In this document: positions 1-64,000 of the stretch, piece by piece | Layout of the letters: every line of letters begins with the position of its first letter | Position numbering within the stretch: position 1 is the stretch's first letter | Assembly: GCA_965204535.1 (NCBI GenBank) | Contig: CBDBEV010000001.1 | Span: forward strand, 1,920,001 to 1,984,000 | DNA length: 64,000 bases | Direction: 5' to 3' | Source of the DNA: a bacterium | GTDB taxonomy: Bacteria > UBA8248 | The notes under the pieces: model-generated | Told to the model about the DNA's origin: nothing | The model's input: the letters and a program-made list of their open reading frames with translations, nothing else | Database searches by the model: none | Translations under genes and position numbers: made by a program

Positions 1-5
1 ACGGC

Positions 6-878
6 ATGACTACTCCGGGGCCGATGAAAGATCGCATCGGGGCTCTCAAGCGGGAATACGACGCCTTGCGCCGGGGCAGGGAATCGCTTCTGGCAATGAT
101 CGACGAGGTCGAAATCCCCGAGAGCGTCTACAACTCGAACGCGATTGAAAACTCCACCCTCACACTCGATGAGACCGAAAGAATCCTGCTGGAGCAATCC
201 CTCGCGCGCGAGGTGTCGGTGCGGGAGGTTTTTGAAGCCAGGAATCTGGCCCGCGTCACCGAATACAAGCGCACCAGAGCGGAAGATAGCGAACTGGATG
301 AGGAGTTGATATTGCTCTTGCACCAGATGCTCATCGGCGGCATCGACGACGCCATTGCGGGCCGGTTTCGGAGACAGGGAGAGTACGTGCGCGTGGGTAC
401 GCATATCGCGCCCGCGCCCGAGCACGTGGAGCGCATGATGGAGAACATCCTCATCACATATTCGAGCGATCTGGATTCCTACTGCCTCGACAAGATTGCC
501 CGGTTCCATCTGGATTTCGAGACGATTCATCCCTTTTGCGACGGCAACGGCCGCATCGGTCGGGTGATCATCAACTTCCAGCTTCTGCGACTCGGCCTGC
601 CGCGCCTCATCATTCGCAACTCGGACAAGGAGCACTACTACCAGGCGTTCAACGACTATCGCGACCGCCGGACGGCCCGGACGATGGAGAACATCCTGGC
701 GCTCGCTCTCCTGGAGTCGCTTCACAAGCGGGTGACCTGCCTGCGGGGAGAATCGGTCGTGCGGCTCTCCGACTACATCAGAAAGAGAGGCCTCTCGGCC
801 CCCGCCACGACCAACGCCGCCCGCCGCCAGACCATCCCCGCTTTCCGGGAGAAGGGCGTCTGGAAGATCGGAGAGTGA
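6..878 (+). CDS. Fic family protein (putative AMPylase) with a short C-terminal HTH-like tail
   Basis: Canonical Fic motif HPFCDGNGRIGR; N-terminal inhibitory-type motif SNAIENS. Confidence 0.92.
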   Translation: MTTPGPMKDRIGALKREYDALRRGRESLLAMIDEVEIPESVYNSNAIENSTLTLDETERILLEQSLAREVSVREVFEARNLARVTEYKRTRAEDSELDEELILLLHQMLIGGIDDAIAGRFRRQGEYVRVGTHIAPAPEHVERMMENILITYSSDLDSYCLDKIARFHLDFETIHPFCDGNGRIGRVIINFQLLRLGLPRLIIRNSDKEHYYQAFNDYRDRRTARTMENILALALLESLHKRVTCLRGESVVRLSDYIRKRGLSAPATTNAARRQTIPAFREKGVWKIGE

Positions 879-1075
879 GGGGAAGTGATCTTGAAGATTA
901 AAGGGCGTCGCGCGGCGGCTGAGCGCTCGCCCCCGCCGCCGCATCTGGCGGGCTTCGCCGTGATGCGGCATAATGGGGACATCATGTTCGAGGATAAGCC
1001 TGAGCCCCGCTGATGGTACCCGCCGCGCGCGAACCGGGGCCGAACCGATACGGTTCGCACCTTGAGGGCCGACCA

Positions 1076-2266
1076 ATGACCCAGGAATTCCTCGCCGATT
1101 TAGCCGGCCGGATCGAAACGCTGAAGGCCGACGGCCTGTTCAAGCAGGAGCAGGTCATCTCCTCGCCGCAGCAGGGCGAGGTCACCCTCGAGACGGGTGC
1201 GGCCTGCATCAACCTGTGCGCCAACAACTACCTGGGCCTCTCCAATCACCCACGCCTCGTCGAGGCGGCCAGGGCCGCGCTGTCCCGGTATGGTTTCGGA
1301 ATGTCGTCGGTCCGGTTCATCTGCGGCACCCAGGTTCCCCACAAGCAGTTGGAGGAGCGTCTGAGCGCGTTCCTGGGAACCGAGGACACGATCCTCTTCC
1401 CGAGTTGTTTCGACGCCAACGCGGGGCTGTTCGAGAGCCTACTGGGCGAGGAGGATGCGATCATATCCGATGCGCTGAACCACGCGTCGATCATCGACGG
1501 CGTGCGTCTTTGCCGCGCGAAGCGGCTGCGCTACGCCAACAACGACATGAAGGACCTGGAAGCCAGGCTGAAAGAAGCGGCCGGCGCGCGCTACCGCCTG
1601 ATCGCCACGGACGGGGTCTTTTCGATGGACGGCTACATGGCCGATTTGCCGGCCATCTGCGACCTGGCGGAAAGACACGACGCCCTCGTGATGGTGGACG
1701 ACAGCCATGCCGTCGGCTTCGTCGGCGAAAACGGACGGGGCACGCCCGAGCGCTTTGGCGTCGCAGGAAGGGTCGACATCCTCACGGGGACCCTCGGCAA
1801 GGCGCTGGGAGGCGCGGCGGGGGGTTACGTCTCGGCCCGGCGCGTCATCGTGGAGTGGCTGCGCCAGAGCGCACGGCCCTACATCTTCTCCAACACGCCG
1901 GCCCCCGTCATCGCCCAGACCGGCCTGGCGGCGCTGGATCTTCTCGCCGGCTCGGCGGAGCTGCGGGATCGGCTCTGGCGCAATACGAGGCGCTTCCGCG
2001 CCGAAATGACCGCCCTGGGGTTCGAACTGCTGCCGGGCGAGCACCCCATCATCCCCCTGATGCTGCGCGACCCGAAGCTGGCGCAGAACTTCGCCGCCGG
2101 ACTCCGCGAGGAGGGCGTGTTGGTCACCGCGTTCTCGTTTCCCGTCGTCCCGCGCGGGGGGGACAGGATACGCACGCAGATGTCGGCGGCCCACGATACG
2201 GGAGACCTCGACCGCGCCATCGGCGCATTCGCCGAGGTGGGCCGCAAACTCGGGGTAATCACCTAG
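1076..2266 (+). CDS. kbl: Glycine C-acetyltransferase (2-amino-3-ketobutyrate CoA ligase)
   Basis: [42 protein letters not shown] lysine in [19 protein letters not shown]; start set at ATG 1076. Confidence 0.93.
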
Positions 2267-2276
2267 CGCACGGGAG

Positions 2277-3077
2277 ATGAGCATGCTCACACTTGAAGGA
2301 CAGGCGGCTATCGTCACCGGCGGCGCGAGCGGCATCGGACGCGCCACCGCGCAGACGCTGGCGGATGCGGGTGCCGCCGTCGTCATCGCCGACCTGAACG
2401 AGGAGGCGGGTGCTGCGGCAGCGGAAGAGCTCAAAGCGGGGGGCGCCGAAGCGCTGTTCGTCCGGACCGACGTGGCCGAGGCCCGCGACGTCGAAGCGCT
2501 CATCGAGGCGGTGACGGAGCGGTTCGGCTCGCTGGAAATCCTGATGCACTTCGCGGGAATCGGTGTGGAAATACACGCTCTCGAAACCACTCTCGAGGAT
2601 TGGAACCGCATCATCGCCGTCAACCTCACGGGAAGTTTCCTGATGATGCAGGCCGCCGGCGCCGTGATGGTCGAGGCGGGATACGGCCGGATCGTGTCGA
2701 TGTCCTCAGTCGCGGGGCTGCGGGGCGGGACGGGGCGCGCGGCCTACGGCGCGTCCAAGGGCGGCGTCGCGGCGTTGACGAGGGTGTTGGCGACCGAGTG
2801 GGCGGAGTCCGGCGTGACGGTCAACACCCTGGCGCCGGGGCCCGTCGAAACCCCGCTGGTGAAGGAAATGCACGACGAGGAGACCCGCCGGGCCTATCTC
2901 CAGAGCGTTCCGATGAACCGCTACGGGGCGCCGGAGGAGGTGGCGGCCGCGGCCCTCTACCTGGCGCTGCCGCAATCGGGCTACATCAACGGCGTGACGC
3001 TGCCCGTGGACGGCGGCTTCGACGCCGGCGGCGTCATCAAGCGCGGCCCCGGAGGGTTCGGAGAGACGGCCTCCTGA
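2277..3077 (+). CDS. SDR family NAD(P)-dependent oxidoreductase
   Basis: TGGASGIG, YGASK (YxxxK), LPVDGG. Confidence 0.93.
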   Translation: MSMLTLEGQAAIVTGGASGIGRATAQTLADAGAAVVIADLNEEAGAAAAEELKAGGAEALFVRTDVAEARDVEALIEAVTERFGSLEILMHFAGIGVEIHALETTLEDWNRIIAVNLTGSFLMMQAAGAVMVEAGYGRIVSMSSVAGLRGGTGRAAYGASKGGVAALTRVLATEWAESGVTVNTLAPGPVETPLVKEMHDEETRRAYLQSVPMNRYGAPEEVAAAALYLALPQSGYINGVTLPVDGGFDAGGVIKRGPGGFGETAS

Positions 3078-3078
3078 A

Positions 3079-3638
3079 GCGGCTGTTGAAAAATCCTTGT
3101 CGGGAAGAATTCCTCCTTCTTCAGTTGGAATTCACCCCCCCAACCCCATGTCAGCGGGGCTTTTTGCTTTTACCCCCCTGTCAAGGGGGGGTAGGGGGGG
3201 TTGCCTTTCATGCAGGGGGCCTTTGAAGCTCCCTCATCGGTCGCGTCAAACCCTCGATACAGCCCTTGTGGACCTGTTCGGAATGAAGAAGTTTTTCGTT
3301 CTCCTCACCCTGAGTAGCCGCCGGAGGCAGCGTATCGAAGGGCAATCGCGCCCAATGCGGAAGCGATGCGTCGCACGCCGGTAGAGGTTTTTTGACCCTC
3401 TCTCTTCGGTCGGGTCAAATCTTCGATACAAACGCTCTTTCATCAGTCGCGTTTGACCAGCGCGCCTACTCGGGATGAGGTTTTGTAGCCGTCTGTGTGG
3501 TAGAAAGGAGAACCGCCTCGTAATCCGCCATACCATCCGCTCGCCCTCGACTCGAAAACCAACCCCCCCTACCCCCCCCTTAACAGGGGGGTAAAAAAAG
3601 AAGGCCCCCCTGACAAGGGGGGCTTTTTCAACAACCTC
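3079..3638. mobile_element. MITE-like non-coding element carrying G/C-run palindromes
   Basis: 18-bp imperfect terminal inverted repeats (GCGGCTGTTGAAAAATCC vs GAGGTTGTTGAAAAAGCC on the other strand, 15/18), flanked by TGAA at 3075-3078 and 3639-3642; inverted copies of the CCCCCCTACCCCCCCTT(G/A)(T/A)CAGGGGGG motif inside. Confidence 0.6.
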
Positions 3639-3728
3639 TGAAGCACGGCGCGCATCCCCTCCGCATGGCGTTTTGGGCGCACGAAAGATTAAGCCCTTGA
3701 TGGATGGGATACGACGCCCCCTTCGCGC

Positions 3729-4181
3729 CTACCCGGGTCTCCTTGCGAAGAACTCGCGGTACTTGGGCGCCAGCGGCGCGTCGCGCCAGTCGAAGCCGGT
3801 GGCGTCGGCGGCCCCCTCCATCTCCCGCGCGCTCCAGTCGTTCTCATCCGCCAGATGGTTCAGCGAGCAAATCCCGGCCCGCCCCGTGGCCTTTCAGTGC
3901 ACGAACGCAGGGCCGTGGGCCTTGGCTTCTGAGAGCGCGCGGCTCACCTCGGCCAGCGAGGCGGGGCTGAACTCGGCCGGCGAGACGGGGACGTTCACGT
4001 AGCGCATCCCCAGCGCCTCGGCCTCTGCCTTGGCGCGCTCGGGCGGCAATTCGCCCTGGTCTTCTTCGGGAAAGCGCGTGTTGATGATGGTCTTGACGCC
4101 TCTTGCGGCGAGGGATTCCAGATCCGCGGGCTCGGGCTGCGAGCCGAAGGCGATGTCTTCAGATGCGTGGAAGTATTCCAT
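3729..4181 (-). CDS. Putative selenoprotein, Blh/TIGR01244-like rhodanese/phosphatase-fold sulfurtransferase (150 aa, U96)
   Basis: The ORF track stops at TGA 3894-3896 after ...PAFVH. Reading through gives H-U-K-A-T-G-R (the family HCxxxxR active loop) and 54 more codons to TAG at 3729-3731; N-terminal QP..DL..LAARGVKTIINTR..EE motif. Confidence 0.85.
3862..3883 (-). promoter_or_regulatory. Candidate bacterial SECIS hairpin for U96
   Basis: mRNA GGCGGGC-CGGGAUUU-GCUCGCU, a 7-bp stem (two G-U pairs) with a G-rich loop, starting 10 nt after the UGA. Confidence 0.55.
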
Positions 4182-4203
4182 GTAAAAACTCCAGGTATGG
4201 GGG

Positions 4204-4764
4204 TTAATCCGCCGTCACGCCCTCTATCTTGAAGGGCTCGCCGTTCACCTCCACGGTGGAGTGGAGCGGCACCGGCTCGGTGATGAGGGCCTCGGCGAAA
4301 CAGCCGTTCTTCGCGTTCTTGATGAGGTGCGCGAGCTTCTCCGCAGGCTCGTCCGATTCGACTTTGAGATGCGTGTCCACGGCCTCCCACTTGTTGAACA
4401 CGGTGCCCTTGAGCACCGAGCCGCCCAGCAGCTTTCGGAACCGCACCGAGACGCTCGCTCCCTTGATCTCCATTTTCATCATGTGCGCGTACCGCGACAC
4501 CTGGGTGAGCAGTCAGAACCCCGTCGCCATGGCGAGATAGGCCATCGGCGTGGGGTATTGCGCCGTGCCGCCGATGTTCGCGCCCTCGTCGCAGAAAATC
4601 TCGAACTTGCCCGCCGTGCCGCGCTTGAGCTGCAGGGAGCCTTCGTGCATCTCGGTGTGGACGGTGTTGTCGGTATACAGCCCCCCTTTGGGGAGTTCGG
4701 GCTTGTCGATGACGCGCTCGCCCGGCACGGTGGAGGTGCTGTGTCCATCTACAGGACCTGTCAT
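4204..4764 (-). CDS. Putative selenoprotein, OsmC/Ohr-like peroxiredoxin (186 aa, U84, C155)
   Basis: Track ORFs 4513-4764 and 4204-4500 are in the same frame, joined by TGA 4513-4515 and LLTQ: ...DEG..IGG..YPTPMAYLAMATGF-U-LLTQVSRYA...AKNGCFAE; the U-to-C spacing resembles the OsmC Cys pair. Confidence 0.9.
4483..4500 (-). promoter_or_regulatory. Candidate bacterial SECIS hairpin for U84
   Basis: mRNA GUG-U(bulge)-CGCG-GUA-CGCG-CAC begins 12 nt after the UGA; a bulged U and a G/U-containing apical loop, as in the E. coli fdhF-type SECIS. Confidence 0.7.
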
Positions 4765-4982
4765 GGATTTCTCCTCATGAATATGTGGTTCGCATGATTT
4801 CGTCGATGCGCGCAGGATACGACAAACGCTTCGCCAAGTATAGTTTCCGGAGAGTGGAACCGGCGGGCTTGATTGAGGAATTCCGGCGAGCCTGCTAAAC
4901 AGGTGGTCACCAAATCTATGAATGGCCAGTGCGGCGAAGGGAGCGCGTTCCGCCGCCGCGCCCGGCCGGGAGGAATGCGGAT

Positions 4983-5381
4983 ATGTTCAACAAATTTCAT
5001 CACATCGGCGTCGCGGTGAAGGACATGGACGCCGCCATCGCCCTGTACGAGGGCATGGGCGCGAAGCTGCTCGCGCGGGAGACCTCCGCCGACGGCGCGA
5101 CCGATCTGGCCATGCTGGATTTGGGCGGCGACCTCATCGAGCCCATCTCGCCCATCCAGCAGGATTCGCCTCTCGCCAAGTTTATCGAGGAGCGCGGCGA
5201 GGGCCTCCACCACGTGGCCTTCGACGTGAAGAACATCGACGGCGTGCTGGCCGACATGAAGGCGCAGGGCTTCGAGTTGATTGATGAGAAATCGAGGCCC
5301 GGCTTCGGCGGACACCTCATCGCCTTCATCAAGCCCAAGAGCACGATGGGCACGCTGTGGGAGCTGGTGGAGGACGTTTAA
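4983..5381 (+). CDS. VOC family protein, methylmalonyl-CoA epimerase-like
   Basis: HHIGVAV, IEPISP, KFIEERGEGLHHVAFDV, AFIKPKSTMGTLWELVE. Confidence 0.85.
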   Translation: MFNKFHHIGVAVKDMDAAIALYEGMGAKLLARETSADGATDLAMLDLGGDLIEPISPIQQDSPLAKFIEERGEGLHHVAFDVKNIDGVLADMKAQGFELIDEKSRPGFGGHLIAFIKPKSTMGTLWELVEDV

Positions 5382-5385
5382 GTCC

Positions 5386-5500
5386 GTAGGGGCGATCCCC
5401 CGTGGTCGCCCATTCGTCCATTCAAGGACAGGCACGGGGGCCTGTCCCTACGCCTCGTTTCAAGCGCGGGTTTCCGTAGGGGCGCTTCGCGAAGCGCCCG
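5386..5500. repeat. Cluster of GTAG-type REP-like palindromes
   Basis: GTAGGGGCGATCCCCCGTGGTCGCCC, GGACAGGCACGGGGGCCTGTCCCTAC and GTAGGGGCGCTTCGCGAAGCGCCC between convergent genes. Confidence 0.8.
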
Positions 5501-5581
5501 CACCCTTCGGTATGGTCCGTTCCCGAGCGGCGGGGCGGCCCCGAGGAGGGGCTGCCGTAAGGTTCAGGAAAAATTATTTCC

Positions 5582-6343
5582 TCAGTCGCCCCGTACGAGG
5601 CCTTCTCTCACTTTCGGCATCGTTTGCGCGATGTCCCGTATGGGCAGGCCGTGCGTCGGCGCGACGACTTCGACGTCCAGTTCATCCATCAACTCTTCGA
5701 GCTTGTCGGCGTAGACGTTCATGTCGGTGAAGGTCGTCCAGTACAGGGCGCGTTCGGCGAAAACGCCCAGCACGTCGACCAGATCGAGCGAGGTGGCCTC
5801 TTCGGCGAACATCCCGCAGTGGCCGTCCGTATGGTAGTGGCTGTAGGCGAAGCCGTCTCCCGGAAACAGCACGCGCCCTTTGGTCTCGAACCCCCAGAGA
5901 GAACTCCGCAAGTCCCGGATCACCGGCTCCACGGCCATGAACTTCGTATCGCCCAGGTCGATGGCGTCTCCCACGCGCATCTCCCGGAAGCGGCCCTCGT
6001 GCTGGGGAAACGCCAGGTGGTAGTCGCACATGTCCCCGTGGATGGTGAGGTCGGGGTATCGGTCGAGCACGCGGCCCAGACCGCCCGAGTGGGGGGTCTC
6101 CTGATGGGTCAGGAACAGGTGTTCGAGCGGGCCTCCGCCGCGGGCCAGGATGTCCCTCATCTGGCGCTCGATGATGGGGAAATCCTTGGGGTGTCCCGTC
6201 TCTATCAGCATGGAGGCTTCTGAGCCGATGATGAGGAAGGCCGCGTTGTAGGAGTGATAGATCTTGCCCTGGGAGTGTTGGACCAGGCAGTCGCCGAGCC
6301 AGAAGACGCCGGGCGATATTTCGCGGGGCAGGGGATGGCTCAT
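5582..6343 (-). CDS. MBL-fold (FprA/ODP-like) protein
   Basis: YNAAFLI..LIETG, THQETPH (variant of HxExDH), LFPGDGF, APTHG. Confidence 0.8.
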   Translation of the reverse strand: MSHPLPREISPGVFWLGDCLVQHSQGKIYHSYNAAFLIIGSEASMLIETGHPKDFPIIERQMRDILARGGGPLEHLFLTHQETPHSGGLGRVLDRYPDLTIHGDMCDYHLAFPQHEGRFREMRVGDAIDLGDTKFMAVEPVIRDLRSSLWGFETKGRVLFPGDGFAYSHYHTDGHCGMFAEEATSLDLVDVLGVFAERALYWTTFTDMNVYADKLEELMDELDVEVVAPTHGLPIRDIAQTMPKVREGLVRGD

Positions 6344-6351
6344 GTGTGCTC

Positions 6352-7215
6352 CTATCTTTCGAGGCCCAGCGCGACGTATTGGGGTTTGACGACGCCCCGG
6401 TCGAGACCCGCCAAAACCTCATCCAGCACGGCGAATTGTTGCTCGACCAGACGGCGCCCGCGCAGGATGGCGCCGTATCCCGGAGCGATGGTCTCGATGT
6501 CGTAGCGCTCGAAGACTTCGGTGATGCCTTTTCGGATGGAGTCCGTCCTCGCGCCCTCGAGCCACCAGTAGCGCGTGTTCAGCAGGAACGAGCGGACGAA
6601 AGCGGTCGTCGTCACCTCGTCTTCATCCAGCAGCCAGGGGCCTTCCGCCCCCTCCGCCCAGAGGTGGCTGAACATGTCCGAGGTGAACAGGATACGCGTG
6701 GCCGCATCGTAAATCCAGCGGGTGCTGATGAGGCGGATCGGCGCGTTCATCACCTCGATGTATCTATCGCCGATTTCAAGGGGATGGAGCGGCTTCAGTA
6801 TCGTGGTGGGCAGGATGGGGTTGCCGTTGTTCGCTTCGTTCGGCTCGATCGCTTCGAACTCGAGCCACTCGTTGATTTCCGGCACGGGGGCGAGGCACTC
6901 CACCACGTTGAAGCGCTTGGCGACCGCCATGGCGTTTCCCACCGACATGAATTCGTTGATGCGCAGCGGGAGCAGGTGCAGCGGCGTATCGGGCTCGATG
7001 AGGGATTCCAGCTGCGCCAGAATCTCGGCTTCGTGGGCGGCGTAGCCCGTGTCGAGCAGGAGCGCGCCCGCGTCTTCTTTCAGGAGAAAGCAGTTCGATA
7101 CGCTGTGCCCGCGCGCGCTGATGGGGTATGCGCTGATGCGCCCGTCCAGCGGGAACGTGTTGTGGAGGGCGTAGACCTTTCCCTCCGCGAGTTCGGCAAT
7201 CCCGGAATACGACAT
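6352..7215 (-). CDS. MBL-fold (FprA/ODP-like) protein lacking the His metal motif
   Basis: NCFLL..LLLDTG, WIYD..TRILFTSDMF, IAPGYG; the HxExDH region is replaced by LRINEF. Confidence 0.7.
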   Translation of the reverse strand: MSYSGIAELAEGKVYALHNTFPLDGRISAYPISARGHSVSNCFLLKEDAGALLLDTGYAAHEAEILAQLESLIEPDTPLHLLPLRINEFMSVGNAMAVAKRFNVVECLAPVPEINEWLEFEAIEPNEANNGNPILPTTILKPLHPLEIGDRYIEVMNAPIRLISTRWIYDAATRILFTSDMFSHLWAEGAEGPWLLDEDEVTTTAFVRSFLLNTRYWWLEGARTDSIRKGITEVFERYDIETIAPGYGAILRGRRLVEQQFAVLDEVLAGLDRGVVKPQYVALGLER

Positions 7216-7405
7216 GCGTACGGCGGCCTTTCCTTGTCGGCGACGAACAGAAGACTTGCGCCGAGGGAATTTGCGACCAGATGACTAAAAATCCATTGTA
7301 ACCCCATTCCGCGTGAATTGGCGATGCCCGCAGCATTTCTCTTTAGAATCGATTCTGACCTAGAGGGGAAGAGACATTACAATCTCTTGTAGAGCACTCA
7401 ACAAC

Positions 7406-7853
7406 CACTCCCCCCTTGAGGGGGTCGGGCTTTCCCCTCGGGAAGCCCGACAGAGGCCGAGTCCTTTGGACGAAGGCCGATGTGGTGGGGGGACATGCCA
7501 CAGAAAAAGCTCCCCCCACCGACTCGTTTGCGGGCTTCGCCCTTACCTCGTCGACTCCCCCTCAAGGGGGGAGTGAAGCGTGACTTCCACCGAACTCCCC
7601 AACCCCCTTCTCAGGGGATAAAGGCAACCCCCCCTACCCCCCCTTGTCAGGGGGGTATGAAAAGGCGACGCCCGCCGCCGGGAGAGGGGCTTTTGTTTTT
7701 TCTTGCCCCCTGACATGGGGGTCTTTCTTTTTTTGCCCCCCTGACAAGGGGGGGTAGGGGGGGGTGGTTTTCGAGTCGAGGGAGGGCCGGCGGGGAGAGA
7801 GCGATTTCTCGGCTTGGGAGTTTGCTCGTCATTCCGGTGGATGCCGGAATGAC
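7406..7853. repeat. Composite intergenic palindromic repeat cluster
   Basis: CACTCCCCCCTTGAGGGGG...CCCCCTCAAGGGGGGAGTG inverted pair; CCCCCCTACCCCCCCTTGTCAGGGGGG with its inverse; CGTCATTCCGG...CCGGAATGACG; blocks shared with 3079-3638 and 13899-14408. Confidence 0.8.
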
Positions 7854-7939
7854 GGTGTTATCGACTTGGCGCGTTATTTCCCCTTGAGCGTCGTCTTCTC
7901 AAACAGGATTCCCCTAACGCCATGTTATATGGATGGTTA

Positions 7940-8198
7940 TCCGCCGCGTGGTTCGCCGTCACCAAAATGGCGGCGCCTCCGCTTCCCAAAGGCCGGGGGA
8001 CGGGGTAGGATTTATGGAAGAGCCTGCGATGGATTCGGCCGGTTGGGTCTCGTGCGGCGGGAGCCCGCGAACCCCGTCAGGTCCGGAAGGAAGCAGCGGT
8101 AAGTGGACACTCCCGGGCGCCACGAGGGCGCCTGACCGGTCGACTCCATCGCAGGGTCTGCGCGCCGCTCACGGGGTATGGGGCCCTTCAACGGCGGA
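7940..8198 (+). ncRNA. ffs: Signal recognition particle RNA, probably the large (Alu-domain) type
   Basis: Helix-8 motif CCGTCAGGTCCGGAAGGAAGCAGCGG (8074-8099); CCTGCGATGGA (8023-8033) pairs with TCCATCGCAGG (8145-8155); ends TCCGCCG/CGGCGGA pair; lies directly upstream of dnaX. The outer ends are approximate. Confidence 0.9.
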
Positions 8199-8219
8199 AA
8201 TCCTTGGGATGGATTCTTG

Positions 8220-27477: not shown

Positions 27478-28389
27478 CTATTTCTTGTTTTCCCGCTCCA
27501 GGTAGGAGAGATACACGGCCGCACTGTCCAGTTCTCCATTGCCTGCGCGCGCGCCTTCCCTGTACAGCGGCGCGCATGCGTTGCCTACCGGCGTCACGGC
27601 GCCGTATCTCCTGGCCAGTCTGAGACCAAGCCCGATGTCCTTCCGGATGACGTTCAGGGTGCTCCGGGGACGGCGATACCGGCCCCGCACCATGATGCCG
27701 CCGTGGCCATGGAACCCACTCGAGTCGCCCGCGCGGCTTCTCTTGAGCGTATCGAACAAAAAATCTTTCCCGAATCCGCTGCGCATTCCCAGCCGGAGGC
27801 CTTCGGCGATGACGCAGCGCCCCATGGAGGTCATGTAGTTCACGACCACTTTCATCTTGGCCCCGGAACCCGACGGCCCGCAGTAAACCTGATCGGATAG
27901 CATTGTCTCCAGAAGCGGCGCCACCTTGTCGTAGGCTTTCCTGTTCCCGCCCACGAGAAACAAGCCTTCCCGATTCGCCACATGGTCGCTGTTGCCGCTC
28001 ACGCTGGCGTCCAGGTAGGGAATCCCCCTCTCCCGGCAAAGTCCAGCGTGTTTTTTCGAATCCTCCGGATCCGAAGTCGTCGTGTCGAGTATGACATCAG
28101 GCGCGGATTCGGGTGCGCAGGCCAGATAACCGTTTTTCCCACGTGCGGTCTGAAGGGATATCTTCGAATTGGGAACGGAGATGAATACCACCTCGGCTGC
28201 TTCGGCCACGTCCCGGGGCGATTCGAGGGCCTCTCCCCCCAGGCGCCTGAATTTCCGCACCGCCCCCGCCTGCACGTCAGTCCCTACGAGGCGATGACCG
28301 TCTGCAATGAGATTTTTGGAAAACGCCTGTCCCATAAGGCCCAGTCCGATGAAACCGATGGTTATTTTCGTGTTCTTCTTTTTGGGCAT
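27478..28389 (-). CDS. NAD(P)-dependent beta-hydroxyacid dehydrogenase family protein
   Basis: IGLGLMG, YLDASVSG, GSGAKMKVVVN. Confidence 0.9.
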   Translation of the reverse strand: MPKKKNTKITIGFIGLGLMGQAFSKNLIADGHRLVGTDVQAGAVRKFRRLGGEALESPRDVAEAAEVVFISVPNSKISLQTARGKNGYLACAPESAPDVILDTTTSDPEDSKKHAGLCRERGIPYLDASVSGNSDHVANREGLFLVGGNRKAYDKVAPLLETMLSDQVYCGPSGSGAKMKVVVNYMTSMGRCVIAEGLRLGMRSGFGKDFLFDTLKRSRAGDSSGFHGHGGIMVRGRYRRPRSTLNVIRKDIGLGLRLARRYGAVTPVGNACAPLYREGARAGNGELDSAAVYLSYLERENKK

Positions 28390-28446
28390 CTTGCCCCTCC
28401 CATTCAGTGATAATTTTGAAAAGTGCGAAGCAGGAGACGCGAGGGG

Positions 28447-29190
28447 CTACTCGCTCACGAGTTCCACTCTGTATCGGTGCTGGTCTCCGCGGTAATATAT
28501 CTGGGAGAATTCGACGGGTTCCCCGCTTTTGCTGTAGACGAAGGTTTCCACATACAAAACCGGCGCCAGGACGCCGATGGAAAGATGGTCGGCGACGTCG
28601 CTATCGGCGATGCGCGCTTCGAACGTCTGTTGAATCTTGCCCAGCGGGATATTCAGCCGACTCTTCAGGATGTGGAGCATGCTGCGGGTGCGGATATCTT
28701 CTTGCGGAATGTCTTCCGCGAGTTTTTGAGGCAGATAATTCATCACGTAGCAAAGGGGCGTTTCCTCCGCCATCCTCAAACGCTGAACCCTGGCCAACTT
28801 CTCCCCGTCGCCCAAGCCGAAGAATTTCTGAAGCCGGGCCGAAGCGTCTACCTCCTCCGTCGATATGACCCGCATGTCCTCACCGCCCGCGTCCTCCGCC
28901 CAGACGAGGCCGGTAAGTTGAATCATCTTCGATTTCACGCCCCCGTGGTTCACGAACGTGCCCTTACGTCGCTCGCGCGTCAGGAGCCCTTCTTTCTCCA
29001 GTATGGCGAGGGCTTGCCGCAGGGTGACCCGGCTGACGCCGAAATGCTTGGAAAGGTCCAGCTCCTTCGGGAGTTTCATGCCCGCGAACAGTTCTCCGCT
29101 TTCAATTTTGCCGCGCAGGTGATTCGCGATTTGGTAGTAGTAAGGGATGAACTCGTTCGAAAACGGTTTTTCGGCGATCAGTTCCCGCAT
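28447..29190 (-). CDS. GntR/HutC family regulator (wHTH plus UTRA)
   Basis: YYQIAN, LPKELDL, GVSRVTLRQAL, RRKGTFV, C-terminal UTRA-like YYRGDQHRY. Confidence 0.93.
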   Translation of the reverse strand: MRELIAEKPFSNEFIPYYYQIANHLRGKIESGELFAGMKLPKELDLSKHFGVSRVTLRQALAILEKEGLLTRERRKGTFVNHGGVKSKMIQLTGLVWAEDAGGEDMRVISTEEVDASARLQKFFGLGDGEKLARVQRLRMAEETPLCYVMNYLPQKLAEDIPQEDIRTRSMLHILKSRLNIPLGKIQQTFEARIADSDVADHLSIGVLAPVLYVETFVYSKSGEPVEFSQIYYRGDQHRYRVELVSE

Positions 29191-29302
29191 TCTCTCCTCG
29201 CTTTCACGTCCTCATAAACCAACGGGCTTCGGGCCTCAAGCAAGGCGCAAGTTTCACATATCGCAACATTGTTGAAAATGGTCATCTTCGAGAAAATTAC
29301 AC

Positions 29303-29337
29303 TTGCGGTTTCCAATGGTATTAAATATAATACCATT
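29303..29337 (+). promoter_or_regulatory. Sigma70-type promoter overlapped by a perfect palindromic operator
   Basis: TTGCGG (29303-29308)-N17-TATAAT (29326-29331); inverted repeat AATGGTATTA-N4-TAATACCATT (29314-29337). Confidence 0.75.
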
Positions 29338-29443
29338 ATTCAAGGTTTAATTGCTCATCTTGTTCAAGGCACCAGAGGCGAGAATTGTTTTCGTTGGTAG
29401 CGGGAATACATATTTCTTCGTTCACGCTTTGGGTGAGTTCCGT

Positions 29444-30196
29444 ATGAAACTCGAAGGACGCGCCGCGCTGGTCACAGGCGCAACGCGCGGCATCGGCAAA
29501 GCCATCGCCAACGCATTGGCGCGAGAGGGCGCTTCAGTCGCCGTGCACTACCACGCTGGCGAGGAGGCGGCGCAGGAGGCGGCGAAAACGATTCGAGAAG
29601 CAGGAGGAAGCGCTTTCTGCGTTCAGGCCGACGTGAGCCGGCATGACGAGGTGAAGCGCATGTTCGGGGAATGCGAGAAGCAGATGGGCGGCGTGGACAT
29701 ACTCGTCAATAACGCGAGGCAACTGGTGAAGGGCAGAGCCTTTCTGGAGATGAACTGGGAGGAGGACTACGAGCCCCAGATTCAGGTGATGCTCAAGGGT
29801 GCTTTCCATTGCTGCCAGGCGGCGCTGCCGGGCATGCGCGAAAAGGGTTGGGGCCGCATCGTCAACGTCTTGTCCACCGTGCTGGGCGAGAAGCGCGCAC
29901 GCACGAATTCCTACGGGGCCGTCAAGTCCGCCCTGCTCTATTTTTCGCAAAACCTGGCCGTGGAAATGGGTCCCTACGGGGTCACGGTCAACATGGTCTC
30001 GCCGGGCCTCACCGAAACGGAGCGGCCCATCCTCCATGCGGAGGATTACCAACGGGAATACATCGACGCCATCCCGATGAAGCGCCTCGGGCGCTCTGAG
30101 GATGTCGGGGGCGCCGTGGTGTTTTTTTGCAGCGATGAGGCCGCTTATGTGACGGGCGTGAACATGGCCGTCTCGGGCGGTAAAGTAATCTTTTAA
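29444..30196 (+). CDS. SDR family oxidoreductase (FabG-like)
   Basis: TGATRGIG, LVNNA, YGAVK; start ATG 29444. Confidence 0.92.
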   Translation: MKLEGRAALVTGATRGIGKAIANALAREGASVAVHYHAGEEAAQEAAKTIREAGGSAFCVQADVSRHDEVKRMFGECEKQMGGVDILVNNARQLVKGRAFLEMNWEEDYEPQIQVMLKGAFHCCQAALPGMREKGWGRIVNVLSTVLGEKRARTNSYGAVKSALLYFSQNLAVEMGPYGVTVNMVSPGLTETERPILHAEDYQREYIDAIPMKRLGRSEDVGGAVVFFCSDEAAYVTGVNMAVSGGKVIF

Positions 30197-30223
30197 CGGT
30201 ACGCAATACGAAGGAGAGAAAAG

Positions 30224-31366
30224 TTGGGATTTTCGACCAAAGAGCGTGACCGCCGCCACGCGAATCTAAGAGAGGAAATGGAGCGCGAGGGTCTGGACGT
30301 TCTCGTCGTCTACGGCAACAGCGGCCGCCAGGGGCCGCGCACGGGCAACCTGGCCTACGTCAGCAATTTCATCTCATTCTCCGGCCAGCAGATGCTGGTT
30401 TTCCCCCGTGAGGGAGAACCCGTGCTGTTCGTGGGGGTGGAGAACCAGCGAATCGAATCCCTGCGAAACGGCTGGATTTCCGACACCCGCTGCGAGGCCA
30501 TGACGCCCGTTCCGAAGCAGGCATGCAACCATCTGAACGAGATCACCACTTCCAGTTCCAGAATCGGTATCTCCTCGCTCGCCCTCATTCCCGTCGCCTG
30601 GCACCAGCAGCTTCAGGATCAGGTGAGCGCGGAAGAATGGGTGGAAGCGGGAGAACTCGTCTGGAAGCTGCGCCTCGTTCAAAGCGAAGAGGAAGTCGAA
30701 ATGTCGCGCCACGCGGCACGGCTTGGTGACAAGGTGTGGGATCACCTCTGCGGTTTCATACGTGAAGGAGTAACGGAACTCGACATGCGCGCCGAGATGG
30801 ACCGGGTGATCATCCCCGAAGGGGGAGTTGAGAACTTCAACATGATGGGCCTGGCGAGCATGGCTGACGGCGGCGAAGCGCCCTGGGGCTACGTGATTCC
30901 CCAGACAGATCGGCCCATCAAGCAGGGCGACGCCGTCTTGCTGGAAATCTCCCCGCGCGTTCGCGGGTACTGGAACCAGATCGTGCGGGTTCTGGCGCTG
31001 GGCGAGGCGGAAAAGTGGCTGGTCGACGCCCACCAGGTGGTGCGCGAGGCGCGCGACGCCTCGCTGGAGCACATGAAGCCGGGAGAGCCGATGGTCGGCA
31101 TGGTCACGGCGATGAACGACGTTTTCGAAAAACACGGCTACGAGGTATGGCCCTACGGCCTGGTGCACCTCACGGGCTTGGACCTCACGGATTACATGAT
31201 CACGCCGGTATCCGAGGGAGAACTGCAGCCCGGAATGGTGGTGACGACGCATCCCATGTTCAACCTGGGACCCAACCGCCAGATTTTCTGGGGTGAAACC
31301 TATCTGGTCACGGACGATGGCTATGAACCGCTAAACACAAGTACGGATGAATTGGTTTGTCTTTGA
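30224..31366 (+). CDS. M24 (creatinase/prolidase-fold) protein with altered metal ligands
   Basis: Creatinase_N-like N-terminus and pita-bread domain, but LEISP / GYWNQ / VHLTG / THP / GET in place of D-D-H-E-E. Confidence 0.8.
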   Translation: MGFSTKERDRRHANLREEMEREGLDVLVVYGNSGRQGPRTGNLAYVSNFISFSGQQMLVFPREGEPVLFVGVENQRIESLRNGWISDTRCEAMTPVPKQACNHLNEITTSSSRIGISSLALIPVAWHQQLQDQVSAEEWVEAGELVWKLRLVQSEEEVEMSRHAARLGDKVWDHLCGFIREGVTELDMRAEMDRVIIPEGGVENFNMMGLASMADGGEAPWGYVIPQTDRPIKQGDAVLLEISPRVRGYWNQIVRVLALGEAEKWLVDAHQVVREARDASLEHMKPGEPMVGMVTAMNDVFEKHGYEVWPYGLVHLTGLDLTDYMITPVSEGELQPGMVVTTHPMFNLGPNRQIFWGETYLVTDDGYEPLNTSTDELVCL

Positions 31367-31404
31367 CGGCTTGTTTGATTCTTACCTAAGAGGAGGAACA
31401 AGAG

Positions 31405-32919
31405 ATGAAAAGGCTTTGGCTCTGGATGGTTGTTCTATCGCTGTTGCTGTTCCCCGTGGGAGTGAAGGCGGCGCCCAAGGGGAAGGTGGTGCTGGGTATG
31501 GCCGGCGCGCTGACGACGTTCGATCCGCACACCTTCAGTTCCCTGCCGATTTCGATGCACCATCCGAATGTTTTCGAGACGCTGCTCGCGCGCGCGCCCG
31601 ACGGCTCCATGACGAACCAGCTCGCCGAGAGCTACAAGATGGTGGAGCCTACGGTTTGGGAGTTCAAGCTCAGGAAGGGCGTGAAGTTCAGCAATGGCGA
31701 CCCCGTGAACGCGGCGGCCGTCAAGTTCAGCTTCGAGCGGATTCTCGACCCCAAGATGAAATCAAGGCAGTACCGCTACTTCAAGAGTATGGCGAAACTG
31801 GAAGTGGTCGATGAGCATACGGTCCGGATTCACACGAAAAAACCCGACCCCATGCTCCCGCCGTTCCTGGCGATCTACGGCTTCATCGTGCCGCCCGACT
31901 ACTACAAGAAACACGACAAGAAACACCTCTCGCGCAATCCCGTGGGCAGCGGGCCCTTCGTGATGAAGAAATGGCGCAAGGGACAGGAAGTCGTCTACGA
32001 GGCGAACCCCAATGCCTGGAGAAAACCCAGGGTGAAGACGGCGGTCGTGAAGTTTATCCCCGAGTCCACCACGCGCGTCTCCGCGCTCATCTCGGGTGAC
32101 GTGGATGTCATTGACAACCTGCCCCCGGCTTTGAGCGAACGCGTCCGGGCGGGCGGCAAAACGGACGTCATCGCCAAGCAGTCGCCGCGCACGAACTACA
32201 TCCTGATGGTGATCAAAGAGGGCGCGCCCTGGATGGACGTGCGGGTCCGCAGGGCCATGAACCTGGCGATCAACCGCGAAGCCATCACCAAGAACGTGAT
32301 GATGGGCTTCGCCAAGTCGGTGGCGATCATTCAGGGTCCCGCGAGCTTCGGCTTCAACCCCGAACTCAAGCCCTATCCCTACGATCCCGCCCAGGCGAAG
32401 AAACTGCTCGCCGAAGCCGGGTTCGCGAAAGGATTCTCCTTCGACGTGTACATCCCCCGCGGACGCTTCATGATGGGCAAGGAAGCGCTCGAGGGCATCG
32501 CCGGCCAGTGGGCGAAAGTCGGCCTCAAGGCGAACGTTCGCGTGATGGAATGGGGCGCGATGAAGAAGATCATCTTCAGCAAGTACAAGAAAAACGTGAA
32601 ACCGTTCCTGTACTATCTGGCGCGGATGAACACGGCCTTCAGCGCAGAGCACATGTTCGCCGGCGCGATCAGCAGCCGCTCGGCCTACGGCGGATTCCGC
32701 GACAAAGCCGTGGACACGATGATCAACGACGCGCGCTCGACGCTCGACAACAAGTCGCGGGAGAAAAAATATCAGGAAATCGCCCGCGTTCTGCGTCACG
32801 AGAAGGTGCCGATCGTTCCGCTGTATCAGACTTTCCGCATCTTCGGCGCGAACAAGAAGATAGACTGGAAACCGCGCGCCGATGGAAAGCTGATAGCTGC
32901 CGAGGTCGGCCTCAAGTAG
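31405..32919 (+). CDS. ABC transporter substrate-binding protein (DppA/family 5)
   Basis: Signal peptide; FKLRKGVKFSNG, PVGSGPF, VRRAMNLAINR. Confidence 0.93.
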   Translation: MKRLWLWMVVLSLLLFPVGVKAAPKGKVVLGMAGALTTFDPHTFSSLPISMHHPNVFETLLARAPDGSMTNQLAESYKMVEPTVWEFKLRKGVKFSNGDPVNAAAVKFSFERILDPKMKSRQYRYFKSMAKLEVVDEHTVRIHTKKPDPMLPPFLAIYGFIVPPDYYKKHDKKHLSRNPVGSGPFVMKKWRKGQEVVYEANPNAWRKPRVKTAVVKFIPESTTRVSALISGDVDVIDNLPPALSERVRAGGKTDVIAKQSPRTNYILMVIKEGAPWMDVRVRRAMNLAINREAITKNVMMGFAKSVAIIQGPASFGFNPELKPYPYDPAQAKKLLAEAGFAKGFSFDVYIPRGRFMMGKEALEGIAGQWAKVGLKANVRVMEWGAMKKIIFSKYKKNVKPFLYYLARMNTAFSAEHMFAGAISSRSAYGGFRDKAVDTMINDARSTLDNKSREKKYQEIARVLRHEKVPIVPLYQTFRIFGANKKIDWKPRADGKLIAAEVGLK

Positions 32920-32947
32920 GAGCGATTCTATCATTCGAAGCGAAACT

Positions 32948-32982
32948 CCGGCCGGGGCGTGAATCAACCACGCCCTGGCCGG
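32948..32982 (+). terminator. GC-rich hairpin after the SBP gene (terminator or mRNA-stabilising stem)
   Basis: CCGGCCGGGGCGTG-N7-CACGCCCTGGCCGG followed by TGATTTTCATTT. Confidence 0.6.
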
Positions 32983-33017
32983 TGATTTTCATTTAACGTC
33001 TGCCGCTGGGTGGCTCA

Positions 33018-33935
33018 ATGGCCGGATATGTCGTCAAGCGCTTGATTCAGGCAATCGTCCTCCTCAAGTGCGTCATGATCATCGTGTTTCTCCTGCTTCA
33101 CATGACGGGCGACCCCGTTCTGGTGATGCTCGATACGGATGCGACCCACGAAGACATCGAACATTTGAGAAAACTCATGGGGTTCGACCAGCCGCTCTAC
33201 GTGCAGTACGGGCGGTTTTTCAAAAACGCCCTGCAGGGGAATTTCGGCGAATCCACCGAACACGGCGAATCGGCCATGGGTCTCGTTCTGGAGCATTTCC
33301 CGGCGACGATAGAGATGGCGGTCGGCGCCTTCGCCTTCGCCGTGCTCATCGGGATTCCCTTCGGCTGCCTGGCGGCATTCAGAGAGGGTTCGACCTACGA
33401 CAAGGGCTGCGTAGGCATCACGGTGCTGATGCAGGCGGTTCCCGATTTCTGGCTGGCGATCATGTTCATCATGTTCTTCTCGGTGACGCTGGGGCTTCTG
33501 CCCTCCTTCGGTCGCGGCGGGTGGGAGCATTTCATCATGCCGGCTTTCGCCGCCTCCACATATCACCTCGCCCGGCTCGCAAGGCTCATGCGCTCCCAGA
33601 TGCTCGAAGTGCTTCGCCAAGACTACATCACCACGGCGCGGGCGAAGGGGTTGAGCGAAAAAATCGTGCTCATGGTGCACGCGCTCAAGAACTCCTCGAT
33701 TCCCATCGTGACCGTCATGGGGCTGGATTTGGGCATTCTTCTCGGTGGAACCGTGATCATCGAGGTCGTTTTCGCCTGGCCGGGGGTCGGGCGGCTGGTG
33801 GTCGATTCGATCGCGAACCGTGATTTCCCGATCGTCCAGGCCGCCGTGTTTCTGCTGGCGTCGGGGTTCGTGATCATCAATCTGGCGGTGGACCTCGTCT
33901 ACGCCTATCTCGACCCGCGGATAACGTACGAATGA
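33018..33935 (+). CDS. ABC transporter permease (DppB-like)
   Basis: DYITTARAKGL EAA loop, VFAWPGVG, RDFPIVQ. Confidence 0.93.
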   Translation: MAGYVVKRLIQAIVLLKCVMIIVFLLLHMTGDPVLVMLDTDATHEDIEHLRKLMGFDQPLYVQYGRFFKNALQGNFGESTEHGESAMGLVLEHFPATIEMAVGAFAFAVLIGIPFGCLAAFREGSTYDKGCVGITVLMQAVPDFWLAIMFIMFFSVTLGLLPSFGRGGWEHFIMPAFAASTYHLARLARLMRSQMLEVLRQDYITTARAKGLSEKIVLMVHALKNSSIPIVTVMGLDLGILLGGTVIIEVVFAWPGVGRLVVDSIANRDFPIVQAAVFLLASGFVIINLAVDLVYAYLDPRITYE

Positions 33936-34837
33936 GAGAACAAGCGCTCGCGATTCAGGAAACGATGGAACTCGAAGCGCTCCCGGAGCGCCCGAGGGTA
34001 TGGGCATCGCTTTGGAAGGATAAATCCGCACTCCTGGGCTGCGTGATCCTTCTCTCCGTGGTGGTGATGGCTGTCTTCGCGCCGCTGCTGGCTCCCATGG
34101 ACCCCCAGGCCCAACTCCTGGACAGAAACCTGAAACCGCCCATGTGGTCGGACGGCCAGCAAATCTACCTGCTCGGCACGGACCACCTGGGGCGGGACTT
34201 CCTGAGCCGCCTCATCTACGGCGCGCGCATCTCGCTGCTGGTGGGTTTTTTCGCTGTCTTGCTCACGGGATGCTTCGGTCTCTGCGTGGGACTGGTGGCG
34301 GGTTATTTCGGCGGAAAAGTGGATTTCCTGCTCATGCGGCTCGTGGACCTGGTGCTCTCGTTTCCGTTCATCCTGCTGGCCCTGGCGACCATCGCCATCG
34401 TGGGGCCGAGCCTCGTCGTGCTCATACTCGTGATGTCGATGCGCATCTGGGTCATCTACGCCCGCGTCGTGCGCGGCGAGGTGCTCACGCTGCGCGAGCA
34501 GGAGTTCGTCCAGGCGGCGCGGAGCATCGGCGGAAGTCATTTCCGCATCATCGTCCGCCATATTCTCCCAAACGTGTTGGCCCCCGTCATCATTATCGCC
34601 TCCCTGTATCTGGGGCGTATGATCATCATCGAGGCGGGCCTGAGCTTTCTGGGTCTCGGCGTGCCGCCGCCCACGCCCACCTGGGGCGGTCTGCTGAGCG
34701 ACGGGAAGGTGCACCTCTACACCTCCTGGTGGGTCGTCACTTTGCCCGGCCTGGCGATTACGGTGACGGTTCTGGGGGCGAACCTCGTGGGCGACTGGTT
34801 GAGAAACGTGCTGGACCCGCGTTTGAAATCGGTGTGA
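33932..34837 (+). CDS. ABC transporter permease (DppC-like)
   Basis: LGTDHLGRD, EFVQAARSIG, RHILPN, LSFLGLG. Confidence 0.93.
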   Translation: MREQALAIQETMELEALPERPRVWASLWKDKSALLGCVILLSVVVMAVFAPLLAPMDPQAQLLDRNLKPPMWSDGQQIYLLGTDHLGRDFLSRLIYGARISLLVGFFAVLLTGCFGLCVGLVAGYFGGKVDFLLMRLVDLVLSFPFILLALATIAIVGPSLVVLILVMSMRIWVIYARVVRGEVLTLREQEFVQAARSIGGSHFRIIVRHILPNVLAPVIIIASLYLGRMIIIEAGLSFLGLGVPPPTPTWGGLLSDGKVHLYTSWWVVTLPGLAITVTVLGANLVGDWLRNVLDPRLKSV

Positions 34838-34866
34838 GTTCGTTACGGAATGAGGAGAGAATATAG

Positions 34867-35898
34867 ATGAGCGATCCGTTGAGAGTGGCCGTGGTCGGGC
34901 TGGGCCGCTGGGGCAACACACTGGCGTCCTACATCGAGAGAACGCCCGGGATGAAGATCACCACGTGCTTCACCCGAACGCCCGAAAAACGAAAGGCGTT
35001 CAGCGAAAAATTTTCATGCGGCGAGGAGGCGAGCTACGAGGCGGTGGTGCGTCACCCCGAGGTGGACGCCGTCGTTATCGCGGCGCCCAACAACAAGCAC
35101 GCCGAACTCGCGATGGCGGCAGCCGAGCAAGGGAAGCACGTGCTCGTCGACAAGCCGATCGCCGCCTCCATCCCGGATGCCAAAAAGATGATCCGCGCGT
35201 GTGAGGACGCAGGCGTCACCTTGGGCGTAGGCGCGAGTTCGAGATGGCTCCGGGGCCATCGCCTCTTCAAGCAACTGCTCGATGAGGGAACCATCGGCAC
35301 CCTGGCGATGGCCGAGACCAACTACTCGAACGACCGGGGGCTTCACTACACGCCGGACAACTGGCAATGGTACGCGGAAGGCTCCCCCGGCGGCCCGCTC
35401 CTCCAGGTGGCCATACACCAGGTGGACAACCTCTTGTATCTCTACGGGCCGATAAAGCGCGCGTCGGCGGCCTTCAGCAAAATAAAGACAAAATCGGAAA
35501 TTCCCGACGTGAGCGTCGTGTGGTTCGAGTTCGAGTCCGGCCTTCTCGGCACCCTGGGAACGAGCTTCATCAGCCCGCGCACGCCGAACGGACGTTACAC
35601 CTACTTCATGAACGCCTACGGGGATGAGGCGAACCTCTACCACGACAGGTGGGAGGGCATCAAAATCCTGCGGCCGGACGGGGAGAAGCGCGAAGAGATC
35701 CCCTACGAGGAATACCCCAGGCAGGATTACCTGATAGAAGAATTCAAGGATTTCGAAGGCGCCGTCCGGGAAGGCCGCCCGCCGGAGGTGGGCGGAGCCG
35801 AAGGACTCCACGTGCTCGGCGCCGTGTGGGCGGCCATGCGCTCATGGGAGCGCGGCGAGCCCGTGGAAGTGGCGGAGGTGCTCGAAGAAAACGAATAG
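34867..35898 (+). CDS. Gfo/Idh/MocA family oxidoreductase
   Basis: VGLGRWG, HVLVDKP, AIHQVD. Confidence 0.9.
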   Translation: MSDPLRVAVVGLGRWGNTLASYIERTPGMKITTCFTRTPEKRKAFSEKFSCGEEASYEAVVRHPEVDAVVIAAPNNKHAELAMAAAEQGKHVLVDKPIAASIPDAKKMIRACEDAGVTLGVGASSRWLRGHRLFKQLLDEGTIGTLAMAETNYSNDRGLHYTPDNWQWYAEGSPGGPLLQVAIHQVDNLLYLYGPIKRASAAFSKIKTKSEIPDVSVVWFEFESGLLGTLGTSFISPRTPNGRYTYFMNAYGDEANLYHDRWEGIKILRPDGEKREEIPYEEYPRQDYLIEEFKDFEGAVREGRPPEVGGAEGLHVLGAVWAAMRSWERGEPVEVAEVLEENE

Positions 35899-35952
35899 AC
35901 GCGAATGGCTCCGGCGGGGTAGACCCGCCCATCACTGGAAGGAAGGAGACCC

Positions 35953-37230
35953 ATGTACGACTACCGAATGACGGATGAGCAAAAAGAGTATCAGAGGATC
36001 GCGCATGAATTCGCGCGGGACGAAATCCGGCCCATCAGCCTGGAACTGGATCACAAGGAAGACCCGCTGGATTGCGCCTACATGCCCCATCTTCTCGAAA
36101 AACTCGACAAGACGGGACTGAGGACGATGAGCATCCCGAAGGAATACGGCGGCGGCGGCGTGAACGACCTGCTCACGCACTGCATCGTGGGCGAGGAGAT
36201 CTCCTGGGGCGACAGGGGCGCCACGGGGTTCATGCTCTCTTCCACGAAGATCTCCCACATCCTGAGCAGTGAACTCCTCGGAAACCCGGAGTTGGCGGAC
36301 TACTGGATGCGCGAGTACGTGAGCGACCCCACGTTCCTCATCGGCACGGCCACGACCGAGCCGCAATCGGGTTCCGAGAACCAGCTCCCCTACAACGGGG
36401 CGGACGGCGGATACCAGACCACCGCCGTGCTCGACGGCGACAACTACATCGTGAACGGCAAGAAGCACTTCATCTCCAACGTCGGATGGGCGCGGCTCAT
36501 GTTCACGTTCGTGCGCACGAACGCAGACGTGGGCGTCGAGCAGGGCGCTTCCCTCCTCATGGTGCCGACGGACGCACCCGGCGTGAAGATGGGTAAGGTC
36601 CACAACAAGATGGGCTACCGCCTGAACCAGAACGCGGAGATCATCTTCGAGGACGCGATAATCCCCGCCAAGTACCGCCTGGGTCCCGAGAACTGCGGCG
36701 TCTCCTATATCCGGCGCCACCTGCGCGGCGACGCCCTCATCAACGCGGCGGGCCAGATTGGCGTGGCGCGCGCGGCGTATGAGAAATCCCTCGAATTCGC
36801 GCAAAACCGCAAACAGAGCGGACGCCCCATTGCGCACCACCAGTCGGTCGGCATCAAGCTCGTCGACATGTACACGAAAATCCAGGCGGCGCGCGCCTAC
36901 GTGCACTACGCGGCATGGCGTCAGGACATGCGCCACGAGATTCCCATCGATCCGCCCATGACGCTCACCGCCAGCGCCTTCGCGCACGAGATCTCCTGCG
37001 ACGTCACGAAGATGGCGATGGAAATTCACGCGGGCGTGGGCGTTCAGCGCGAGAATTTTCTCGAAAAATGGTTCCGCGACACGCACAACATGCTTTTCTC
37101 GAGCGACGGCGGAAACAACATGAAGAAGGTGCGCGCGATGTACGCCATCACGGGCGAGTGGGGCGCGCGCAGCGAGGAGGAAAACCCCGTGCCCGGCGGC
37201 GCATACGTTGCGGTCGGAGACGGCCTCTAG
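35953..37230 (+). CDS. Acyl-CoA dehydrogenase family protein
   Basis: IPKEYGGGG, TEPQSGS, NGKKHFISN, KMGYR, R-K-Q-SGRPI, EKWFRD. Confidence 0.9.
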   Translation: MYDYRMTDEQKEYQRIAHEFARDEIRPISLELDHKEDPLDCAYMPHLLEKLDKTGLRTMSIPKEYGGGGVNDLLTHCIVGEEISWGDRGATGFMLSSTKISHILSSELLGNPELADYWMREYVSDPTFLIGTATTEPQSGSENQLPYNGADGGYQTTAVLDGDNYIVNGKKHFISNVGWARLMFTFVRTNADVGVEQGASLLMVPTDAPGVKMGKVHNKMGYRLNQNAEIIFEDAIIPAKYRLGPENCGVSYIRRHLRGDALINAAGQIGVARAAYEKSLEFAQNRKQSGRPIAHHQSVGIKLVDMYTKIQAARAYVHYAAWRQDMRHEIPIDPPMTLTASAFAHEISCDVTKMAMEIHAGVGVQRENFLEKWFRDTHNMLFSSDGGNNMKKVRAMYAITGEWGARSEEENPVPGGAYVAVGDGL

Positions 37231-37259
37231 ACCCCATCACCAGCAAGGGAGGAAAAAGG

Positions 37260-37640
37260 GTGGCCTCACGAACCCATCACGTGCACCACGTCGCCAAGGA
37301 TCCGCAGGCGGCGGCGGATTTTTACATCAACCATTTCGGCGGCGAGTTGTTCACGCCGGAGATCGAATACCGCGGCTCCCCCTACATCAGCGTCATGCTG
37401 GGCGAGGTGGAGATACGCATTCGCGGCTTAAGGGCCGATGAAGACGATTCCATGGCCAAGGTGGGCCGCGGACTGCACCACTTCGGAATCCAGGTGGAAG
37501 GCATCGACGAAGTGGCGCAGCGCCTGGAGAAAGCCGGCGTCGTCTTCACGAAAAAACCGGGAGACGGCGTTCTGGGTTCGCGCACGGCCTTCATCATCGC
37601 GCCCGATAACGTCGTGATCGAACTGGTGGAAGAACCTTAA
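37260..37640 (+). CDS. VOC/glyoxalase family protein
   Basis: GTG start after GGAGG; HHVHH, GLHHFGIQV, AFIIAPDNVVIELVE. Confidence 0.85.
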   Translation: MASRTHHVHHVAKDPQAAADFYINHFGGELFTPEIEYRGSPYISVMLGEVEIRIRGLRADEDDSMAKVGRGLHHFGIQVEGIDEVAQRLEKAGVVFTKKPGDGVLGSRTAFIIAPDNVVIELVEEP

Positions 37641-37672
37641 AACGATTCGTTTACACACAGGAGAAAGACCTG

Positions 37673-38893
37673 ATGCCGGGATTCGCGCGGGGCCAATTCA
37701 ACGTCGACTATGAAGAGCGCGTCGACATGGGCGCGCTTCGCCGAAAGCGCGTGGAGAAGGCGCAGAAAGCGATGGCCGAGCAGGACATCGACGCCCTTTT
37801 CCTCTGGAAAGTGGAGAACGTGCGCTACCTCACGAGCATGCGCTCCTCATTCCTGGCGCACCGGGAAGGTACGCGAAACGCCGTCATTCTCCCGCGCGAG
37901 GGGAGAGCCCACATTATGACGAACGGGGGCGAGATACCCCGCGTCTCGCGCGACATGCCCTGGATAGAGAAATTCCATCACCTCGCGAAGATGGAGGAAC
38001 AGCCCCTCGTGGACAAGATGATCCGCGAGACGCTTCGCCCCCTCTTCGAGGAGTTGGGCCTCATCGGCAAGCGGGTGGGCCTGGATCTCATGACGTTCAT
38101 CCAGTTCAGCGCCTACCAGAAGCACCTGGACGACGTGGAGTTCGTGAACGGCGATTCGTTCATGCACAAGGTGCGCCGCCACAAGATGCCCGAGGAGGTC
38201 TACATGATCCGCGAGGCCTGCGCGATCGCCGACGCCGTGAACGAGGAGGCCATGGACAGCGTACGGGCGGGAAAGCGCGAATGCGACGTGGCGGCGGACG
38301 CGATGAAGGTGCTCCACCACTACGGGGGTGAAATGGCGCATCTCGTCTCCCCCTTCGTGGCTTCTGGCGAGCACATGTCGCCGCCCTACCGCTTCGCCAG
38401 CGACAAGATCATCCGCAGCGGCGACCTGGTGTTCATCGACATCGGCGCGCAGTGGAACGGATATTTCGGCGACGTGGCCCGGACGATGATCTGCGGAAAA
38501 CCCTCCAAACGGCAGAAGGAAATCTACACCGCCGTGCATGAATCCCTGCAGTTGGGACTCGAGCGTACCCGCCCCGGTTTCACGAACAAGCAGGTGGCAG
38601 AGCGAATCTGGGAGACGGGCGAGAAGTACGGCTTGAGAAAGAACTGGTTCTCGCTCAGCATCGGCCACGCGGTGGGCACATCGCCCAACGAGCCGCCCTA
38701 CATCGGCGAACCAGACCCGGATTCCGAAGAAGTGGACCTCGAGCCCGGCATGGTGTTCGCCATCGAGCCGCTCATCTGGGTGCCGGACGTCCCCGGAGGC
38801 GGCGGCGTGCGCATCGAGGAGACGGTGCTCATCACCGAAGAGGGGCATGAGGTGCTGACGCGCTCGCGCATGGACGATCGCCTGCTGCTCTGA
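37673..38893 (+). CDS. Xaa-Pro peptidase (M24B) family protein
   Basis: Intact metal ligands FIDIG, GYFGD, GHAVG, AIEP, RIEE. Confidence 0.9.
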   Translation: MPGFARGQFNVDYEERVDMGALRRKRVEKAQKAMAEQDIDALFLWKVENVRYLTSMRSSFLAHREGTRNAVILPREGRAHIMTNGGEIPRVSRDMPWIEKFHHLAKMEEQPLVDKMIRETLRPLFEELGLIGKRVGLDLMTFIQFSAYQKHLDDVEFVNGDSFMHKVRRHKMPEEVYMIREACAIADAVNEEAMDSVRAGKRECDVAADAMKVLHHYGGEMAHLVSPFVASGEHMSPPYRFASDKIIRSGDLVFIDIGAQWNGYFGDVARTMICGKPSKRQKEIYTAVHESLQLGLERTRPGFTNKQVAERIWETGEKYGLRKNWFSLSIGHAVGTSPNEPPYIGEPDPDSEEVDLEPGMVFAIEPLIWVPDVPGGGGVRIEETVLITEEGHEVLTRSRMDDRLLL

Positions 38894-39047
38894 GGCGCGT
38901 CGCCTCGCCCAGGCCAATCACCGGAAAACTCCCGAACATTAAAGCGACGACTTGCCTGCTGCGACACTCGCTCCCGATTGAAGGCGAGTCGTACGGGGCG
39001 TAGAATGCCGCGCGTTGTCCCTGTCCAAGTCATTGAGGAGGTTCGTC

Positions 39048-40148
39048 TTGGCCTTTTTCGAAAGAGCTGAACTCGGGGTCGCCGTCGTGGGGGCCGGACG
39101 TATCGGCACGCACCGCTCGCGCCTCGCGGCGCAGCACCCCGCCGTCCGCTTCCTTGCCATCTCGGACGCCGAGCCCGAACGCGCGAAGGCCTTGGGCGCG
39201 CGCGTGGACGCGCAGGTAACATCGGGAAGTAACGAGGAGGTCATCTCCCATCCCGAGGTGGGCGCCGTCATCGTCTCGACTTCCGAGTTCGCGCACGTGG
39301 AGCCGGTGCTTCAGGCTTTGGAGCTCGGCAAACCCGTTCTGGTGGAAAAGCCCATCGCGATGACGCTGGAGGACGCCGATAGGCTGCTCACCACTGCGGA
39401 AAAATACGAGACCGACCTCCGCGTGGGCTACATCATGCGCTACAAGCGGCGCTATTTCCTGGGGAAAGAACAGATACAGCAGGGCCGCCTCGGGAGGCTC
39501 ATCGGCGCGACGGGCCGCGTGTTCAACACCAGGGCGCAGGCGTTCGAGATACTGAAGCGCTCGGCGGACGCCACACCCGTTCTCGACGTGCTCACCTACT
39601 GGGTCGACATGATGTGCTGGTTCATGGAGGGAAACCCGCCGGCCGAGGTCGTCTGCCGGGGCGGCGGCTTCGTCTTCAAGGAGGCGGGGTATCCGAAGGT
39701 GGACGACGTGAGCTGGTCGCTCATCACCTTCGCCGACGGGGCGACCGTGAACCTGGGCATCTGCTACGCGCTGCCCGCGAAATACCCCACCGCGGGACAG
39801 AGCATTCGTCTCGAAGTCATCGGCACGGACGGCGTGATGCTGTTCGACGAAGACCACAAGGAGAACATCCTCTACACCGAGAAGGGCTATCCGCACGCCT
39901 ATGTCCCCGACCACCACCTGCCGATGGTTTTCCTCGGCAGCACGTCTTCGGGCGACTGGGCGCTCGACACGATGTACGGCCCCATCGGCGATGAGACCAG
40001 AAGCTGGCTGGATCACCTATCCACGGGGCGGCCCTGCCACCTCGCCACGGCGGAGGACGCTCGCCAGACCCTGGAGGTGACCATCGCCATGGAGGAATCG
40101 TCCCGCACCGGCGACGCCGTAAAACTCCCCCTGGGGGAGGGGCATTAG
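39048..40148 (+). CDS. Gfo/Idh/MocA family oxidoreductase
   Basis: VGAGRIG, VLVEKP; TTG start after GAGGAGG. Confidence 0.88.
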   Translation: MAFFERAELGVAVVGAGRIGTHRSRLAAQHPAVRFLAISDAEPERAKALGARVDAQVTSGSNEEVISHPEVGAVIVSTSEFAHVEPVLQALELGKPVLVEKPIAMTLEDADRLLTTAEKYETDLRVGYIMRYKRRYFLGKEQIQQGRLGRLIGATGRVFNTRAQAFEILKRSADATPVLDVLTYWVDMMCWFMEGNPPAEVVCRGGGFVFKEAGYPKVDDVSWSLITFADGATVNLGICYALPAKYPTAGQSIRLEVIGTDGVMLFDEDHKENILYTEKGYPHAYVPDHHLPMVFLGSTSSGDWALDTMYGPIGDETRSWLDHLSTGRPCHLATAEDARQTLEVTIAMEESSRTGDAVKLPLGEGH

Positions 40149-40288
40149 CGCATGATGCTTTTTTCCTTGAACAAACGGCGCGCGCCGTGCCATATCTGTA
40201 TGTAGACGGCGACGGCGAACCCGGCGCCGCGCCCGGCGCAAGGTGAAGCGAGGGCGTGGAAAACTACCCCGGTGAACGAGCCTTGGAC

Positions 40289-41815
40289 ATGAGCCAAACG
40301 AATCTGTTTCACGCCAGAAAAAGCGGGATTCTGCTCCACCCCACCTCGCTGCCGAGCGAGGCGGGCTTCGGCGATTTAGGCTCTGGAGCGTTCGAATTCG
40401 TCGACCTACTCGCATCATCGGGCCAGAGCTGGTGGCAGATGCTGCCCGTATGCCCCACGGACGAGACGGGCTCCCCTTATGTCTCCTCATCCACGTTCGC
40501 GGGAAACCCCCTGCTGATATCGCTCGATACGCTCGCGGAAGAGGGCCTCCTCTCCGCGAAAGATATAGAAGACCGCCGTCAGAACGGCGGAGGGGAAATC
40601 GAACCGGCGCAGGCGCTCCAGGCCCATGAATCGCTGCTGGCCAAGGCGTTCGAGGCGTTCTCGAACGACGGCGGGGCGCGCGACGCGGCATTTACGGCGT
40701 TTTGCGAGGCGCAGGCCGGCTGGCTGGCCGACTACGCGAGGTTCCGGGCGTTAAAGCGCGCGCACGGAGGTTCCCCCTGGTGGGAGTGGCCGGAAGACGC
40801 AAGAGCCCGCAATCCCGATGATCCCGGGTTCGAGGAAAACATTCGCTACACCCAATTCGAGCAATTCATCTTCGACCGGCAATGGCGCGCGCTAAAAGAC
40901 TACGCCGCCGGAAAGGGGGTCGGCTTCATCGGGGACATACCCATCTACGTCGCCCATGATTCAGCGGACGTATGGGCGCGGACGCAACTGTTCGAACTCG
41001 ACGAATCACGTCGCCCGCGCGCCTACGCCGGCGCGCCGCCCGATTACTTCAACCAGGATGGCCAGCACTGGGGGAATCCCCTCTACGACTGGGCCGCACA
41101 CCGTGAGGAGAATTTCGCCTGGTGGAAGATGCGCCTCGCCGTGAACGTCGCCCGGTTCGACGCCTTGCGCCTCGATCACTTCATCGGCTTCGCGCGGTTC
41201 TGGGCGATTCCGGCCGATGCGGAATCACCCAAAGACGGCGCCTGGCGCGAGGGGCCGGGCGAGGCCTTTTTCAGCGCGCTGGAGGAGGAATTGGGCTATC
41301 TGCCGCTCATCGCCGAGGACCTGGGTTCGGTGGGCGACGACGTCCACGCCCTGCGCGACCGCTTCGGCCTGCCCGGCATGCGCGTGTTGCAGTTCGCCTT
41401 CGACGGCAGCCCGGACAACCCGCATCTCCCCCACAACATTCCCGAGAACGCGGTGGTCTACACCGGCACGCACGACAACGACACCGCCCAGGGCTGGTTC
41501 CACGGCGCCGACCCGATTCTCCGAAACGAAACGCCCGCCGGCTTCGCCATATCGCGCGCCACGGCGCTCAGGACCTTCGGCGGCGAGCCCGAGGACATCC
41601 ACTGGTCGATGATCCGCGCGGCGATGAAATCACAAGCCGCCCTCGCCGTCATCCCCGCCCAGGACGTGCTTGGTCTCGGCAACGAGGGCCGCATGAACCG
41701 CCCCGGCGTCCCGCAGGGGAACTGGGTCTGGAGGATGCGCGAGGGCGCATGGAGCGGGGAAATCCAGGAGAGACTCCTGGGCCTCACGCAGCGCAGCGGT
41801 CGTGCTCCTGAGTGA
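40289..41815 (+). CDS. malQ: 4-alpha-glucanotransferase (GH77)
   Basis: GILLHPTSLP, GDIPIYV, GAPPDYF, RLDHF, IAEDLG, YTGTHDNDT, RMNRPG. Confidence 0.95.
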   Translation: MSQTNLFHARKSGILLHPTSLPSEAGFGDLGSGAFEFVDLLASSGQSWWQMLPVCPTDETGSPYVSSSTFAGNPLLISLDTLAEEGLLSAKDIEDRRQNGGGEIEPAQALQAHESLLAKAFEAFSNDGGARDAAFTAFCEAQAGWLADYARFRALKRAHGGSPWWEWPEDARARNPDDPGFEENIRYTQFEQFIFDRQWRALKDYAAGKGVGFIGDIPIYVAHDSADVWARTQLFELDESRRPRAYAGAPPDYFNQDGQHWGNPLYDWAAHREENFAWWKMRLAVNVARFDALRLDHFIGFARFWAIPADAESPKDGAWREGPGEAFFSALEEELGYLPLIAEDLGSVGDDVHALRDRFGLPGMRVLQFAFDGSPDNPHLPHNIPENAVVYTGTHDNDTAQGWFHGADPILRNETPAGFAISRATALRTFGGEPEDIHWSMIRAAMKSQAALAVIPAQDVLGLGNEGRMNRPGVPQGNWVWRMREGAWSGEIQERLLGLTQRSGRAPE

Positions 41816-41893
41816 GGGCGGCTCGGCGCGCTATTTGATTCGAATGACTGAGAGAAGAAAGTTTTGCGTGGCGCAAAAACGAGCGCGCATCAT

Positions 41894-42439
41894 TCACGAC
41901 TCCGACAATACGCTTCTTAGCCGAGCAACGAACTCAACGGCCTCCTGCGCCTCGTCAAAGCTGATATGCGGTTTTCGCTCGACAATTTCAGCCGCCATTG
42001 CATCGGGAGCTATTTCCTTTTTCTCTTTCGAGACATAATACGCTGTGGCGTATCTCTCCAAGGCCCTTGCCTTCATCGGCGCGAATTTATCCACGATTTT
42101 TTGAACTTTATGGGCATATTTCTCAATGGGTTTCGGGTATGTTTTCTTCAAAAGTTCCGCCCTCTCGCCGGGTACCAGTTTCGGTCCATACGGCCTCTGT
42201 TGCGGACGCGGTTTCAAAAAATCGTTCGCCCACATCCAGGATATCTCGTCGCTCAGGTCAAAGGAATAGGGGCCGTGCTTATAGAGAATGAAATCGAATT
42301 CCAGCGGGACTTCCAACAGATCTTGCAGAAAATAAGTCACCTTCTGAACGTGCGTTTCCCCGCACCAGCTGTCGGCGTCTCTCAGTCTCTCGGCCAAAGA
42401 CAATAAAACGGCGGCCCTCTCGAATCGCTCCATGGCCAT
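41894..42439 (-). CDS. YwgA/SocA-like hypothetical protein
   Basis: GETHVQKVTYFLQ...FILYKHGPYSFDL motif; its ATG overlaps the HD gene stop (TAATG). Confidence 0.7.
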   Translation of the reverse strand: MAMERFERAAVLLSLAERLRDADSWCGETHVQKVTYFLQDLLEVPLEFDFILYKHGPYSFDLSDEISWMWANDFLKPRPQQRPYGPKLVPGERAELLKKTYPKPIEKYAHKVQKIVDKFAPMKARALERYATAYYVSKEKKEIAPDAMAAEIVERKPHISFDEAQEAVEFVARLRSVLSES

Positions 42440-43758
42440 TACTCCTTTCCGGCGGACGAAAGGATTTCCTCTCGCTTCCCACTCAACCAAACATCGGCTT
42501 GTTCTTTCATTTCAGGTGAAACGAAAACATTCTCACAAGACGCCAGCGGAATGTTCGAGAATGTTTCTTTTTCACTCGCCGCTTCCGAGATTCTCGCGCC
42601 TTGTATGAGAACCGGAAAAAAGCTTTTTCTCCTGTCTTGAGTTCTCTGAATATGTTTCACATTTTGCTCACCGAATTTCCCGGATGCCGCTTCATATATT
42701 TTCCGACCCGGTTCCAAGAATTTCCGGTCCTCGGCGGCAGGTCTATAGATACTCTTGAAATGCCGACGACGAACGATGCGCTCGGCGTGCGCATGGGCGG
42801 GATGAGATTTATCTCCGGCAATGGATAACATAGCGGATATTACTTCATTATCCGTATATTTCAAATGGCCTTCATAATCTGTGGGAAACATTCCCCCCTC
42901 CAACCAGGAATTCAAGAAATCTACCAAATGCTGATCGTAAATGAGTCGGACGGAGTGAAAATAAATCTGTGAAAACATGAAATATCGCGCAAGCAGCAAT
43001 GCCTCGGCGGATTCCAAGCCGCCTTCCTCGACACCCAAAACCGGTTCCTGAGAACCATCCGCCCCCTCTTTCGGCAGTATCCTCATCGTATCGATTAAGC
43101 GGTGATGATCGAATTTCCCGTAGGCAACCCCCGCGTGATACGAATCCCGAAGCAGATAATCCATCCTGTCGGCCCCGAAAACATCCCCCGTGATGATTTC
43201 CGATAAAATGCTCTCCCATTCATTCAACTCGACACTCATATAATCTTTCGATTTCTTCGCTCCAATCGCCAGTTTCGCCACGTCTTTCGGCTGCACGCCA
43301 ATGTCTTCCCAAATACCCGCCATTTGCTCGCTCAAAATGATTTCCATCGTTATGCGCTCGTGATCCCAACCTTGCGGCAACAATGCTTCCGACGCATGGG
43401 AAAACGGCAGATGGCCAAGGTCATGGCATAACGCCGCGAGTCTTAATGTTCTTCGCCATTTCAGATGATCGAGGTCCCTATGCTTTGGAATAATACTCCT
43501 GACGGAAGCGGATTCCTGATAAACGTTCTCCGGTTCCGTCACGACATCATAAATCCTGCCGGCGAGTTCCATTACACCGAGTGAATGCTCGAACCTCTTG
43601 TGGGTTGCCCCCGGGTAAACGAGATAAGTCAGGGCCAGTTGGTGAATATGGCGCAATCGCTGAAACGGGAGCGAATCAAGAACTTTCCGCTCATCAGAAT
43701 CCAGTCTGATGAAAACATGGATGGGGTCTCGTATTTCGTGTGTTCTTTTCCTTGCCAT
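42439..43758 (-). CDS. HD-domain phosphohydrolase (SAMHD1/YwfO-like dNTP triphosphohydrolase family)
   Basis: RDPIH, FQRLRHIHQL, HKRFEHSLG, HDLGHLPFSH, DRMDYLLRD, IYFH. Confidence 0.9.
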   Translation of the reverse strand: MARKRTHEIRDPIHVFIRLDSDERKVLDSLPFQRLRHIHQLALTYLVYPGATHKRFEHSLGVMELAGRIYDVVTEPENVYQESASVRSIIPKHRDLDHLKWRRTLRLAALCHDLGHLPFSHASEALLPQGWDHERITMEIILSEQMAGIWEDIGVQPKDVAKLAIGAKKSKDYMSVELNEWESILSEIITGDVFGADRMDYLLRDSYHAGVAYGKFDHHRLIDTMRILPKEGADGSQEPVLGVEEGGLESAEALLLARYFMFSQIYFHSVRLIYDQHLVDFLNSWLEGGMFPTDYEGHLKYTDNEVISAMLSIAGDKSHPAHAHAERIVRRRHFKSIYRPAAEDRKFLEPGRKIYEAASGKFGEQNVKHIQRTQDRRKSFFPVLIQGARISEAASEKETFSNIPLASCENVFVSPEMKEQADVWLSGKREEILSSAGKE

Positions 43759-43904
43759 AGAAGGATTATATCATGTTTTCGTATAATTATCGCCATAAAA
43801 ATTACGAATATCAAATCTGGTCAGTCGATAAAATGAAGACACAAACGACATGGCGTGGGTAGAACCAACATAAAATATATTCTTGACGGAAAATAAACTC
43901 CCCC

Positions 43905-44438
43905 TCACGTAACGGGTGGTATCTCGAAGGCGTTCAGGGTTAGGGAGATGGCCGAGTAAAAACCCACGAGGGCGGTCAAGTCGACCACGCCCTTCTCCCC
44001 GAGCAGAGAGAACGCCTCCTGATAAACGTCGTCGGACACCTCTTTGGTTTCGAGCAATTCCTTGCAATACCGGTGAACGCAAAGTTCTAGATCCGTGCCT
44101 TCGGTAGGCGTCTCCTGCGCCATTACGGCGGCCACAAGCGCGGGCGTAAGACCGCTGTCCAAAGCCTGCGCCTCGTGGGCGGAGAAAGCATAAGTCGCCC
44201 CCCAATGGCGCGTGGTGATGATGATGGCGAGTTCGCGGATGTCCTCTGTGATGACGCTTTCCTCGTAATAAAACTTCATGAGATTGCGAAGGGCGATGAC
44301 GAGTCCCGGGCTTCGCACCCAGACCCCGAAAGGCCCGCGCATGCCGCCGCGCTGGTTGGCGATGAGTTCCTCATAGGCATCACGTTGACGGGGCGGCATA
44401 GATTCGGGTTCAAGCGGTGCGAGACGGCTCATCGGCAT
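43905..44438 (-). CDS. Carboxymuconolactone decarboxylase family protein
   Basis: RGPFGVWVRSP, RELAII, LGEKGVVDLTALVGFY. Confidence 0.85.
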   Translation of the reverse strand: MPMSRLAPLEPESMPPRQRDAYEELIANQRGGMRGPFGVWVRSPGLVIALRNLMKFYYEESVITEDIRELAIIITTRHWGATYAFSAHEAQALDSGLTPALVAAVMAQETPTEGTDLELCVHRYCKELLETKEVSDDVYQEAFSLLGEKGVVDLTALVGFYSAISLTLNAFEIPPVT

Positions 44439-44520
44439 CTCTCCTCATGGCGTCGTTCATTCAGAAATTTTGCTACAATGGCGAAAACATTCGTTTCTCT
44501 CATTGATAGCGAGGTATCTC

Positions 44521-44946
44521 ATGAACTTCGAAGATGCAAGACCGTTTATGGAGAAAAACCACAAGGGCATGGTCACGAGCTTAAGGCCGGACGGCACGGC
44601 GCAATCGAGCATCATCGTCTGCGGGGCGTATGAGGATTGCGCCGCTTTCGTCATCGTGCGCGGCTGGTCGGTGAAGCTCAAGAACCTGCTCAAGAACCCG
44701 CAGTGCACGGTGCTCTACGTCACCCCCGACTGGCGCACCTGGGTGAGCGTGGAGGGGAAAGCCAGACTCTTCGACTACGAGAACACCGAAAAAGAGGAAA
44801 TGCGCGTGATGTTCCGCGAGGTGTTTCGCGCCTGCGGGGATTCGGACCATCCCGACTGGGAGGAATATGACCAGGCGATGATAGACCAGGGCGCGGTCGC
44901 CGTGCTTGTCACGCCCGAGCGCGTCTACGGGCGTCTACCGGCTTAA
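44521..44946 (+). CDS. Pyridoxamine 5'-phosphate oxidase-like (PPOX/F420-class) protein
   Basis: TSLRPDGTAQSS, KLKNLLKNP, WVSVEG, HPDWEEYDQAM. Confidence 0.85.
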   Translation: MNFEDARPFMEKNHKGMVTSLRPDGTAQSSIIVCGAYEDCAAFVIVRGWSVKLKNLLKNPQCTVLYVTPDWRTWVSVEGKARLFDYENTEKEEMRVMFREVFRACGDSDHPDWEEYDQAMIDQGAVAVLVTPERVYGRLPA

Positions 44947-45872
44947 TTCTCGATCGACTCCAAGAAAGCGGCGATTCCCTCCTCGAGCGAGAAGCTGTGC
45001 CGCCAGCCGGTTTTTTTCGCAAACGCGCGCGCGTCGAGGCCGATTCTGAACACCTCGCCCGCGCGCAGGGGGGCGCGTTCAACGCCTACGGGATTCTTAT
45101 CCATGCGGCGGCAGAGAATCTCGAGCAGCGCCTCGACCTCGGTGATGACGCCGGTGCCGATGTTGTAGACGCCGCCGTCCGCACCGCCCTTCCCCGCCGT
45201 GAGGAACGCTTCGACCACGTCTTTCACGAAGACGTAATCGCGCCCCGCGCGTCCGTGCCCGTATAGGGTGAGGGATTCTCCTTTCGTGAGTTTTTCCGCG
45301 AAAATCGATATCACGCCCGCATCGAGCGTCGCGCGCTGCCTCGGCCCATAGACGTTGCCCAGACGCAGCGAGACGACGGGAAGTCCGAAATGCTCCCCAT
45401 AAAAGGCGAGATAGCGCTCGCCCGCGACCTTGCTCATCCCGTAGTGGGATGCGGGGGCGAGGGGGCAGCTCTCGTTCACGATTTCCTCTTCCGGATCGCC
45501 GTAGCACGCCCCGCCCGTGGCGGCGTAGACGACCCGTGGTGGCGCATCCATGCTCCTGGCCGCCTCGAGGACGCTCAGCGTGCCCATGACGTTCGCCCGC
45601 GCATCCAATGAGGGTTCGGCCAGGCTGTGCGTTACGCTCGACTGGGCCGCCAGATGATGGATGACGGCGGGGCGCGCCTCTTCGACCAGGCAGCGCATGA
45701 ACTCCGCATCGGCCACGTCGCCTTCTCGGAAAACGGCGCCCGGCGGGACATCCTCCACCAGGCCGGACGCGAGATTATCCACCACCCAGACGAAATCGCC
45801 CGCCTCCAGACAGGCTTCCGCCACATGGGAACCGACGAAACCTGCGCCTCCCGTCACCAATACGTTCGCCAT
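44943..45872 (-). CDS. NAD-dependent epimerase/dehydratase (GalE-like)
   Basis: TGGAGFVGSH, HLAAQ, YGMSK, NVYGPRQ. Confidence 0.92.
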   Translation of the reverse strand: MANVLVTGGAGFVGSHVAEACLEAGDFVWVVDNLASGLVEDVPPGAVFREGDVADAEFMRCLVEEARPAVIHHLAAQSSVTHSLAEPSLDARANVMGTLSVLEAARSMDAPPRVVYAATGGACYGDPEEEIVNESCPLAPASHYGMSKVAGERYLAFYGEHFGLPVVSLRLGNVYGPRQRATLDAGVISIFAEKLTKGESLTLYGHGRAGRDYVFVKDVVEAFLTAGKGGADGGVYNIGTGVITEVEALLEILCRRMDKNPVGVERAPLRAGEVFRIGLDARAFAKKTGWRHSFSLEEGIAAFLESIEN

Positions 45873-46045
45873 CTCGGATCCTCAACCTATGTCATATCGA
45901 AACCGATATTTCAGTATGAAACCAACCATCATGGATTGCGGCGCGGATTTCAACCACGGGCCACGTTTTGCCGGAACCGCCCGCTCCTGATAGCCTTGGG
46001 CGCAAGTTCCAAGGCAAACGAGTTCGCTGTAAGGAGAAATCCGGT

Positions 46046-47038
46046 TTGGCCAGATACCTCGTCACGGGCGCTTCGGGCTTCATCGCGTCCAGGGTGTGCG
46101 AATTCTTGTTGGATGCAGATCACGCCGTCGTCGGGGTCGACGACATGAACGACGCCTATGACACCCGACTGAAGGATTACCGCCTCGCGCGCCTGAAGGC
46201 GCGGCCCGGTTTCGTTTTTCACGAAGCCGACATCACTCGTTCCGACACCCTGCGCGCGCTGTTCGCAGAAAACGCCGGAGGCGGCGCCCCGCCTTTCGAC
46301 GCCGTTCTGAATCTGGCCGCGCGCGCTGGCGTGCGGCAATCCATCGAGAATCCCTGGGGCTATTTCGAGACCAACGTCACCGGCGCACTGAACCTGCTCG
46401 AACTCTGCAAGGATTTCGGCGTCACCAAGTTCGTGCTCGCGTCCACCTCGAGCGCCTACGGGGCGGATACGCCCGCACCGTTTAGCGAAGACGCCCCGGG
46501 CGACAGGCCGCTTTCCCCCTACGCGGCTTCCAAGAAAGCGGCCGAGGCGCTCTGCCACACATACCACCACCTGTTCGGGATCGACGTGAGCGTGCTGCGC
46601 TACTTCACCGTCTACGGCCCGGCGGGGCGGCCCGACATGAGCCTGTTCCGCTTCACGCAGTGGATAACCGAGGGAAAGCCCGTCCTCGTCTATGGAGACG
46701 GAAAGCAGTCACGCGATTTCACATACGTGGACGACATCGCCCGGGGCACGATAGCAGCCATCAAGCCGCTCTCTTATGAGATCATCAACCTGGGATCGGA
46801 CGAGCCCGTCGTCTTAAGCGACGCCATCGCCCGCATCGAAGCCCTCACGGAGAAGAAGGCCCGGATTCGTTATGAGGAGAGCAACCCCGCCGACGTCAAG
46901 GCCACTTGGGCGAACATCGACAAGGCGGAGAGACTCTTGGGCTGGCGGCCCCGAGTGAGGCTCGCAGACGGCCTCGCGCATCTGGTGGAGTGGTACGCCG
47001 CCAACCGCGAATGGGCGAAAGAGGTGCGCACCGACTAG
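46046..47038 (+). CDS. NAD-dependent epimerase (UDP-glucuronate 4-epimerase-like)
   Basis: TGASGFIA, LAARAGVR, SPYAASKK, FTVYGPAGRPDM; TTG start after AAGGAG. Confidence 0.9.
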   Translation: MARYLVTGASGFIASRVCEFLLDADHAVVGVDDMNDAYDTRLKDYRLARLKARPGFVFHEADITRSDTLRALFAENAGGGAPPFDAVLNLAARAGVRQSIENPWGYFETNVTGALNLLELCKDFGVTKFVLASTSSAYGADTPAPFSEDAPGDRPLSPYAASKKAAEALCHTYHHLFGIDVSVLRYFTVYGPAGRPDMSLFRFTQWITEGKPVLVYGDGKQSRDFTYVDDIARGTIAAIKPLSYEIINLGSDEPVVLSDAIARIEALTEKKARIRYEESNPADVKATWANIDKAERLLGWRPRVRLADGLAHLVEWYAANREWAKEVRTD

Positions 47039-47140
47039 CAAAACCGTTCTTTCCGGCGAATTTCCCTCGCCCGTTACCCCTTCGGGGCGCTATGCACTAA
47101 ACTCACTGAATACTTTCACCCGTATACGGCAGGAGACGAC

Positions 47141-48181
47141 ATGAAGGCGATGGTATTGGCGGAGCCGGGCGCGCCGTTCGTTCTGGAAGAACGACCCATC
47201 CCCGTGGCGGGGCCGGGTGAGGCGGTGGCGCGCGTGCTGGCCTGCGGTTCGGGACTTACGATCGAGCACACCCGGGCGGGGCGCATGGGCGGGAATTTCC
47301 CGCTTGTGATCGGACACGAAATCACCGCAGAGATCACTCAGGTGGGCGCGGGCGTGGACGACCTCGCAGAAGGCGCGCCCGTGACGGCGTATTATTACTT
47401 CACCTGCGGGCGCTGCCGCTGGTGTCGCGTGAACCGCGAGACCCTGTGCGAGAATCTCGCCGGTCAGGTCGGCCGCCAGGTGGACGGCGGCTACGCCGAG
47501 TACATCAAGCTGCCCGCCCGAAACTTCATCCCCCTGCCCGAGGGGCTGGACTACAAGGCGCACCCCGCCGAGGTCGGCGTCATCTCGGACGCCATTGCCA
47601 CGCCGTATAAGGTGTTGCGCCACGCAGGCGTCCGCCCCATGGAGAACGTGGCCGTGGTGGGCGCGGGCGGCGGCGTGGGCATCCACATGGTGATGATGGC
47701 GCGCTGGGCGGGTGCGCGCGTCATCGCCGTCGACGTGACGGCCGACAAGCTGGGCAAATGCCGCGACATGGGCGCGCACGACACGGTGGACGCCTCTCAA
47801 GAAAACCTGGGCGATGCGTTTCGGGATTTGACCGGGGGCGCGGGCGTGGACGTCGTCGTCGATTTCGTCTGCACCGCCGAGGGGGTCGAGGGCGGCCTGC
47901 GCGGCTTGGGCAAGGGGGGCCGCTTCCTCGCCATGGGGGCGAACCGGATAGAGCGGTTTCCCTTCTCCCCGCGCGAGTTGCTCCGCGAGGAGCAGCAGAT
48001 CATGGGCAGCCGCTACGCCAATAAACAGGAGCTCATCGACTCGCTCGAACTCGTGGCGCGCGGCGATGTCTGGCCCCTCGTGAGCGAGACCTATCCGCTC
48101 GAAGAAGCCAACCTCGTGCACGAGCGCTTGCGTGAGGGCCGAGTCACCGGACGCGCCGCTCTGGTGATGTCTCAGGAATAG
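47141..48181 (+). CDS. Zn-dependent alcohol dehydrogenase (MDR) family protein
   Basis: IGHE, CGRCRWC...C structural zinc site, GAGGGVG. Confidence 0.9.
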   Translation: MKAMVLAEPGAPFVLEERPIPVAGPGEAVARVLACGSGLTIEHTRAGRMGGNFPLVIGHEITAEITQVGAGVDDLAEGAPVTAYYYFTCGRCRWCRVNRETLCENLAGQVGRQVDGGYAEYIKLPARNFIPLPEGLDYKAHPAEVGVISDAIATPYKVLRHAGVRPMENVAVVGAGGGVGIHMVMMARWAGARVIAVDVTADKLGKCRDMGAHDTVDASQENLGDAFRDLTGGAGVDVVVDFVCTAEGVEGGLRGLGKGGRFLAMGANRIERFPFSPRELLREEQQIMGSRYANKQELIDSLELVARGDVWPLVSETYPLEEANLVHERLREGRVTGRAALVMSQE

Positions 48182-48204
48182 AAGACGCTTTCAGGCGAGG
48201 CCGC

Positions 48205-49665
48205 TCAACCCGAACCCACCGCTTCCTCCCCGAAGCGCTCGATCGTCTCGAGCGTCTCGCGCACGTCGTCCCAGGTCGTGTTGTGATTGATGATGCAGAA
48301 CCGGAGCGCGAACTTCCCCTTGAGAAGGGTGGAGGACACGAACGCCTTGTCGTCCCAGAAGATGCGGGCGAGAACCGTTCTGTTAATCTCCTCCAGCGCT
48401 TCCTCGTCCAGGCCGGCCTCCGCCGGATTGACCCGGAAGCAAACGATGCCCAGCGAGACGGGTGTGAGCATCTCCAGATGCGGGCTTTCGCGAACATACG
48501 CCTCGGCACGCTCGGCCAGCTCCATGCCCCTGGAAACAGCGCGCCTGAACGCGACCATGCCGAAGGTCTGCACCGACATCCAGACCTTGAGCGCCCGGAA
48601 CGAGCGGCTCAGTTGCAGGCCGCGATCCGAGAAGTTGGGGTGGTTCGCGCCCCATATCGTGTCCTGGAGAATGTCGTGGCGCACCGCGAAGGCGCGCTCG
48701 AGCGTTTTCACGTCCTTCACGAGCAGGGCGCCCGCCTCGTAGGGCTGGAAGAACCACTTGTGCGCGTCCATCCCGATGGAATCGGCGCGCTCCATGCCGC
48801 TGAGGAGTTCCTTGCCCCACTCGGTGACGGTCGCGAAGCCGCCGTAGGCGGCGTCGACGTGCAGCCAGACCCCCTGCGCCTCGCAGAAATCCGCCATCTC
48901 CACAAGCGGATCGACGGCCCCCGTACTGGAGGCGCCCGCGTTGGCGCACACCGCGATGGGGTGGAGCCCCGCCGCGCGATCTTCCGCCACGGCGCGCGCG
49001 AGCGCTTCCATGTCCAGGCGGAAGCGTTCATCACACGGAAGAAGCCTGATGCGCTCGGGCCGAATACCGATGATGCGCGCCGCGCGGACGTGCGCGCTGT
49101 GGCTCTGATCGGCCATGTAGACGCTCGCGCGCTCGGGATGACCCGCCGCTTCGCGCGCCGCGACGAAGGCGTCCAGGCTCGCCGCCGACCCCCCGCTCGT
49201 GAAAAGCCCGCCCGCGCTCTCGGGGTAGCCGACCCAGCGCCGGAACCAGTCGATGACGACCAACTCCAACTGGCTCGGGCCGCTCGCGACCAGCCAGGTA
49301 CATTGATTGACGTGGAAGCCCGAGGCCATGAAGTCCGCCAGCACACCGGGCCAGGTGGGCGAGGAGGGGATGAAGCCGAAGAAGCGGGGATGATCGTTGC
49401 GCCCCGTGAGGGGAAGTATCTCACGCGCGGCGCGCTCCAGAACCTCCACCGCGGGCCGTCCGTCCTCGGGTGGAGCCTCCATCAGTTGTTTTTCGAGCTC
49501 CTGCTGAAAGTCTCCGTCCCAGGCGCCTTCCCCGGGGAGGTTTTCGGTTCGCTCCACCAGGAGTTCCGCCGCCCTGCGCGCCAGAGCGAGCATCGACTCG
49601 GGCGTCATGCGGAGGCCGTCGTCTCCAAAGTCCGACGCCTCTCTTCTCTCGGAACTCGCCATCAT
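48205..49665 (-). CDS. PLP-dependent group II decarboxylase (aromatic-L-amino-acid decarboxylase-like)
   Basis: HPRFFGFIP, WLHVDAAYGG, DAHKWFF, RALKVW; ATG after GGAGG. Confidence 0.9.
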   Translation of the reverse strand: MMASSERREASDFGDDGLRMTPESMLALARRAAELLVERTENLPGEGAWDGDFQQELEKQLMEAPPEDGRPAVEVLERAAREILPLTGRNDHPRFFGFIPSSPTWPGVLADFMASGFHVNQCTWLVASGPSQLELVVIDWFRRWVGYPESAGGLFTSGGSAASLDAFVAAREAAGHPERASVYMADQSHSAHVRAARIIGIRPERIRLLPCDERFRLDMEALARAVAEDRAAGLHPIAVCANAGASSTGAVDPLVEMADFCEAQGVWLHVDAAYGGFATVTEWGKELLSGMERADSIGMDAHKWFFQPYEAGALLVKDVKTLERAFAVRHDILQDTIWGANHPNFSDRGLQLSRSFRALKVWMSVQTFGMVAFRRAVSRGMELAERAEAYVRESPHLEMLTPVSLGIVCFRVNPAEAGLDEEALEEINRTVLARIFWDDKAFVSSTLLKGKFALRFCIINHNTTWDDVRETLETIERFGEEAVGSG

Positions 49666-49801
49666 GCCTCCACTGTCGTCCGGAACGATTGAAATACGTC
49701 GTGGGTCCAAGACGCCGGCGCAGGGCCCCGCCTCGCTCAACTCCCTTCACCGGAAGCTCGGACTTAAAGCGGAAATACCGGGATTTCTTCGATTCTATAT
49801 C

Positions 49802-49833
49802 TAACCACTATGGCCGATAACCACTATGGCCGA
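49802..49833. repeat. Perfect 16-bp tandem repeat (two copies)
   Basis: TAACCACTATGGCCGA twice in the divergent intergenic region. Confidence 0.9.
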
Positions 49834-50161
49834 CCGGCGTCACCCAGTCAAGAAAACTCCTAGGTATTCCATTCCCGCCGGAGCGCCGGCGGCATCCGGT
49901 CCAGGGCGCCGAAAGCGGTATTGCGCCAAAAACATGACTATGAGTTGCCAAACATGAAGAAATTCTATATCGTAGGGAGCGTATTTCTTGGAGATGCAGT
50001 TCTGAATGACTACGTTGCCTATCCAGGAATTCGGTGGATGGGCTTGCGTTCATGTGAGATAATAAGGTATTATCCTAGGCACGTTACGTTTGTTGCCCAT
50101 GCATACACTCTCGGGGTGTAGGGTCAGAGGAATCTCACGCTGTTGGGAGGCAGAGCCAGGC

Positions 50162-50500
50162 ATGGAAATTAAGACTGAGCAGGAAAGCGGGACGTTGGTC
50201 GTGCAGGTTGACGGCCGCATCGACGGCGCCACCGCCCCGGATTTCGAGAGCACCATCAAGAACGTAATCAGCGAAGACGACCGCGCCGTCATCGTTAATT
50301 TCGAGGGAGTCTCGTATATCAGCAGCGCCGGCCTCCGCGCCGTTCTTCTCGTCGCCAAGCAGCTTAGTCAAAGCAACACGAAGTTCGCCCTGTACGCGCT
50401 CGGAGAACTGACGCGCGAGGTTTTCGAGATATCCGGCTTCGACCGCATCATTCAGATCCACAACTCGAAAGCGGACGCCCTCGCCGCGACCGCGAACTGA
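50162..50500 (+). CDS. STAS-domain anti-sigma factor antagonist (RsbV/SpoIIAA-like)
   Basis: GRIDGATA, phospho-Ser motif YISSAGLR, VFEISGF. Confidence 0.93.
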   Translation: MEIKTEQESGTLVVQVDGRIDGATAPDFESTIKNVISEDDRAVIVNFEGVSYISSAGLRAVLLVAKQLSQSNTKFALYALGELTREVFEISGFDRIIQIHNSKADALAATAN

Positions 50501-50644
50501 CGGCCGGAGGCGAAGAAGGAAAAACCTTTTTTTCGCCGTCTGACCTCCTGGATTCGCGAGTCGCGGCTTTCGCCGTGCCCCCCAACCATCTTTCGTCTTC
50601 CTCGATATTTTCTCGAATCTTTTCGGGTAGGAAGTCAGCGCGGA

Positions 50645-52834
50645 TCACCGCGGCAATTCGACGATCATTTCCGTGAATTCGTCCGGCTCGGTTTCGACCC
50701 GTATGTTTCCCCCATGCTGACGAATAATGTCGCTGGATAGAGAAAGGCCGAGCCCGGTGCCCTTGTCCGTCGGCTTGGTCGTGAAGAAGGGGTTGAATAT
50801 CTTCTCGACGACCTCGGGCGGCATCCCGCTCCCGTTGTCGCGAATGCGGACCTCGATGCCGTCCGGCCTGCACCTGGTAACGAGCTTCAGCGTGGGATCG
50901 TAGCGCGGCGCATCTTCGGCGGCGGCGACTTTTTGCCGTTTCTCATGGGTGGCGTAGCAGGCGTTGCTCACCATGTTCAGGAAGACGCGGCCCAGATCCT
51001 GCGGAATGACCTCGCATTCCACCATATCCGGATCCAAATCCCAATCGAGCGTGAGGTTGAAATTCGGGTCTGCCGCCCGTGCGCTGTGGTAGGCGAGGCG
51101 CGCGTGTTCGTCGAGCAGGGTGTTGATGTTGGTCGGCTGCGCCTCTCCCGAACCCCTGCCCATCTGGAGCATGCTCTCCACGATGTTGTTGGCCCGCTCC
51201 CCGTGTTCGCGGATGCGCTGGAGGTTGCCGGTGAGGTCTTCTCCGATTTCGGTGATGAGCTCGATCGGATCCTCTTCGTCCTGCTTTTTCTCCTCCTTGT
51301 CCTCCTGCGGTTCCTGCCCGTTTTCCTGCCCGTTGCCGCCGTGAGCCGCCATCTTCTCCAACTCTTCCATCAACTCCTCCATCAGCTCTTCGGAGACTTC
51401 CGAGAAGTTCTTGATGAAGTTCAGCGGATTTCTGATCTCGTGAGCCACGCCCGCCGTCAATTCACCGAGCGCCGCGAGTTTCTCGCGCATGACAATCTGA
51501 TCCTGCGCCTTTTCCAGATCGCCGAGCGCGCTTTCGAGTTCTTCGTTTTTGCCCTTGATCTCCTCGGCCAGTTTCTCCACCAGGTTGAGGCGCTGCACCT
51601 CCAGGGCATGGCGGCGGAAGATTTCGAGCGCGGCGGCCATTTCCGCGACTTCATCCTGCCCGCCGATATCGACTTTCTCCTCCAGATCGCCGTCGGCCAT
51701 GCGGCGCATGCGGTCCGAGAGCCGCCCGAGCCGACGCGAAAGCACACGGCCGATGAACAGCCAGCCGATCAGCACGGCGCCGATGAAACTGATGGCGCTC
51801 AGCGCGAGCAGGATGTTGCTGCCGGTGCTGATGGCCTGGGCGGAATCCTGGGTGGCCTGCTTCGCGCTCTTGCGGGCCGTGCCCACCAGCGTTTCGGTGG
51901 CGGCCAGAATTTTCGCTTCCTGAGATTCGTGAAACGCGAGCAACTCGCCCTGTTTCCTCTCGAGCGCCAGTTCACGCGCGCGCAGATTGAAACCTCCATC
52001 CTCCCCGATGCTCAACTCGATCATCTGTTCGAAGAGAGGCTCGAGAGCCGCGCGCACCGGAACCTTTCCAAGCGCGTTCATACGCCGCCGGATACCGCGC
52101 GCCGTGGCCTCGAAGCGCTCGCGCAACGGCTCGATCTGGGCGGCGTCCGATACGCTGAAAGCGGTAGCGAGAAGCTGGGTCGCGATAGTGGCGTCCGACC
52201 GCAAGCCGGCGATGTAGCGGTAGAGGTTAAACCCCTCCTCCGAGAAGTGCTTTTCACGGGGAACGGGCGCCGCGCCGATTTTGCCGTAACCCGTCATCGC
52301 GTAGAACAACTGATCGTCGATGGCGGGAACCATGACGTTGTTCAGCTCCTTGCGCACCCATGTGAGCTGGAGTTGGAGGGTATCGCGCAGATCGGTGAGA
52401 TTGAAGCGTTGCAGCACCAATCGTTTGATGGCATTGAGGTTCTCTATCAGCACGTCTCCGAGTTTCTTGATGCGCAAAGAGATTTCCTCATTCCCTTCCT
52501 GGCGAATCAGCGCCGCAAGCGCCGTCTCGAACGCCTCCTGGTCCTTGGCGACCTCGGTGGCTATTTGGTCCAGGATGTCAGGGTTCACCACCGCGGCCAG
52601 CCGCGGCGCGGCGGCCACCAGGGCGGTGCTCTCCTGGGCGATTCCGAAGGCGCTCGCCAGGAACGGGACGGTGCCTTCGTTCACGCGGTTCTGCACCTCG
52701 CCCACGAACCCGAACGAGACCCATGCAACCACGCTCGCGATGACGGTGAGAGAAGCGGCGGCGCCGATGCTGAGGTAGAGTTGCGTCGATATCTGGTAAC
52801 GCTTGTCCAGGAGGTTCTTCAGCGCGCTTTTCAT
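50645..52834 (-). CDS. Membrane sensor histidine kinase (large helical periplasmic domain, HAMP, HisKA, HATPase)
   Basis: Two TM helices, HAMP GDL..GQDEVAEM, H-box GVAHEIRNPL, NMVSNA, DNGSG, FFTTK, GTGLGL. Confidence 0.93.
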   Translation of the reverse strand: MKSALKNLLDKRYQISTQLYLSIGAAASLTVIASVVAWVSFGFVGEVQNRVNEGTVPFLASAFGIAQESTALVAAAPRLAAVVNPDILDQIATEVAKDQEAFETALAALIRQEGNEEISLRIKKLGDVLIENLNAIKRLVLQRFNLTDLRDTLQLQLTWVRKELNNVMVPAIDDQLFYAMTGYGKIGAAPVPREKHFSEEGFNLYRYIAGLRSDATIATQLLATAFSVSDAAQIEPLRERFEATARGIRRRMNALGKVPVRAALEPLFEQMIELSIGEDGGFNLRARELALERKQGELLAFHESQEAKILAATETLVGTARKSAKQATQDSAQAISTGSNILLALSAISFIGAVLIGWLFIGRVLSRRLGRLSDRMRRMADGDLEEKVDIGGQDEVAEMAAALEIFRRHALEVQRLNLVEKLAEEIKGKNEELESALGDLEKAQDQIVMREKLAALGELTAGVAHEIRNPLNFIKNFSEVSEELMEELMEELEKMAAHGGNGQENGQEPQEDKEEKKQDEEDPIELITEIGEDLTGNLQRIREHGERANNIVESMLQMGRGSGEAQPTNINTLLDEHARLAYHSARAADPNFNLTLDWDLDPDMVECEVIPQDLGRVFLNMVSNACYATHEKRQKVAAAEDAPRYDPTLKLVTRCRPDGIEVRIRDNGSGMPPEVVEKIFNPFFTTKPTDKGTGLGLSLSSDIIRQHGGNIRVETEPDEFTEMIVELPR

Positions 52835-54018
52835 CTTTTCTCCGGCCGCCGGATTTTTTCGGTTGGGATGTAGCGGCCGCCCTCGCCGACGACGGTGAGG
52901 AAAACGGCGTCCGACCCCTGGTTGTCGTCTTTGCCGAAGCGGAGCTTGAATCCGCCGAGGTCGATGGTGGCCGCGCGTCGCAGGCTTTTCAGAAGACAGT
53001 TGCGGTCGGGCTTGCGCCCGCACAACTCGAGGGCGCGAATGGCCAGTCTGCCGGCCATGTAGCCCTCGAATGAGACGAAGCTGGGAGTCGCGCCAGGTTT
53101 GTGAGTCTCCAGGTCCCGCCGGTAGTCGGCCGCGATCTCGAGATTCTCCATTGTCGGGAACGGAACCACCTGCGTGACGTAGATACCGACGCCGGCGGGG
53201 CCGAGTTCACGCACGAGCGCATTGCTGCCCACGAAGGATATTGTTACGAAAATCGGATTGAACCCCGTATGGCGCGCCCAGGCGATGAAGGAGGCGACCG
53301 GTTTGTAGGCCCCCACGAGGACCACCGCTTCGGGGTCCGCGCGCCTGATGTCGAGCAGGGCCGTTTTGACCGCCGTCGTATTCCGTGGATAGACTCCGGT
53401 GACCGCCGGTTTCAGGTTTCGTCGCTCCAGGGCGCGGCGAACGCCCCGGTAGCCCGCCAGACCGAAGGAATCGTTCTGGTAAAGCACGGCGATCTTCTTG
53501 ACGTCCAAGTCCTTGATCAGGCGATCCACTATCTCCTCGGTCTCCTGGAAATAGGAGGCCCGCAGGTTGATCACGTTCTTCCATTTGGGATCGCGCAAGA
53601 AGGCGGCGCCGGTGAAGGGCGCGATGTAGGGGACGTTCGCTTTTGCAGCGACTGGCGTGGCCGAGCGCGAGGTGGGCGTGCCGACGGCCCCGATGAGCGC
53701 GAAAACCTTGCTCTTCTCTATCAGCCGGCGGGTGTTCAGGATGGCGGCTTCGGGCTCATACGCATCGTCGAGGGATGTGAGTTCGAGCCGGCGTCCGTGA
53801 ACGCCGCCGCGCTCGTTCGCCGTGCGAAAGGCGGCTTCGACCCCGAGACGCATCTCCTCGCCCAGAACACTCGCGGGACCGGTGAAGGCGGCGGATTGAC
53901 CGAAAAGAATCCGGTCAGGAGAAACCCCGGGCACGGCCGCCTGCGCCCCCGACGCCGAGCAGATTATCGCTGCAGCAAGGAGGATAAACGCCCGGCAGAT
54001 TCGGAGTGGGAGGCTCAT
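52831..54018 (-). CDS. Periplasmic substrate-binding protein (LivJ-like) with no transporter nearby
   Basis: Signal peptide; GGVHGRRLEL..LDDAYEP, GAVGTPT, YQNDSFG; 4-nt overlap with the HK start. Confidence 0.9.
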   Translation of the reverse strand: MSLPLRICRAFILLAAAIICSASGAQAAVPGVSPDRILFGQSAAFTGPASVLGEEMRLGVEAAFRTANERGGVHGRRLELTSLDDAYEPEAAILNTRRLIEKSKVFALIGAVGTPTSRSATPVAAKANVPYIAPFTGAAFLRDPKWKNVINLRASYFQETEEIVDRLIKDLDVKKIAVLYQNDSFGLAGYRGVRRALERRNLKPAVTGVYPRNTTAVKTALLDIRRADPEAVVLVGAYKPVASFIAWARHTGFNPIFVTISFVGSNALVRELGPAGVGIYVTQVVPFPTMENLEIAADYRRDLETHKPGATPSFVSFEGYMAGRLAIRALELCGRKPDRNCLLKSLRRAATIDLGGFKLRFGKDDNQGSDAVFLTVVGEGGRYIPTEKIRRPEKR

Positions 54019-54434
54019 TCACTCCTCCGCTTGACAAGGCGCATATGGTTCTTGTTCTCCTCCCGTCGATAAGTCACATCGTCCATCATCGTCCGCACCA
54101 GGTGGATGCCGAGCCCGCCCACGGCGCGGTCTTCGATGCCCGAGTCGGTGTCCGGTTCGGGCGCGTCGGTCAGGGGATCGAACGGACGGCCGTCGTCGAT
54201 GATATCGATGATCACCGCCTCCGCGTCCGAGATGAGTTCGATGCTGATTTCCCCCCTTCCGCCTTCGCTACCATGATGCACGGCGTTGAGAATCAGCTCT
54301 TCGAGCACGAGGTCGACCTGGAATTCGATGTCGGGCGGCCAGTCCTGCTCCCGGCTGAATTCCCCGATGGCGGACTGGATGCGCGGGAGATCCGAGGCTT
54401 CGAATCCCATTGTCAAAGAAAGTTTCGCGCTCAT
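54015..54434 (-). CDS. RsbW/SpoIIAB-like anti-sigma factor Ser kinase
   Basis: EELILNAVHHG (N box), DDGRPFDP, GGLGIHLV. Confidence 0.92.
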   Translation of the reverse strand: MSAKLSLTMGFEASDLPRIQSAIGEFSREQDWPPDIEFQVDLVLEELILNAVHHGSEGGRGEISIELISDAEAVIIDIIDDGRPFDPLTDAPEPDTDSGIEDRAVGGLGIHLVRTMMDDVTYRREENKNHMRLVKRRSE

Positions 54435-55648
54435 TCACTCACTCCACGGCGAAAAAGGGTCAGGCAAGTAATATCATCGAATTGAGGCGCTTTGCCCGCG
54501 AATTCCTTTACATCCTCAAAAACCTTCGTGTTGATCTCCCGGGCCGAGGCCGGCGACGCCCCCCCCAGAATCTCCCGGAGGCGGTCGAGGCCGAACTGAT
54601 CGGTCTTCTCGTTCTCCGCCTCCGTGACGCCGTCGGTGTAGAGAACGAGGGCCTCACCGGGGGCGAGAGTCGCATTGTACATGTCGTAACTGAACTCGGG
54701 CGCGATCCCGAGGGCGACTCCCGGATCCTGGGAAAGCAGGCTCGATGAGCCGTCGGCGTGAAGGACGAGCGGGGGGTTGTGCCCGCCGTTGGCGTAGACG
54801 AGTTCCCCGGACGTGGAGTCGTAAATGGCGAAAAAGACGGTGACGAACATCGCGGCGTCGTTGTTCTCCTGAAGCAGGCGGTTCACCTCGCTCAACACAT
54901 CACCGGGCCGGAGCAGACGGTTCACCTCGCCGAGCACGTCGCCCGGATTGGCGCGAGCGACAGCGACGCTGTTGAGCAGCGTGCGGCTCGACATCATGAA
55001 AAGGGCGGCGGGCACCCCCTTGCCGGAAACGTCGGCGACCGTGATGCCGATGCGGCCGTCGGAAAGGTCTATCACGTCGAAGAAATCACCCCCCACGTCG
55101 CGGGCGGGCTCCATGCCCCCGAATATCTCGTAGTGGGGGCTTTCGGGGAATTTCGTCGGCAGAATCGATTGCTGCATCTTGCTGGCCAGGTCGAGGTCGC
55201 TCCTCAAGGCGACGAGCTTGTCGCGCGCCTCGAGCGCTTCGCGCAGCATGGCGAGGTGCTCCAGGGTCCGTTCTATGGTGATCCGCAAATCCTCGAAATC
55301 GATCGGCTTGGTGACGAAGTCGAAGGCGCCCCTGTTCATCGCCGTGCGGATGTTCTTCATGTCTCCATACGCCGAAACCACTACGGAGCGCACGTTGGGG
55401 TCGACCGAGGGGATTTGCTTGAGCAGGGTGAGGCCGTCCATCTCCGGCATGTTGATGTCCGTGAGCACCATGTCGATAGGGTCGCCGCCATCGTTATCGT
55501 TCAAGCGCTCAAGCGCTTCGACCCCGTTGCGGGCGAAGACGAACGAATAGCGGCCTCTTCGTATCTCGCGCCGCATGCGCTGTAACACGAGCTGCTCGAG
55601 ATCGGGCTCGTCGTCGACCACGAGTATCCTGTGGGGTTCCTCCATCAC
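54431..55648 (-). CDS. REC-SpoIIE/PP2C phosphatase (RsbU/RsbP-like)
   Basis: REC domain VVDDE..DINMP..KP; VGGDFFD, ADVSGKG, NGGHNPP, LYTDGVTE, DDIT. Confidence 0.93.
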   Translation of the reverse strand: MMEEPHRILVVDDEPDLEQLVLQRMRREIRRGRYSFVFARNGVEALERLNDNDGGDPIDMVLTDINMPEMDGLTLLKQIPSVDPNVRSVVVSAYGDMKNIRTAMNRGAFDFVTKPIDFEDLRITIERTLEHLAMLREALEARDKLVALRSDLDLASKMQQSILPTKFPESPHYEIFGGMEPARDVGGDFFDVIDLSDGRIGITVADVSGKGVPAALFMMSSRTLLNSVAVARANPGDVLGEVNRLLRPGDVLSEVNRLLQENNDAAMFVTVFFAIYDSTSGELVYANGGHNPPLVLHADGSSSLLSQDPGVALGIAPEFSYDMYNATLAPGEALVLYTDGVTEAENEKTDQFGLDRLREILGGASPASAREINTKVFEDVKEFAGKAPQFDDITCLTLFRRGVSE

Positions 55649-56085
55649 GGCCTCCCTTCCGCCAACATCTTGTCGCGCGCCTCGAAGGCTTCCCGCATCG
55701 ACTTGAGATGCTCCAAAGACTTCTCGATGGTAAGCCGCAAGTCCTCGAAATCAATCGGCTTGTTCAGGAAATCGAATGCGCCCCTGTTCATCGCCGTACG
55801 GATGTTCTTCATGTCCCCATACGCCGAGACGATGACACAGCGGAGCTTGGGGTCGAAAGCGGGGATTTGCTCGAGCAGGGTGAGGCCGTCCATCTCCGGC
55901 ATGTTGATGTCCGTGATGACGATGTCGATTTCATCGTCATTGTTTAAGCGCTCTAGCGCTTCGACCCCGTTGCGGGCGAAGACGAACGAATAGCGGCCGC
56001 TGCGAATTTCGCGCCGCATGCGCTGCAGCACCAGACCTTCAAGATCGGGTTCATCGTCGACTACGAGTATCCTGTGCGAATCCAT
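55645..56085 (-). CDS. Single-domain response regulator, close paralogue of the RsbU REC domain
   Basis: RILVVDDEPDLE..VLQRMRREIR.GRYSFVFARNGVEALERLN and SAYGDMKNIRTAMNRGAFDF are shared almost verbatim with the downstream gene. Confidence 0.9.
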   Translation of the reverse strand: MDSHRILVVDDEPDLEGLVLQRMRREIRSGRYSFVFARNGVEALERLNNDDEIDIVITDINMPEMDGLTLLEQIPAFDPKLRCVIVSAYGDMKNIRTAMNRGAFDFLNKPIDFEDLRLTIEKSLEHLKSMREAFEARDKMLAEGRP

Positions 56086-56478
56086 CGTCCGGGTCTCTCC
56101 ACCGCTTAGACTTAATCCGACCAACGATCAAGCACTTTCGAATTCCAGCTAAATGTATATAAGACTCACGCGGCGCGCAACTCATTTCTCACTCCGCCTC
56201 GTGCCCGAACGAACCTGCGCGGCGGCCTGCAACCCCCTGAAACCATGGCTTCACCGGCGCCCGCTCCCGGCATGAGGCCGCTCGGCCGCCGGATTTCGTC
56301 CATACCGGTTTCTCTTCCCGCGAGCATCCAGACCTCCTGAACCCATGAGGCGATTCCGCGCCGAATGTGGGTAAAGCGGCGAAAATTTCATCCGCCGCCC
56401 GGTTGTCCAGGCCCTCGGGTTCGCGTATCTTGGGGGACGAAGTGCCGCCATGCGCGAACCACCAGAGGAATCCCTGCT

Positions 56479-57066
56479 TTGACCCGTAAACCCAAAAGTA
56501 AAAAGAAAGGCGCAAGAGCCGCCGGAAGAAGGGCTCCGCGCCCGGCGAGAACCATTGGCTCGAAGAAGAAAAGCACCGCCCCGTTCGTGTGGGCGATCGT
56601 CATCGCCGCGGTCGTAATCGGCATCTACTACTTTACGGGCGCATCGGCGAACAAGGCGCGCGACGTGCCTTCCCTCGGCAACCGCCACATCCGCGTGGGC
56701 ACGAGCGGCGCCGTCGCCTACAACACGGACCCCCCCACATCGGGGCCTCACTATCCGACCATCGTCCCATGGGGCGTGCACTGGAAGCCGATCGACAAAG
56801 GTTTTCAAGTCCATAACCTCGAAGACGGCGGCGTGCTGGTGCAGTATGGCTGCGGCGATTGCCCCGAACTCGTGAAAAAACTCGAGAAAATCGTACGCGG
56901 CTACCCGAAGTTCGTCATCCTCGCCCCGTACCCGTCGATGAAACACAGAATCGCGCTCACCGCCTGGGGCAAGATAGATACGCTGGAGACTTTTGATGAG
57001 AAGCGCATCACCGCCTTCATCGACGCCTATCGCGGCCTCGACCACCACCCACGGGGGAGGAGATAG
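56479..57066 (+). CDS. DUF3105-like membrane-anchored protein
   Basis: One TM helix; YNTDPPTSGPHY, VHNLEDGGV, IALTAWG. Confidence 0.8.
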   Translation: MTRKPKSKKKGARAAGRRAPRPARTIGSKKKSTAPFVWAIVIAAVVIGIYYFTGASANKARDVPSLGNRHIRVGTSGAVAYNTDPPTSGPHYPTIVPWGVHWKPIDKGFQVHNLEDGGVLVQYGCGDCPELVKKLEKIVRGYPKFVILAPYPSMKHRIALTAWGKIDTLETFDEKRITAFIDAYRGLDHHPRGRR

Positions 57067-57172
57067 GGGTTCCGAAGGGAATGACATGCTTCGGTTGACG
57101 ACTTCTTTTCGCCGGTCGATTCGGAGGCGGCCGCCCCGCAAGATGCGTTGGGGATGACTCCCGGGCGCGCCC

Positions 57173-58945
57173 TCAACCCCCTCCGCCGCCGGCCGCGCCC
57201 GGAACCTCCACGCGCAGGGTCACGATGTCCGTGTCGTGGTATTGCTGGTGGCGAACCGAGGAGGCGAGGTGGCGCAGCAGTCTGAGCGAGACTTCACGCT
57301 CAATCGGCGCACCGGCGGTCTGCTCGCCGAGCAGCGCGATTTTGTCCTGAAGGTTATCCTCTCCGCCCGCGGCGACGAACTCCAGCACCGCGCCGCCGTC
57401 TTCTTTATGCGCCACCATGAGCAGACGCCGCCGCTTGCGGCTCTCGTCGGCTTCGTCCGGGCGCAGGAGCGTCAGCAGCGTTTCCTCGCCCGCGGCGTCG
57501 AGGCGATGCGCCATCGCCTCATCCCAGCCGCTGGCCGAGGCGAACTCACCGAGAAACTCCCTGATCTTCGGCAAGGCGGAGATGTCGAACGCCACCTCGA
57601 GACGGCTGCGGCGCGGTTCGGTGATCTCCACGAACAAGGTCATGATCATGGCGACGAGGCCGCCGGCCGTCATTCCGTTGTTCAAAAGGCCGCCCGCGAA
57701 CGTGGAGAAATACTCGGGATATATGACGCCGTTCTGGAAGCCGACACCCGCCCAGAACGCGACGCCCGCGACCAGCCCCTTGCGGTAGTCGATCCCGTCC
57801 TGAACGACCATCCGCATGCCGACCACGAAGAGCATCGCCAGCAGCACGGTGATGTAGGCCGCGGCGACCGGCCCCGGTATCGCCAGCACCACGGCGACCA
57901 GCTTGGGAAGAAACGCCAGGGCGAGGAACACCAGCCCGGCGGCGACTCCGACGCTGCGCGCGCCGACGCCGGTGAGTTCGGTGACGGACACGCTCGTCGA
58001 ATAGGTCGTGTTCGGCACCGTCGCCAAAAGGCCGGAGAGCAGGTTGCCCACTCCGTCGGCGGCCACCGCGCCCTGCACCGCCTTGAAGTCTACCGCCCGG
58101 GGCCGCCGCCAGGACACGCGCTGGATGGCGGCGCCGTCGCCCACGGTCTCGATGGCGCCGATCAGGGTCACGAAAACGAATCCCGGCAGAAGCGTCCAGA
58201 ACACCGGCCCGAAGCTCAGATCCAGGCCCGGCCATGTGCCCCGGGGAAGACCGATCCATGAAGCTTCGGCGACGCGGGCCGTATCGTAGATGCCGAACCA
58301 GAGTCCGACGAGCGAGCCCGCGACCACGCCGATCACCGGCGCCCACAGGCGCAGCGCACCCGTCGCCTTGAGCGCAATGCCGACGATGACCACCGCCGAC
58401 ACGAACGCGCTCAGCGGAGCTGCGAGCGGGGGAGCGCCCTTGGGCGCGTCATCGAGCATACCGAAGACGATGGGCATCACCGTCACCGCTATCAGCATGA
58501 TGACGGTTCCCGCCACGGTCGGCGTCAGCACCCGCCGGAACAACGAGAGACGCTCGGAAAGTACGAACTGAAAAAGCGAGGAGGCGAGGACCAGCGTGGC
58601 CAGCATCCCCGGCCCGCCCTTGGCGAGCGCCGCGATGCAGACCGCGATGAAAGCGCCCGATGTGCCCATGATGAGCACGTAGCCCGCGCCGAAGCGGCCG
58701 AGCCGGATCGCCTGGAGCATCGTGGTTGCGCCGCAGATCGCCACCGCGGCGAACACCGCCCACGAGAGATAGTCCTCGGCACCGCCGGCGGCGCGCACCA
58801 CGATCGCCGGCGTGAAAACGATGCCGCCCACGCAGAGGACGGCGAGTTGCAAGCCCAGGCCGAACGCGAGCAGGGGCGGTGGTTTCTCGTCGGCCTCGTA
58901 GCGTACGTCGGTGTTCGCGTGCCGGTCGGCGTCTTCGGCGCTCAT
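57173..58945 (-). CDS. NCS2 (xanthine/uracil permease family) protein fused to a C-terminal degenerate RsbW-like HATPase domain
   Basis: YEADEKPP, MGTSGAF, TPTVAGTVIMLI, ETVGD, ADGVGN, PNTTYS...LTGV; the C-terminal ~145 aa align with the neighbouring RsbW. Confidence 0.85.
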   Translation of the reverse strand: MSAEDADRHANTDVRYEADEKPPPLLAFGLGLQLAVLCVGGIVFTPAIVVRAAGGAEDYLSWAVFAAVAICGATTMLQAIRLGRFGAGYVLIMGTSGAFIAVCIAALAKGGPGMLATLVLASSLFQFVLSERLSLFRRVLTPTVAGTVIMLIAVTVMPIVFGMLDDAPKGAPPLAAPLSAFVSAVVIVGIALKATGALRLWAPVIGVVAGSLVGLWFGIYDTARVAEASWIGLPRGTWPGLDLSFGPVFWTLLPGFVFVTLIGAIETVGDGAAIQRVSWRRPRAVDFKAVQGAVAADGVGNLLSGLLATVPNTTYSTSVSVTELTGVGARSVGVAAGLVFLALAFLPKLVAVVLAIPGPVAAAYITVLLAMLFVVGMRMVVQDGIDYRKGLVAGVAFWAGVGFQNGVIYPEYFSTFAGGLLNNGMTAGGLVAMIMTLFVEITEPRRSRLEVAFDISALPKIREFLGEFASASGWDEAMAHRLDAAGEETLLTLLRPDEADESRKRRRLLMVAHKEDGGAVLEFVAAGGEDNLQDKIALLGEQTAGAPIEREVSLRLLRHLASSVRHQQYHDTDIVTLRVEVPGAAGGGGG

Positions 58946-59360
58946 GTCGTATCCTTCGCGGCTGGAAAACGGGTCCGTGGCGGATCCGATACCTCGGTTC
59001 GACCCCCTCGCAACGGAGCGTAAGTTTCTCACACCCTTTTCGGCCCCTCAAGAAAAAAGGCCCGCGAAGGATATCGACGGGCGAAAACCGACAAGCCTGC
59101 GGCATTTTCAGGCGAATATCGTGGTTTCGGGGGTTTTGGGTGCGAAAATCGCACTTTTTTCGGTGCATGAATACATTTTTGTTGACGAAAGAAACGCAAC
59201 ATATATACTTTTCTGAAAGCGTCTTCGTCTTATTTCGAGCGGAGGGACTGCAAGGCAAACACTCTCTCCCGAGCAAAGCGGCCGTGGCACCCAGGCAGTG
59301 GAGAACGAGGGGACACCACCTCGTTATCGGCCAGGGCCATATTCTGGAGAACTCGAGGCA

Positions 59361-59648
59361 GTGAAAACCGTAGAGGAAGTACGCGAAGAGATTGTCAGAA
59401 AAGCGAGCGAGAATGAGGCATTCCGCGCCGAATTGGTGGCCGACCCCAAAATCGCCATTGAAAAGGAATTGGGAGTCACCATTCCCGAGGGGTTCAAGAT
59501 CGGCGTGCACGAAGATAACATCATGAGCATCAACCTGGTGCTGCCGCCGGCCGAGTTGAGCGAGGAGGATCTGAGCGCCGTCGTGGCCGGAGCACAGATG
59601 TGGCAAGAATTCGCCAACGCCTGGAACAGCTTGAACCAGAACTCCTGA
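59361..59648 (+). CDS. NHLP (nitrile hydratase-like leader peptide) RiPP precursor, proteusin type
   Basis: IVRKA..NEAFRAELVADPK.AIEKELG..IP....I.VHED....LVLPP leader; ELSEEDLSAVVAG double-glycine-type site; core AQMWQEFANAWNSLNQNS. Confidence 0.9.
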   Translation: MKTVEEVREEIVRKASENEAFRAELVADPKIAIEKELGVTIPEGFKIGVHEDNIMSINLVLPPAELSEEDLSAVVAGAQMWQEFANAWNSLNQNS

Positions 59649-59843
59649 TACGATATATCCAAATAGAGCAACAGTCCGTTCGGTCGGTTCGCCGAAAAAC
59701 CCCGGGAAGGGGATGGTTCGGGACGCCGCTTTGCGGGTTTGAACCGCGTTGCGGCCCGCTTCGCCGAAGGGAGGCCGGGGTGCCGCGCTTGCTCATCGCC
59801 GCCTTGCCCCCAATGTATGCGTCCCGCTCGGAAACAGGGTTCG

Positions 59844-60941
59844 ATGATGTCTGAGAATTTCGGGGACGTCTTTCCAAGGTTGCGCCGCTTTGTTCCATCG
59901 GCCTTACTCAACGGCCCATGGTGGGACCGCCTGGTGGAGCGCGTCGGTGAACTTCCGAGTTGGCTGACTCTGAATTACGCGGCCTTCGAGTTTCGGCTGG
60001 GAGACTCTGCGCCCGCCGCCGATTATTTCGTCTCGGTTGCGCCGGGGCGTCCGTCCATGGAGTATTACGTTCGTCTGGGCGAGGCCGCAAAACCCGACTC
60101 CGCGGAGGCGGCTCTCGGCCGCGTCTACGCTCTCATGAATGGAGCGGGTCCCCCTTCCGAATCATCAATCATCGGCTGGTTCAGGGCGTCGATGCTCGAA
60201 TACGACATCGCGGAGGTCCCCCCGGACCTGCGCCCGGCCCCGGGCGTGTTCCTGGCGCTCAAGCCTCAATCCGAACTGGATGAAGACGCCGCGGGCTCAA
60301 GGACACCCCACCGCCTGGCCGCCACCATAGCGAACGCGGTCGGGTGGGAGGAGGACGAGGCGGAGCGCCTCGCCGTGGAGCGGGCCTTCGCCGCCTTGCC
60401 CGGAAGTGGCGTGGTGGATCAGATTGGCGCCGCCCCCGAGCGCGGGCCGCGCCTGATTCGCCTGATCGTGGACGGGTTGAAACTGCGCAATGTGCCCGCA
60501 TTCCTGAAACGGCTGAAATGGGATGGCTCCACCCGGAAAGTGATGGACACGCTGGAGGAGATGCGCGATATGACGCCCGTCTTCCGAATGGCGCTGGACG
60601 TCTCCGCGCACGGCGTGGGGCCGCGCCTGGGTCTTGAGATGTACAGGCCGAGAAGCCCCTCGGACCTCGACTACTGGCTGACTTCGGGGCGCAACGCCTG
60701 GCGTCCCGTCATGAACTATCTAGAAGATATGAAATGGTGTCTGCCGGAGAAGGGGGACGGCCTGCGGGCGTTCCCGGGAATCGAGAGACTCTTCGAGGAA
60801 AAGGGCATGTCCATCCTGTACAAGGGAATCAACCACTTCAAGCTCTCGATCGAGGGCGACGCCGTAGAAGCCAAGGCCTACGCCGCCCTCGCCTACTTCC
60901 GGCTCTACGCCGACTCGGAGGGTGAATCGGAGCCGGGGTGA
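59844..60941 (+). CDS. Hypothetical protein, candidate RiPP maturase (possibly an ABBA-type prenyltransferase)
   Basis: 365-aa ORF immediately after the precursor; FEFRL, LEYD, PGVFL, LDV...PRLGLE, NHFKL...EAKAY motifs. The ORF is solid; the function is inferred. Confidence 0.6.
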   Translation: MMSENFGDVFPRLRRFVPSALLNGPWWDRLVERVGELPSWLTLNYAAFEFRLGDSAPAADYFVSVAPGRPSMEYYVRLGEAAKPDSAEAALGRVYALMNGAGPPSESSIIGWFRASMLEYDIAEVPPDLRPAPGVFLALKPQSELDEDAAGSRTPHRLAATIANAVGWEEDEAERLAVERAFAALPGSGVVDQIGAAPERGPRLIRLIVDGLKLRNVPAFLKRLKWDGSTRKVMDTLEEMRDMTPVFRMALDVSAHGVGPRLGLEMYRPRSPSDLDYWLTSGRNAWRPVMNYLEDMKWCLPEKGDGLRAFPGIERLFEEKGMSILYKGINHFKLSIEGDAVEAKAYAALAYFRLYADSEGESEPG

Positions 60942-60953
60942 TAAGGAGTGGAT

Positions 60954-61424
60954 ATGCGAATCGGGAAACGGGTGTGTGCGCCCGCTTGCGCGGTGCTGGC
61001 GGCGGTGATTCTTCTCCCCTCTTTTTCCGCGGGCCAGGACGAGCAGACGCTGCGCGGTGTTCAAAGGGTGCGCGTGCGCACGATGAAGAGCATCAGCCGC
61101 GCGATGCGCCGGGTCAAGGTCTATACGAAAAAGGCGAACTACAAGCGCGTCGCGGCGGCGGCCGAGGAAATCGCGCTGCTCTCGGCGGCGATTCCCTACT
61201 TGAGCCCCAAGGGCAGCGCTTTCGGCAAGACGCGGATCAAGGCGGAAGTCTGGAGCCGCTTCGACGATTATACGAAAATCGCCAGGGATTCGGCCCAAAT
61301 CGCGAGAGACGTCGCCAAAGCGGCCGTAGCGAAGGATAAAGCAGGCGTCTTGAAAGCGTTCAGCGCCCTGTCCGACAGCTGTACGCAGTGCCACAAGCCG
61401 TACCGGAAGAAGAAAAGAAAATAG
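60954..61424 (+). CDS. Cytochrome c' (class II c-type cytochrome)
   Basis: Signal peptide, R..TMK helix, AEVWSRFDDY, C-terminal CTQCH; ATG after AAGGAG. Confidence 0.88.
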   Translation: MRIGKRVCAPACAVLAAVILLPSFSAGQDEQTLRGVQRVRVRTMKSISRAMRRVKVYTKKANYKRVAAAAEEIALLSAAIPYLSPKGSAFGKTRIKAEVWSRFDDYTKIARDSAQIARDVAKAAVAKDKAGVLKAFSALSDSCTQCHKPYRKKKRK

Positions 61425-61461
61425 ACCCGACTCCGCTCCATCAACAGATTCGAGGCCGCGC

Positions 61462-62337
61462 TTGACGACCCGGCCCACCATCCCCGGGCCCGACCCGGAC
61501 ACGAAACCGCCGAAATTCGAAGTTCCCGAGGGAGCGGCGGATTGCCACTTTCATATCTTCGGGCCCGAGACGGAGTACCCCTACGCGGAGCCGAGGCGCT
61601 ACACGCCCGTTCAGGTGCTGGAGAGCGACTACCGGAAGATGGCCGACGCCCTGGGCCTCGCGCGGGGCGTCGTGGTGCAGGCGAGCCCCTACGGCGCGGA
61701 CAACACGAGAGTGATCGAGGCGATTCGCGTCCTGGGGCCGGGCTATGCGGGCGTGAGCGTGGTGGATGCGGACGCCTCCGAGGAGCGGCTCGATGAGCTG
61801 AACCGGCTCGGGGTCCGGGGCGCGCGCATCAACTCGGCTTCGGGGGGCAGAAGCGGAATCGAGCGGATGGAGGAGCTGGCCGCCAGAATCAAGGATTTCT
61901 GCTGGCACATGCAGTTTCACATACACGCTGAACAGTTGGCTGAACTGGAGCCGGAGATAAGAAAATTGCCGGTCGACGTCGTTTTCGACCATATGGGTCT
62001 TTTCCCCGCGGATATGCCTCTGGCGCACCCTGATTTCAGGCTGCTGCTGCGCTTGCTCGAAAGCGGAAACGCATGGGTGAAACTGAGCGGCGCCGAGCGG
62101 ATATCCAGGAGCGGCCCTCCTTACCGCGACGCCATCCCCGTGGCGCGCGCCTTGGTCGACGCCGCGCCCGAGCGGGTGGTGTGGGGCACGGATTGGCCGC
62201 ACACAAACGTGAAACCCGCGATTCCCAACGACGGCGACTTGATGGATCTTCTCCCAGAATTCGCGCCCGATGAGCAAATACGCCGGAAAATACTGGTGGA
62301 GAATCCTTGCGCGCTGTACGGGTTCGGTGAGCCGTAA
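61462..62337 (+). CDS. Amidohydrolase family protein (LigI / 2-pyrone-4,6-dicarboxylate lactonase-like)
   Basis: DCHFHIFGP, VVQASPYGADN, VFDHMG, WVKLSG, WGTDWPH, LVENP. Confidence 0.88.
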   Translation: MTTRPTIPGPDPDTKPPKFEVPEGAADCHFHIFGPETEYPYAEPRRYTPVQVLESDYRKMADALGLARGVVVQASPYGADNTRVIEAIRVLGPGYAGVSVVDADASEERLDELNRLGVRGARINSASGGRSGIERMEELAARIKDFCWHMQFHIHAEQLAELEPEIRKLPVDVVFDHMGLFPADMPLAHPDFRLLLRLLESGNAWVKLSGAERISRSGPPYRDAIPVARALVDAAPERVVWGTDWPHTNVKPAIPNDGDLMDLLPEFAPDEQIRRKILVENPCALYGFGEP

Positions 62338-62524
62338 TACTGAGGGTTATCGCCACTGCTAAAAATGGGAAGAACCACTCTCCCCTTGAGGGCCGCTGAA
62401 AAAGCCCCTCGTTGGGGGACATTGCCTTTAGCGAGAAGGCCGCTTTCGCGCGAACTCCCGACCTCCCTCTACGCCCTGAAATCAGGACTATTTCAATAGC
62501 CCCGTGGCGAAAGGCCCTCGCGGG

Positions 62525-63973
62525 TCAGCTCCCCAGCTTTTCCCGGAGTATCTCCTGCAAGGCTTTGGGGTTGGCCTTGCCTCCCGTCGCCTTCATCGCC
62601 TGGCCGACGAAGAAACCCATGAGCTTCGTTCTTCCGCCCCGGTAGGCTTCGACTTCTTCGGGGTTCGACGCGATCACATCTTCCACGACGCTCTCGATGG
62701 CGCTCGTGTCCGTGATCTGCCTGAGCCCCTTCTCTTCCACGATCGCTTCGGGGTCCTGTCCGCTCTCCGCCATCTGGTCGAACACCGTCTTCGCGATCTT
62801 CCCGCTGATGGTGTCGTCTGTGATGAGCGAGAGCATCCGGGCCAGCCGCTCAGGCGTTACGGGGCATTCCTCGATGGTGATCTTCCGTTCGTTCAACAGG
62901 CGCAACACGTCGCCCATCACCCAGTTGCTCGCCGCCTTGGCCTGTTCTTTTCCGGTTGCCGCAACGACCTGGTCGAAATAGGCGGCCAGTTCTTTCTCCG
63001 CCGTCAGCACTTCCGCGTCGTATCGGGGGAGGCCGAACTCCTCCTGAAAGCGTTTGCTTTTGGCGTCGGGCAACTCCGGCAGTTGCGCACGTACTTCATC
63101 GAGCCATTCCGCATCCACGGTGAGCGGCACCAGATCGGGGTCCGGGAAATAACGGTAATCATGCGCGTATTCCTTCGACCGCATCCCCCGCGTCACGCCG
63201 GCGGATTCATCCCAAAGCCTGGTCTCCTGATGGATGGCACCACCGGCATCCAGGACTTCGCGCTGGCGTTTTTCTTCGTATTCGAGCGCGCGCCGAAGGT
63301 TCCTGAAAGAGTTCATGTTCTTGATTTCCACTTTCCCGCCGAGTTCCTCCGAGCCTTGCGGCCTGAGGGAGATGTTGGCGTCGCAACGCAGACTGCCTTC
63401 CTGCATGTTACCGTCGGATATCCCCAGGTAGCGCACCAGGGTCCTGAGTTTCCGCATATAGGATTCAGCGTCCTCGGGGTTTCTCAGTTCGGGCTCTGAG
63501 ACGATTTCGAGCAGCGGCACGCCGGCGCGGTTGAGATCGGAATAAGAATGTTCCGGGTCTCCCAGCTCGTCTCCATGAATCAGCTTGCCGGCGTCTTCTT
63601 CCATGTGGATTCTCGTGAGGTTGACCTTCACGTCCCGCCCGTCCCTGGTGACGAAATGAACGTTCCCCCCCGTGCAGATGGGCTCTTCGTATTGAGAGAT
63701 TTGATATCCCTTGGGGAGGTCCGGATAGAAATAATGCTTTCGGGCGAACCGGCAGACCGGCGCAATCTCCGCCCCGACGGCCAGCCCGAGCCGCAGGGTG
63801 TATTCGATGACCTGCCGGTTCAGAACCGGCAGGACGCCGGGCAGCCCGAGGTCCACCGTGCAGGTGTGTTCATTCGGGCCTCCCCCGAACGCGGCGCTCG
63901 AGCCGCAGAATATTTTGCTTTCCGTATTCAGCTGGGCATGTACTTCAAGGCCGATAACCGTTTCGTACGCCAT
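62525..63973 (-). CDS. gatB: Asp-tRNA(Asn)/Glu-tRNA(Gln) amidotransferase subunit B
   Basis: IGLEVHAQL, YFYPDLPKGYQISQ, HMEEDAGK, DLNRAGVPLLEIV, VEIKNMNSF, YRYFPDPDL. Confidence 0.98.
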   Translation of the reverse strand: MAYETVIGLEVHAQLNTESKIFCGSSAAFGGGPNEHTCTVDLGLPGVLPVLNRQVIEYTLRLGLAVGAEIAPVCRFARKHYFYPDLPKGYQISQYEEPICTGGNVHFVTRDGRDVKVNLTRIHMEEDAGKLIHGDELGDPEHSYSDLNRAGVPLLEIVSEPELRNPEDAESYMRKLRTLVRYLGISDGNMQEGSLRCDANISLRPQGSEELGGKVEIKNMNSFRNLRRALEYEEKRQREVLDAGGAIHQETRLWDESAGVTRGMRSKEYAHDYRYFPDPDLVPLTVDAEWLDEVRAQLPELPDAKSKRFQEEFGLPRYDAEVLTAEKELAAYFDQVVAATGKEQAKAASNWVMGDVLRLLNERKITIEECPVTPERLARMLSLITDDTISGKIAKTVFDQMAESGQDPEAIVEEKGLRQITDTSAIESVVEDVIASNPEEVEAYRGGRTKLMGFFVGQAMKATGGKANPKALQEILREKLGS

Positions 63974-64000
63974 CGTCTCCCTCAATCAAAATCCGGTTCA

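Follow-up and report, generated by a model that had tools for sequence, protein, structure and literature searches.

Two consecutive minus-strand genes of a bacterial contig, each interrupted by a single in-frame TGA, raise a pair of questions: whether these codons are read as selenocysteine (Sec, U) and, if so, whether the two proteins belong together in function. The initial annotation had proposed a co-transcribed Sec-peroxiredoxin and Sec-sulfurtransferase that form a redox or S/Se-relay pair. We followed up the locus in its window, the whole 64,000-nucleotide stretch of DNA to which all plain positions below refer, which comes from a genome of 4.56 Mb (two contigs, 95.7% complete). Its layout was found as described, with two genes, here termed gene A and gene B, lying 22 nt apart on the minus strand and bearing one TGA each (Table 1); with TGA read as U, neither contains any other stop. 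Standard annotation had been expected to break the pair into three fragments, and gene calling with table 11 indeed yields pieces of 83, 98, and 95 aa. A pattern scan of the spacer between the genes (4182-4203) found no terminator-like site, and a sigma-70 promoter scan of 3400-5100 returned no sites. The terminator-like hairpin past gene B is not taken as locus-specific, since many unrelated RNA-library contigs land on the repeat element that contains it. Such G/C-run hairpin elements recur intergenically in the window (at about 3100-3650, 5400-5500, 7350-7850, and 11050-11600), as seen in the sequence and from many cross-mapping contigs, and are likely small mobile repeats.

Table 1. Features of the two-gene locus and the tRNA-Sec gene, in positions of the 64,000-nt window.
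Feature	Positions	Strand	Basis
Gene A: OsmC-related selenoprotein, 186 aa, U84 (UxxT) and C155	4204..4764	-	NF041052, PF02566, Ohr/OsmC fold
Gene B: phosphatase-fold protein of DUF442/PF04273, 150 aa, with the loop H-U96-K-A-T-G-R101	3729..4181	-	
Gene A in-frame TGA, predicted Sec84	4513..4515	-	Conserved TGA; aligned Cys in structures
Gene B in-frame TGA, predicted Sec96	3894..3896	-	Conserved TGA; Cys in homologues
Gene A predicted SECIS hairpin, CGCG stem, GUA loop	4483..4500	-	Fold and codon conservation
Gene B predicted SECIS hairpin, 7-bp stem, 8-nt loop CGGGAUUU	3862..3883	-	Pairing kept across rows
Shine-Dalgarno-like GAGGAG upstream of gene A	4771..4776	-	Sequence
22-nt A-B spacer, with GGAG at 4193-4190, 7 nt before the gene B ATG	4182..4203	-	Sequence
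Terminator-like hairpin past gene B, within a repeated G/C-run element	3604..3623	-	Pattern scan
tRNA-Sec (selC), tRNA-SeC(TCA), 21 kb off, unlinked to the locus	25499..25595	+	ARAGORN

As to the first question, we regard it as practically certain that both genes are recoded for Sec. The TGA is kept at the same codon in 54/54 distinct genes related to gene B and in 32/32 related to gene A, counts that were taken among the matches listed (30 per genome search, plus 48 loci from a species collection) and that do not represent independent events, since the genes are kin, with identities that nevertheless span down to 42%. Each TGA had been placed at a catalytic Cys position, and the homologues bear this out: Cys occupies the Sec96 column in 155 of 169 homologous domains aligned from match lists, as well as in the close relative P0034 discussed below, and it stands at the gene A position in the structures 3CJE, 2ONF, 2OPL, and 1VLA, with U84 aligning with the first Cys of the OsmC-like structures 3CJE and 2ONF. 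The sequence past the TGA is likewise conserved, its protein identity matching that of the upstream part (0.57 after versus 0.57 before the TGA for gene B, 0.80 versus 0.75 for gene A), and the aligned codons beyond it contain no stop in either gene among the matches listed. The genome also holds selA, selB, and selD (573, 389, and 332 bits, respectively, all above cut-off, with selA adjoining selB), together with the tRNA-Sec gene, on whose position ARAGORN agrees with the earlier call; selD of this genome itself bears one TGA. That the two TGAs are instead true stops or nonsense mutations has next to no probability: database gene calls do terminate there (55 of the 64 database matches to gene B are exactly 95 aa long, and the two inspected end just before the TGA) and single-sequence folds are unremarkable, but termination would remove the catalytic residue along with 54 (gene B) or 102 (gene A) conserved residues, no codon other than TGA occurs there in either paralogous line, down to that same 42% identity, and Cys relatives exist.

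The hairpins that had been reported 10-12 nt downstream of each TGA are also present, starting 12 nt (gene A) and 10 nt (gene B) after it. In the bacterial SECIS model the loop comprises 3-9 nt, carries G at loop position 1 or 2, and lies 16-37 nt past the UGA (PMC13188914), and the MFE is at most -7.5 kcal/mol. The loops of genes A and B (GUA and CGGGAUUU, respectively) begin 20 and 17 nt past the TGA with G at position 1 or 2, and the MFE values are -11.7 and -17.2 kcal/mol, so that both hairpins agree with the model in spacing, loop size, loop G, and energy. Single-sequence folding was rejected as proof of a SECIS element, the z-scores not being significant (+0.43 and +0.90 for gene A, -0.49 and +0.61 for gene B), and a loose hairpin of the same kind stands behind 9,328 of the 130,129 TGA trinucleotides of the genome (7.2%). 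What raises the two hairpins above chance is their conservation, expressed as suppression of synonymous change, and not fold energy alone: over codons U+4 to U+10 the synonymous difference, that is, the fraction of codon pairs for the same residue that are not identical, is 0.077 in gene B and 0.110 in gene A, against gene-wide values of 0.405 and 0.389, and it lies below all non-overlapping control windows (16/16 and 22/22). Within the gene A hairpin, codons U+7 and U+8 are CGG and TAC in 32/32 matches listed, and one two-sided stem change occurs, in the paralogue at C2:2519724. The gene B hairpin is paired in 133/133 cells over 19 distinct rows, with one G-U/A-U exchange and no two-sided stem change among these rows; covariation in this stem was set aside as evidence, the shuffle control being uninformative with six of the seven pairs never varying. 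Four codons of gene B (GCC, GGG, TGC, and TCG) are fixed in 54/54 matches listed, and in the same 54 genes Arg101 is encoded by CGG 35 times, by CGA 19 times, and never by CGC, the commonest Arg codon elsewhere in B genes (154/441), a restriction that we attribute to the hairpin stem, which requires a G-U or A-U pair.

The identity of gene A is known. With 168.2 bits against NF041052, the model for OsmC-related (seleno)proteins (cut-off 95), and 49 bits against PF02566, it belongs to an already catalogued selenoprotein family; an OsmC-like UxxT protein was present in the Sargasso Sea survey (PMC1088965), the OsmC-like UxxT family is entered in Table 1 of the 2026 catalogue (PMC13188914), and gene A is the same as the NF041052 family in passing the cut-off and in its U-L-L-T motif, with no difference found. 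Its predicted structure has the Ohr/OsmC fold (a monomer model, in which the loop 60-69 is poorly modelled), and U84 and C155 are invariant in the 11 aligned sequences, as are R17 and R91, which may include the catalytic Arg expected next to the peroxidatic residue. The designation Sec-peroxiredoxin held up in part only: the fold and the second Cys, C155, speak for it, but gene A has no match to the OsmC/Ohr subfamily models TIGR03561 and TIGR03562 at E 0.01, and its position 74, as placed by residue count, is Met or Leu in 11/11 where Ohr has the catalytic Glu (in Xylella Ohr, Glu51, ten residues before the peroxidatic Cys61; PMC5962072). Ohr and Prx are distinct families, some members of which have no known activity (PMC5962072), and a literature search on Ohr subfamilies found no relevant paper. 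Because gene A is without the catalytic Glu of Ohr/OsmC, the name peroxiredoxin is unproven for it; it is likely a selenol/thiol oxidoreductase, in which Sec84 would be oxidized and then resolved by Cys155. The genome contains further paralogues of gene A, two of them close, with the same TGA and hairpin, and two distant.

Gene B scores 48.3 bits against PF04273 (cut-off 26.1) and 48.9 bits against the sulfur-transferase model TIGR01244, below the cut-off of 85.85, and we therefore file it under PF04273 (DUF442) only, while it may still act like TIGR01244 enzymes; it has no match to PF00581, and none of the seleno-specific NCBIfam models matches it. Its structural model (pLDDT 94) finds its best folds, at TM 0.72-0.75, in 2F46 (TM 0.75) and 3GXH, the structures of NMA1982 and of a Shewanella DUF442 protein. 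These two share the Cx4R loop; they are Cys enzymes, however, at 19-20% identity to gene B. Over the solved DUF442 structures the identity is 17-20%, and a PDB sequence search with gene B gave only two weak matches (E 0.08-0.09). Across the 169 aligned homologous domains the loop is Cx4R in 139 and Cx5R in 12, and in the U96-x4-R101 loop of gene B the Arg is invariant; the gene B alignment has no invariant Asp in the loop after the third strand, the general-acid site. Gene B therefore stands outside the classical Cys phosphatases, its loop being x4 and not Cx5R and the invariant Asp being absent.

The search for UGA-bearing DUF442 genes extended over 51 genomes of this phylum and one motif scan of the species collection. 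Matches to gene B were found in 33 of the 61 genomes searched, including 31/36 of its family, and a profile search placed it in 35/41 family genomes and in 0/9 other genomes of the phylum. The only full-length close relative in the protein sets is P0034 (162 aa), which is 53% identical; its Sec position is taken by Cys, and Cys105 is retained. In the tree it nests, on a long branch, among the Sec genes, a placement that is weakly supported (91/69), and it is possibly a Sec-to-Cys reversal. A second Sec-DUF442 copy lies at G000:C1:709102-709545 (+), 45% identical to gene B and with the same hairpin bearing an A-U pair; its relatives stand at the ilvD site described below, close to squalene/phytoene-synthase and flavin-oxidoreductase genes. 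Among genes of this second type, that at G010:C5:285646-286089 has two TGAs and a partial match at G009:C10:131444-131716 has a TAA, and both are perhaps decaying. The 2026 catalogue of 119 families (PMC13188914, Table 1) contains no PF04273, TIGR01244, or phosphatase-fold entry, and a literature search that included the deep-Sep main text and four supplements, with subscription papers, bioRxiv supplements, and RefSeq annotations outside its scope, found no DUF442 or phosphatase-fold selenoprotein. Beside the known selenoprotein A, the Sec form of DUF442 is thus apparently uncatalogued, a difference between the two genes that the initial annotation had missed. The nearest counterparts in the catalogue are Sec rhodanese forms 1-5 (PMC13188914), in which, as in gene B, Sec is the predicted sulfur acceptor of a six-residue loop; those proteins belong, however, to PF00581 or to NF041203/NF045694, whereas gene B has the phosphatase (DSP/PTP) fold.

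By analogy with its Cys relatives, gene B is probably a sulfane-sulfur transferase, a reading drawn from the fusion of such relatives to rhodanese and metallo-beta-lactamase domains. Ranking 4th and 7th among the matches to the gene B profile in 1.84 billion representatives are P0069, with two rhodanese domains and a DUF442 domain, and P0072, with a metallo-beta-lactamase, two rhodanese domains, and a DUF442 domain, and in P0136 a DUF442 domain is joined to a metallo-beta-lactamase; a rhodanese or lactamase partner occurs in only 3 of the 27 homologues scanned, most of which were chosen for length. Sulfur transfer by DUF442 domains has been measured in three systems, namely, from thiosulfate to cyanide or GSH by the Blh domain of Xylella (PMC5823870), by the SQR-fused domain of Cupriavidus, which needs Cys94 (PMC9163753), and as sulfur exchange with TusA and DsrE3C by Rhd442 of Hyphomicrobium (PMC11094781). 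Gene B shares with these proteins the Pfam family, the fold class, and the six-residue C/U-x4-R loop, and with Rhd442 also the stand-alone state, but differs in having Sec for Cys, the loop U-K-A-T-G-R in place of C-R-x-G-x-R, a TIGR01244 score below the cut-off, the extra Cys105, and no recognized neighbour of the sqr, pdo, or shdr kind; among nine neighbour-family representatives and eight window proteins, neither a sulfide:quinone oxidoreductase nor a persulfide dioxygenase was recognized. With TIGR01244 below its cut-off and 17-20% identity, the activity is assigned to gene B across a long distance. As a mechanism, Arg101 would hold the selenolate of Sec96 within the U-x4-R loop and bind the anion, the selenolate would take sulfane sulfur from thiosulfate, polysulfide, or persulfide, and the resulting enzyme Se-S intermediate would donate it to sulfite or a thiol in the manner of Cys-DUF442 domains. 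Of the earlier designation Sec-sulfurtransferase, the class therefore stands as the best reading, given PF04273 and the rhodanese-fused relatives, while the TIGR01244 cut-off is not reached and the function is inferred.

The extra Cys105 raises a different possibility, which we consider unlikely: that gene B uses its phosphatase fold for thiol/selenol oxidoreduction, with Sec96 resolved by Cys105, and reduces peroxide or an oxyanion. Cys105 is encoded by TGC in all 54 Sec genes listed and has an equivalent in only 2/139 Cx4R Cys homologues, one of them P0034; the homologue P0132 is fused to an AhpC/TSA domain, and catalogued selenoproteins are mostly redox enzymes (PMC13188914). The G and C of this TGC codon are, however, bases of the hairpin stem (3' arm), residue 105 is hydrophobic (L, F, M, V) in 109/139 homologues, and the model places it within helix 100-114. 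The RNA stem alone can explain Cys105, since it fixes NGC and Cys is the hydrophobic one of the four NGC residues. Still less probable is a role like that of NMA1982, with gene B as a short-P-loop phosphatase that depends on Sec. Its appeal lies in the best fold match, to 2F46, and in the need of NMA1982 for C95 and R100 of its Cx4R loop in DiFMUP hydrolysis (PMC10716126); that activity is very slow, however (kcat 4.4e-5 per s; PMC10716126), gene B has no invariant Asp past its third strand, and none of the 119 catalogued selenoprotein families is a phosphatase.

The second question, whether genes A and B are partners, is a matter of their genomic linkage. That they share one transcript is likely. 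Beyond this, a dedicated relay, in which gene B would load S/Se on Sec96 and pass it to, or be reset by, Sec84/Cys155 of gene A, would find encouragement in the 22-nt gap with a ribosome site of its own for gene B, and in the recurrence of the same order with a gap below 30 nt in 16 of the genus's 22 other genomes (in four more the gap measures about 76-700 nt, and in G017 the interval is interrupted by a contig end). A 2,115-nt contig of the sponge metatranscriptome X1, about 95% alike, covers 3735-4798, ending in adapter 34 nt before the gene A ATG, and the spacer is likewise spanned by RNA contigs of X2 and X3; an RNA contig is not a transcript, however, and such contigs show neither strand nor single molecules. 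Other observations weigh against a relay. In G015 the two genes stand about 6.8 kb apart, with an ABC-transporter cluster in between, and in G009 the spacer is 700 nt. Adjacent Sec-gene pairs would be expected 0.33 times in the genome, assuming 4,200 genes and at least 38 Sec genes, and A-B is the only one seen, which corresponds to a chance of about 28%.

The wider distribution of gene B points in the same direction. Among 48 gene B loci of the species collection, 20 have gene A upstream, all in one genus as judged by sequence, one resembles that of G015, and the other 27 are flanked by a transglutaminase-like gene and ilvD. This last group comprises the genus's second copy as well as every copy from other genera, and has no OsmC gene in the flanks examined (5 kb on both sides for 16). 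Two of these ilvD-site genes, L085 and L114, are the closest B sequences of other genera and group with the OsmC-linked copies (100/97), inside the A-linked clade of a midpoint-rooted tree, for which reason the linkage to gene A looks derived. The B family would ancestrally have lain between the transglutaminase-like gene and ilvD, and within the genus one copy would have come to lie behind gene A. Adjacent same-strand Sec genes are likewise found in the grdA-grdB, prdB-prdC, SAO, Tso, and Prx-SelW operons (PMC13188914), which recur across lineages or share a pathway, whereas the A-B pair was found in a single genus. The functional S/Se-relay pair that had been proposed is thus poorly supported, its linkage being broken in some members of the genus and absent at the ilvD locus, nor is the gene pair conserved beyond close kin; we judge a dedicated relay improbable. 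Instead, we lean towards the reading that genes A and B are each recoded for Sec, A being a known OsmC-like protein and B a likely sulfane-sulfur transferase, and that they are likely co-transcribed and not dedicated partners.

The neighbouring genes were rejected as pathway partners, for a divergent methylmalonyl-CoA epimerase and two ODP-like metallo-beta-lactamases accompany the pair only within the genus. The latter two are tandem genes of metallo-beta-lactamase fold at 5582-6343 and 6352-7215 (minus strand), the first of which recurs in 18/20 A-linked loci; we do not take them for persulfide dioxygenases because their best matches are weak ODP/flavorubredoxin models. In the RNA libraries the divergent gene is uncovered and the stretch 5400-25300 is covered in patches, neither of which was counted as evidence; cover is very deep, with many loose ends, at 8065-8103, just before dnaX, where, from the usual place of such genes, we presume a conserved small RNA such as SRP RNA.

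The genome that harbours the locus has no fewer than 38 selenoprotein genes. Of the 243 candidates from a codon-model scan, 58 (the top 40 plus 20 chosen by eye, less A and B) were sent to Pfam and NCBIfam; in 34 the TGA fell inside the domain of a known selenoprotein family, 20 had no match, three were true stops, and one was a CoA-transferase. The total is reached by adding gene A, gene B, its second copy, and SelD to these 34, and it is a lower bound, given that neither SelD nor the second DUF442 copy was picked up by the scan. The set comprises 13 AhpD/CMD-like, five OsmC-like, three deiodinase-like, three DsbA-like, and three UGSC proteins, two each of rhodanese, PrdB-like, and DUF442 proteins, and GrdA, GrdB, Trx, SelW-like, DUF3179, and SelD. 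So high a Sec demand invites the suggestion that gene B is a selenium carrier feeding SelD, whose in vivo Se donor has been called unresolved (review PMC13188914); neither B copy is close to selD or selAB, however, and no direct sign of selenium specificity is apparent, which makes this very unlikely. The CoA-transferase subunit (PF01144; G000:C2:146781-147605, plus strand) has an in-frame TGA at residue 102 (E-H-A-U) with a hairpin behind it; one TGA is present in 23 matches from 22/41 genomes, the same TGA codon was found in five other loci checked, and the paralogue at C2:682880 has TGC (Cys). A Sec CoA-transferase is absent from the 119-family table (PMC13188914), the literature search found no report of one, and it is a candidate second uncatalogued selenoprotein family. 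Records that hold close relatives of the locus are labelled Nitrospinota, Nitrospinaceae, or Ca. Tectomicrobia, the RNA sets that best match it are sponge metagenomes, and our literature search found no paper on selenoproteins of Nitrospin-type sponge symbionts. The boldest statement of the case, namely, that gene B is the first natural tyrosine-phosphatase-fold enzyme with a Sec nucleophile, acting with gene A in an all-selenium Se-S relay that handles sulfane sulfur in a sponge-associated lineage whose selenoproteome is among the richest known, is in our view improbable as a whole.

The A-B operon itself matters less, gene A being known and the pairing local. It is gene B that extends the listed bacterial selenoproteins by a family and a fold, the DSP/PTP-like DUF442, and its Sec reading corrects a gene call that is shortened across databases. 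In the literature, DUF442 proteins figure as sulfur transferases and also as a slow phosphatase; with gene B and P0034 as a natural Sec/Cys pair, it can be asked which of these chemistries benefits from selenium. Beyond the family, the locus points to an overlooked and very selenium-rich marine lineage.

What the first reader, a model, noticed from the sequence alone, without database searches (positions are those of the whole stretch)
57173..58945. NCS2 nucleobase permease fused to a pseudo-RsbW domain: candidate transceptor
Seen: the C-terminal domain (~57173-57620) aligns without gaps to the RsbW-like kinase 2.7 kb away. LEVAFDISALPKIREFLGEFASASGWDEAMAHRLDAAGEETLLTLL vs LTMGFEASDLPRIQSAIGEFSREQDWPPDIEFQVDLVLEELILNAV gives 14/46 identities by hand, and EVSLRLLRHLASSVRHQQ matches GLGIHLVRTMMDDVTYRR. 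All ATP-binding motifs are gone (N-box Asn to Thr, DDG to AAG, GLG to EVS). The permease is also altered: the NCS2 TM1 QH is QL and the NAT signature QNxG is TSVS, while ETVGD is kept. Established: RsbW/SpoIIAB proteins dimerise and bind STAS proteins, and NCS2 shares the 7+7 TM fold with SulP/SLC26 transporters, which carry STAS domains. Inference: this is a membrane sensor with a changed ligand site whose pseudokinase binds the STAS protein or heterodimerises with RsbW, feeding a transport or ligand signal into partner switching. I know of no description of this architecture.
Basis: partly seen in the sequence, partly recalled or inferred. Interest (0 to 1): 0.88.

Follow-up and report, generated by a model that had tools for sequence, protein, structure and literature searches.

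The report
Permease with dead RsbW-kinase tail
This membrane transporter of the nucleobase-permease family ends in a domain predicted to fold like a bacterial partner-switching kinase but lacking its ATP-binding residues, and it likely lets that phospho-switch control transport directly, a link I did not find described in print.

Summary
The fusion is real. An NCS2 permease ends in a 138-aa domain whose model matches RsbW-type proteins (VIA Z 16.3 to UsfX, 15.2 to RsbW; histidine kinases 7.7 or less). The ATP-binding residues are replaced across about 480 family members, while the catalytic-base Glu is kept.

The family spans many phyla, probably sponge symbionts. A 65% identical paralogue in this genome sits in a Sup-type PKS cluster, so the gene is a paralogue of 'SupE', named in print only as a permease.

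The pocket is rebuilt, not decayed. Subfamilies keep distinct signatures: the Arg type lies beside Sup PKS, and the window's Glu/Asp type is 95% conserved.

Adjacency to Rsb genes holds in this genus but is rare elsewhere (6 of 88 matches). Co-occurrence is strong: in two orders every carrier has RsbW (14/14 and 16/16, against 2/42 and 18/85 non-carriers). None of 41 carriers has a SigB/F-type sigma factor.

Best reading (0.42): a transporter gated by STAS docking, the switch's output rather than its sensor. Binding is untested. This scan noted the same architecture on other DNA at least six times.

The parts
57173..58945 (-). Fusion gene, 590 aa: NCS2 permease plus pseudo-RsbW tail (SupE-family paralogue, Glu/Asp-pocket subfamily)
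57623..58894 (-). NCS2/NAT permease domain, residues about 18-441
   Evidence: PF00860 E 9.7e-43; TIGR00801 residues 23-437; alignment to UapA
57200..57613 (-). Pseudo-RsbW domain, residues 445-582, starting right after the last membrane helix
   Evidence: AF2 pLDDT 81; VIA Z 16.3 to UsfX; hhalign 92.8
58844..58849 (-). TM1 Q33-L34 (UapA Q85-H86)
58136..58150 (-). TM8 E266-T-V-G-D270 (UapA E356, D360), kept
57986..58009 (-). TM10 signature TTYSTSVS, residues 313-320 (UapA TTFAQNNG)
57470..57487 (-). Altered N-box EETLLT, residues 487-492: E487/E488 kept, Asn replaced by Thr
56365..57066 (+). DUF3105 gene (start uncertain) lying between fusion and cassette; upstream of the fusion in L083/L084
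55645..56085 (-). Stand-alone receiver protein, about 80% identical to the receiver of the phosphatase
54431..55648 (-). Receiver-PP2C (RsbU-like) phosphatase; the only SpoIIE match in the genome
54015..54434 (-). RsbW-like kinase with intact N, G1 and G2 motifs; the only PF13581 match in the genome
52831..54018 (-). Periplasmic binding protein (Peripla_BP_6)
50645..52834 (-). TorS-like sensor histidine kinase
50162..50500 (+). STAS anti-anti-sigma protein with the conserved phospho-acceptor-type Ser55; proposed partner of the tail

Best explanation
The gene encodes an NCS2-family permease whose last 138 residues are predicted to fold as an RsbW-type kinase domain and lack the ATP-binding residues, and this tail likely docks the cell's STAS protein so that the partner switch would turn transport on or off. 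Shown: the domain content, the lost ATP site, selection on the tail and on a rebuilt pocket, and co-occurrence with an active RsbW. Inferred: the binding protein and sensor kinase activate the receiver-PP2C; PP2C and RsbW set the phosphorylation of STAS Ser55; one phospho-form of STAS (most likely the unphosphorylated one, as for kinase-negative RsbW1) binds the tail through the retained E488 face. Also inferred: the two tails pair under the permease dimer, and binding restrains or frees the transport motion, since the tail starts within a few residues of the last membrane helix. The cargo is unknown. The acidic pocket (E266, D270, D297, Y315 kept; H, F, Q and N equivalents lost) suggests a small nitrogenous or cationic solute rather than xanthine or uracil. 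One switch would govern several paralogues with different cargos, including the Sup PKS copy.
For: Fold; four family members hit PF13581 at E about 1e-5 to 1e-6. Dead but selected: among 494 distinct tails, E487 and E488 are each kept in 471 of 474; the D80 column has no Asp in 482; the G109 column has no Gly in 473; the N50 column is T or S in 427 of 475. Tail dN/dS is 0.07-0.22 in 8 close relatives. Tail residues 532-535 ([LI][QE]DR) match RsbW I100-R103 best of all ungapped windows (13.3 against 6.4 next; chosen after seeing it). The corresponding Glu and Arg face the STAS serine region in SypE/SpoIIAB (PMC10120452 section 14). Kinase-negative RsbW1 binds unphosphorylated RsfB (PMC7693655 abstract and passages). 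Co-occurrence: 40/40 carriers have PF13581; order of G082, 14/14 against 2/42; order of G073, 16/16 against 18/85. The kinase partner comes in two architectures. Missing output: SigB/F/G in 0 of 41 carriers and FliA-like in 5 of 41; four 1.7-2.2 Mb carriers show only three sigma-70 factors: an RpoD-sized one, RpoH and an ECF-sized one. Transport role: pocket columns are 95% conserved against 80% for the permease in 26 dereplicated Glu/Asp copies, and 19 of 25 Arg-type copies lie beside a Sup-type PKS against 0 of 74 Glu/Asp copies. Adjacency: 99 bp upstream of the phosphatase in L083; beside STAS in a published fosmid (PMC3908369 Table 1).
Against: Only 6 of 88 matches in 40 genomes lie within 15 kb of RsbW (three lineages; about 1 expected by chance; read). 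Co-occurrence may reflect a shared symbiont gene pool, and kin are not independent. G009 and G037 (99% and 98% complete) keep the cassette without the fusion, so it has another output; G024 has the fusion and no RsbW match. The own genome has an RpoS-like and two ECF-type factors that could be targets. The basic alpha-1 residues that contact STAS aspartates in SypE are poorly conserved in the tail (K460 37%, R462 44%). The most conserved tail surface includes a beta4-beta5 stretch (H566, Q567, Q568, H570, D573) that RsbW lacks, which points to a new interface. Residues essential for transport in XanQ/UapA are changed (PMC5972032 passages).
Confidence: 0.42

Rival explanations
1. The tail is an old RsbW relic now used only as a structural or metabolite-responsive domain of the permease dimer, independent of STAS. 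Co-occurrence with RsbW reflects a common sponge-symbiont gene pool.
For: 82 of 88 matches are not near RsbW. The tail has a new conserved surface not shared with RsbW. The STAS-contacting basic residues are weakly conserved. In SLC26/SulP the analogous STAS domain is needed for stability and function (PMC8256260 passage). The cassette itself is spread across the same phyla.
Against: The near-invariant E487/E488 and the retained LEDR motif are hard to explain without a partner. Carriers almost never lack RsbW, even at 1.6-2.2 Mb. Adjacency occurs in four lineages in different arrangements.
Confidence: 0.25
2. Transceptor: ligand binding in the rebuilt pocket changes the tail, which sequesters or releases STAS and so feeds a signal into the switch.
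For: H86, F155, Q408 and N409 equivalents are lost. A variable pocket with a constant tail resembles receptor families. In L083/L084 the gene heads the cassette on the same strand. The Rsb-adjacent Nitrospirales copies and L011 have lost the acidic pocket residues. No purine-catabolism genes were found among the 110 neighbour ORFs scanned.
Against: The cassette has its own input (binding protein, sensor kinase, receiver-PP2C; or dCache-PP2C-RsbW). This model leaves the output unexplained in genomes without a suitable sigma factor. Arg-type copies sit inside a biosynthetic cluster, as transporters do.
Confidence: 0.23
3. The tail heterodimerises with the active RsbW and inhibits or membrane-tethers it, as proposed for M. 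smegmatis RsbW3.
For: RsbW3 lacks kinase activity and binds RsbW1 (PMC7693655 passages). The region most similar to the window RsbW is the N-terminal beta1-alpha1-alpha2 part, and RsbW dimers form along beta1 (PMC10120452 passage).
Against: Conserved R445, R448 and E450 on beta1 would also suit self-pairing under a permease dimer (NCS2 dimers recalled). Up to 4-5 paralogues face a single RsbW in many genomes.
Confidence: 0.1

Closest known systems
SupE permease of the sup PKS cluster of sponge symbionts (ABE03914; named in PMC3908369 Table 1)
   Same: Same family by inference: the 65% identical paralogue of this genome lies in a PKS-ACP-PPTase-permease-ACP-hydrolase cluster. The paper's 557-aa SupE homologue lies beside STAS genes.
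   Different: The window copy is not near a PKS and has a Glu/Asp pocket where Sup-linked copies have Arg. The print I saw calls SupE only a permease, with no mention of a tail. I could not compare with ABE03914 itself.
NCS2/NAT transporters UapA, UraA, XanQ, SVCT1 (PF00860)
   Same: Pfam match over cut-off; Q85, S154, E356, D360, D388, an aromatic at 406, T416 and G/R417 equivalents kept.
   Different: H86, F155, Q408, N409 and G411 equivalents replaced; below all NCBIfam cut-offs; extra C-terminal RsbW-fold domain.
RsbW/SpoIIAB kinases and kinase-negative RsbW1/RsbW3/UsfX (PF13581; PDB 8ih8, 6m36, 3ke6, 1l0o)
   Same: Predicted fold (Z 14-16); E45/E46 kept; kinase-negative homologues that act by binding exist (PMC7693655).
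   Different: Fused to a transporter; N, G1 and G2 motifs gone; lid shortened; no SigB/F partner in the carriers searched.
SLC26/SulP anion transporters with a C-terminal STAS domain
   Same: A 7+7 membrane domain plus a cytoplasmic domain taken from partner switching (PMC8256260 passages; shared fold with NCS2 recalled).
   Different: Here the fused domain is the kinase-fold partner rather than STAS, the mirror-image arrangement.
Non-canonical STAS switches with unknown targets (SypA/SypE, HmpUVW, BtrUVW, RbaVW)
   Same: Phosphatase, kinase and STAS without an evident sigma factor; the STAS protein acts on unknown targets (PMC8256260 passages).
   Different: Here a candidate target with the right fold is encoded nearby.

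Membership tests
NCS2/NAT (PF00860) | Profile match over the curated Pfam cut-off | tested here: met
   146.8 bits against 27
NCS2/NAT (PF00860) | NCBIfam NCS2 superfamily or subfamily cut-offs | tested here: not met
   TIGR00801 168.6 against 291.8; pbuX 187.6 against 414; NCS2_1 39.9 against 40
NCS2/NAT (PF00860) | TM1 Gln-His motif | tested here: not met
   Q33-L34; no His among the eight commonest residues at this column in 41 diverse members
NCS2/NAT (PF00860) | TM10 NAT signature [QEP]-N-x-G | tested here: not met
   T317-S318-V319-S320
NCS2/NAT (PF00860) | TM8 Glu and Asp/His, TM9 Asp | tested here: met
   E266, D270, D297; invariant in 26 of 26 dereplicated Glu/Asp copies, E266/D270 by definition of the group
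NCS2/NAT (PF00860) | 14-helix 7+7 fold | tested here: inconclusive
   Alignment to UapA over residues 18-402; 12 hydrophobic stretches, one spanning 324-385; no full-length model in hand
NCS2/NAT (PF00860) | Cation-coupled nucleobase or ascorbate transport | not testable with these tools
   Needs an uptake assay
RsbW/SpoIIAB serine kinase (PF13581) | RsbW-type Bergerat fold | tested here: met
   Predicted model: Z 16.3, rmsd 2.2, 110 aligned to 8ih8; Z 15.2 to 6m36
RsbW/SpoIIAB serine kinase (PF13581) | N-box Asn, G1 Asp, G2 Gly-x-Gly | tested here: not met
   T492, A525, E551-V-S553; lost family-wide
RsbW/SpoIIAB serine kinase (PF13581) | Catalytic-base Glu (E46) | tested here: met
   E488 in 471 of 474 tails
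RsbW/SpoIIAB serine kinase (PF13581) | Binds a STAS protein, a sigma factor or itself | not tested
   No complex model or experiment in hand
SupE (sup cluster permease) | Encoded in a Sup-type PKS cluster | tested here: not met
   Window copy has no PKS in its 20 kb surroundings; the paralogue at G000:C2:2405673-2407403 does
SupE (sup cluster permease) | Arg at the TM8 Glu position, as in Sup-adjacent copies (feature defined here) | tested here: not met
   E266 in the window copy; 19 of 19 listed Sup-adjacent copies have Arg
SupE (sup cluster permease) | Sequence likeness to ABE03914 | not testable with these tools
Transceptor | Signals on ligand binding independently of transport | not testable with these tools
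   Needs experiment

The most novel reading that the evidence does not exclude
Sponge symbionts of many phyla share a sigma-less partner switch whose output is a family of NCS2-fold transporters. A phospho-regulated STAS protein docks on a fused pseudo-RsbW domain and gates several paralogues whose pockets have been rebuilt for new, non-nucleobase cargos, including the cargo of the ubiquitous Sup PKS. This would be the first named target class for a non-canonical STAS switch acting on transport, and the mirror image of SLC26-STAS.
Probability: 0.35. Interest if true: 0.86.

Novelty: new variant of a known kind. Interest (0 to 1): 0.66.

Why it matters
Several STAS/RsbW/PP2C switches act on unknown targets (PMC8256260). 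A transporter carrying a dead RsbW domain offers a concrete target that can be tested with two small soluble proteins. It would show partner switching controlling membrane transport without transcription. It also gives the unexamined SupE permease of the sponge Sup PKS a structure and a likely regulator. Finally, it supplies natural NCS2 variants with sharply different pockets (Glu/Asp, Arg, Gln/Gly-Phe-Arg-Pro) for studying how this fold changes specificity.

Tried and rejected
Pfam and NCBIfam do not detect the window's tail (only RsbA at E 0.044). A sequence search of PDB with a narrow tail profile gave only designed repeat proteins and a D-Ala ligase, judged chance.

The Foldseek 'pdb' search never ran.

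No RNA holder was listed for the locus.

'Conserved synteny with Rsb genes' was rejected as a general rule. 'Degenerate, non-binding pocket' was rejected for the window's subfamily. 'Ordinary purine permease in a purine pathway' found no support: no purine-catabolism gene among 110 scanned ORFs near about 38 copies, though two loci have a purE-type gene, and the genome has a separate tail-less NCS2 gene.

RsbW co-occurrence in the own phylum is uninformative (19 of 30 non-carriers have it). The order of G077 (4 of 201 carriers) was not paired with an RsbW search. Fisher tests are not used because kin are not independent. The promoter and terminator scan was at chance level.

Literature searches found no description of the architecture. 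Subscription papers, including Fieseler 2007 and Hochmuth 2010, and all supplements were not seen and could mention it.

Full report
Observation. The minus-strand ORF 57173-58945 encodes 590 residues. Residues 30-402 match the NCS2 permease family (E 1e-42). The last 140 residues match nothing in Pfam but resemble the RsbW gene 2.74 kb away: 14 of 43 identities, score 70 against 30 +/- 5 in 5000 shuffles, none reaching it. Profiles of 62 tails and 25 RsbW proteins align over 129 columns (probability 92.8, E 4e-7). An AlphaFold model of the tail (pLDDT 81) was compared with 48,161 PDB representatives. It matches UsfX (Z 16.3, rmsd 2.2, 110 residues), B. subtilis RsbW and Rv1364c (both Z 15.2), SpoIIAB (14.1), SiaB (11.7) and LvrC (10.9), well above histidine kinases (7.7 or less). 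The ESM Atlas feature search also listed a cluster with 15% PF13581 members at 0.96, and four family members hit PF13581 weakly.

The tail is dead but selected. Among 494 distinct tails, the G1 Asp is absent in all 482 scored and the G109 column has no Gly in 473. The N-box Asn column is Thr or Ser in 427 of 475; two rows showed Asn there, apparently shifted by one position. In contrast E487 and E488, matching RsbW E45 and the catalytic-base E46, are each kept in 471 of 474. Tail residues 532-535 match RsbW I100-R103 best of all ungapped windows, a test chosen after seeing the motif. So the lid seems shortened while the Arg that faces the phospho-site is mostly kept (Arg in 370 of 481; Lys in the window). 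In SypE/SpoIIAB these Glu and Arg residues face the STAS serine region (PMC10120452, passages and section 14 read). The basic alpha-1 residues that contact STAS aspartates there are weakly conserved here, and a beta4-beta5 stretch is conserved that RsbW lacks. Tail dN/dS is 0.07-0.22 in eight close relatives and 0.37 in the distant L083. The tail begins a few residues after the last hydrophobic stretch (424-442) with an Arg-rich segment, so it is inferred to be cytoplasmic.

The family. 3097 proteins match the tail among 5647 candidates of similar length, and 579 clusters at 50% identity. Record titles span Nitrospinota (the closest), Alpha- and Gammaproteobacteria, Latescibacterota, Nitrospirales, Binatia, Terriglobia, Verrucomicrobia-type lineages and others at 63-97% tail identity. 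That these are sponge symbionts is inferred from the Sup PKS link and from recalled bin-name series. In the window's phylum, 20 of 22 genomes of its genus carry the fusion and 1 of 29 others does. A second copy in this genome (65% identical) lies in a cluster of PKS (DH-MT-ER-KR-ACP-KS-AT in the part fetched), ACP, PPTase, permease, ACP and hydrolase. Earlier scan notes pointed me to the Sup cluster. PMC3908369 (passages and section 5 part 1 read) lists a 557-aa 'Permease' whose best hit is SupE and whose neighbour is an anti-anti-sigma factor. The window gene is therefore a SupE paralogue by inference; I could not compare with the SupE record.

The pocket is rebuilt, not decayed. A tree of 136 copies and counts on 134 of them (L097, a broken copy, and L089, a duplicate, were dropped) give groups by the two TM8 residues. 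Glu/Asp, the window type: 74 copies, none beside a Sup-type PKS, and 14 near Rsb genes, 13 of them from this genus. Arg: 25 copies, 19 beside a Sup-type PKS by my list. Gln/Gly with Arg-Pro in TM10: 18 copies, several beside TRAP and YciI genes. Other: 17. These loci are not an even sample: many are kin, and four (L102, L103, L113, L114) were fetched because they lay near RsbW. In 26 Glu/Asp copies dereplicated at 80%, 19 pocket columns are 95% conserved against 80% for the permease; two of the 19 define the group. Equivalents of UapA H86, F155, Q408, N409 and G411 are changed. Q408P cuts nucleobase binding more than 100-fold (PMC5972032, passages read), so xanthine or uracil transport is unlikely. 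No purine-catabolism gene turned up among 110 neighbour ORFs.

Link to partner switching: adjacency. In this genus 18 of 20 carriers have a copy within 5 kb of RsbW on one contig, and the other two are on broken contigs (read). In L083 and L084 the fusion directly precedes the phosphatase on the same strand. Elsewhere adjacency is rare: 6 of 88 matches in 40 genomes lie within 15 kb of one of 70 PF13581 matches (Nitrospirales, Latescibacterota, Defluviicoccus), where about one is expected (read).

Link to partner switching: co-occurrence. All 40 of those carriers have PF13581 over the cut-off, against 6 of 14 control genomes. In two whole-order samples, carriers have it in 14 of 14 and 16 of 16, and non-carriers in 2 of 42 and 18 of 85. 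The partner is either the same five-gene cassette as in the window or a dCache-HAMP-PP2C-RsbW fusion (3 of 3 examined). Against this: G009 and G037 keep the cassette without the fusion, G024 has the fusion without an RsbW match, and kinship or a shared symbiont gene pool could produce the pattern.

Direction. The cassette has an input (binding protein, TorS-like kinase, receiver-PP2C) but no sigma factor. At E 1e-45, none of 41 carriers has a SigB/F/G match and five have a FliA-like one (B. subtilis rings as control; divergent factors could be missed). Four carriers of 1.7-2.2 Mb show three sigma-70 factors each. The four mid-sized ones are RpoH and the one small one tested is RpoE. The window's genome has in addition an RpoS-like and two ECF-type factors. 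STAS switches with unknown targets are known (PMC8256260, passages read). Kinase-negative RsbW homologues act by binding: RsbW1 binds unphosphorylated RsfB and RsbW3 binds RsbW1 (PMC7693655, abstract and passages read). The simplest reading is that the tail is the missing STAS-binding output and gates transport (0.42). All binding steps are inferred.

Novelty. Seven literature searches found no description of an NCS2 permease with an RsbW-fold tail; subscription papers and supplements were not seen. One subfamily appears in print as SupE, a permease. This scan has noted the same architecture on other genomes at least six times; those notes are leads, not support. Verdict: a real, widespread and apparently undescribed variant of known parts, with a specific hypothesis that is cheap to test. 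Interest 0.66.

Noticed in passing
window 59298-59648 (+) and 59847-60941 (+): NHLP-leader RiPP precursor (TIGR03793 over cut-off) followed by a 364-aa ORF with no Pfam or NCBIfam match, divergent from the fusion gene. The same pair (37% and 31% identity) lies just downstream of another fusion copy in L019, from a different phylum.
   Followed up: partly
L001 7966-20000 (G000:C2 about 2403900-2416000): Sup-type PKS cluster with two free ACPs, a PPTase, the Arg-pocket paralogue and an alpha/beta hydrolase; upstream lie two dioxygenase-like genes, a Rieske-type gene and an integrase-like gene.
   Followed up: partly
L002 7325-8376 (G000:C1 about 719300-720400): The genome's second STAS gene is followed by a GPP34/GOLPH3-like gene. 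GPP34 homologues also lie near fusion copies in L073, L102, L103 and L145, and near STAS in L112. A possible further output of the switch.
   Followed up: partly
window 50162-56085; L099-L118: The cassette receiver-PP2C, RsbW, binding protein, TorS-like kinase and STAS recurs, in shuffled order, in genomes of several phyla (13 of 20 loci fetched around RsbW show the binding protein and kinase). It holds no sigma factor.
   Followed up: partly
L168 3037-5607, L169 6208-8823, L170 3432-6161: Single-protein switches dCache-HAMP-PP2C-RsbW (857-910 aa), two of them with a STAS gene within about 2 kb.
   Followed up: partly
L011 8465-10447; L057, L113, L114: Rsb-adjacent copies that have lost the acidic pocket residues (TM8 Q/N or Q/A; TM9 T or A). 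In L011 this occurs at the same locus as the window.
   Followed up: no
window 48205-49740 (-): PLP-dependent decarboxylase right beside the STAS gene, kept and often duplicated in relatives of the genus. A possible source of an amine cargo or signal.
   Followed up: no
L151 10936-14594, L152 11716-14723: Tandem genes with repeated Cache domains directly upstream of a Lys/Asp-pocket copy of the fusion in Latescibacterota.
   Followed up: no
L103 1237-11524: Two tandem fusion genes of different pocket type between a PKS and STAS-GPP34, followed by an ammonium transporter, a second STAS and a glutamine-synthetase-like gene.
   Followed up: no
L165 4310-5605 (G000:C2 about 1200300-1201600): A separate tail-less NCS2 gene of 432 aa in the own genome, AzgA-like by its N-terminal motif (label recalled).
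   Followed up: no

Follow-up and report, generated by a model that had tools for sequence, protein, structure and literature searches.

A two-gene locus pairing an NHLP-type precursor with a predicted ABBA-fold peptide prenyltransferase

Among the closest described systems are leader-guided enzymes that prenylate tryptophan in ribosomal peptides. In the mpp cluster of Moorena producens, the ABBA enzyme MppC depends on the leader of its substrate, requires an L(X)4L motif and attaches a geranyl group at indole C5 of one Trp out of two (PMC12715784); the same cluster, with MppC and MppE, is also treated in PMC11791876 (partial text). NctPC, the steromaze enzyme (Hubrich et al., Chem 2024), is an ABBA-barrel peptide Trp prenyltransferase with low similarity to the cyanobactin enzymes and is coupled to an MstE-like cyclase, according to the partial text of PMC13290415 (it is also cited in PMC13647313). 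The srp clusters of marine sponge microbiomes encode SrpE with an LCCCW core, the YcaO protein SrpC and the brominase SrpI (partial texts of PMC10858898 and 10.1101/2023.06.09.544420). An earlier sequence-only reading of the DNA analyzed here had proposed a new prenylated lipopeptide; "new" went too far, since leader-dependent ABBA peptide prenyltransferases have been published (MppC, PMC12715784; NctPC, through the partial text of PMC13290415). Our literature search found no paper on a stand-alone cassette of an NHLP precursor and an ABBA enzyme; Hubrich 2024, Nguyen 2021 and the MppC supplement (mined clusters), which lay outside that search, may cover the family.

The window (the whole stretch of DNA analyzed, 64,000 nucleotides of the genome that we call G000) carries a cassette of two genes, a 95-codon precursor gene (59361-59648, plus strand) followed by an enzyme gene. 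Our main reading, to which we give a probability of roughly 0.62, is that the enzyme would bind the precursor leader, ionize a prenyl diphosphate (probably with Mg2+) and alkylate the indole of Trp88, and that a C39 transporter would cleave after Ala-Gly and export an uncyclized lipopeptide. The features of the cassette are listed below.

59182..59209, plus strand: putative sigma70-like promoter (TTGACG-N16-TATACT) with 10/12 consensus matches, where 0.7 sites as good are expected by chance
59346..59350, plus strand: ribosome-binding site of the precursor gene, GGAGA, kept in 16/16 orthologous loci
59361..59591, plus strand: NHLP leader of 77 aa with an L66-x4-L71 motif and an Ala-Gly cleavage site of the double-glycine type (TIGR03793 match at residues 4-77; alignment; dN/dS 0.21)
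59592..59648, plus strand: core peptide of 18 aa and stop, amphipathic in pattern (Trp81 codon, 59601-59603, variable; Trp88 codon, 59622-59624, invariant)
59847..60941, plus strand: predicted ABBA/PT-barrel prenyltransferase of 364 aa (365 from the ATG at 59844), from a large unannotated family (AF2 model; Foldseek; VIA-align; conserved residues; dN/dS 0.25)

The precursor passed the NHLP leader model TIGR03793 with 64.1 bits against a cut-off of 50.9. Its leader ends ELSEEDLSAVVAG; the L(X)4L motif is L66-SEED-L71, and the cleavage site is an Ala-Gly variant of the double-glycine type, of which G77 is invariant across 28 aligned precursors. The core sequence, AQMWQEFANAWNSLNQNS, has Trp at core positions 4 (Trp81) and 11 (Trp88) and lacks Cys; its monoisotopic mass when unmodified is 2137.93 Da. 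The translation and the model score thus agree with the earlier description of an NHLP leader and an 18-residue, Cys-free core with two Trp seven residues apart. The amphipathic-helix-like pattern described for the core was also found, in that its helical hydrophobic moment (0.403) exceeded that of 99.5% of 20,000 shuffles, whose mean was 0.166 (p = 0.005). The label "proteusin-type" fits the leader and not the rest: strict (polytheonamide-type) proteusins have an rSAM epimerase or methyltransferase, or a LanM, in the cluster, and no rSAM, methyltransferase or LanM was found among the scanned ORFs of the window. A longer precursor beginning upstream at 59298 was rejected because the ribosome-binding site and the N-termini of homologues indicate 59361. 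Of 15 orthologous loci with upstream sequence, 14 have the TTGACG hexamer where it aligns with that of the window. The sole locus without it (L016) carries a second precursor upstream.

Trp88 is present in 16/16 orthologues, inside A-W-N, whereas Trp81 is present in 9/16. Trp88 is the only aromatic residue invariant across the 16 orthologues and sits in the most conserved half of the core. Because only Trp88 is invariant, it is, on this alignment, the likely prenyl acceptor. The two Trp residues were also considered as a functional pair, joined by a crosslink or both prenylated; as a rule for the family this was rejected, Trp81 being missing in 7/16 orthologues.

The enzyme frame (59844-60941) has 365 codons and lies 195 bases after the precursor gene. 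Its first ATG, at 59844, reads ACG in at least 2 of the 16 orthologous loci, and the start is therefore probably 59847. The 365-residue ORF reported earlier thus exists as a frame, and the probable protein has 364 residues. A longer form starting upstream at 59739 was rejected because ribosome-binding sites and homologue N-termini indicate 59847. The enzyme gave no Pfam and no NCBIfam match at E<=1, in agreement with the earlier remark that it has no rSAM, YcaO, LanM or methyltransferase motif, and no significant PDB sequence match either as a single sequence or with profiles from two family alignments. The profiles of the described ABBA families (Trp_DMAT PF11991, PTase_Orf2 PF11468 and DUF5838 PF19156) matched neither the enzyme nor any of 30 divergent relatives, a point against the main reading. 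The only link to those families was through language-model neighbors (0.88-0.89), which we take as a lead.

The AlphaFold2 model of the enzyme, built with 139 sequences, had a pLDDT of 93.3 and a pTM of 0.92 and showed a ten-stranded barrel with five helix-pair/beta-hairpin repeats. The ABBA or PT-barrel fold consists of five alpha-beta-beta-alpha repeats around a ten-stranded antiparallel barrel (PMC3485228, partial text), and the predicted model has the five repeats and ten strands of this definition. It is a beta-barrel and not the all-helical fold of isoprenyl diphosphate synthases. Every one of the short beta-strand motifs quoted in the sequence-only reading lies on a predicted barrel strand. 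When the model was compared with 48,161 chains by VIA-align, 19 chains matched at Z>=8 and all were ABBA prenyltransferases (Z 11.2-16.3; rmsd 4.2-4.9; 253-307 residues), whereas the best non-ABBA fold reached Z 5.6. The top matches were indole enzymes, namely MpnD (Z 16.3, rmsd 4.6, 300 residues), DMATS1 (15.9), FunA (15.7) and CymD (15.4). Foldseek agreed: among the matches listed at E<=0.001, all were ABBA prenyltransferases, with TMq of 0.37-0.53. Whether the fold is a PT-barrel had been put forward as a test of the prenyltransferase proposal, and both programs matched the predicted model to ABBA chains, which favors the proposal. The similarity is distant (TMq 0.37-0.53, 5-14% identity, rmsd 4.2-4.9), which counts against the main reading. 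A shared ABBA fold by itself shows no function; PatF, a homologue that is not known to be active, is among the VIA-align matches.

Ten residues stood out in the 139 sequences, whose mean column identity is 20%: E49 (98%), D60 (99%), E119 (91%), D121 (99%), R200 (99%), R206 (92%), H331 (97%), K333 (99%), K344 (97%) and Y346 (99%). All ten lie on or adjoin predicted barrel strands. In ABBA enzymes the diphosphate site is built from basic residues and Tyr, and Asp marks the Mg-dependent members (PMC3485228, partial text). From the conservation we infer that R200, R206, H331, K333, K344 and Y346 may form the diphosphate site. The protein is very likely an ABBA-fold RiPP maturase.

A reading that we consider unlikely is that this PT-barrel protein uses the peptide or another diphosphate substrate for some other reaction, or serves as a non-catalytic leader-binding chaperone, with an unlipidated helical peptide as the product. 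It draws on the position of the enzyme outside the described ABBA sequence families, with similarity at the level of the fold only, and on an unusually acidic pocket (E49, D60, E119, D121, D252, E265). However, the Arg, Lys, His and Tyr residues on the barrel strands are near-invariant, and class II terpene cyclases, which would need a prenylated substrate, repeatedly neighbor homologues of the enzyme. Some homologues adjoin a 320-aa class II terpene cyclase-like protein, either free-standing (L039, L068, L071) or, in srp-type operons, as a fusion with an NHLP-like domain. This candidate matched class II terpene cyclases by profile, and its fold matched drimenol synthase and MstE with TMq of 0.63-0.71 (model pLDDT 67); single-sequence PDB searches with the candidates matched no cyclase, whereas the profile and fold searches did. 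Cyclases of this class require a prenylated substrate, and the candidates beside the homologues thus lend support to prenyl transfer by the enzyme family. No cyclase was found in G000 (a genome 95.7% complete) with a query that matched 11/23 genomes of the genus; only a leader-like remnant of 37-40 codons was seen. This is in line with the earlier statement that no cyclase is fused to the enzyme: none is fused, and none was found in G000 with the query used.

The family is large. Its profile matched 3,881 clusters at 50% identity (E<=0.001), and in the data examined it is spread over at least eight phyla. A one-motif scan of named genomes gave 21 loci from Chloroflexota, Pseudomonadota, Binatota, Spirochaetota and Acidobacteriota and one from the genus of the window. 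An NHLP gene lay within 6 kb in 17 of these 21 loci, with up to 12 in one locus. No NHLP gene was found within 6 kb in the other 4/21, which counts against the main reading. Trp occurred in 49 of 53 distinct family cores against about 10-11 expected (at 1.3-1.5% Trp), a count that is descriptive, the cores coming from related genomes and not being independent; the enrichment could come partly from halogenases. It was the last residue in 29/53 cores and lay within the last three residues in 37/53. In the window core, seven residues follow Trp88, unlike in most family cores, and this too counts against the main reading. A search of plasmids with a distant family member matched four records, and the window enzyme matched one of them, a full-length homologue (23.6% identity, 86% coverage, E 2e-12) in a Pseudanabaena cluster with LanM and Nif11. 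Three of the four plasmid homologues (Pseudanabaena, Nostoc, Azospirillum) are in LanM clusters with Nif11 or NHLP precursors and keep E49, D60, E119, D121, R200, R206, D252, H331, K333, K344 and Y346. The fourth, next to a Nif11 gene, is broken. Trp is the last residue of the Pseudanabaena core and of 6/8 Azospirillum cores. Whether homologues co-occur with RiPP precursors had been named as a further test, and Trp-rich NHLP or Nif11 precursors are indeed near them, with Trp in 49/53 of the NHLP cores. At the Nostoc locus (L085) the homologue is full-length, but Trp is missing from all five of the precursor cores listed there, four of which have Tyr; the family is thus not restricted to Trp. 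In a quick tree of 42 rows, made without bootstrap and used descriptively, the cassette enzymes grouped with Chloroflexota homologues (SH-aLRT 99). Fused longer forms of the enzyme were sought among 7,995 candidates covering 756-2155 aa, a weak search, and none was found. One locus (L084) encodes a 597-aa fusion of a family member to a domain annotated as a 2OG-Fe(II) oxygenase. No relative was found in viral contigs.

These cores bear on the choice of acceptor. The enzyme might be an active leader-dependent prenyltransferase whose acceptor is not, or not only, Trp88, the candidates being Trp81 or Phe84 in those cores that have them, a Ser or Asn side chain, or both Trp residues. Trp81 is, after all, kept in 9/16 orthologues, and family members occur with the Trp-free, Tyr-containing cores of L085. 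Against these observations stand the sole invariant aromatic residue, Trp88, in the most conserved half of the core of all 16 orthologues, and the indole prenyltransferases that are the top structural neighbors; we regard a different acceptor as rather unlikely, though it is the likeliest of the alternatives weighed here.

The precursor gene is divergent from a xanthine/uracil-type permease gene, and a cytochrome c' gene and then an amidohydrolase gene lie downstream of the enzyme. These three were considered as parts of the cassette and rejected; the downstream genes are absent from several orthologous loci. The enzyme profile was run on 41 genomes and matched 16, namely G000 and 15 of its 22 congeners, with none among 18 more distant genomes. 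The precursor was found in the same 16/23 genus genomes as the enzyme, and the other 7 show neither. In 16/16 orthologous loci the precursor is directly upstream of the enzyme, and in 14/16 the same permease lies upstream, the remaining two loci ending at contig edges on that side. Pooled dN/dS, from 15 full-length precursors and 15 enzyme sequences, was 0.21 (leader), 0.44 (core) and 0.25 (enzyme); by this measure both cassette genes are under purifying selection. G000 has a single member of the enzyme family and a single NHLP precursor; a second NHLP-like match was rejected as a precursor, being a 273-aa protein that resembles nitrile/thiocyanate hydratase alpha. Searches of G000 found no Nif11 precursor, no Trp_halogenase match and, by tblastn, no YcaO match. 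In public records, close homologues are labeled "Nitrospinae bacterium".

The same data speak to a view that we consider improbable, the least probable of those weighed, in which the prenyl acceptor of the enzyme is free Trp or some other small indole and not the NHLP peptide, or in which the cassette, like the srp-type cluster of G000, is a relic in decay. The closest solved structures do act on small indoles, and another RiPP cluster has been deleted in G000. However, the precursor and the enzyme are both present or both undetected in 23/23 genus genomes, the frames are intact with dN/dS of 0.21-0.44, the promoter-like site and the ribosome-binding site are conserved, and NHLP genes neighbor family members in five other phyla.

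No rSAM, YcaO, LanM, halogenase or C39 family was detected in 76 ORFs of the window (E<=1e-8) and 6 proteins of the locus. The 76 comprise all 71 ORFs of at least 190 aa that end before 47,100 and 5 of 11 between 47,100 and 57,000; the 6 ORFs left out overlap scanned genes. The claim that the window has no other maturase or C39 exporter thus stands for the scanned ORFs, but the genome does have an NHLP-type C39 exporter, 855 kb from the cassette, in the remnant of an srp-type cluster (about C2:1,119,000-1,125,700), where its C39 domain is encoded at C2:1122201-1124411. Elsewhere in the genus, 11 srp-type loci each place a YcaO gene and a precursor gene beside a paralogue that is 31-33% identical to the window enzyme. 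The operon runs in the order C39-ABC, ABC, NHLP-fused cyclase, desaturase-like protein, YcaO and, last, the paralogue, and converges on an NHLP gene whose product ends LCCCW (10 loci) or LSCCW (1). In the loci whose upstream DNA was examined, a flavin halogenase gene precedes the exporter. Two deletions have affected this cluster in G000. One, of 8 kb, took the precursor, paralogue, YcaO and desaturase-like genes along with most of the cyclase gene; the other took the 5' part of the halogenase gene. Three genes remain intact: those for the C39-ABC protein and its ABC partner, and a short one that is membrane-fusion-like. A sponge habitat may be surmised, by analogy only, from the srp-type clusters of relatives.

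A full-length NHLM C39-ABC protein was found in 14/16 genomes with the cassette (with one more, partial, at a contig end) against 1/7 without it. In one genome (G003) the cassette lies directly upstream of halogenase-exporter genes on a single 10-kb contig. The exporter was not found in G005, an assembly of 350 contigs that has the cassette. Because the exporter tracks the cassette genomes, is linked to the cassette in G003 and has been retained in G000, processing of the precursor in trans by this NHLP-type exporter is plausible, on genomic grounds. The membrane-fusion-like gene of the exporter encodes only 183-192 aa, which counts against its use by the cassette.

Taken together, these data are consistent with the following course under the main reading. 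The enzyme would bind the NHLP leader through its structured nucleus and L66-x4-L71, as for MppC. A prenyl diphosphate would be held by R200, R206, H331, K333, K344 and Y346 and then ionized, with Mg2+ probably bound by D60, E119 and D121, and a Friedel-Crafts alkylation would place the prenyl group on the Trp88 indole of the linear 18-residue core. The donor would probably be C10-C20, and G000 has two polyprenyl synthase genes as a possible source of the longer donors; because no cyclase was found in G000, the prenyl group would remain uncyclized. The C39-ABC pair of NHLP type, 855 kb from the cassette, would cleave after Ala76-Gly77 and export the peptide. The resulting lipopeptide would be amphipathic and associate with membranes; a role as a conserved signal or surface molecule is more likely than membership in a diversified toxin library.

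A wider proposal is tentative, and we would sooner bet against it than for it. The cassette may be the minimal form of a very large leader-guided family that lipidates linear NHLP peptides without another maturase; in this genus it may make one fixed, vertically inherited helical lipopeptide prenylated at an internal Trp, a ComX-like signal made by an enzyme of unrelated fold, with an exporter kept from a deleted cluster to serve it. The srp product may also be a prenylated and cyclized terpene-peptide hybrid, in addition to its thiazolines and bromo-Trp, and the cryptic srp peptides known from sponge microbiomes would be expected to carry an isoprenoid. If the main reading is true, site-specific lipidation of peptides and proteins would gain a simple tool, a small single enzyme that acts on an internal Trp of a linear peptide and is directed by the leader. 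With only two genes, the cassette can be tested directly in E. coli, and because neither Pfam nor NCBIfam has a name for this large family, a single positive assay would give thousands of hypothetical proteins an annotation. The surprise is limited, since the general chemistry (an ABBA enzyme, a long leader and Trp) is in the literature.

Compared with the other described peptide enzymes, the window enzyme would share with the cyanobactin F-family (PagF, PirF, LimF) the prenylation of ribosomal peptides and the ABBA barrel (Z 11-12), but it has no DUF5838 match, and F-family members act independently of a leader (PMC12715784). The DMATS/CymD-type enzymes (MpnD 4yla, DMATS1 8day, CymD 6os3, 6-DMATS 6zry) are its best structural matches (Z 15.2-16.3), but identity to them is 6-12% and no Trp_DMAT profile matches; moreover, those enzymes act on small molecules and not on leader-bearing peptides. 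The peptide Trp prenyltransferases ComQ and PalQ are trans-IDS-like and thus of another fold than the barrel of the window enzyme (PMC13290415, partial text). The cassette shares with the srp clusters an NHLP leader and a Trp-containing core, and a paralogue of its enzyme belongs to the srp-type loci of the genus; however, its core is Cys-free and not LCCCW, and it has neither YcaO nor halogenase.

The cassette also resembles the pair of MppC and MppE: an ABBA-type enzyme of similar size lies beside a long-leader precursor (Nif11/NHLP class) that has an L(X)4L motif and carries two Trp in its core, of which only one is geranylated in MppE (PMC12715784). The window enzyme was compared with MppC and NctPC by description, and homologues of it sit in cyanobacterial clusters with LanM and Nif11. 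MppC prefers a core of 7 residues macrocyclized by LanM, in a cluster with a halogenase, a terpene synthase, arginases and more (PMC12715784). The window core cannot form such a macrocycle, which counts against the main reading. Unlike the MppC system, the cassette has two genes, an NHLP leader and a linear helical core with an internal Trp, and no LanM or Cys. Like NctPC, the enzyme has paralogues that adjoin MstE-like cyclases; unlike in the steromaze system, a cyclase is neither fused to it nor found in G000. Because LanM, Cys and a cyclase are absent, we do not file the cassette as a lanthipeptide-prenyltransferase or a steromaze system. It is likely a stand-alone prenyltransferase acting on a linear core with an internal Trp, a variant of the chemistry described in cyanobacteria in 2024-2025. 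Two features set the window locus apart: its one fixed core, in which the invariant Trp is internal, and an exporter that has outlasted the deletion of its srp-type cluster.

In the genus, relatives of the window's predicted ABBA-barrel protein are encoded in srp-type operons, in which an NHLP precursor ending in LCCCW is accompanied by YcaO and a flavin halogenase. An operon of this type and, in the window's own genome, G000, the remnant of an srp-type cluster were located as follows:

L031:8-10456 (G002:C1:3146000 onward), srp-type operon in another genome of the genus, with further examples at loci L032, L033, L034, L049, L050 and L077
G000:C2:1118900-1125800, srp-type cluster remnant (loci L051 and L053)

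Because the operons of the genus encode, alongside the halogenase and YcaO, an ABBA-family paralogue, a 433-aa fusion of an NHLP domain with a class II terpene cyclase, and a fatty-acid-desaturase/GlnE-like fusion of 798 aa, these data suggest that the LCCCW product carries a cyclised isoprenoid too. The G000 cluster has suffered two deletions, by which its modifying genes were lost or broken and its precursor was lost; both left the exporter trio (C39-ABC, ABC partner and short membrane-fusion-like gene) untouched. In a third genome of the genus, G003 (L078, G003:C127:1-9978), the cassette of NHLP precursor and predicted prenyltransferase genes lies immediately 5' of halogenase and exporter genes, an arrangement that may reflect a rearrangement or an assembly join.

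Further features of the window and of the genus were recorded:

L031:10780-10950 and about 17150-17360, short repeats of two families
window 14445-23980, Peptidase_S8 subtilase, STAND-like ATPase and type III restriction-modification genes
window about 25499-25595 (G000:C2:1945499-1945595), tRNA-SeC gene

The two repeat families, 120-150 bases long, resemble REP or MITE elements and are present in dozens of copies throughout G000. The group at 14445-23980 is a probable defence island.

One genus member, G010 (L036-L041), has an expanded RiPP repertoire; it holds nine matches to the enzyme family and 36 NHLP-like ones, several of them broken, with a P450 in one locus and a free-standing cyclase in another. 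Two other loci, L062 and L066, each carry an array of 11-12 NHLP precursors, with an ABC exporter and either one or two genes for the enzyme in its midst. Their cores are diverse, most ending in (D/N)W, and near-identical ones are common to an alphaproteobacterium and a Binatia genome, suggesting combinatorial libraries and horizontal transfer.

Family members were also found in LanM clusters at three loci, the first of which is:

L084:6004-7797 (NZ_CP112877.1), protein annotated only as a 2OG-Fe(II) oxygenase, in a LanM and Nif11 cluster

Residues 1-369 of this protein contain a full prenyltransferase-family domain. In a Nostoc cluster (L085, NZ_CP117772.1), a family member accompanies LanM and a PoyD-type epimerase and the precursor cores are without Trp, making this a candidate for Tyr or non-aromatic prenylation. 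In Azospirillum B510 (L086, NC_013855.1), LanM and a family member share a locus with eight NHLP precursors; Trp is the last residue in six of these.
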